Shown here: piece after piece, positions 1 through 32,000 of the stretch
Position numbering within the stretch: the first letter of the stretch is position 1
How the letters are laid out: every line of letters begins with the position of its first letter
From: Candidatus Baldrarchaeota archaeon
Lineage (GTDB): Archaea > Asgardarchaeota > Baldrarchaeia > Baldrarchaeales > DXJG01
Assembly (NCBI GenBank): GCA_019056805.1
Contig: DXJG01000009.1
Span: forward strand, 93,710 to 125,709
Direction of reading: 5' to 3'
DNA length: 32,000 bases
Program-made: the position numbers and the translations under genes
Notes under the pieces: model-generated
Database searches by the model: none
What the model was told of the DNA's origin: nothing
Seen by the model: the letters and a program-made list of their open reading frames with translations, nothing else

Positions 1-17
1 CTTAAAACACGTTCTTT

Positions 18-977
18 ATGGTGGGTGCTTATTTGAAAACTGTGATACTTGCAGCTGGCCCCGGACAAAGATTAGGAAATCTTACCAAATATATTCCCAA
101 ACCTCTCCTTCCTGTAGCCAATAGACCAATAATTGAAAGACTACTTAAAGCTTTAGAAAATACAGGAATTAAAGATATCATAATAGTGGTAGGTCATCTA
201 GGTGACAAGATAATTAAGGAAATAGACGCTTTCGAAAATCTAAATTTACAAATTAAATACATAAAGGCCAAAGAATATATGAAAGGCCCAATATTTTCTT
301 TTCTATCAGCCATAAGCGAACTAATGGGAGAAGATTTCATTTTATGTCCAGCAGACTGTTTAGTAAGTCCACATACCATAAAAAAGCTTTTAGAAGATGC
401 AAAAAACAAAACAACTCTTACCGTCTGTACACATGCAAAAGAAGGATCAACGGTATATATTGGAAACAATCTAGAAGTGAAAGGAGTTGTCGTTCCTGTT
501 AAGAAATGGGCAAAAACTGCAAAATCCATAGGAATAATGTATGCAACCTCAGAATTTCTAAAATATGTGGAAAAAGCGGTGGAAAAAGGAAAAACAAAGA
601 TAATCGATGCAATAAACATAGCAATTAAAGAAGAAATGGAGATTAAGGCAACATATGTTAGAGATCAGAATTGGTTTGATGTAGATGATGTATCAACACT
701 ATTGGAAGCAAACAAACATTATCTAGAGAACTTACTTCATACCGATAGTAAATGGAATATACCCAATGTAAAAATAATCCCTCCAGTTCTATTGGGAGAT
801 GAAGTGAGCATAGAGGGGAATTGCGAAATAGGACCCTATGTATCCATTGATAAAAAAGTGCAAATTGGAGAAAAATGTAAACTAAAAAACATAATAGTCC
901 TAAAAGAATCAAAAATACCACCAAAAAAAGTACTTTTTGATGGTGTTTTTTATAAAAATGATTTTTACAGTAAGTAG
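18..977 (+). CDS. Sugar-phosphate nucleotidyltransferase (NTP_transferase domain plus short C-terminal left-handed beta-helix)
   Basis: N-terminal ILAAGPGQRLGNLTKYIPKPLLPVANRP signature, WFDVDD metal-binding region, hexapeptide-like repeats at the C-terminus (VLLGDEVSIEGNCEIGPYVSI). The true start may be the TTG at 33. Confidence 0.85.
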   Translation: MVGAYLKTVILAAGPGQRLGNLTKYIPKPLLPVANRPIIERLLKALENTGIKDIIIVVGHLGDKIIKEIDAFENLNLQIKYIKAKEYMKGPIFSFLSAISELMGEDFILCPADCLVSPHTIKKLLEDAKNKTTLTVCTHAKEGSTVYIGNNLEVKGVVVPVKKWAKTAKSIGIMYATSEFLKYVEKAVEKGKTKIIDAINIAIKEEMEIKATYVRDQNWFDVDDVSTLLEANKHYLENLLHTDSKWNIPNVKIIPPVLLGDEVSIEGNCEIGPYVSIDKKVQIGEKCKLKNIIVLKESKIPPKKVLFDGVFYKNDFYSK

Positions 978-987
978 AGGGGTAGAT

Positions 988-1599
988 ATGTCTAAAATAC
1001 GAGTAAAACGATTATTTTATCCGCTAATCAGAAAAATTGCACAAAAGCTTGTAACAACACCAATAACACCAAATTTTCTAACCATTATATCATTTTTAAC
1101 ATTAATAGTAGCAACTCTTTCTATTGTTTATCAACAATTTGTAATTGGTGGACTTTTGATATTTCTAGGTGGATTTTTGGACGGATTAGACGGAGAACTA
1201 GCTAGAATAACAAACAAAACGTCGAAGAAAGGAGCTTTTCTAGATTCGGTAACTGATAGGTACGGAGATTTAATATTATTATTAGGTTTTCTTTTCTACA
1301 ACGAAATTAATATTTTAGTAGATTATAATTTTTGGATAATATTAACAATTATAGGAACCTTTATGACAAGTTATGCAAGAGCTAGAGGAGAAGCACTAGG
1401 AGTAGAAAAGACGAATGTTGGACTAATGGCTCGATCAGAACGGTTATTTACTCTGTTTATTGCATGTGAACTAAGCATTTTCAATTCAAACATAGTAGCA
1501 TATACAATAGTAATTTTGGCATTTTTAACAAACCTAACAGCCCTATATAGAATTTATCTAATTATGAAACAATTAACTAGAACAGAAAACAGAGATTAG
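988..1599 (+). CDS. pgsA: CDP-alcohol phosphatidyltransferase, probably archaetidylinositol-phosphate synthase type
   Basis: Complete DxxDGxxARx8GxxxDxxxD motif (DGLDGELARITNKTSKKGAFLDSVTD), TPNxLT motif, RSER motif and several TM helices. Start refined to the ATG at 988 after a GAGGGG SD. Confidence 0.88.
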   Translation: MSKIRVKRLFYPLIRKIAQKLVTTPITPNFLTIISFLTLIVATLSIVYQQFVIGGLLIFLGGFLDGLDGELARITNKTSKKGAFLDSVTDRYGDLILLLGFLFYNEINILVDYNFWIILTIIGTFMTSYARARGEALGVEKTNVGLMARSERLFTLFIACELSIFNSNIVAYTIVILAFLTNLTALYRIYLIMKQLTRTENRD

Positions 1600-2303
1600 C
1601 TTTTTATCCATATAACCCTCTTTTCATTCTCCCCTAATCTCTGTACATAGAAACAACGAAGACCAAATTCCCAAGCAATTTTAAATAGAGAAAGTACACA
1701 CACGCGAGAACCACAAGTTAAATCAAGAATAACCTCATGAGTAGCAACTTCCTTTTCAATAATAGCCCTAATTTTACGATAAACTTCCTCAAAATCTTCT
1801 TCTAAAACATGTTCCTCAAATTCCTCGAAAACGACATCCTCAGGGACACCAGCAATTTTCCTCTTAAAATTACTCGAAATAACAAAAATGTATTTTGAAG
1901 GAACTAAGTTATTATCGTTCTTTAAAACTCTACGCATACCACGTACATGCTCTGGGTCATCAAGCCCTCCTACACAAACAATTGGAACACTAATACCAAA
2001 ATATTTTCTAACAAGTTGAATTTTCTCAGGTACTATTTCAGCAAATTTAGCTTTCCAGTTATCCCTACCACGATTTCTCCTAATTAAACCAGCATTTTCC
2101 AAAGCCTGAAGATTGAAATATAACATGGCATCAGATATTTCGGTAATAGGACGATTAAAAGCAACAGCTAGAGCATGTCTTAATTCAACACCACTCTTTG
2201 GCCCATCCAGTAATTTCTTTAAAATAATTCTTCGCGCCTCAACCCCTCCAATAACGTCTTCGACCTCAACAACCTCAGAGGTAACAACCACAATAACCAC
2301 CAC
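1596..2303 (-). CDS. Transcriptional regulator with N-terminal winged HTH and C-terminal CARF-like Rossmann domain
   Basis: wHTH: RRIILKKLLDGPKSGVEL...LYFNLQALENAGLI. The C-terminal half has CARF-type elements IVCVGGLDDPEH and DFEEVYRKIRAIIEKE..EVILDLTCGSRVCVLSLFKIAWEFGLRCFYV, matching the DxTxGxR/K motif of Csa3/Csx1-type CARF domains. Exact start uncertain. Confidence 0.7.
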   Translation of the reverse strand: MVVIVVVTSEVVEVEDVIGGVEARRIILKKLLDGPKSGVELRHALAVAFNRPITEISDAMLYFNLQALENAGLIRRNRGRDNWKAKFAEIVPEKIQLVRKYFGISVPIVCVGGLDDPEHVRGMRRVLKNDNNLVPSKYIFVISSNFKRKIAGVPEDVVFEEFEEHVLEEDFEEVYRKIRAIIEKEVATHEVILDLTCGSRVCVLSLFKIAWEFGLRCFYVQRLGENEKRVIWIKS

Positions 2304-2359
2304 ATCTACTGCTCAAATCTTTAAATTCGTAAGGGTGTAGAACCGTATTCACAAAACAT

Positions 2360-2517
2360 TATAGTAACAAATATTACAACAAAATAATAAGCAAAACATA
2401 AATATATATTTTACGATTTGCGAGCAAAGGGAAATCACCCATATTTTGACTCTATGGAAAGTATAATCAACAGAGTAGTTATTGAATTAAAAACTATACG
2501 GTATAGTAACAAATATT
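2360..2517. repeat. Exact 16-bp direct repeat TATAGTAACAAATATT (2360-2375 and 2502-2517), plus perfect inverted repeat ACTATAC-G-GTATAGT (2493-2507)
   Basis: Read directly from the sequence in the divergent intergenic region. Confidence 0.8.
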
Positions 2518-2603
2518 TTCTTCTACGACAAAATACTGACAAAGAATGCATATATCTAGTCAAAGACAAGTTTTCAACTTTTTCTTAAAGATCTTTTTAA
2601 TCT

Positions 2604-2625
2604 ATATAGATGATATCGTCTATAT
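2604..2625. promoter_or_regulatory. 22-bp palindrome ATATAGATGATATCGTCTATAT (one mismatch), candidate operator
   Basis: 10 of 11 pairs are complementary; it lies immediately upstream of the BRE/TATA of the actin gene. Confidence 0.5.
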
Positions 2626-2635
2626 CGACGACTGC

Positions 2636-2657
2636 CGAAAAAACTTATTATATAAAG
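2636..2657 (+). promoter_or_regulatory. BRE/TATA promoter of the actin gene
   Basis: CGAAAAAA followed by CTTATTATATAAAG; GGAGG SD at 2694-2698 ahead of the ATG at 2710. Confidence 0.6.
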
Positions 2658-2709
2658 CTGGTAATAGAATTACAACACTAAAATAAAATTTGTGGAGGAT
2701 TAAATAAAA

Positions 2710-3858
2710 ATGACGGAAGAATTATTTCCTGGAAAACCCATAGTTATCGATAATGGAAGTGGTTTTACCAAGAATGGATACGCAGGGGAAGATCAGCCTA
2801 GAAGCGTTTTTCCAACAGTTATAGGCTATCCAAAATACACCAGTGTAATGACAGATGTCGAACACTACACACGTTCATATTACATCGGAGAAGAAGCTCT
2901 AAACCTAAGAGGAGTTTTAAGAATCGAATACCCAATAGAACACGGAATAATTAAAGATTGGGACGCTATGGAAAAAATCTGGCACTACACATTCTTCAAC
3001 GATCTACGAGTTGATCCCTCAGAACATCCAACACTACTTACAGAACCACCATTAAATCCAAGGAAAAACAGAGAAAAAATGGCTGAAATAATGTTTGAAA
3101 CATTCAACGTACCAGCCATGTACGTATCAATGCAAGCAGTATTAAGCTTATATGCATCAGGAAGAACAACAGGACTTGTAATCGACAGCGGAGACGGAGT
3201 TACCCACATTGTACCAATCTACGAAGGTTTCGCACTCACCCATGCAATCAACAGAATAGATCTAGGTGGAAGAGACGTCACTGAATACTTAAGAAGACTA
3301 CTTAGAGAAAGAGGATACGCCCTAATAAGCAGTGCAGAAAGAGAAATCGTAAGAGACATAAAAGAGAAATTATGTTACGTAGCAGTAGACCCAGAAAAAG
3401 AACTAAAACTAGCTGAAAAAGTTTCACCAGAAAAGACGTACACATTACCAGATGGAAGTAGCCTAGTAATAGGAACAGAAAGATTCTTAGCACCAGAAAT
3501 AATGTTCGACCCCTCGCTAATAGGAAAAGAAGAAATGGCAATCCACGAAGCCATAATGGACAGCATAATGAAATGTGACGTAGACGTAAGAAGAGACATG
3601 CTAGCCAATATAGTTCTATCAGGCGGATCCACAATGTTCCCAGGTCTTAAAGAAAGACTACACAAAGAAATCACCGAGGCTCTAGCTGAACGTGGTATAA
3701 CAGGTGTAGAAGTAAAAATAGTTGCACCACCAGAACGACAATTCTCCGTATGGATCGGCGGTTCTATCTTGGCAAGTCTCAAAACATTCCAAAAACTATG
3801 GATAACAAAGAAAGAATACCAAGAAGTAGGACCACAAGTAATCCACAGAACAATATAA
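2710..3858 (+). CDS. Actin (Asgard lokiactin-like, eukaryotic-type actin)
   Basis: [104 protein letters not shown] and [12 protein letters not shown] follow eukaryotic actin closely, not MreB, FtsA or crenactin. Confidence 0.97.
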
Positions 3859-3868
3859 ACAAACATCA

Positions 3869-3892
3869 TTTTGTTTCTTTTTATTTTTATTT
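3869..3892 (+). terminator. Oligo-T archaeal terminator after actin
   Basis: TTTTGTTTCTTTTTATTTTTATTT starting about 10 nt after the stop codon. Confidence 0.55.
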
Positions 3893-4197
3893 AACCGGGT
3901 TTTTGGTACTATTAACTCTTCAAAAATCAAGAGTTTTGAAGTAATCTTCATTTTCAGGCTTTGATTAAAATTGGCAAAGTTCATAACTTAATAAAGATAT
4001 GTTGACCTATATCAAAAACGTCTTTTTAATTTTTAAATTTAATACCATTCTCTCTTTTGCTTAGTAGTTCTTTCTCCTATTGTAATTTTAACAATATTTT
4101 TATTTTGTAGATGTTTTTGCTTCTTGTCTTTTAGTTATATTTTGTACGCGGCATTGAACCTAAACTAAATTAAAAGGAAATAAAGAGGGAAATCTGT

Positions 4198-5118
4198 ATG
4201 TCCTCTAGAAAGTATATTATAAGTAGATTATTTGACTCCATCTTAATTTACATTGTTGATTTCTTTCTATGCTTTCTCCTACTCTTCTATATTCCTATTC
4301 GAAGCAGAGGTATATCAATCAACATTTGGTACCTTTTTATGCTTTATTTAAGGTTAATTTTCATCGAAAAATTTGGCAAATCTGTATGGGGATACCCTGT
4401 TCTTGAAGTCGTAAAAATTGGACTTTTTCGAACTATTTTAATCCTTCTACCAGCAATATTATTTGCAACAGTTATAGGCTATTTTCTCGGAGTTAGAGCC
4501 GCTTGGAAAAGGAAAAGTATAGAAGAAACATTTTCATCCAGCTTCTGGCTTCTATGCTATGGTTTACCAGTTTTCTCAACCGGCTTACTATTTGTAATAA
4601 TCTTTTCAGTAGAGCTTGACTTACTCCCTATATACGGGCTACAAACACCAGCAGTAGCATATAAAAACTGGGTTGAATACGTCATTGACACAGTAAGACA
4701 TCTAGTACTCCCCATAGCTGCTCTTACATTAACCACAACAGGCATATTTTTCCTAATTATGAAAAGCTCTGTTCTAAGGACATTAAATGAAAATTTCATT
4801 CAAACAGCTAAAGCAAAGGGTCTAAGCGACAACCAAATTATGTACAAACACGCCGCAAGAGCATCCTTATCTTCCGCTATTGATATCTTTGGACTAAGCA
4901 TAGTTTTACTCTCAACAAGCGAAATACTCGTTGAATATACATTTTCCATTTACGGACTAGGGCTCATACTTTACCGCGCCATCGCTGGTCTAGAATATCT
5001 AAACATCGGGGTAGCTAGTTTCCTACTATACTCTGCCATTATAATAGCTGTAAGCTTTCTACTAGATATCATCAGATCCTTCATAGATCCAAGAATTACA
5101 ACGGAGGTTGAAAAATGA
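4198..5118 (+). CDS. dppB: ABC peptide/nickel transporter permease (OppB/DppB family)
   Basis: HLVLPIAAL, EAA-like loop LNENFIQTAKAKGLSD and C-terminal FIDPRI. Confidence 0.88.
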   Translation: MSSRKYIISRLFDSILIYIVDFFLCFLLLFYIPIRSRGISINIWYLFMLYLRLIFIEKFGKSVWGYPVLEVVKIGLFRTILILLPAILFATVIGYFLGVRAAWKRKSIEETFSSSFWLLCYGLPVFSTGLLFVIIFSVELDLLPIYGLQTPAVAYKNWVEYVIDTVRHLVLPIAALTLTTTGIFFLIMKSSVLRTLNENFIQTAKAKGLSDNQIMYKHAARASLSSAIDIFGLSIVLLSTSEILVEYTFSIYGLGLILYRAIAGLEYLNIGVASFLLYSAIIIAVSFLLDIIRSFIDPRITTEVEK

Positions 5119-5984
5119 TAACAAAATCTAAAATATTATTTAAATTTCTCAAAAATAGGAAAACCATAACAAGCCTTGCTATCATTTCAACTTATATCAT
5201 ATTTTCTATTTTTGCTCTCTTTATTGACACATCACAACTATTTTCCACTGAATTCTTTAAACCACCATCTTCCAAACACATACTTGGCACCGACGGCCTC
5301 GGAAGAGACATTTTATTAATTTTAATAGACTACACTCCATATACGATTGCTAGCGCATTCGCAGCAACTCTAATTGCGCTTGTCATCGGTTTAATAGTGG
5401 GTTTAATTTCAGGTTACTATTCTGGTAAATGGTTTGCTAGACTACTAGACAGAATAACAGACATAATCCTTAGCCTACCAATAATTATAGTAATTGGCGT
5501 AATATTTATAGAAGAAGCACCAAACATCATAGGACTCATATTAATAACGGGACTATTCAGCTGGCCTATAACTGCCAAAGCCGTAAGAGGACAAGTACTA
5601 GTAGTTAGAGAAAAAACATACGTAGAAGCTTCAAAAGCCATCGGCACAAGCGACAAACACATAATGTTCAAAGTAATTTTACCCGATGCAGCACCAGTAG
5701 CGGCAGCATCTCTCATATACACCGCCGCCCTAATAGTACTACTCCAAGCAGGATTAGCATTCTTAGGATTCAAATGGACCATTGGAGGAACAGAAGCCCG
5801 CACCCCATACACCTTCACTTGGGGTGGATTCCTAGGTTTCCAAGGAATATTCGCAGCAACAGCAATAGGTGCTTGGTGGGTCATAGTACCCCCAGCTTTA
5901 TGCCTATCCCTTCTAATATTATCCATCGGAATGTTAGGAATCGCAATAAGCGAAACACTAAGCCCAGAACAAAATAGATTCTAG
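5115..5984 (+). CDS. dppC: ABC peptide/nickel transporter permease (OppC/DppC family)
   Basis: PPSSKHILGTDGLGRD, EAA loop YVEASKAIGTSD and WWVIVPP; ATGA overlap with dppB. Confidence 0.9.
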   Translation: MITKSKILFKFLKNRKTITSLAIISTYIIFSIFALFIDTSQLFSTEFFKPPSSKHILGTDGLGRDILLILIDYTPYTIASAFAATLIALVIGLIVGLISGYYSGKWFARLLDRITDIILSLPIIIVIGVIFIEEAPNIIGLILITGLFSWPITAKAVRGQVLVVREKTYVEASKAIGTSDKHIMFKVILPDAAPVAAASLIYTAALIVLLQAGLAFLGFKWTIGGTEARTPYTFTWGGFLGFQGIFAATAIGAWWVIVPPALCLSLLILSIGMLGIAISETLSPEQNRF

Positions 5985-6063
5985 AACCTAAACCTAAAGT
6001 ATCTAAAATAAACACGTCTAGGAACCATTAGAAGAAATAATAGGAATAACAAAGTGGAGCGTC

Positions 6064-6594
6064 TTGTTTGTGGACATCGGAATTTTCTCAATAAATTTAA
6101 AGAACAACTTCGCTGCCCTCTTAAAATCGATCAATATCGTTAAATTTCGATGCATCCACTGCGGGCTTTGTTGCAGATTAGGCGGGCCCCGTTTAACAAC
6201 TTTCGATATTAAAATACTGGAAAATACTGGTTACGACAGTAAACTCTTCTTAAATCCTTTAAAAGAAACTAAAAAGACATATAAAGGTAAAAAAGCAATG
6301 CAAGGTATCTTAAAAAGTAAGCTTAATGGAGAATGTATTTTTCTAAAGAGAAATCCTAACTCTGAAAAATATTTTTGTTCAATCTATGAGCACAGACCCA
6401 TTTTATGCAGACTGTACCCTTTTGACTGGGAACTAATAAAAACCGAAAACGAACACATCATAATTCTGTTGAAACTTCTTTCCAGTTGCTTGGGTATCAA
6501 CGTTAAAAACGGAGAGCCTGTTGATGCATTATTCTTAAGAAAATACCTAGCCGATAGTATCAATAAATTATTTAGAATTACAAACTTAACATAA
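6064..6594 (+). CDS. YkgJ-family cysteine-cluster (zinc/iron-chelating) protein
   Basis: FRCIHCGLCC, ECIFL and CSIYEHRPILCRLYPF motifs. Confidence 0.85.
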   Translation: MFVDIGIFSINLKNNFAALLKSINIVKFRCIHCGLCCRLGGPRLTTFDIKILENTGYDSKLFLNPLKETKKTYKGKKAMQGILKSKLNGECIFLKRNPNSEKYFCSIYEHRPILCRLYPFDWELIKTENEHIIILLKLLSSCLGINVKNGEPVDALFLRKYLADSINKLFRITNLT

Positions 6595-6644
6595 CCCAGT
6601 AGGAGGTCATTAAAAGTAGATCTAAATTTTCGAGGGAAAACTAA

Positions 6645-7112
6645 ATGGATAAAACTCAACGTATAAATCTATTCAAAAAATGTTTGAAAAACGTAGCAGA
6701 AGAATCAATGGGCGGACTTATACATTTCTATACAAAAGAAGCTTTACAAGGACCTCCAAACGGATGCTTTGTTCAGTTTGCAGGTGGAATCGAAGGATTA
6801 GCATGCGACATACCCATAATATGGCTTTCAAAAGAAGAAATAGAAAAAATCAGAAAAATACCAGAATTTTTTGAAGCAAAAGAAATAGGATCCTTCCAAG
6901 CATACTTCGGAGTCAGCGACGAAGACATAGAAAAAATGGCAAACCTAACAGAAAAAATATTTACAGAAATATACAATCTACCGCCCAACTATGAAATAAT
7001 CGCCGAATACACAATAAATCAAAAAACAGGAATCAGAATATACCCAGATGGGAAAGAAGAAAAAATAAACTGGATAAAGGAATCTCTACTAAGAAAACTA
7101 AAACTAATCTAA
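6645..7112 (+). CDS. Hypothetical protein
   Basis: 155-aa ORF with upstream GAGGG SD and codon style like its neighbours; no family confidently recognised. Confidence 0.7.
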   Translation: MDKTQRINLFKKCLKNVAEESMGGLIHFYTKEALQGPPNGCFVQFAGGIEGLACDIPIIWLSKEEIEKIRKIPEFFEAKEIGSFQAYFGVSDEDIEKMANLTEKIFTEIYNLPPNYEIIAEYTINQKTGIRIYPDGKEEKINWIKESLLRKLKLI

Positions 7113-7272
7113 GCATAAAGTGATATTTCATAAAATCTTGTTATCAAGTTAACAAGACGATTTCGTGAAACAAGCCTTTTACGACATAGCAACATTAAAA
7201 CACGCATCAAAATTAATCTAAGACGAGTAAATTTTAGTAAAATTTAAATGTTAAGCCATATAATTGCTATTT

Positions 7273-7360
7273 GGGGGATGAAGAACCGCCACTAATGCTG
7301 CAATCTTCCAGAATGAGATGTTTAAAGAAAGGGTGATGACCGCACCCTTTTCAGACCCCT
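7273..7360 (+). ncRNA. Candidate C/D-box-like (K-turn-closed) small RNA
   Basis: TTTAAA TATA at 7243-7248 about 25 nt upstream; terminal stem GGGG/CCCC; C-like AUGAAGA paired with D-like CAGA; perfect internal C-prime GUGAUGA; internal hairpin AAAGGGUG/CACCCUUU; pyrimidine-rich run downstream; GC-rich island in AT-rich intergenic DNA. Confidence 0.55.
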
Positions 7361-7425
7361 TCCCTTACGCGTTTTCCTCTGTTTTATGAAGTATTGAGGT
7401 GTAGTAGTCGTAATTTACATGTCAG

Positions 7426-7986
7426 ATGATGAAAATGAGAAATAATCTTAAGAGTAAGAAGCTTAAGCGAATTTCCTTTGATAGGAAATATGCTATTGAT
7501 ATTTTACTAGGTATTAAAAGGGCTACGATAAGAAAGACAAATAAGGGGTTAAATTCCGGAGATGTTGTAGAATTTTATACTAGGGGCCCTAGGGGTAGGT
7601 TAATAGGTTGGGGGAAAGTAAAAAGGATAGTTAGGAAGAAAGTTTCGGAGTTAAGCGATCGTGATATAATGCTTGAAGGGTTTAGTGACCGGGGAAACCT
7701 TTTGTCTGTTCTTTCCTCTCATTACAAGGGTATTCAAGATGAAGATGAGATATTTCTAATAGAGTTTGAACTTGAAAAGCCGAGCATCTCCTTTTCTAAG
7801 GAAGTTTTTTCAAAAATTGCTAAGTTAGCCTTAGATAGAGATTTGAAGCTTTCTCAAAGTGACAAGAAATTGCTGGAATATTTTCTAAAAACGTCCAAAA
7901 AAGATAAAATTATTCTTAGCACGGATCTAAGGGATGTTATACGTAAAATATATGTTAAGTTAAGATCTGAGGAGTTTTCTTCTTGA
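7426..7986 (+). CDS. ASCH (PUA-like) domain protein with C-terminal helical extension
   Basis: ISFDRKYAIDILLGIKRATIR...GDVVEF and ELSDRDIMLEGF motifs. Confidence 0.82.
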   Translation: MMKMRNNLKSKKLKRISFDRKYAIDILLGIKRATIRKTNKGLNSGDVVEFYTRGPRGRLIGWGKVKRIVRKKVSELSDRDIMLEGFSDRGNLLSVLSSHYKGIQDEDEIFLIEFELEKPSISFSKEVFSKIAKLALDRDLKLSQSDKKLLEYFLKTSKKDKIILSTDLRDVIRKIYVKLRSEEFSS

Positions 7987-8352
7987 TTTTGCTTCTTCGA
8001 TTAGTTTTTTAATAAAAATTTCTATTTCTTTACAGTGTTTCTTAATTTCATTTCCAGTTACAGTGTGGCTCATGGGGCAGTCTTCATCAACTAAGCAGGT
8101 TTTTTCACGTATTGAGTAGATTATTGGGTAAAATTTACATCCTGTTGGTCTATGATCGTATATTTTACATTTCATTGTTTCCGGGTTGAGAAAGAAGCAA
8201 TGTCCATTGATGTTTTTTAGAAAAATGAAACCTTGTTTTTCTACTGTAAATTCTTTCCTAGAGTAGCCGAGAGACTCTAAACGTTTTATATCATCTTCAG
8301 AGAGTAGCATTTCGGTGTTTAAGCAACATTGACCGCACCTTTTACACTGCAT
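7960..8352 (-). CDS. YkgJ-family cysteine-cluster protein (second copy)
   Basis: CKRCGQCC, GHCFFL and CKIYDHRPTGCKFYP; start refined to the ATG at 8352 after a GAAGGTGA SD; abuts the stop of the upstream radical SAM gene. Confidence 0.87.
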   Translation of the reverse strand: MQCKRCGQCCLNTEMLLSEDDIKRLESLGYSRKEFTVEKQGFIFLKNINGHCFFLNPETMKCKIYDHRPTGCKFYPIIYSIREKTCLVDEDCPMSHTVTGNEIKKHCKEIEIFIKKLIEEAKSRRKLLRS

Positions 8353-8353
8353 T

Positions 8354-9502
8354 TTAATCACCTTCTATCCTATAAACTACACCTTGCTCGAGATCTCGTT
8401 CTTGTTTTACCCCTGGGATATCTTTAAATAGCAATCCTTTAAGCCAGGCAACTCTAAGTTTTCTTCGATATTTTTTAGAAGTTCTAAAGCTTTCTGCCAC
8501 GTGCATAATATCTTCTAAAGATGTAAAGGCTTTTCTTTCGCGGATAAATTTCCAATAATTTTCTAAACTTGGATAATATCTTCCTTTGAGTTTTAATCCG
8601 CTGCATCTTGCTGTATGCAGGTCAAAAAATCCTTCTTTGCAAGTTCCAAAAGTTAGTTTATACTCTTTGCATAGTTCAGCTATCTGCTTCAAAACTTTGT
8701 GCCTATATGTAGTCTCAGCTCTTCTATAACCAGCGAGATCTTCAAACCCCTTCTTGAAATACAACTTTTCATATTTTTTAATCAACGTATAATCGTATTT
8801 ACCCAGAAACCTTTTGAAATTCTTCCAAACAGTTTTTGAGATTTTAAGCACAGAAGAAATTATATGACGAACTCCTAACCCAGACAATGTCGAAATAAGC
8901 TCTTTTAAAACGGTAGGATCATCATTAATGTAGGGGAGAATAGGATCTATTCTAACATTTACTGGAATTCCAGTTTCTGATAACTCTTCAATTGCACGTA
9001 ATCTTCGCTCTATAGACGGGGAAAATGGCTCTAATTTCTTCTTTAATTTTTCATCTAAAGTGATAATTGTAAAAAGAACGGCGCAAAGATTCTTTGATGA
9101 AAGTTTTGAAATTATATCAATATCTCTTAAAACAAGATCTGATTTTGTAGCAATAAAACAAGGAGAGTTGAAATTATAGAATTCTTCAAGAACACCTCTT
9201 ACCAACTTATATTTCTCTTCTGCTGTTTGGTAAGGATCTGTTGCCGACCCGAAATTTACAGGTTGAAGCCTTCCTTTCCACCATTTCAACTCTCTTCTCG
9301 CAAGCTCAACAGCATTTATACGAACTTCTATTCTCTTATGGTAATCTGGTCTGAGAGAACGGGCATAACAATAGACACAGGCATGTGAACATCCAATATA
9401 GATATTTGCAGCAAAACGATGTGGACAGAATCTCCAAATTTCCCATGACCTGTCTATTGGATGTATAAGATTTTTCGCATTTTTCTCCTCGTAAACGACC
9501 AT
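8354..9502 (-). CDS. Radical SAM protein, SplB-like (COG1533-type)
   Basis: NIYIGCSHACVYCY CxxxCxxC motif, FGSATDPYQ, IATKSDLVLRDID, LEPFSPSIERRL and RIDPILP. Confidence 0.88.
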   Translation of the reverse strand: MVVYEEKNAKNLIHPIDRSWEIWRFCPHRFAANIYIGCSHACVYCYARSLRPDYHKRIEVRINAVELARRELKWWKGRLQPVNFGSATDPYQTAEEKYKLVRGVLEEFYNFNSPCFIATKSDLVLRDIDIISKLSSKNLCAVLFTIITLDEKLKKKLEPFSPSIERRLRAIEELSETGIPVNVRIDPILPYINDDPTVLKELISTLSGLGVRHIISSVLKISKTVWKNFKRFLGKYDYTLIKKYEKLYFKKGFEDLAGYRRAETTYRHKVLKQIAELCKEYKLTFGTCKEGFFDLHTARCSGLKLKGRYYPSLENYWKFIRERKAFTSLEDIMHVAESFRTSKKYRRKLRVAWLKGLLFKDIPGVKQERDLEQGVVYRIEGD

Positions 9503-9691
9503 TTTTATCCCTAAATTCTGTTTTAATACTTTTCAAGATTTTCTATGCCCGAAGGTTCAAAATATATGTTAAACTTCATTCTACGATCTTAGTTATTGTG
9601 AAAGAGTTATGGATCGACACTTTTATTTTATTGTTTGCATAAGTAAATAATACTATGTCAACCTTTTCGATATTTTATTGGAGGAACGTTA

Positions 9692-9955
9692 ATGCCAGCT
9701 AAAAAGGTTAAAGCGATATATATTGATGAAAAACTCTGTAAAGGATGCCATATTTGTATAGAATTTTGTCCACAAAAAGTTTACGTTAAATCTGAAAAAA
9801 TGAACGAGAAAGGAGTATATCCACCAATTCCTCGTTACATAGAAAAATGTGTTGCATGCAAGTTATGTGAGCTTTATTGCCCAGACTTTGCAATTGTAGT
9901 TGACGTAGAAGAACCAACTTCTGAACCAAAGGACGTACCAACGATTAAATCCTAA
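9692..9955 (+). CDS. 2[4Fe-4S] ferredoxin (2-oxoacid:ferredoxin oxidoreductase delta-subunit-like)
   Basis: CKGCHICIEFCP and CVACKLCELYCPDFAI; GGAGG SD. Confidence 0.9.
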   Translation: MPAKKVKAIYIDEKLCKGCHICIEFCPQKVYVKSEKMNEKGVYPPIPRYIEKCVACKLCELYCPDFAIVVDVEEPTSEPKDVPTIKS

Positions 9956-10038
9956 TTTTAGAAAATTTATTTTAAATACGACGTTTCTGATAGGCATTAG
10001 ATATCTATCTTAAAAAACGATTTGTAGAATTTTTCAAA

Positions 10039-10099
10039 TTTTCAGTGTCCACGGCATCAATCATCGCGTAAGCTCAGAGTCGTCGCCAGTCATCATGTT
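10039..10099 (-). ncRNA. C/D-box guide sRNA (double guide)
   Basis: Minus strand reads AUGAUGA (C) CUGGCGACGACU CUGA (D-prime) GCUUAC GCGAUGA (C-prime) UUGAUGCCGUGGACA CUGA (D); TTTATATA TATA at 10123-10130. Confidence 0.9.
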
Positions 10100-10218
10100 C
10101 GAAAATAAATGAAACCTAACCTTATATAAATTATCTCATGTTTTTTAACATAAATTATGCATTATTGGTTCGAAATTTATTTCTGTAATTTAAAATTAAA
10201 CCGATTTTAACTAAGTGT

Positions 10219-10551
10219 TTAGTAGTCGCTAAATTTTTTAAGAAGTTTAAAATGAATTACGGTAATTTTATCATTCGGTTTAATTTGACCATAATATTTT
10301 CTCAAAGCTTTAAAAAGCTCTTCTTTTGTTAAAAATCCATCTTTTACAGCATCTTCTTCGCTTAATTCAGATATTTGTGTGTATTTAACTTCTGTTATCT
10401 CCGCCTCCGCATATATTCTATTTTGAGAGGTAATTAAAACCTTTTCTCCAATTTTAAAGTCTCTAATACCTTTTCTAATGGTTGTTATCTTTTTCCCCTC
10501 AAGTATTTTCTTAATATAAGACTCATCGAAATCTAAGGTCTTCTTACGCAT
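10219..10551 (-). CDS. ASCH domain protein (YqfB-like)
   Basis: LDFDESYIKKILEGKKITTIRK...GEKV and ELSEEDAVKDGF. The ORF is open to a GTG at 10560; the ATG at 10551 is preferred. Confidence 0.88.
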   Translation of the reverse strand: MRKKTLDFDESYIKKILEGKKITTIRKGIRDFKIGEKVLITSQNRIYAEAEITEVKYTQISELSEEDAVKDGFLTKEELFKALRKYYGQIKPNDKITVIHFKLLKKFSDY

Positions 10552-10681
10552 TTTACCCACTCACTATGCTGGTTTTTCTTCTAAAACCTTTGGCAACTAT
10601 ACCTCTAAAAATAAAAATTAAATTTATTAACATTTACTACGAACGTTATTTCCCAATTCAACTTCTCTCGAGGTGTGGCAA

Positions 10682-11623
10682 ATGCAAAAAGCGACTATTG
10701 TCGTTCACGGAGGTGCGGGACGTATCAGACCAGAATTTAGAGAAAAAGCTTTAAAAGGCGTTAAAAGAGCCGCCGAAGCTGGATTCGACACGCTGAAAAG
10801 GGGAGGTTCAGCACTTGATGCTGTTGAAGAAGCTGTTAAAGTTTTAGAGGACGATCCAACTTTCAATGCAGGTATAGGGTCCACATTAACTGTTAATGGA
10901 AAAATTGAAATGGATGCATCAATCATGGATGGAAAAACATTAAATGCAGGAGCAGTAGCCATGGTTAGCAATATTAGGCATCCAGTGACCCTTGCAAGAA
11001 TAATAATGGAAAAAACAGATCATGTATTTATCGCTGGCAGCTTTGCAGAAACGATCGCTGAACTATTTAATCTTGAGAGATGTAACCCAATTACGGAAGA
11101 TCGATTAAAAATATGGAAAGAATATAAAACAAAGGCAATAGAAGGAACTTATCCATACCTACCGAAATTAACCGATCTAATTAAGTTGTTACCCGAACTT
11201 ATTGCAGATACTGTGGGGGCGGTTGCAAGGGATCAAGATGGTAATGTAGCCGCTGCAACAAGTACAGGAGGTTTAACCCTAAAATTACCTGGAAGAATAG
11301 GAGACACTCCATTAATAGGCTGTGGAAACTACGCAGATAACGATGCAGGCGCAGTTTCAGCCACAGGAATTGGCGAAGTAGCTATAAGACTGGTCATTGC
11401 TAAAACAATATGCGACTTCATGAAAAACGGACTAATAGCACAAAAAGCCGCTGAAAAAGGCATAGAACTAGTTATACAAAAACAAAACAACCTGCCAATG
11501 GGAGTTATTGCAGTAGATAAATACGGAAATCCCGGAATAGCACATAATTCAGAAAGTCTATCATGGGCAATGATAACCTCCGACAACTTAAAGACTATAG
11601 CAGGACTAAAATATCCACCATAG
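10682..11623 (+). CDS. iaaA: Isoaspartyl peptidase/L-asparaginase (Ntn-hydrolase)
   Basis: IVVHGGAG, LEDDPTFNAG, EMDASIMDG, autoproteolysis site DTVGAVA, ATSTGG, GRIGDTP and SATGIGE; GAGGTG SD before the ATG at 10682. Confidence 0.95.
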   Translation: MQKATIVVHGGAGRIRPEFREKALKGVKRAAEAGFDTLKRGGSALDAVEEAVKVLEDDPTFNAGIGSTLTVNGKIEMDASIMDGKTLNAGAVAMVSNIRHPVTLARIIMEKTDHVFIAGSFAETIAELFNLERCNPITEDRLKIWKEYKTKAIEGTYPYLPKLTDLIKLLPELIADTVGAVARDQDGNVAAATSTGGLTLKLPGRIGDTPLIGCGNYADNDAGAVSATGIGEVAIRLVIAKTICDFMKNGLIAQKAAEKGIELVIQKQNNLPMGVIAVDKYGNPGIAHNSESLSWAMITSDNLKTIAGLKYPP

Positions 11624-12226
11624 GTGTTTTGTTTGCTTCAAATTAATATTATTGACAAACCTCTTATTTTTAAACAAGGAGACATAGTAGCAATATTACA
11701 TTGCAAAAATAACGATTATATTCAATTAATTTACAAGATAGTTTTAGAATCGTTAAAAAACAAGCTAAAAACCTTAATAGTTGATTGTTCCTATAGCTTT
11801 AGAGAAACTGTTCTTCAAAACTTTTGTAAAGAAACAAAAATAGATTTTAACTCTCTAAAAACTTGGCTGAAGAAAATTACTATACGTGATGAAAATATTC
11901 TCCTTTCAACAATTCGTCAAATATATCATGATTCAACACAAAATTTTCAAATACTCATTTTTCTACACGTTAGTTTTCTCTTAGGAAAACTTTATAAAAA
12001 GCTAAAGGAAAGAGAACAGGTCATTAAAGACCTATTCTCTGTTATTGGACTATTAAAATCACCGAACCGAATAATTTTTATCATTGAAAGAATGTTAGAG
12101 GGATTTTACCCCACAGAATGTATAGCCAGAGAAGAAGTAGAACAAATAGCAAATCAAAAAATATATTTTCTCCCCTACAAAACCATAAACATAAATGGGA
12201 ACAAAAAAGCCTACAAACAAATATAA
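11624..12226 (+). CDS. Hypothetical protein, possibly a degenerate RecA/RadA-fold domain
   Basis: 200-aa ORF directly after iaaA. The order GDIVAIL..., TLIVDCSYSF, LIFLHVSFL echoes RecA-fold strands, but there is no Walker A GKT. Confidence 0.45.
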   Translation: MFCLLQINIIDKPLIFKQGDIVAILHCKNNDYIQLIYKIVLESLKNKLKTLIVDCSYSFRETVLQNFCKETKIDFNSLKTWLKKITIRDENILLSTIRQIYHDSTQNFQILIFLHVSFLLGKLYKKLKEREQVIKDLFSVIGLLKSPNRIIFIIERMLEGFYPTECIAREEVEQIANQKIYFLPYKTININGNKKAYKQI

Positions 12227-12258
12227 CCCATAAAATTTAACCTTAAAGGAGGAGTTCT

Positions 12259-14067
12259 ATGAGAGTTGCTGTATTGAACAGAGATAGATGTAAGCCAAAG
12301 GACTGCGGACTCCCATGCATCAAGTTTTGTCCCATGGTTCGTACAGGGGTAGCAGCCATCTATATGGATGAAGAAACAGGAAAACCAATAATATCCGAAA
12401 AGCTATGTACAGGCTGCGGAATATGCGTGAAGAAATGCCCATTCTCTGCGATAAACATAGTTAACCTCCCAGAAAAATTAAAGGAAGATCTTGTTCACAG
12501 ATACGGAGTAAATGGGTTCGAACTTTTCCGTTTACCATTACCAAAAATTGGTAAAATTACAGGTTTAATCGGCCCAAATGGCGTTGGAAAAACAACAGCT
12601 CTTAGAATACTAGCAGGAGAAATCAGACCCAACCTTGGAAAACATGATAAACCACCAGAGTGGGATGAAATTATCACTTATTTTAGAGGTTCGGAACTTC
12701 AACCTTACTTTGAAAAAATGGCAAACCAAAAGTTACATGTTGTACATAAGCCGCAAAACATAACAAAGCTTCCTAAAGTTGCAAAAGGAATAGTTAGCGA
12801 ACTCCTAGGCAAAGTTGATGAAAGAGGTATACTTGATGAACTTTCAGAAAAACTAGGACTAGATAAGGTTTGGGACCGCAAGTTAAGTGTACTAAGTGGA
12901 GGAGAACTACAAAAAGTAGCAATAGCAGCCGTAATGATTAGAGATGCTGATGTATATCTTTTTGACGAGCCTTCAAGTTATTTAGATGTAAAAGAACGTA
13001 TAAAAGTAGCAAAAACAATAAGATCACTAATTGAAGAAAACAGAACTGTAATAGTAGTAGAACACGATTTAGCCATGCTTGACTATCTCTCAGATTTCGT
13101 TTGTGTTTTCTACGGAGAACCAGGAGTTTATGGAATAGTATCACATCCACATGGGGTTCGAGAAGGCATCAACATATATTTAGATGGATTTCTACCCGAT
13201 GAAAACATCAGATTTAGAGATGAACCTGTACGTTTCAAACTTCGCCCTGTTCCTGTAGAAAAACTTGGAACAGAAACAATACTTTTAGAATTCGATAAAA
13301 TGACAAAATCTTATGACGGTTTTAAACTTATAGTAGAGGGAGGAAAAATTCACTATGGTGAAATAATAGGCATATTAGGACCAAATGGTATCGGCAAAAC
13401 AACCTTTGTCAAAATGTTAGCAGGAATAATTAACCCAGATGAAGGAACACCACCGCAAAAAGAACTCAAAGTCAGCTACAAACCACAGTATGTAACACCA
13501 GACTACGACGGAACAGTAAGAATGTTACTAAGACAAATAGCCAAAGACAAATTTGGAACAAGCCTTTACAAGTCAGAAATCATACGACCACTACAACTTC
13601 AATATCTGCTTGATCAAAACGTAGCAGATCTAAGTGGAGGAGAACTACAAAGAGTAGCAATAGCAGTATGTTTATCCAGAGATGCAGATCTATATTTACT
13701 TGATGAACCTAGTGCATTTCTGGATGTTGAACAGAGACTAGCCGCTGCAAAAACAATAAGAAAAGTAGTAGAAAGTAAAGGAGCAGCAGCATTTGTTGTT
13801 GAACACGATATTGTTGCCCAAGACTTCATAGCAGATAGTCTAATGATCTTTACAGGAGAACCTGGAAAACAAGGAATAGCTCTACCACCAATGGGACTAA
13901 GGGAAGGAATGAACACCTTTCTCAAAGAAATGCAAATAACATTTAGACGCGACCCTCAAACGGGAAGACCAAGGGTAAATAAAGAAGGATCACGACTTGA
14001 CAGATATCAGAAATCAATCAACGAATACTACTACTTACCAGTGAAAGAAACAACAGAAGAAGAATGA
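12259..14067 (+). CDS. rli: Ribosome recycling ATPase ABCE1/Rli1
   Basis: N-terminal FeS domain (CKPKDCGLPCIKFCP, CTGCGICVKKCP), two ABC domains (GPNGVGKTT, LSGGELQ, DEPSS; GPNGIGKTT, LSGGELQR, DEPSA) and ITFRRD...RPRVNK. Confidence 0.98.
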   Translation: MRVAVLNRDRCKPKDCGLPCIKFCPMVRTGVAAIYMDEETGKPIISEKLCTGCGICVKKCPFSAINIVNLPEKLKEDLVHRYGVNGFELFRLPLPKIGKITGLIGPNGVGKTTALRILAGEIRPNLGKHDKPPEWDEIITYFRGSELQPYFEKMANQKLHVVHKPQNITKLPKVAKGIVSELLGKVDERGILDELSEKLGLDKVWDRKLSVLSGGELQKVAIAAVMIRDADVYLFDEPSSYLDVKERIKVAKTIRSLIEENRTVIVVEHDLAMLDYLSDFVCVFYGEPGVYGIVSHPHGVREGINIYLDGFLPDENIRFRDEPVRFKLRPVPVEKLGTETILLEFDKMTKSYDGFKLIVEGGKIHYGEIIGILGPNGIGKTTFVKMLAGIINPDEGTPPQKELKVSYKPQYVTPDYDGTVRMLLRQIAKDKFGTSLYKSEIIRPLQLQYLLDQNVADLSGGELQRVAIAVCLSRDADLYLLDEPSAFLDVEQRLAAAKTIRKVVESKGAAAFVVEHDIVAQDFIADSLMIFTGEPGKQGIALPPMGLREGMNTFLKEMQITFRRDPQTGRPRVNKEGSRLDRYQKSINEYYYLPVKETTEEE

Positions 14068-14182
14068 AAACTTCTTATAAACAAATCAAACTTCATTTAA
14101 AATATGTTGTGCAAAACTTCTGTAAAATACCTGTATCTTAAATTTATATCGTTATGTAGCGAAAAACAAAGAAGTAAATTGT

Positions 14183-15736
14183 TTAATTTGTAGCTACACT
14201 GGCTGCTTCTATTTCTGTTAATTTGCCTCTTTGCTTCTTCCATTCTTCAATGGGTACAGCGAATTGCCGTTCGACTATAGGTCTATGAATACTGTTCATA
14301 GTACAGAATGGTACAATGCGACCATCAGGAAGTCCATAATGAATACAGCAACGTTCTACTCGTTCCAAGTCGAAGTTATATGGATCCATAAAGTGCATAG
14401 ATCCTATCATTATTATTCTTCTCATGAACTCTCCAAGCGAACTGTAATCTCCACGTTTTAGAATAGTTACTATCAAGTCTTTTAGTAGACCCTTTTTCTT
14501 AACGTACCTTACTGCACCAAGCAATCTTAATTTAGATTTTATTTTGTCTATTCTTCCTCCTTTCTCTAGATCGTCAGCGATCTTTTCCAGGGTCCCCATG
14601 AATCGCTCTACATCTATGTATTTTGTTATCGGCACATATTCGTTATTTTCCTCTACTACTATGAATGTAGCCATTCCACATGCTGGGTGTGTTGAAAATT
14701 CTACGGCCGGATTTCCTTTTGTTAATCCAAGTGCTCTAGATAGGGGTATCGGGAATGAAGTAGGGTACCAATCTTCTTCCTTTATTATTCCATTTGTTTG
14801 TTCTTCTGTTAATTTCATTAGGTCTGGTATTGTTATACGCATTTTCTCTCTTTCTTCACGATCTATTCTTCCAGTTATAGAAACTGGTTGAAAGTTTACC
14901 CCCCTTATCACATCGTAATTTTTAACGGCAAATTCTATAATTTTTCCAATTTGATTATCATTTACACCTCTAACAAGCGTTGGAACAAGAACGATACTGT
15001 GAAGACCTACCTTTCTACAAACTTCGATAGCCTTTAGTTTCTCTGGTAAAAGGTTACGACCTCTAGCTATTTCGTAAGGTTCAGGTGTTATACCATCAAA
15101 CTGAAGATATATTGTACTTAACCCAGCTTCCTTAAGTTTTCTAGCATATTCTTCATCTGTTAGCCGTAAGCCGTTTGTCGCTATCTCAACATGAGGGAAT
15201 CCGACTTCCTTAGCCATTCTTATAAGCTCTGGTAAATCTTCCCTAACAGTCGGTTCACCACCAGCAAATTGTACAGCTGGCGCTGGTACAGGTCTATTGT
15301 TCCTGAAATTTACGAGAATTTTCCGTATCTCTTCCTTTGAAGGTTCATATACGTATCCAGCTGAAGCAGCGTTTGCAAAACATATCGGACATCGCAGGTT
15401 GCAACGATTTGTTACATCGATTAGCGCTAGGGCTGTGTGTGTTTTATGATTGGGGCAAAGACCGCAATCTTGTGGACAACCTTTTTGTGTTTGTGTTCTA
15501 GGATTTTCCAATCCTAATCCTTTATACCACCATCTCATAGCTCTTTTGAATTGTTCTACACTTCCCCAGTAAACATCTTTAAATGTTCCATGCTGTGGAC
15601 ATGTTTTTTCTATCATTACCTTTCCATTTTCTTCGTAAACTTTTGCGGCTATGACATTAACCTTACCGTCAAGGATACATTCAGGACATAGCGATTTCGT
15701 TTCGTAGGGCAGTACCTTTGGCGGTTCCCTCTCCAT
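14183..15736 (-). CDS. tes: Tetraether lipid synthase Tes / GDGT macrocyclic archaeol synthase (MJ0619 family radical SAM)
   Basis: N-terminal TKSLCPEC...KTCPQHG, GCPQDCGLCPNH, DVTNRCNLRCPICFANA, QFAGGEPT, NFQPVSITGR, HPACG, MHFMDPYNFD-ERV-RCCIHY and IVPFCT-N are colinear with MJ0619 over the full length. Confidence 0.88.
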   Translation of the reverse strand: MEREPPKVLPYETKSLCPECILDGKVNVIAAKVYEENGKVMIEKTCPQHGTFKDVYWGSVEQFKRAMRWWYKGLGLENPRTQTQKGCPQDCGLCPNHKTHTALALIDVTNRCNLRCPICFANAASAGYVYEPSKEEIRKILVNFRNNRPVPAPAVQFAGGEPTVREDLPELIRMAKEVGFPHVEIATNGLRLTDEEYARKLKEAGLSTIYLQFDGITPEPYEIARGRNLLPEKLKAIEVCRKVGLHSIVLVPTLVRGVNDNQIGKIIEFAVKNYDVIRGVNFQPVSITGRIDREEREKMRITIPDLMKLTEEQTNGIIKEEDWYPTSFPIPLSRALGLTKGNPAVEFSTHPACGMATFIVVEENNEYVPITKYIDVERFMGTLEKIADDLEKGGRIDKIKSKLRLLGAVRYVKKKGLLKDLIVTILKRGDYSSLGEFMRRIIMIGSMHFMDPYNFDLERVERCCIHYGLPDGRIVPFCTMNSIHRPIVERQFAVPIEEWKKQRGKLTEIEAASVATN

Positions 15737-16082
15737 TGGTACACCTCCTTCTTATAGCTATTAATGTTCTTACAAGCAATTTAACTATTTTCCAACCTTT
15801 CATACGGGAAATGGTAGGAAATAATATAAACTCAATAAACAAGTCTAATTAACGCATATGACAATTTACTCAATAAATAAATCATACAATAAATTCTTTG
15901 TTTCTATAGCATAGAAATTTAAATTTCTGATAATTCAAGAGTTTTATGGATTTTTCGGCTTTGTTTATTAAATAAGTTTTGAATTCGTAAACACGTACAT
16001 CCATAATTCTTTCACCGCAGTGTTTCCAAATAATTTTATAATAAGTTTTCTAATATATTTTAAATGAAAGAGGAGGTTAAAT

Positions 16083-17804
16083 ATGGGCGAAATATCTGGT
16101 GGAAGGCTTGTTGCTAAGGCATTAAAAGCAGAAGGAGTGAAATATGTCTTTTCTCTGCCGGGTGGACATATTGCCCCAATATATGAAGGATTAATAGAAG
16201 AAGGCATCGAAATTATAAGTACACGGCATGAACAAGCAGCTGGAAATGCAGCAGATGGTTGGGGAAGAGTTACAAGAACTCCAGGTGTCTGTCTTGTTAC
16301 AGCAGGTCCAGGAATTGTAAATTTAATTCCCGCACTAGCTCAAGCCTACTACGCTAATAGTCCAGTCATCGGGATTACGGGACACACTGCATTTGTATTC
16401 TCGGATAAACATGCTTTTCAAGAAGTCGATAGCATAGCACTAGCTAATCCTGTAACGAAATGGGCAAAAACTTGTTCAATAGTTTATAGGATCCCAGAAT
16501 ATGTACAAGACGCTTTTAGAGCAGCAACTTCTGGAAAAATGGGTCCTGTACTTTTAGATTTCCCACTTGATACGATGTGTTTGTCTTGTGATGAATCAAA
16601 AGTATCAATATTTCCTCCAGAGAAATACAGAGCAACAGGGAAAATATATGGGGATCCAATATTAATTAAAAAGGCAGCAGAAATGTTATTAAATGCGGAA
16701 AGACCGATAATACTTGCAGGAAGTGGAGTTTACTGGTCAAATGCTTCAGAAGAATTAATAAAGTTTGCAGAATTTGCACAAATTCCTGTAGTATATTATG
16801 AACTTGGGCAAGGCTGTATTCCAGATGATCACCCCCTCTGTATAGGAAACGCGATCGTAGGCTTACGATTTGCAAAACCTGATGTTATGCTTGCTATTGG
16901 AGTATGTTTTGACGAATTACTGGGATTCGGTATCGACGAAATTATGTATCCAAAAGATTTGAAAGTGGTTCATGTTGACATAGAGCCAAGCATTATTGGG
17001 AAAAACCGCCCGATAGATTTAGGGATTATTGGAGACCCTAAGGCGGTATTATCTCAATTGTTAGAAGCTATGAAACAAATTTTAGAAAAAGAAGGAATTA
17101 AAGAGAGACCATGGGCAAAAAGGCTAGCAGAAATAAAGAAAACATTTTTCTCAGGATTTGAAAAGGCAGGGGATTCGACAGCCAAACCGATAAGACCTGA
17201 GAGATTAATGAAAGAAATACGTGAATTCGTAACATCGGATACCATTGTTATTTTAGATGGTGGAGATACATCTGTTTGGGCGCATACATATCTCAAAGCG
17301 CAGTCTCCTGGACAAATAATAGGTTCACAAGGACCTTTAGGCCATTTAGGTGCGGGAATACCCATGGGAATTGCAGCAAAACTTGCAAAACCTGAAAAGA
17401 AAGTTTTCGTTATAACTGGAGATGGCAGCTTTCTTTTTAACGGTGCAGAAATAGACACTGCAGTAAGATACAACATTCCATTTGTAGTTATAATTGCAAA
17501 TGATAGTTATTGGGGCATGGTATATCATGGAAATGTAATAGCATGGAAGTCTAAAGAAAAATCCTCAATAGGAACAAAATTGAATGAAAAAGTTAGATAT
17601 GATAAATTCGCCGAAAGTCTTGGAGGATACGGGGAAACTGTCACAGAACCAGAAGAAATTAAACCAGCAATCCAAAGAGCCTTAAAAGAAAATGTTCCCG
17701 CTGTTATCGATGTTCGCATAGACACAGAAGCCATCACAATACTCGCACAATATTTCGCATCCACAGCAACATCACAATTTTGGAAAAAATACTGGACATT
17801 CTAA
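16083..17804 (+). CDS. Thiamine-diphosphate-dependent enzyme, acetolactate synthase / 2-hydroxyacyl-CoA lyase family
   Basis: RHEQAAG catalytic Glu, VTAGPG, FQE and the ThDP motif GDGSFLFN...N. Substrate cannot be assigned from motifs. Confidence 0.9.
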   Translation: MGEISGGRLVAKALKAEGVKYVFSLPGGHIAPIYEGLIEEGIEIISTRHEQAAGNAADGWGRVTRTPGVCLVTAGPGIVNLIPALAQAYYANSPVIGITGHTAFVFSDKHAFQEVDSIALANPVTKWAKTCSIVYRIPEYVQDAFRAATSGKMGPVLLDFPLDTMCLSCDESKVSIFPPEKYRATGKIYGDPILIKKAAEMLLNAERPIILAGSGVYWSNASEELIKFAEFAQIPVVYYELGQGCIPDDHPLCIGNAIVGLRFAKPDVMLAIGVCFDELLGFGIDEIMYPKDLKVVHVDIEPSIIGKNRPIDLGIIGDPKAVLSQLLEAMKQILEKEGIKERPWAKRLAEIKKTFFSGFEKAGDSTAKPIRPERLMKEIREFVTSDTIVILDGGDTSVWAHTYLKAQSPGQIIGSQGPLGHLGAGIPMGIAAKLAKPEKKVFVITGDGSFLFNGAEIDTAVRYNIPFVVIIANDSYWGMVYHGNVIAWKSKEKSSIGTKLNEKVRYDKFAESLGGYGETVTEPEEIKPAIQRALKENVPAVIDVRIDTEAITILAQYFASTATSQFWKKYWTF

Positions 17805-17880
17805 CCCATTTTATTTCTTCAAGAGAAGTGAAATCCTTAAGAAGAAATGTTTTTAAGTCCGGGGGCTATCTGAATTAAAT

Positions 17881-17943
17881 GGGCTGATGATAGAGCCTGT
17901 CGACGTGGATTCAAGATGACTGTCGACCAACGGTTTGAAGCCC
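17881..17943 (+). ncRNA. Candidate C/D-box sRNA
   Basis: BRE/TATA (GAAGAAA..TTTTTAAG, 17841-17857) 24 nt upstream; terminal stem GGGCU/AGCCC; C box CUGAUGA; putative D-prime UGGA, C-prime AAGAUGA and D UUGA; 63-nt length typical of archaeal sRNAs. Confidence 0.65.
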
Positions 17944-18002
17944 GCTTTCATTTATCGTATAAAATCTTCATTTTCGATTATATTCGTTAAAATGGTGATT
18001 AC

Positions 18003-18641
18003 ATGCTTTTTGAAAGGATATTTGTATTTCCTTTTCCAGAAATTGAATTATTTAAAAGATCCTACTTACAAAGAACTGCTCTATTAAAATTGAATTCAGC
18101 CGCGAGATGTCTCAACGCTGCTTTTTATCTGTCTCATAATATTAGAAGAGATACCCAAGTTTTTCTCCTATTTAAATTGGAGGATCTTGGACACCTCTGT
18201 ATTAATTTTGTCGGTAAAGATTTGAAACGTTTTCAACCAGATGAACATAGCATTCTCGGATTGATAAGAAATTCAATCATTAAATTTAGAAAGTATGAAA
18301 GAATCCGTAGAGAAATAGAAAAGAAATTTCAAGCTTATCCAGGAGTATTTGTACTTAAAATTTCCTTTTCAGAACTATTAAGTAATTTAATTGATGAAGA
18401 TTATCAAATTCTTTATTCGTCTGCCAAGGGAACTGATGTAAGAAAAATAAAATTTACACAAAAACTAGCATTTATTACAGCCAACAAAAATACATTGAAT
18501 GAAAAAGATTGGGAAATACTCCGTAAAAACGGAGTCGGTATCCATTTTGGTGATAAATTACCTAGAATAGATATTCAAGTTATCCTTCTTCACAACGAAC
18601 TTGACCGAGTAGAAACAAAATATCTATCCAATTCATTATGA
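18003..18641 (+). CDS. Degenerate TrmY-like SPOUT protein
   Basis: ARCLNAAFYLSHNIRRDTQVFL, FQPDEHSILGLIRNSI and terminal HNELDR align with TrmY; the GR(M/L)D and GDHxG motifs are missing. Confidence 0.7.
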   Translation: MLFERIFVFPFPEIELFKRSYLQRTALLKLNSAARCLNAAFYLSHNIRRDTQVFLLFKLEDLGHLCINFVGKDLKRFQPDEHSILGLIRNSIIKFRKYERIRREIEKKFQAYPGVFVLKISFSELLSNLIDEDYQILYSSAKGTDVRKIKFTQKLAFITANKNTLNEKDWEILRKNGVGIHFGDKLPRIDIQVILLHNELDRVETKYLSNSL

Positions 18642-19219
18642 ACTATAGCAATACAGTGACTCCCTAGCAGCGACCTAGGACCTACAGAAGCTTTTACAGC
18701 ACCTAATCTTTCTAATAGTAACTCGTCAGAATCATTTAATCCTATGTGATCCCCTAAAACAAAAACATGAACGGACTTCGCAGAAAATGTCATCTTTCTT
18801 ATATCTTTTCCCCTTTCATGTAAATATATTAAATGATAACCTTTTTCCGCGAAAAATTCAACTAAATCTTGAAAAGATGTTCGACTGACACTAATACCCG
18901 CTAAAACTTCTTCTTCGACACTACTTCTACAAGATTTCAAAGCTTCTCTTATCATCTTAGCTATAGATATTTCATCTGCTTCTAAACTTTCTACTTTTGA
19001 ACCATCTACTCTAATTATTTTAGGAGGAGTAGGTGGCCCTAGCAGAACCGCATAAAAAACAGTGTCTTTTCTCGGTTCATCATGGTAAAGTAAGGCTCTA
19101 CTTATGCAACGGCAAACTATATCCATACGCCCGCCAGTACTTGGTAGACCTTTCAAATGAAATTTATGATCTGTTCTAGCTTTATTGGCCTTCAATACAA
19201 ATATTCTCTTACCTTGCAC
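18590..19219 (-). CDS. trmY: tRNA (pseudouridine54-N1)-methyltransferase TrmY
   Basis: GGRMDIVCRC, LGPPTPPK, ADEISI, FVLGDHIGL, SVGPRSLLGSHCIAIVHNELDR. Start refined to the GTG at 19219 right after the pyrF stop (ORF open to 19249). Confidence 0.9.
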   Translation of the reverse strand: MQGKRIFVLKANKARTDHKFHLKGLPSTGGRMDIVCRCISRALLYHDEPRKDTVFYAVLLGPPTPPKIIRVDGSKVESLEADEISIAKMIREALKSCRSSVEEEVLAGISVSRTSFQDLVEFFAEKGYHLIYLHERGKDIRKMTFSAKSVHVFVLGDHIGLNDSDELLLERLGAVKASVGPRSLLGSHCIAIVHNELDRYFVSTRSSSL

Positions 19220-19220
19220 C

Positions 19221-20045
19221 CTATTTTTCTCCCAACGATCCGATAGCATAATTAATCATTTCCTTTATTTTCTTAGCAGTTTCAACCGGATTTGGCGAAT
19301 TTAAAATTGTCCTACCCACTATCGCATAATCAGTTCCAGATTTGAATGCTTCTTCAATCTTTCCTCCTTGGATACCAATTCCTGGAGAAAATATAGGAAC
19401 CTTTGTTCCAAGAATAGTCTTTACTTCTTTCACTATTTTTGGATATGTAGCCCCGACCACAACACCGTCTGCTTCCCATTTCAAAGCTTTTTCAGCAAAT
19501 ATAATATATTGAGCTACCTTTTTTCCTTCACTTGTTAAGACTAGTTGACCATATCCTTCTCGTGCAGCTAAATGACTCATATAAACCAGTAGTATAACAC
19601 CCTTGTCCTGTTTTCTAGCCTCTTCAAAAACTTTATTGAGACCGTCTTCCCAGCCAACAAAAGGATTTGCTATAACCGCGTCAAATCCCGCATTGAAAAA
19701 ATGTCGTGCTATCCATTGATTTGTATGCCCAACATCATTTATTTTACAATCCGCTATCAGCGGAAGTCCGTATTTTTCCACTCTGTCCACTATTTCCTGT
19801 AAATCATCAAAAAGCCCTAATGGAAGAACCAGTTGCATATTTATCTTTACAGCAGCAAGATGCTCCGCAACGCTTTCAAGAACTCTTAAAGATTTTTTGA
19901 GAAGTTGCTCCTTCTTCTCTTTCCATAAACCTCTTTCCGATCGTGAAAATACTTCCGAGTAGTCTAGAGCCAAAATAAGACGACTTTTATGCCTATTAGT
20001 AGCTTTTTCCAGCTTTAAAGAAAATTTATTACTATTCAAGTACAT
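19221..20045 (-). CDS. pyrF: Orotidine 5'-phosphate decarboxylase
   Basis: LILALD, AVKIN, catalytic DCKIND (DxKxxD), VVGAT, SPGIGIQGG and IVGRTI. Confidence 0.95.
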   Translation of the reverse strand: MYLNSNKFSLKLEKATNRHKSRLILALDYSEVFSRSERGLWKEKKEQLLKKSLRVLESVAEHLAAVKINMQLVLPLGLFDDLQEIVDRVEKYGLPLIADCKINDVGHTNQWIARHFFNAGFDAVIANPFVGWEDGLNKVFEEARKQDKGVILLVYMSHLAAREGYGQLVLTSEGKKVAQYIIFAEKALKWEADGVVVGATYPKIVKEVKTILGTKVPIFSPGIGIQGGKIEEAFKSGTDYAIVGRTILNSPNPVETAKKIKEMINYAIGSLGEK

Positions 20046-20116
20046 TACCTCGCCATTACAAGTTCAAAACTCTTATTTTTACCTAAGCTTATTTAAAATT
20101 ATAAGTATAAACCGTC

Positions 20117-21181
20117 GTGGAGGTTAATACTTTGTCTTTTTATCCAACTGGAAGTCCATTCTCAAGATTAATAGTGTTTTTATCAGCAATACTAACTCCA
20201 ATTTACTTCATACTTCTCATTTCATATTCTCCAGTAGAATTAAAATTTTTGGATGCTTTCTTCAAATATTTTGCTATGCCTCTAACCTTCAGCTTTCCAT
20301 GGCTTCTCTTCATATACATTAATAGAAATACGCTGGTCGCAACCTTAGACGAAATAAAATCTGCAACTTCAATCATACCTTTAAGATGGAAAATATTTTA
20401 TGGAATTAACGCGTTATTTATCCTCCTCTTCTTTGTTCTCCCTCTTGTTTCTCCTCCTCTTGCAGTATTTACAGCAATAGTCCTCGCTGTTAGAATTACA
20501 CGAAAATCAAAATTTACGTTAGAAGGAAGCGAAAAAACTCCATTCCTTTTAAGTTTCATTCTATCAATAATTTTTGCCATCATTCCAGCATATTTCTTAT
20601 TACTTTTCTTACCTGCCTACTCAACAGTATTTTTCTGGACATTAAACATTTGGTGGAACAATGTATTTCTACTCTACGATCTATCAATCTGGATAGTCAA
20701 CTCTTTAGCCATAGGATCCTTAATATGGTTAATTTATACAGGCGCCGCTGAATATGAAGAAAGAATATATGGATGGAGAAAAACTCAAGCCCCGGCAAAC
20801 CTAATTAGATTAATCCAATTTTTATTCTTCCTATTTTTAGCTTTCATCGGCCTACCTAAATACTCATGGATCCAAAAAATCTATGAACACTACTCTTTAC
20901 CAGTTTTTGATGGAGCCGAACAATTTCTCTCAACAGTTAACATTACCTGTCTTATCATAGTTAGTTTTGTAATTCTAATATCTTTAGTTAGAGGACTAAA
21001 AAAGATAGAATATAGAGGATCTTTCATTGGCTATCTTTTTGCCGCTGGATTCCTAATTATCGATGTTTTTTGGAGGTTCAATAAACATCTAATAACCCTC
21101 TCAATAATCTCAGCCTCAATAATGTTTTTCTTAATTTTCATATATTGTTTCACCAGTGTTAAGCGAGAAGTCGAGGGATGA
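20117..21181 (+). CDS. Multi-pass membrane protein of unknown function
   Basis: 354-aa ORF with many hydrophobic segments; ATGA overlap with the next gene. Confidence 0.75.
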   Translation: MEVNTLSFYPTGSPFSRLIVFLSAILTPIYFILLISYSPVELKFLDAFFKYFAMPLTFSFPWLLFIYINRNTLVATLDEIKSATSIIPLRWKIFYGINALFILLFFVLPLVSPPLAVFTAIVLAVRITRKSKFTLEGSEKTPFLLSFILSIIFAIIPAYFLLLFLPAYSTVFFWTLNIWWNNVFLLYDLSIWIVNSLAIGSLIWLIYTGAAEYEERIYGWRKTQAPANLIRLIQFLFFLFLAFIGLPKYSWIQKIYEHYSLPVFDGAEQFLSTVNITCLIIVSFVILISLVRGLKKIEYRGSFIGYLFAAGFLIIDVFWRFNKHLITLSIISASIMFFLIFIYCFTSVKREVEG

Positions 21182-21864
21182 CAACGATGATTGTTTGGAG
21201 CGAAGAAGTAAGAAAAAGAATTCCAGACCTGCATCTTACTTTAGGAATCGTAAAAAATGTAAAAGTAGGACCTTCAACAAAAAGAAACCAAGAAATATAT
21301 AATTGTATTGTCTCTATGATTAGAGAAAACTATGACCTCGAAAATTTGAAAAATGACCCGGTTATACGCGCTTATAGGGATTTCTACTGGCATTATCTCA
21401 AGATTGATCCCACAAAGGTCAGGCCTGCCGGAGAAGCTTTAATCAGACGCATATTAAGCGGTAAATCTGTACCCAGTATATCAAATGTTGTGGATGCATA
21501 CAATGCAGCCAGTATTGAAACAAAAATATCTCTTGGCGCGTATGACTATGATTTGCTAAAGTTTCCATTACATGTTAGATTTGCGAAAAGTGGAGAAAAA
21601 TTTAAACCAATAGGTAAAAGCGAAACTCAACTTGCTGGCAAAGAACTCGTAGTTGCTGACGAAGAAAAGATAATTTGCCTATATCCTCACAGAGATTCAG
21701 AAAAAACGAAAGTAGATTCTAATACACGTAATGTACTTATCCTAGGTTACGGTGTACCAAACTTGGATAGTGAAGTCGTTTTTAATGCAGTAAAAATAGC
21801 TTGCAATTACATCTTGGAAGTTGCAGGAGGAAACATAGAAAGGATAGAAAAATACGTAATTTAA
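21178..21864 (+). CDS. B3/B4-domain protein (PheRS-beta editing-like, COG3382 type)
   Basis: IRAYRDFYW...DPTKVRPAGEALIRR, SISNVVDAYNAAS, GAYDYD, GEKFKPIG and RDSEKTKV. Confidence 0.9.
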   Translation: MTTMIVWSEEVRKRIPDLHLTLGIVKNVKVGPSTKRNQEIYNCIVSMIRENYDLENLKNDPVIRAYRDFYWHYLKIDPTKVRPAGEALIRRILSGKSVPSISNVVDAYNAASIETKISLGAYDYDLLKFPLHVRFAKSGEKFKPIGKSETQLAGKELVVADEEKIICLYPHRDSEKTKVDSNTRNVLILGYGVPNLDSEVVFNAVKIACNYILEVAGGNIERIEKYVI

Positions 21865-22050
21865 AGCTGTTAACTCAGTACACTAAACAACATCATTTTT
21901 ATCATCAATATTTTCTACTTCTTCTGCTACCTTAATGTTAAAACTTTATGTACTAGTAATCCATAATTATGATAGACAACCGTAGTTAATTTAATATTAA
22001 TGAGCATTTACTCTAGTGCTTGAAAATCACTCAAAAATGGAGAGGTAATT

Positions 22051-22410
22051 ATGACCCAGATAAAACCAGCATTAACACTTAAAGTTAAAGATCTAAAGAA
22101 TTTAGTGAGATTATTAATAACATGGACAGCGGGTGTCATTAGGGAGAGAACAACTAACGTACTATACTTTAAACAAGGCAACAAACACATCTATGGAGCA
22201 TTTACGATATCTCTCGGTTACTATGAATTAAGAGGACTTCCACTCTTCATCTGGACAGAAGGCGACGCGCCAGCAGGAGGATTTATAAAATATCGAAGCC
22301 AACCAACCGAAGAAATAGACTTCAGCGATAATACTGACGATCCAAAATATCAATACTTACCAATAATATCCCTATCAGAACCACCACCATTCGTCAAAAT
22401 AGAAGAATAA
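22051..22410 (+). CDS. Conserved archaeal hypothetical protein
   Basis: GGAGAGG SD and a clean ORF (LKVKDLKNLVRL...GYYELRGLP...LPIISLSEPP) resembling small uncharacterised Thermoproteota-type proteins (recollection only). Confidence 0.7.
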   Translation: MTQIKPALTLKVKDLKNLVRLLITWTAGVIRERTTNVLYFKQGNKHIYGAFTISLGYYELRGLPLFIWTEGDAPAGGFIKYRSQPTEEIDFSDNTDDPKYQYLPIISLSEPPPFVKIEE

Positions 22411-22479
22411 CCATTTTCTTCCTTTTATAAACAAAAGACCCAAAAAATCACTGTTTTTCAAAGATATTTAATATTGAAA

Positions 22480-22634
<155 letters not shown>

Positions 22635-22833
22635 ACTTAAACTTACTTACTATCATAGTAGCTACTACATAAGGAGGAGGGTTATGTATTTAATATTTTC
22701 TCTACCTATCTATCTCAAACATGTAATTAATCAATTTAAGGTTGAGTAATGTATTGACCTTGGTTTAAGAAGCTATATTGAATATTAGGCATTTTCGGTA
22801 AGATTTTCGTGCTGTTGATGGTGGTGAATTAGT

Positions 22834-23580
22834 TTGTCAAACATTAGGAAATCTGTAAAATCTGCTTTTGATGAGATAGCAGAAAGTTACGATAGACTTC
22901 GAGGGAGGCCTTGGAAGGTTTTTGTAGACTTTGTTAAACGTGAGAATTTTTTCGGCGGATTATTAAAAGGGTCACTTATGCTAGATGCTGGATGTGGTAA
23001 CGGTAGACATACCGTGTTTTGTGCTAATTTAGGCTTTAGAGTTATTGGTATCGACATATCTTCTAAACTCTTAAAAATAGCGAAACAAAAAGTTGTCAAA
23101 TCTAATTTATCTAGAAATGTTGCTTTGGTTATTAGCGATATTCTCTTTCTACCTTTTAAAACAAATATTTTCAAAAAAGCAATTTTCATAGCTTCCTTAC
23201 ATCATATACCATCTTCAAACCAAAGATTGCAATGTCTACTAGAACTAAAAAGAGTTTTAACTAAAGATTGTGAAGCTTTAATCACCGTATGGAGAAGATG
23301 GCAAGCCAGCTTTATAGGATATTTCTTAAAAGACTTCTTTAAAAGAGTTTTTAGATGTAGCAACGGTGAATTCGGAGATATCTATGTTTCATGGAAAATC
23401 GGCAACAAAGAAGTTCAACGATTCTATCATCTTTTTACCAAAAGAGAACTTCTGAAGCTATTAAATAAATCTAATTTCTCCATTAAAAAAATCAGTAGCG
23501 AAGATATTGAAAAGATCAGAATTAAAAGAAATTTTTTCGTTATAGTTAAAAAAATAACTAGTCGTAGAGTTACTAATTAG
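22834..23580 (+). CDS. Class I SAM-dependent methyltransferase, Trm9/ALKBH8-like
   Basis: FDEIAESY...RPW, LDAGCGNGR, ASLHHIPS..QRLQCLLELKRVL, ALITVW and QRFYHLFTKREL match Trm9-type features; GGTGGTGA SD before the TTG start. Confidence 0.75.
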   Translation: MSNIRKSVKSAFDEIAESYDRLRGRPWKVFVDFVKRENFFGGLLKGSLMLDAGCGNGRHTVFCANLGFRVIGIDISSKLLKIAKQKVVKSNLSRNVALVISDILFLPFKTNIFKKAIFIASLHHIPSSNQRLQCLLELKRVLTKDCEALITVWRRWQASFIGYFLKDFFKRVFRCSNGEFGDIYVSWKIGNKEVQRFYHLFTKRELLKLLNKSNFSIKKISSEDIEKIRIKRNFFVIVKKITSRRVTN

Positions 23581-23683
23581 ACCAAACCATATCATAACCA
23601 TTTTAACATTAATATCGTTTATTCGTTACAAATGCTTATGAAATAAATAATTATATTGCTACAGAGTTATAGGTAAAATTGAG

Positions 23684-26299
23684 ATGGTGCAGATAATAAT
23701 GGAAAAACCTTGGATCAGAGAGACTTTACTCTACGAGAGCTTAGAAAACGGAAAAGTTAGATGTAAAGTTTGCGAAAGAAGATGCATAATAAGCGAAGGA
23801 AAGACGGGATTCTGTAAAACTCGAAAAAACATAGATGGAAAACTATACACCCTTGTCTACGGAGACATATCTTCAATAAGCGCCAACCCCATAGAAAAGA
23901 AGCCTCTATTTCATTTCTGGCCAGGATCAGTCGCTCTAACCGTAGGCACATGGAGCTGCAACTTCACCTGCCCATGGTGTGTTTCACCAGACACCTATGT
24001 GATTAAAAATGAACATGACATAGAAATGATGGGATCTTTAGAAAATTGTTGGAAACATACAAAACTGTTTTCTTATGATGTTTTTTCTAAGAAAATTGTC
24101 AAAGCAGGGATTTTAAATTATTTTAAAATAAATCCATTAATTTTAGGTTTGAAGGTCTACAGAATAGAGACAGAGTGTGGAAGACAGCTAATTGCATCGG
24201 AAGACCATCCCATCTATACCAAGAGAGGTATCCTACCATTGAGAGACGTAAAGATTGGTGACGAAGTTATAATTTATCCCTTCTATCCACTTAAAAATGA
24301 TGCACTCAAAGAAGACTTTACAATAGTTAATGAGAAAGACGTAGAAAAAATAATAAATATCTATCTTCCAAGATCAAACAAAGAATTCATAATTTCAACA
24401 CTACGCAGAAAAGGACTTTTGCCATTAAAAATTTCTAACCCAAAGATTAAGATAATTGCAAGGATACTCGGCTTTTTATTTGGCGACGGATACATTTCAT
24501 TAAGTAAGACTAAAAAGCGAGACAATGCTTATGCTGCCTTTAATGGAAGGACAGAAGATTTATTGAAAATTAAAGAGGATATGACTTTACTTGGATTTAG
24601 TACAGCAAAAATAATCAAGCGAAGAAAAATTTCCAAAGTATATAGGTATGGAGAACTTCACATTATAAATGGTTTTGAAACACGTCTTGATTGTTATTCT
24701 AAGGTGTTTTGCGTTTTAATGATATCCTTGGGGGCCCCTATAGGGGATAAATCCGTTAAACCGTTTAGGATACCAAAGTGGTTATTCAAATCGCCCAAAG
24801 ACGTACAAAGGGAGTTTCTGGCTGCGTACTTCGGCTGCGAATTAGCAAAGCCCCTTGTGAACAAAAGTGGTAAAAACTTTTTCCAACCGAGACTTTCTAT
24901 AAATAAATCAATTGAGTACTTAGATAATGCTTTTGAATTCGTTAGAGATCTAGAAAAACTTTTATCCAATTTCCAAGTAAAAATAAGTTCTATCAATTTT
25001 CACGAGGGAAGCGTTAGAAAGAAGGACGGTATCAAAACAATTACGGTATATGTCCTTTTCAGCAACAAACTTGAAAATCTTATAAACCTCTACGGCAAAA
25101 TCGGATATAGATATTGCAAGGAAAGAGAAGTATTATCAAGATACGTGTTAGAATATCTTCTATTTAAAAAGAAAGAAATAGAAAACAGAAAAAAAGCCTA
25201 TAAATTAGCTGTTTTACTTAAGAAAAAGGGATTCAAACTAAAGGAAATACATGAGAAAGTACACGAACAGGTAAACATAGAAAATTTAGTACTATGGCTT
25301 AATAAAGATATAGACCCAAATAAAATTAAGGGAAGAAAAACGTCTCAAAAGTTTAGTGAATGGCTAAATCAACGAAATAAAGATCTCCCTGAGGGATTAC
25401 TATGGGAAAAAATTGAGGAAAAGGAGGAGATAAGGAACGTTACAGACCTAAGAGATCTTACAGTCGAAAAATATCATAACTTTTTTGCAAACGGATTTTT
25501 AGTTTCTAATTGCCAGAACTGGGAAATAAGTAAGGCTCCTCCTGATCCTGAAAAAGCTAATTATATTTCCCCTGAAAAATTTGTTGAGATGGTTGGTAAA
25601 TATAAGTGTCAAGGCACAAGCATTTCTTTTAATGAGCCTACTTTGCTTTTCGAGTGGAGTTTGGATGTTTTTAAACTTGCTAGGGAGAAGGGATTTTATA
25701 ATACCTTTGTTACGAATGGCTATATGACTTTGGACGCTTTAAAAATGCTTATTGAAGCTGGATTGGATGCTCTTAACATAGATATTAAAGGTTGTAAAGA
25801 TGAGGTATCGCATTTTTGTGGTGCAAACGTTGAGTATGTTTGGCGTAATTGCATTGAAGCTAAACGTTTAGGCGCTCACATCGAAATCACTACATTAATT
25901 GTAACAGATGTTAACGATGACTTAGAATGTCTCCGCAACATTGCTCAGCGAATAGTCAAGGAACTAGGTGAAAATACACCTTGGCACGTAACTAGATACT
26001 ATCCAGCATACAAATATCATGCTCCTCCACCTAAAGTAGAATTTCTTGAAGAAGTTAGGAAGATAGGTATAGAAGAAGGATTGAATTATGTTTATTTAGG
26101 TAATGTGCCAGGACATCCTTGGGAAAACACGTATTGTCCCAACTGCGGTGAACTTTTAATTAAAAGGTACATTTTCGATGTTGTTAATTTCAATTTAACA
26201 GAGAAAAACGAATGTCCAAAATGTGGAGAAAAAATCCCCATTGTTGGAAAATACGTTAAAAGAGGGCTTCTTGACAGATTTAGACAATTTTTAATGTAA
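23684..26299 (+). CDS. amrS: AmmeMemoRadiSam system radical SAM enzyme (PflX-like) containing an intein
   Basis: VRCKVCERRC...GFCKTRKN, NPIEKKPLFHF, CNFTCPW[intein]CQNWEIS, FNEPT, TNGY, NIDIKG, YLGNVPG and TYCPNCG...CPKCG. Spliced product about 360 aa. Confidence 0.92.
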   Translation: MVQIIMEKPWIRETLLYESLENGKVRCKVCERRCIISEGKTGFCKTRKNIDGKLYTLVYGDISSISANPIEKKPLFHFWPGSVALTVGTWSCNFTCPWCVSPDTYVIKNEHDIEMMGSLENCWKHTKLFSYDVFSKKIVKAGILNYFKINPLILGLKVYRIETECGRQLIASEDHPIYTKRGILPLRDVKIGDEVIIYPFYPLKNDALKEDFTIVNEKDVEKIINIYLPRSNKEFIISTLRRKGLLPLKISNPKIKIIARILGFLFGDGYISLSKTKKRDNAYAAFNGRTEDLLKIKEDMTLLGFSTAKIIKRRKISKVYRYGELHIINGFETRLDCYSKVFCVLMISLGAPIGDKSVKPFRIPKWLFKSPKDVQREFLAAYFGCELAKPLVNKSGKNFFQPRLSINKSIEYLDNAFEFVRDLEKLLSNFQVKISSINFHEGSVRKKDGIKTITVYVLFSNKLENLINLYGKIGYRYCKEREVLSRYVLEYLLFKKKEIENRKKAYKLAVLLKKKGFKLKEIHEKVHEQVNIENLVLWLNKDIDPNKIKGRKTSQKFSEWLNQRNKDLPEGLLWEKIEEKEEIRNVTDLRDLTVEKYHNFFANGFLVSNCQNWEISKAPPDPEKANYISPEKFVEMVGKYKCQGTSISFNEPTLLFEWSLDVFKLAREKGFYNTFVTNGYMTLDALKMLIEAGLDALNIDIKGCKDEVSHFCGANVEYVWRNCIEAKRLGAHIEITTLIVTDVNDDLECLRNIAQRIVKELGENTPWHVTRYYPAYKYHAPPPKVEFLEEVRKIGIEEGLNYVYLGNVPGHPWENTYCPNCGELLIKRYIFDVVNFNLTEKNECPKCGEKIPIVGKYVKRGLLDRFRQFLM
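23978..25510 (+). mobile_element. Intein (511 aa) with LAGLIDADG homing endonuclease domain
   Basis: Block A CVSPDT, block B ASEDHPI, block C ILGFLFGDG, degenerate block E FLAAYFGCEL, block F DLTVEKYHNFFANG, terminus VSN followed by Cys+1. Removal restores CNFTCPWCQN. Confidence 0.95.
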
Positions 26300-26317
26300 T
26301 TTCAAACAGGTGGTTAC

Positions 26318-27094
26318 ATGTCTTCAAAAAATATTGTAGATGAAGGTGACTTAATACTCTTAGTATTTGATGAGAAGAGAAGATGGTTAGTCAAAGTTGA
26401 AAAAGACAAAGAATTTCATACACATAAAGGCGTAATCAAACTAAATGATGTGATAGGTAAAACTTACGGAAGTAGTGTGAAAAGTAGCACTGGGGCAAAA
26501 TTTCGAGTTTTTAAACCGCTCCCTAGAGATTACATCTTAAAAATGAGAAGGATAACCCAAATTATTTACCCCAAAGATATAGGTTTAATTCTCCTCTACT
26601 CAGGTATCGGTCCAGGTTGGAAAGTCGTTGAAGCTGGAACTGGCAGCGGAGCTTTAACAGTAGTTCTCGCTTACTACGTTCGTCCTGACGGTCATATCTA
26701 CACATATGAAGTTAGAGAGGAATTTCAAAAGTTAGCTATAAAAAACATAAAAAATGCAGCCCTAGAAAAGTACGTAACTTTCAAACTAAAAGATATAAGT
26801 GAAGGGATAGATGAAAGAAATGTGGATGCGGTTATTTTAGACATGGCAACCCCTTGGCTTGTCGTTCCACACGCATATGAAGCTTTAAAGGAAGGAGGAA
26901 GCTTCGTATCCTACTCACCAACAATAGAACAAGTCCAAAAAACGGTTTTCTCACTTTTAAAGACAGGATTTTTCGATATCATAACAATAGAATGCTTCAC
27001 AAGAAGAATATTAGTTAGAGAAGGAAAAACAAGACCAGCAACATCTATGATAAGTCACACAGGATACCTTACCTTTGCAAGAAAAATAACCTAG
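26318..27094 (+). CDS. trmI: tRNA (adenine57/58-N1)-methyltransferase TrmI/Trm61
   Basis: FHTHKG, TQIIYPKDIG, VVEAGTGSGALT, YEVREEF, ILDMATPW, YSPTIEQV and SHTGYLTFARK. Confidence 0.96.
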   Translation: MSSKNIVDEGDLILLVFDEKRRWLVKVEKDKEFHTHKGVIKLNDVIGKTYGSSVKSSTGAKFRVFKPLPRDYILKMRRITQIIYPKDIGLILLYSGIGPGWKVVEAGTGSGALTVVLAYYVRPDGHIYTYEVREEFQKLAIKNIKNAALEKYVTFKLKDISEGIDERNVDAVILDMATPWLVVPHAYEALKEGGSFVSYSPTIEQVQKTVFSLLKTGFFDIITIECFTRRILVREGKTRPATSMISHTGYLTFARKIT

Positions 27095-27126
27095 TAGTTA
27101 AATAGTTAAAAAAATCTTTACAGGAT

Positions 27127-27765
27127 TTAAAGAAAATGTAAAATAAAACTTATGATCGCAGTTATAAAACCTGCAAAAAGCATTTTGATGCCTGAAACCA
27201 TTATGTTTTCCTTGGACACCGCACCCAAAAATACACCTAAGAGAAAAAGCATGATAAATATTAAAGCTATTGAAATGAAAGCTGCAGATGCCACTGGAAT
27301 TATGCCAATATAAGCGAGTATAAGAGGAATTAATGAAATAAAAGCTGAAAGCATAGGCGCTAAACTATCAATAAGAGCTGCCATTATTATAGCAAAACGA
27401 TAAGCCTTCCCATATATACTATCTTCTAAACTCTTTAGCATAGCTCCTTCTAACTGCTTCAATTCCCGCGCTCTTTCCGCACTCTCTGCCATATAGGCAC
27501 CAAAAAAACCTGATACGCCCATAGCAAAACTTCCACCTACACCAGCACCAATTATAACCTTTAGAGAATCATAAGTAATAATTTCATGCATCATTAACGC
27601 GCCCATTATAACTCCAAGCATCGTTAATGCTCCATCAAAAGCATTCATTACAAAATACCTTCTAGCTATTTCACCTAAACCACTAATCTCAATATATGTC
27701 TTGAAACGTTCTATAGTTTTCCCAAAAAATTCTCTTATGCTCTTTAAAGAAAATATACGTTTCAT
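27127..27765 (-). CDS. VIT1/CCC1-family membrane protein (Fe/Mn exporter-like)
   Basis: RRYFVMNAFDG, GVSGFFGAYMAESAE and several TM helices. Confidence 0.8.
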   Translation of the reverse strand: MKRIFSLKSIREFFGKTIERFKTYIEISGLGEIARRYFVMNAFDGALTMLGVIMGALMMHEIITYDSLKVIIGAGVGGSFAMGVSGFFGAYMAESAERARELKQLEGAMLKSLEDSIYGKAYRFAIIMAALIDSLAPMLSAFISLIPLILAYIGIIPVASAAFISIALIFIMLFLLGVFLGAVSKENIMVSGIKMLFAGFITAIISFILHFL

Positions 27766-28248
27766 GTTTCATAAACACCATTTATAACTGCATAATTTTC
27801 TTTCGATATTTATGAAATTTAGGCTTTAAATATTAATATGGCCATTCTATTTTCATCTTTCAAGGTATCTTGTAAAGACACTCATATAACTTTTATCTCA
27901 TAATTTATCTTTAAACTCTTCGGAAAAACTACATAAATTTGTCTTCATACTTTTTAAAACTATTATTTTTCCATTTTTCTATATCATTCTGTTTAAAGGA
28001 CTTAGCAAGGCGTCTTTTTTTCTTTTATACCGTTGGACAGTATAGTTTTACCTTCTCATACAAATCTATTTGATTTAACAATCTCTTAAGCAATTACATG
28101 CAGAAGCATTCTTAATTAGGGTTACTCTGTACTCACTCAGCATAAAATTAAAATATAACAAGAAAATATTATTAGGTGCTCCGCTGTAAAGCTTGTTAAG
28201 AAGCATTTAACCACGTAAATAAAGAAAATAAGGCGGTGGAACAGAGCT

Positions 28249-30069
28249 ATGTTGAAACCTGTCTCAATGAAGAAGATTCGTGCAATTATACACGAAAAAT
28301 ATATCGATGACACCATTAGAACGTTAGGAGAACTCGGGGCTGTACACTTAATTGATATGAAAGACAAATTGGAGAAACTTGGGGATAAGATCAAACCTAT
28401 TGAACCGAGTGAACAATACTACAGGATTACAAGCTTATTTTCAAGAATTGAGCGTTTAATAAACGATTTACAAATAAGGAAGGTACCCACCACTAAAAAG
28501 ATCAGCGTACCAAAAGTTTTGTCAGATAGTTTTCTAGACGACTTAGAGAACGAAGTAAAGCAAATCGAAGAACAATATACCAAGATCGTCCGAGAGATCG
28601 AATCATTGAAAGAAAAAGGAAAAACAACAAAAGCAGAAAGCAAAATAAAAGATTTAAGAGAGCAACTTGACAAACTTGCAAGAGAAAATGCATTAAAACT
28701 GCTGGCTTATCACGAAGCCCTTGAAATAGAAAAAGAAGTAGAAGAAAAAAAGACAATGATGGGAAAAACAGAGAAAACATACATTTTTGAAGGATGGGTT
28801 CCCGCCGAAGAAGTGGAAAGAGTTACAAAGAGTCTATTAGAAGTTTCAGAGGGCACCACAATCATTGAAACCATGGGTAATGAAAATCATGAAGAGGAAG
28901 AAGAAAAACCACCAACCCTACTAAAAAACCCTAAAACCCTAGAATCATATGAACGTTTAACAAAAAGCTTCGGAATTCCATCCTACGGTGAGATAGATCC
29001 CACACTTTTCATGGCAATATCATTTCCAATATTCTTTGGTCTCATGTTCGGCGACATAGGACACGGGCTCCTCCTTCTAATAGTATCAATTCTCGGTCTT
29101 ATTGGAAAACGAAAAAACCTAGATCTGGGAGAAATAGGCAATTATGTTATTAACGGAGCACCTCTCCTTTTCTTCTGCAGTATATTTTCCATTTTCTTCG
29201 GATTTCTATACGGTGAATTCTTTGGGTTCTCAATATACCATGAAAAATGGTACATTGCAATCGCGCCGCTACTAATGCCCTTCAGAGATCTCTTAGTAAA
29301 AATATTCTATATATTCGATTTTGATGCAGGAGTAAAAATGTTCACCGACCCAACCTACCATGAATACATCCACCCACCACCCGAAGGTCCAGTTTGGTTC
29401 AGCCCCATGCATCATCCATGGGTCCTTTTCATAATCTCCATCATAATAGGCGCAGTACACCTAAGTTTAGGACTATTTCTAGACATCGTGAATAAATTCA
29501 GACACAAGGAGTACGTTGAAGCCATCTTAGGTCCCGGAGTATGGTTATGGTTCTACATAGGCTTTATATGGATAATTTTCAATAAGGGCATAGTTTTCAT
29601 GAACTGGTTTAAAGAATTAAGCTTTTCAGAACCAGCAAAGCTTGCAACAAACCCAGTTTTCTTCATGTTAATTTTGCCACTTATTATAATGTTTATTGGT
29701 CGAGTAGTAACTGAGGGTCCCATTGAAGGAGGTATCGGTGTTCTAGAGAGCTTAATCGCATCCGTTTCTAACACTATTTCCTATGCTCGTATATTAGCCT
29801 TAAACATGGCTCACGAAGGTTTCGGTAAAACATTCATAACTCTAGGTGGAGTTAATCCGGAGCATGGACTTGCTGCCATCACTCTAAGCCCAATGTTTAT
29901 AATGTCTTTCCTAGTAGGAACACTGTTCATAATGATCATGGAGGGACTTTTATCCTTCATACACACACTTAGGTTACACTGGGTCGAGTGGTTCCTAAAA
30001 TTCTACGAAGGCGAGGGCATAGAATTTCAACCGTTCACAATAAAAAGATATTACACAACTACAAGTTAA
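28249..30069 (+). CDS. atpI: A/V-type ATP synthase membrane subunit I (subunit a)
   Basis: GWVP, PPTLLKNP, PSYGEIDPT, FFGLMFGDIGHG, essential Arg in SYARILAL, and LRLHWVEWF-KFY. Confidence 0.96.
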   Translation: MLKPVSMKKIRAIIHEKYIDDTIRTLGELGAVHLIDMKDKLEKLGDKIKPIEPSEQYYRITSLFSRIERLINDLQIRKVPTTKKISVPKVLSDSFLDDLENEVKQIEEQYTKIVREIESLKEKGKTTKAESKIKDLREQLDKLARENALKLLAYHEALEIEKEVEEKKTMMGKTEKTYIFEGWVPAEEVERVTKSLLEVSEGTTIIETMGNENHEEEEEKPPTLLKNPKTLESYERLTKSFGIPSYGEIDPTLFMAISFPIFFGLMFGDIGHGLLLLIVSILGLIGKRKNLDLGEIGNYVINGAPLLFFCSIFSIFFGFLYGEFFGFSIYHEKWYIAIAPLLMPFRDLLVKIFYIFDFDAGVKMFTDPTYHEYIHPPPEGPVWFSPMHHPWVLFIISIIIGAVHLSLGLFLDIVNKFRHKEYVEAILGPGVWLWFYIGFIWIIFNKGIVFMNWFKELSFSEPAKLATNPVFFMLILPLIIMFIGRVVTEGPIEGGIGVLESLIASVSNTISYARILALNMAHEGFGKTFITLGGVNPEHGLAAITLSPMFIMSFLVGTLFIMIMEGLLSFIHTLRLHWVEWFLKFYEGEGIEFQPFTIKRYYTTTS

Positions 30070-30150
30070 ATTCTCTTTTTATTATGCTAAAAATTCTTCA
30101 ACAAAAAATAACATATTTTGCTAAGATATATTCTTTACATTAATTAGAAC

Positions 30151-30603
30151 CTATACCTCTAGCACATGTTTTAATTCTTGTAGTATAATACATGTTTCAA
30201 TACCTAGAACTCCTGATATTTCCGCTAACTTCTCTCTTATGAAACTATTTAATGTTTCAACATTTGGAACCCTGACTATTAATGCTACACCACACTGTCC
30301 AGCAAGATAATAGGCTTGTTTTACTTCATCAAATTTAACTACTTCTCTAGCTACTGTGTCCAATTTTTCCGGTGACGTAGTAATCCTAACAAATGCATAA
30401 ATATCGTGTCCACTTCTTGAAGCGCTTGTTATAATTGTGAACTTTTTAATAATACCCGCATCGATAAGTTTTTTAACTCTCCTTCTAATAGTTGATTCCG
30501 TTTTTCCAAGCTTCTCTGCAATTTCTCGGAAGGATAATCTTGAATTCTCCCTTAAAAGTTCTATGATTTTTTCATCGATGACGTCAAGCGTATTTTTATA
30601 CAT
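30151..30603 (-). CDS. Lrp/AsnC family transcriptional regulator
   Basis: LDVIDEKIIELLRENSRLSFREIAEKLG-TESTIRRRVKKL...GII HTH plus C-terminal RAM domain; GAGGAG SD. Confidence 0.95.
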   Translation of the reverse strand: MYKNTLDVIDEKIIELLRENSRLSFREIAEKLGKTESTIRRRVKKLIDAGIIKKFTIITSASRSGHDIYAFVRITTSPEKLDTVAREVVKFDEVKQAYYLAGQCGVALIVRVPNVETLNSFIREKLAEISGVLGIETCIILQELKHVLEV

Positions 30604-30687
30604 TATTATTCTCCTCTTTAACCTGGAGGTGTATATGTTCTTCTTGCCTAACTACGTATATTTTATATTTTCATTTTTTATTTTTTG

Positions 30688-30871
30688 CGGCATCTAATGC
30701 GCAAAATAAGGCGATAAAATACTAACTTTTTTAATGTTTTTCGTCATGTAGCTTGCATATAATCGGTAATCGATTGTTTGCATATGCTGAATTACGTAAC
30801 TTTAAATGATTTCACCGCCTAATTACGGCAATTTTTACATAGTAAATATAGGTACCCAGCAAATTTTGCTG
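30688..30871. promoter_or_regulatory. Three Lrp-type 15-bp boxes NN-GCA-N5-TGC-NN (30688-30702, 30826-30840, 30857-30871)
   Basis: CAGCAAATTTTGCTG is a perfect palindrome around its central base; CGGCAATTTTTACAT lies exactly 31 bp upstream; CGGCATCTAATGCGC lies near the lrp promoter. Confidence 0.55.
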
Positions 30872-30962
30872 AAATTGATAATACAAATGCTTATTTTAAT
30901 TTATAATCGTAAAATTTATTAACAAATCTTTTGATAATACCACAGAAAAAGGAGGTAGTCTC

Positions 30963-31403
30963 ATGTTTGAATTATTCTTTGAATATTTGGGTATAACCTT
31001 GTCAATCGGTTTAGCGGCAATAGGAGCAGGGCTAGCAATCTCAAGTGTCGGTAGTTCACTCAGTGGCGCAATAACAGAGAAACCTGAAACTTTCGCAAAA
31101 CTCTTAATTCCGGTGGTCTTAGGAGAAGCTATCGCTATCTATGGTATGTTAGTGTCCTTTATAATCTTAAGCAGTGGAGGAAATCCTGACTGGAGCTTTG
31201 CCTTCAAAGCTTTATGCGCAGGAGCAATTACAGGACTAACATGCCTAGGTGCTGGTATAGGAATAGCTTCAACTGGAAGTGCCATGGCTGGTGCAGTGGC
31301 AGAGGAACCCATGACCTTCAGCAAATCTATGATCACTGTTGTTCTAGCAGAGGCTCTTGCAATATACGGGCTCCTAATAGCATTCATGCTGCTAATACAA
31401 TAA
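30963..31403 (+). CDS. atpK: A/V-type ATP synthase proteolipid subunit K/c (double hairpin, 4 TM)
   Basis: Two repeats ending in IPVVLGEAIAIYG and ITVVLAEALAIYG, with Gly-rich helices; GGAGGT SD. Confidence 0.95.
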   Translation: MFELFFEYLGITLSIGLAAIGAGLAISSVGSSLSGAITEKPETFAKLLIPVVLGEAIAIYGMLVSFIILSSGGNPDWSFAFKALCAGAITGLTCLGAGIGIASTGSAMAGAVAEEPMTFSKSMITVVLAEALAIYGLLIAFMLLIQ

Positions 31404-31435
31404 ATTAAAATTTTTAAGTACTACGAGGGAGGATA

Positions 31436-31663
31436 ATGCGGAGACGTTCAGTAGGGAACAAGAAGGATACCCTAAAAGCATTTAAGGTACTTGGTCTCAG
31501 CACCGAACTTCCTATTATGACCTTCGTCTTAGCTTATATTGGGTATATGGCATTTGGGTGGCAAGCCATTTTACCATTTGGTTTACTAGGGTACTTTCTA
31601 GGAATTATCTCAATGTTTGCAATGATAAGACAGCTAGAAAAAGTTGAAAAGAAGAAATATTAA
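31436..31663 (+). CDS. Small 2-TM protein, AtpZ/ATPase gene-1-like
   Basis: Basic N-terminus, LSTELPIMTFVLAYIGY hairpin, GLLGYFLGII and charged tail; GGAGG SD; located between two proteolipid genes. Confidence 0.5.
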   Translation: MRRRSVGNKKDTLKAFKVLGLSTELPIMTFVLAYIGYMAFGWQAILPFGLLGYFLGIISMFAMIRQLEKVEKKKY

Positions 31664-31906
31664 GTTAAAATATTGTAAAGAATTTTTTCTTCTAACGTTG
31701 GTAAAGTCCTAACTTTAAATAAGGCTACAACATTAAGTAGAAAACATTTCCTGATTTTTACCTTAATTTTTAGTAATTTTACATTCATATCGGAAAGCTT
31801 ATATAGAAGAGCCGAAATTATCTACTGCGAACCTCAAACACCTAAAATTAAGCGTGGAAATAAAAATATTATGCAATTAAACTCTGCATATTTGGAGGTT
31901 AAGTAA

Positions 31907-32000
31907 ATGGAAATGACCGCAACTGCTGTAGCCATATTAGGAGCTTCATTTTCCATTGGTTTTAGTGCTTTGGGCGCGGGTTTGGGAGTAGGATATTCGG
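31907..32000 (+). CDS. Second proteolipid c/K subunit paralogue (5-prime part only, truncated by the window end)
   Basis: GGAGG SD at 31894-31898 then MEMTATAVAILGASFSIGFSALGAGLGVGYS, homologous to helix 1 of 30963..31403 (LGITLSIGLAAIGAGLAISSVG) and to V-type c subunits (GAS...FSALGA..G). Not in the ORF track. Confidence 0.8.
   Translation, partial: MEMTATAVAILGASFSIGFSALGAGLGVGYS

Follow-up and report, generated by a model that had tools for sequence, protein, structure and literature searches.

The window, i.e., the whole stretch of 32,000 nt analysed, spans positions 93710 to 125709 of contig C17 of a 91%-complete genome of Candidatus Baldrarchaeota archaeon (G000), and features beyond its end are given in the coordinates of locus L003 (window coordinate minus 27290). 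The last part of the window harbors genes for the membrane sector of an A/V-ATPase. Subunit I, the stator a subunit, is encoded on the forward strand (28249–30069; 606 aa; PF01496, E 4e-62), with its conserved Arg within the SYARILALNMAHEG stretch and a dN/dS of 0.10 relative to the congeneric genome G001. It is followed on the reverse strand by a gene for an Lrp/AsnC-family regulator (30151–30603; HTH_24 and AsnC_trans_reg), located between subunit I and c1 and divergent from the latter. The c1 gene (30963–31403, forward strand) encodes a double-hairpin (4-TM) proteolipid of 146 aa with two PF00137 matches (E 9e-33), and directly after it lies s75 (31436–31663, forward strand), a two-helix membrane ORF of 75 aa. 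A second proteolipid gene, c2, is represented on the forward strand by its first 31 codons (31907–32000), and the end of the window coincides with a scaffold gap. Outside the window, downstream of c2, the reverse strand carries s69 (L003 5352–5561) and the gene for subunit C/d (L003 5602–6666; PF01992, E 2e-62; dN/dS 0.14 relative to congeners). The full gene order is I, lrp(−), c1, s75, c2, s69(−), C(−), after which come NuoN/M/L/K/J-like genes, the genes for subunits H and E, and a NuoABCDHI-like/[NiFe] group-4-like set. The c genes are linked to the rest of the membrane sector, with subunit I about 0.9 kb upstream, C about 0.3 kb downstream, and H and E within 8 kb.

This gene order is recurrent in independent assemblies from at least three species. 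It was complete in G001, where the Lrp/AsnC gene occupies the same position, whereas c1-s75-c2-s69-C was present from the contig start in a second congener (G003), and the c2-C end on a metagenome contig (L129). Elsewhere, c1 and c2 are also found on same-size contigs (6926 and 60824 nt). In the loci of Bathyarchaeia and Promethearchaeota (Loki) that were compared, no Lrp/AsnC gene lies between I and c.

In c1, a Glu is kept in both hairpins, in TM2 and TM4 (VVLGEAIAIYG and VVLAEALAIYG, respectively), and both Glu columns were invariant in alignments of 46 and 48 sequences. The AlphaFold2 model of the protein consists of four helices (pLDDT 93.0), with a Foldseek TM-score of about 0.9 to human and yeast V-ATPase c. 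These data corroborate the initial annotation of this DNA, which had described a complete double hairpin retaining both Glu residues. Furthermore, c1 is conserved more tightly than either I or C, with 86% identity within the genus and a dN/dS of 0.07 relative to congeners (dS above 1).

With regard to c2, a GGAGGT motif is located 9 nt upstream of the start codon, and the window stops at base 32000, immediately ahead of a run of 305 N (C17:125710–126014). Past this run, the gene resumes at L003 5016 and reaches its stop at L003 5271, reading SFMILMQI-PIIETADQAYRAF...VVLAEALAIYGLLISFMILMQI up to the stop, with a PF00137 match at E 3e-19. This segment comprises the end of one hairpin, in frame with a complete further hairpin that includes the Glu and the stop codon; the number of c2 hairpins here is therefore two or more. 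A complete hairpin and the start of another are visible here, with the first-hairpin Glu falling in the gap and assigned from the relatives P0078 and P0088. The initial annotation had proposed a second c-type gene at 31907 and had called for the sequence past 32000 to be inspected, and its 31 codons do continue into a multi-hairpin proteolipid, with Glu in the visible complete hairpin.

In order to estimate the number of c2 hairpins, two N runs of the genome were calibrated against congener orthologues. The genome has nine N runs, of irregular lengths, and reading frames are also broken across others of them. A run of 290 N stood where about 66 nt were expected, and one of 172 N where about 42 nt were expected, i.e., the calibrated runs were too long by about 224 and 130 nt. 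A two-hairpin c2 needs a fill of 103 nt and a three-hairpin c2 one of 331 nt, so that, given overestimates of this size, the 305-N run fits two hairpins. On the basis of the irregular lengths, the broken frames and the overestimates, we discarded 305 nt as the true gap length. Full-length relatives of c2 have 150 aa (P0078), 148 aa (P0033) and 157 aa (P0088 and P0089), each with two hairpins and both Glu residues, while P0196 is another post-gap fragment built like the one described here. The calibration, together with these relatives of 148–157 aa, points to a c2 of exactly two hairpins and about 150 aa, and three or more hairpins are less likely on the same grounds. This falls short of the seven or more hairpins that mark rotors with a whole or half ring fused in one chain. 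At either edge, the gap coincides exactly with 25-nt internal repeats, as would be expected where repeats have caused an assembly to break.

The c2 hairpins resemble each other within a species more than across species. Their C-terminal two thirds are identical within species and different between species (GFGIAYSG, GFAIGQSG, GLGVGYSG), and the 157-aa c2 gene of the metagenome contig contains a 171-nt direct repeat with 96% identity; to judge from this pattern, the c2 hairpins are under concerted evolution. The N-terminal helices of hairpins 1 and 2, however, are separated in the hairpin tree by the old divide between h1 and h2 (support 85/94, only 69 columns); c2 thus probably represents an old, partly homogenised double hairpin rather than a fresh tandem copy. 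Single-hairpin c2 records of 74 aa were found in G003, in G001 (where the c2 assembly also shows a frameshift) and in 9 of 13 cluster members. Such a record corresponds to the two-hairpin gene of the metagenome contig shortened by precisely one repeat unit of 249 nt, and the junction lies within identical sequence; this reflects either assembly collapse or a real deletion by unequal crossing-over. In short-read assemblies, c genes with internal repeats are broken or collapsed, so that the hairpin counts of many metagenome-assembled genomes may be incorrect, the 74-aa c2 records being the case in point here.

The AlphaFold2 model of the full-length relative P0078 is likewise a four-helix bundle (pLDDT 93.4), and the c1 and P0078 models both matched V-ATPase c and E. 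hirae NtpK in Foldseek searches (TM 0.89–0.93). The last c2 hairpin showed a dN/dS of 0.11 relative to congeners (dS above 1), and both c1 and c2 are under purifying selection. The two proteins share 53–54% identity and are as distant from each other as either is from Bathyarchaeia. Three of the outer helices (TM4 of c1, TM2 and TM4 of c2) are almost identical, and a Gly/Ala packing pattern of the inner helices is common to all; the inner-helix Gly motif reads GAGLAISSVGSS in hairpin 1 of c1 and GAGLGVGYSGAA in c2. Both proteins have two hairpins with two Glu residues at equivalent positions, and in this respect they are unlike the paralogues of known hetero-rings. Two carboxylates per four helices is a synthase-type arrangement, unlike the V-type. 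With two hairpins and two sites in each paralogue, a functional reason for mixing them is not evident, an observation that speaks against a mixed ring. The number of sites per hairpin being equal, only a difference in ring size could change the ion-to-ATP ratio, and the earlier suggestion of two rings with different ratios found no support in the sequences.

We also examined whether the two c genes could belong to different enzymes. A Pfam search of the genome yielded one PF01496 locus, and subunit I was also the sole tblastn match. Likewise, two PF00006 genes (A and B) and one PF01813 gene (D, on another contig) were found, and I, C, E and H each proved to be single-copy by tblastn in the 91%-complete genome. 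Every PF00137 hairpin of the genome is located at the c1/c2 locus. A second ATPase was discarded on the strength of single-copy I, A, B, D, C, E and H, and both c genes therefore serve one enzyme. Consequently, two distinct, intact four-helix rotor proteins are available to the sole rotary ATP synthase of this organism, which is unusual for a prokaryote, and at least two distinct c paralogues accompany one subunit I, as in hetero-oligomeric c-rings. The possibilities that c2 is a pseudogene, is not a proteolipid or belongs to a second operon with its own subunit I had been raised as objections at the outset; the PF00137 match, the dN/dS values and the single subunit I gave no sign of any of them.

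As for the coupling ion, a Na+ signature has been defined as E[STQ][STQ]xxY in the outer helix together with a Q/E in the inner helix (bioRxiv 10.64898/2026.10.01.756066, section 2.3). All visible c1 and c2 hairpins instead read E-A-[LI]-A-I-Y, with no Q/E in the inner helix, and in c1 this agrees with the initial annotation, which had seen no Na+ signature. Because the Na+ ligands are missing by the criteria of that work, H+ coupling is predicted for the enzyme.

Upstream of c1, an A/T-rich promoter-like block (30885–30926, forward strand) was nearly invariant among G000, G001 and G003, with divergent flanking spacer. A BRE/TATA-like block (ATATCGGAAAGCTTATATAGAAGAGCC...; 31787–31821, forward strand) about 100 nt upstream of c2 was invariant in the same three genomes, and there too the spacer diverged. 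This conservation suggests that c2 has its own transcription start and that the two c genes have separate promoters. Separate promoters would fit alternative rings equally well, which may be noted against a mixed ring. No Rfam match or leader RNA was found upstream of c2, and a palindrome near c1 was not conserved in congeners.

The small ORF s75 is conserved in G001 and G003 (73–77% identity; dN/dS 0.06) and has no Pfam or NCBIfam match. It aligned with the s69 family at an hhalign probability of 75%, and s69, which is conserved beside subunit C in several Asgard families and on one Bathyarchaeia contig, showed a weak match to PF09527 (AtpZ/AtpI; E 0.013). In addition, AtpZ/AtpI clusters were among the nearest Atlas clusters of both s75 (0.79) and s69, at scores below 0.9. 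We treat an AtpI/AtpZ-like nature of s75 and s69 as a lead only. AtpI helps c-ring assembly, and the two small two-helix proteins may act as AtpI/AtpZ-like helpers of this process.

The c1/c2 pair is confined to one genus. Orthologues of c1 with at least 82% identity formed four clusters only, the next matches being Bathyarchaeia proteins at about 53%. Among the five species genomes of Baldrarchaeia, both c genes were present in three of the four from this genus, and the fourth, 82% complete, is without the region. In the sister family, represented by one genome, the order is s69-C-c and the only c is a single-hairpin protein of the type common in Asgard archaea; a single c gene was also found in most Asgard genomes sampled. 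In the hairpin tree, hairpin 1 of c1 groups with hairpin 1 of the double-hairpin c genes of Bathyarchaeia and Loki, whose loci are arranged as I-c(double)-...-C(−); hence, c1 occupies the ancestral position. The c1 and c2 clades are solid in the whole-chain tree, where a sister relationship between them found no support and their placement is a polytomy. The closest subunit I among the genomes tested came from a Hermodarchaeia-like family (f12; 44–46% identity), and identity to the same-order relative was lower (36–42%, partial matches). Outside their own groups, the hairpins of c2 and the second hairpin of c1 were nearest, by path length within a polytomy, to those of the Hermodarchaeia-like family and Methanopyrus kandleri. 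The full-text literature searched, whose coverage is incomplete, contained no description of an A-type locus, Asgard or otherwise, with two c genes.

Taken together, our preferred reading, to which we assign a probability of roughly 0.45, is that c1 and c2 are both rotor subunits of one H+-coupled A-type synthase, mixed in one ring in a ratio set by transcription. According to this proposal, c1, in the ancestral position beside subunit I, would be the more divergent copy, while c2 would be closer to the family consensus, its hairpins kept nearly identical by gene conversion. With two proton-binding Glu residues per chain, both should behave as rotor subunits of the synthase type, unlike the V-type, and both would enter a rotor turning against the single subunit I, most probably together in a mixed ring. 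Transcription may determine the c1:c2 ratio, and the Lrp-type regulator encoded next to c1 would be the obvious point of control. Mixed c-rings are established in Acetobacterium woodii and in eukaryotic V-ATPases. The case for mixing as the most likely arrangement rests on the outer helices, the inner packing motifs and the precedent of two c proteins in the Hermodarchaeia-like family; since the outer helices are near-identical and the inner Gly/Ala packing is common to both, nothing in the sequences would keep c1 and c2 apart.

That same lack of a barrier to co-assembly, if both genes are expressed, weighs on the first alternative, namely that c1 and c2 are never mixed and form homomeric rings swapped according to condition, possibly with unlike ring size and H+/ATP ratio. 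This arrangement is compatible with a conserved promoter-like block for each gene and with an Lrp/AsnC gene divergent from c1 only, and also with the unlike inner-helix Gly motifs of c1 hairpin 1 and c2; as Pogoryelov reportedly found in 2012, changes to the inner-helix Gly motif alter the stoichiometry of F-type rings. A change of ratio would nevertheless hinge on an unproven difference in ring size, the sites per hairpin being equal, and the palindrome near c1 is not conserved in congeners. On balance, we consider swapped homomeric rings somewhat less likely than the mixed ring, and the strongest of the alternatives.

It is less probable still that only one of the proteins, presumably the consensus-like c2, builds the ring, and that the other is a spare or has taken on a new role, e.g., assembly nucleation or a membrane function outside the ATPase. 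The stem branch of c1 in the whole-chain tree is indeed long (0.52 versus 0.20 for c2), and a single c gene suffices in most Asgard genomes sampled. However, c1 is the better conserved of the two within the genus, retains both Glu residues and the whole fold, and sits next to subunit I at the position held by the sole c gene in Bathyarchaeia and Loki.

The initial annotation had also envisaged an Asgard precursor of the eukaryotic hetero-ring, i.e., that the c1/c2 pair and the c/c'/c'' set go back to the same duplication. The organism is an Asgard archaeon, and the best sequence and fold matches of c1 and c2 among solved structures were eukaryotic V-ATPase proteolipids (E 1e-15 to 1e-20, 28–35% identity, full length); this likeness is in part inflated, because no archaeal double-hairpin c structure was among the PDB matches. 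The pair occurs in only one genus of a class that is not placed next to eukaryotes in the literature. Moreover, both proteins have two carboxylates per chain, and their phmmer scores to c, c' and c'' were similar, with no one-to-one pairing apparent in these comparisons. The first helix of c2, described earlier as eukaryote-like, is accordingly generic. Isolated c1 and c2 hairpins matched either half of the eukaryotic chains, and because h1 and h2 did not correspond consistently to the N-half and the C-half of eukaryotic c, such a mapping was rejected. A common duplication is thus very improbable, and a direct-precursor link to eukaryotes is not supported by these comparisons.

Finally, that c2 is an artefact of mis-assembly or a contaminating contig is hardly credible: a scaffold gap interrupts the gene, and the frames on its two sides disagree if the 305 N are taken literally, but N runs are estimates that break frames at other gaps and were overlong in both calibrated cases, the gene order is the same in several independent assemblies, and both gap edges lie on the internal repeats.

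If the mixed ring holds, it may further be proposed, on a more tentative footing, that this is the first A-type ring of two different four-helix proteolipids, an independent prokaryotic parallel to the eukaryotic V-ATPase ring in an Asgard lineage, tuned by Lrp and with an AtpI/AtpZ-like helper for each c gene. Ideas on the coupling ratio and on how rings assemble were changed both by the hybrid ring of A. woodii and by the c/c'/c'' ring of eukaryotes. With one A-type enzyme and two conserved four-helix paralogues in an organism related to the eukaryotic host lineage, the Baldrarchaeia locus is a simple natural system that could show how easily heteromeric rings arise, what purpose they serve without the loss of an ion site, and how their composition is controlled.

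Almost all prokaryotic rotor rings consist of one gene product. The hybrid ring of A. woodii and the c/c'/c'' ring of eukaryotes are the known exceptions to rings of this make-up, and known mixed rings are built from paralogues that differ in hairpin number or ion sites. In the Na+-coupled F1Fo enzyme of A. woodii, a double-hairpin c1 is combined with the single-hairpin c2 and c3 encoded in the same operon. The Baldrarchaeia locus is similar in that more than one c paralogue, one of them a four-helix protein, serves one prokaryotic rotary enzyme, and the A. woodii chain 4bem_J (PDB 4BEM) was a fold match of both the c1 and the P0078 models. This contrasts with A. woodii in several respects, as the enzyme there is of the F-type, its c1 has lost an ion site and is partnered by single-hairpin proteins, whereas the Baldrarchaeia proteins belong to an A-type enzyme, are both four-helix proteins with both sites kept, have no Na+ motif and apparently form separate transcription units. 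The eukaryotic V-ATPase ring (c, c', c''; 6wlw, 6o7u, 6m0r) is likewise made of paralogous four-helix proteolipids, which work against one a subunit, and differs in having one carboxylate per chain instead of the two found in each of c1 and c2.

Among archaeal systems, c1 is similar to the double-hairpin c of Bathyarchaeia and Loki in identity (45–53%), in its location directly downstream of I, in its asymmetric h1/h2 and in the presence of both Glu residues; at those loci c is a single gene, with no Lrp gene separating it from I, and Baldrarchaeia add s75 and c2. Methanothermobacter is an example of the methanogen-type duplicated c. This type comprises two nearly identical hairpins with two sites (bioRxiv 10.64898/2026.10.01.756066), and c2 resembles it in its fused, near-identical hairpins, each with its own Glu. 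However, the methanogen-type protein is the only c gene product, while c2 coexists with a divergent four-helix paralogue. Multi-hairpin rotors, with 15, 8 or 7 + 3 hairpins in the Hermodarchaeia-like family and 13 in M. kandleri, carry whole or half rings per chain, compared with the two hairpins of c2. In the Hermodarchaeia-like family, all hairpins keep the Glu, and in one lineage two different c polypeptides, one of seven hairpins and one with an N-terminal domain and three hairpins, follow one subunit I, as c1 and c2 do in Baldrarchaeia.

The ATPase genes of the Baldrarchaeia genome under study (G000) were found to be dispersed, lying at 5602-19064 of L003, the locus that reaches past the end of the window, and on contig C6. 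Those encoding subunits I, C, H and E and the two proteolipids, c1 and c2, were interspersed with Nuo/Mrp-antiporter-like and [NiFe] group-4-like genes, and those for subunits A, B and D were located, widely separated, on a different contig from I, c1 and c2. Within the spacer that separates c1 from the preceding Lrp/AsnC regulator gene (window 30604-30962), a promoter-proximal A/T block was conserved; the palindrome CAGCAAATTTTGCTG in this spacer showed no conservation in either of the congeners G001 and G003. Further upstream, we also observed an 871-aa radical-SAM protein (window 23684-26299, +) split by an intein, with Intein_splicing covering residues 127-609 and the Radical_SAM domain picking up again at residue 610.

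Scaffold N runs in contigs C9, C13 and C17 of G000 disrupt reading frames. Since the N run also overestimated the true gap in both of the cases calibrated (by about 130 and 224 nt), the apparent frameshifts at G000 gaps are not real. With regard to c2 of G001 (L048, about 5285-5400), a one-base insertion within the repeat region causes a frameshift; either the assembly is wrong at this point or c2 is a pseudogene in this strain.

Two small ORFs accompany the proteolipid genes. The first, s75 (window 31436-31663, +), encodes a membrane protein of 75 aa, is flanked by c1 on one side and c2 on the other, and was seen, among the loci examined, in this genus only; its dN/dS of 0.06 indicated strong purifying selection. 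The second, s69 (L003 5352-5561, -), lies just beyond the window end and was also present in L015, L018-L020, L045 and L086. Its product is a two-helix Gly-zipper protein of 67-86 aa, matched weakly by PF09527 (AtpZ/AtpI; E 0.013). In several Asgard families, as well as on one Bathyarchaeia contig, s69 is conserved beside the gene for ATPase subunit C. It may represent an accessory or assembly component of Asgard A-ATPases that has so far gone unrecognised, and an hhalign probability of 75% suggests that s75 is possibly its paralogue.

Proteolipids of other architectures were found elsewhere. In Hermodarchaeia-like Asgard genomes (L044 5875-9318 in G014; L045 6519-9762 in G024; P0001-P0041), the c subunit was a 1147-aa chain of 15 hairpins, a chain of 613-644 aa with about 8 hairpins, or a 7-hairpin protein accompanied by a separate polypeptide in which 3 hairpins are combined with a 310-aa N-terminal domain; Glu was kept in every hairpin checked in G014 and G024. 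In P0042 and P0048 of the protein collection, PF00137 hairpins were fused to PKD domains (PF00801, PF18911), which makes these proteins rotor subunits bearing an extracellular domain. Finally, another Asgard family (L042 in G006:C14 and L043 in G017) carried two adjacent loci that each encode a complete membrane sector, arranged as I-C-c with a single-hairpin c and I-c-C with a double-hairpin c, and thus two ATPases, in contrast to the one enzyme with two c genes of G000.
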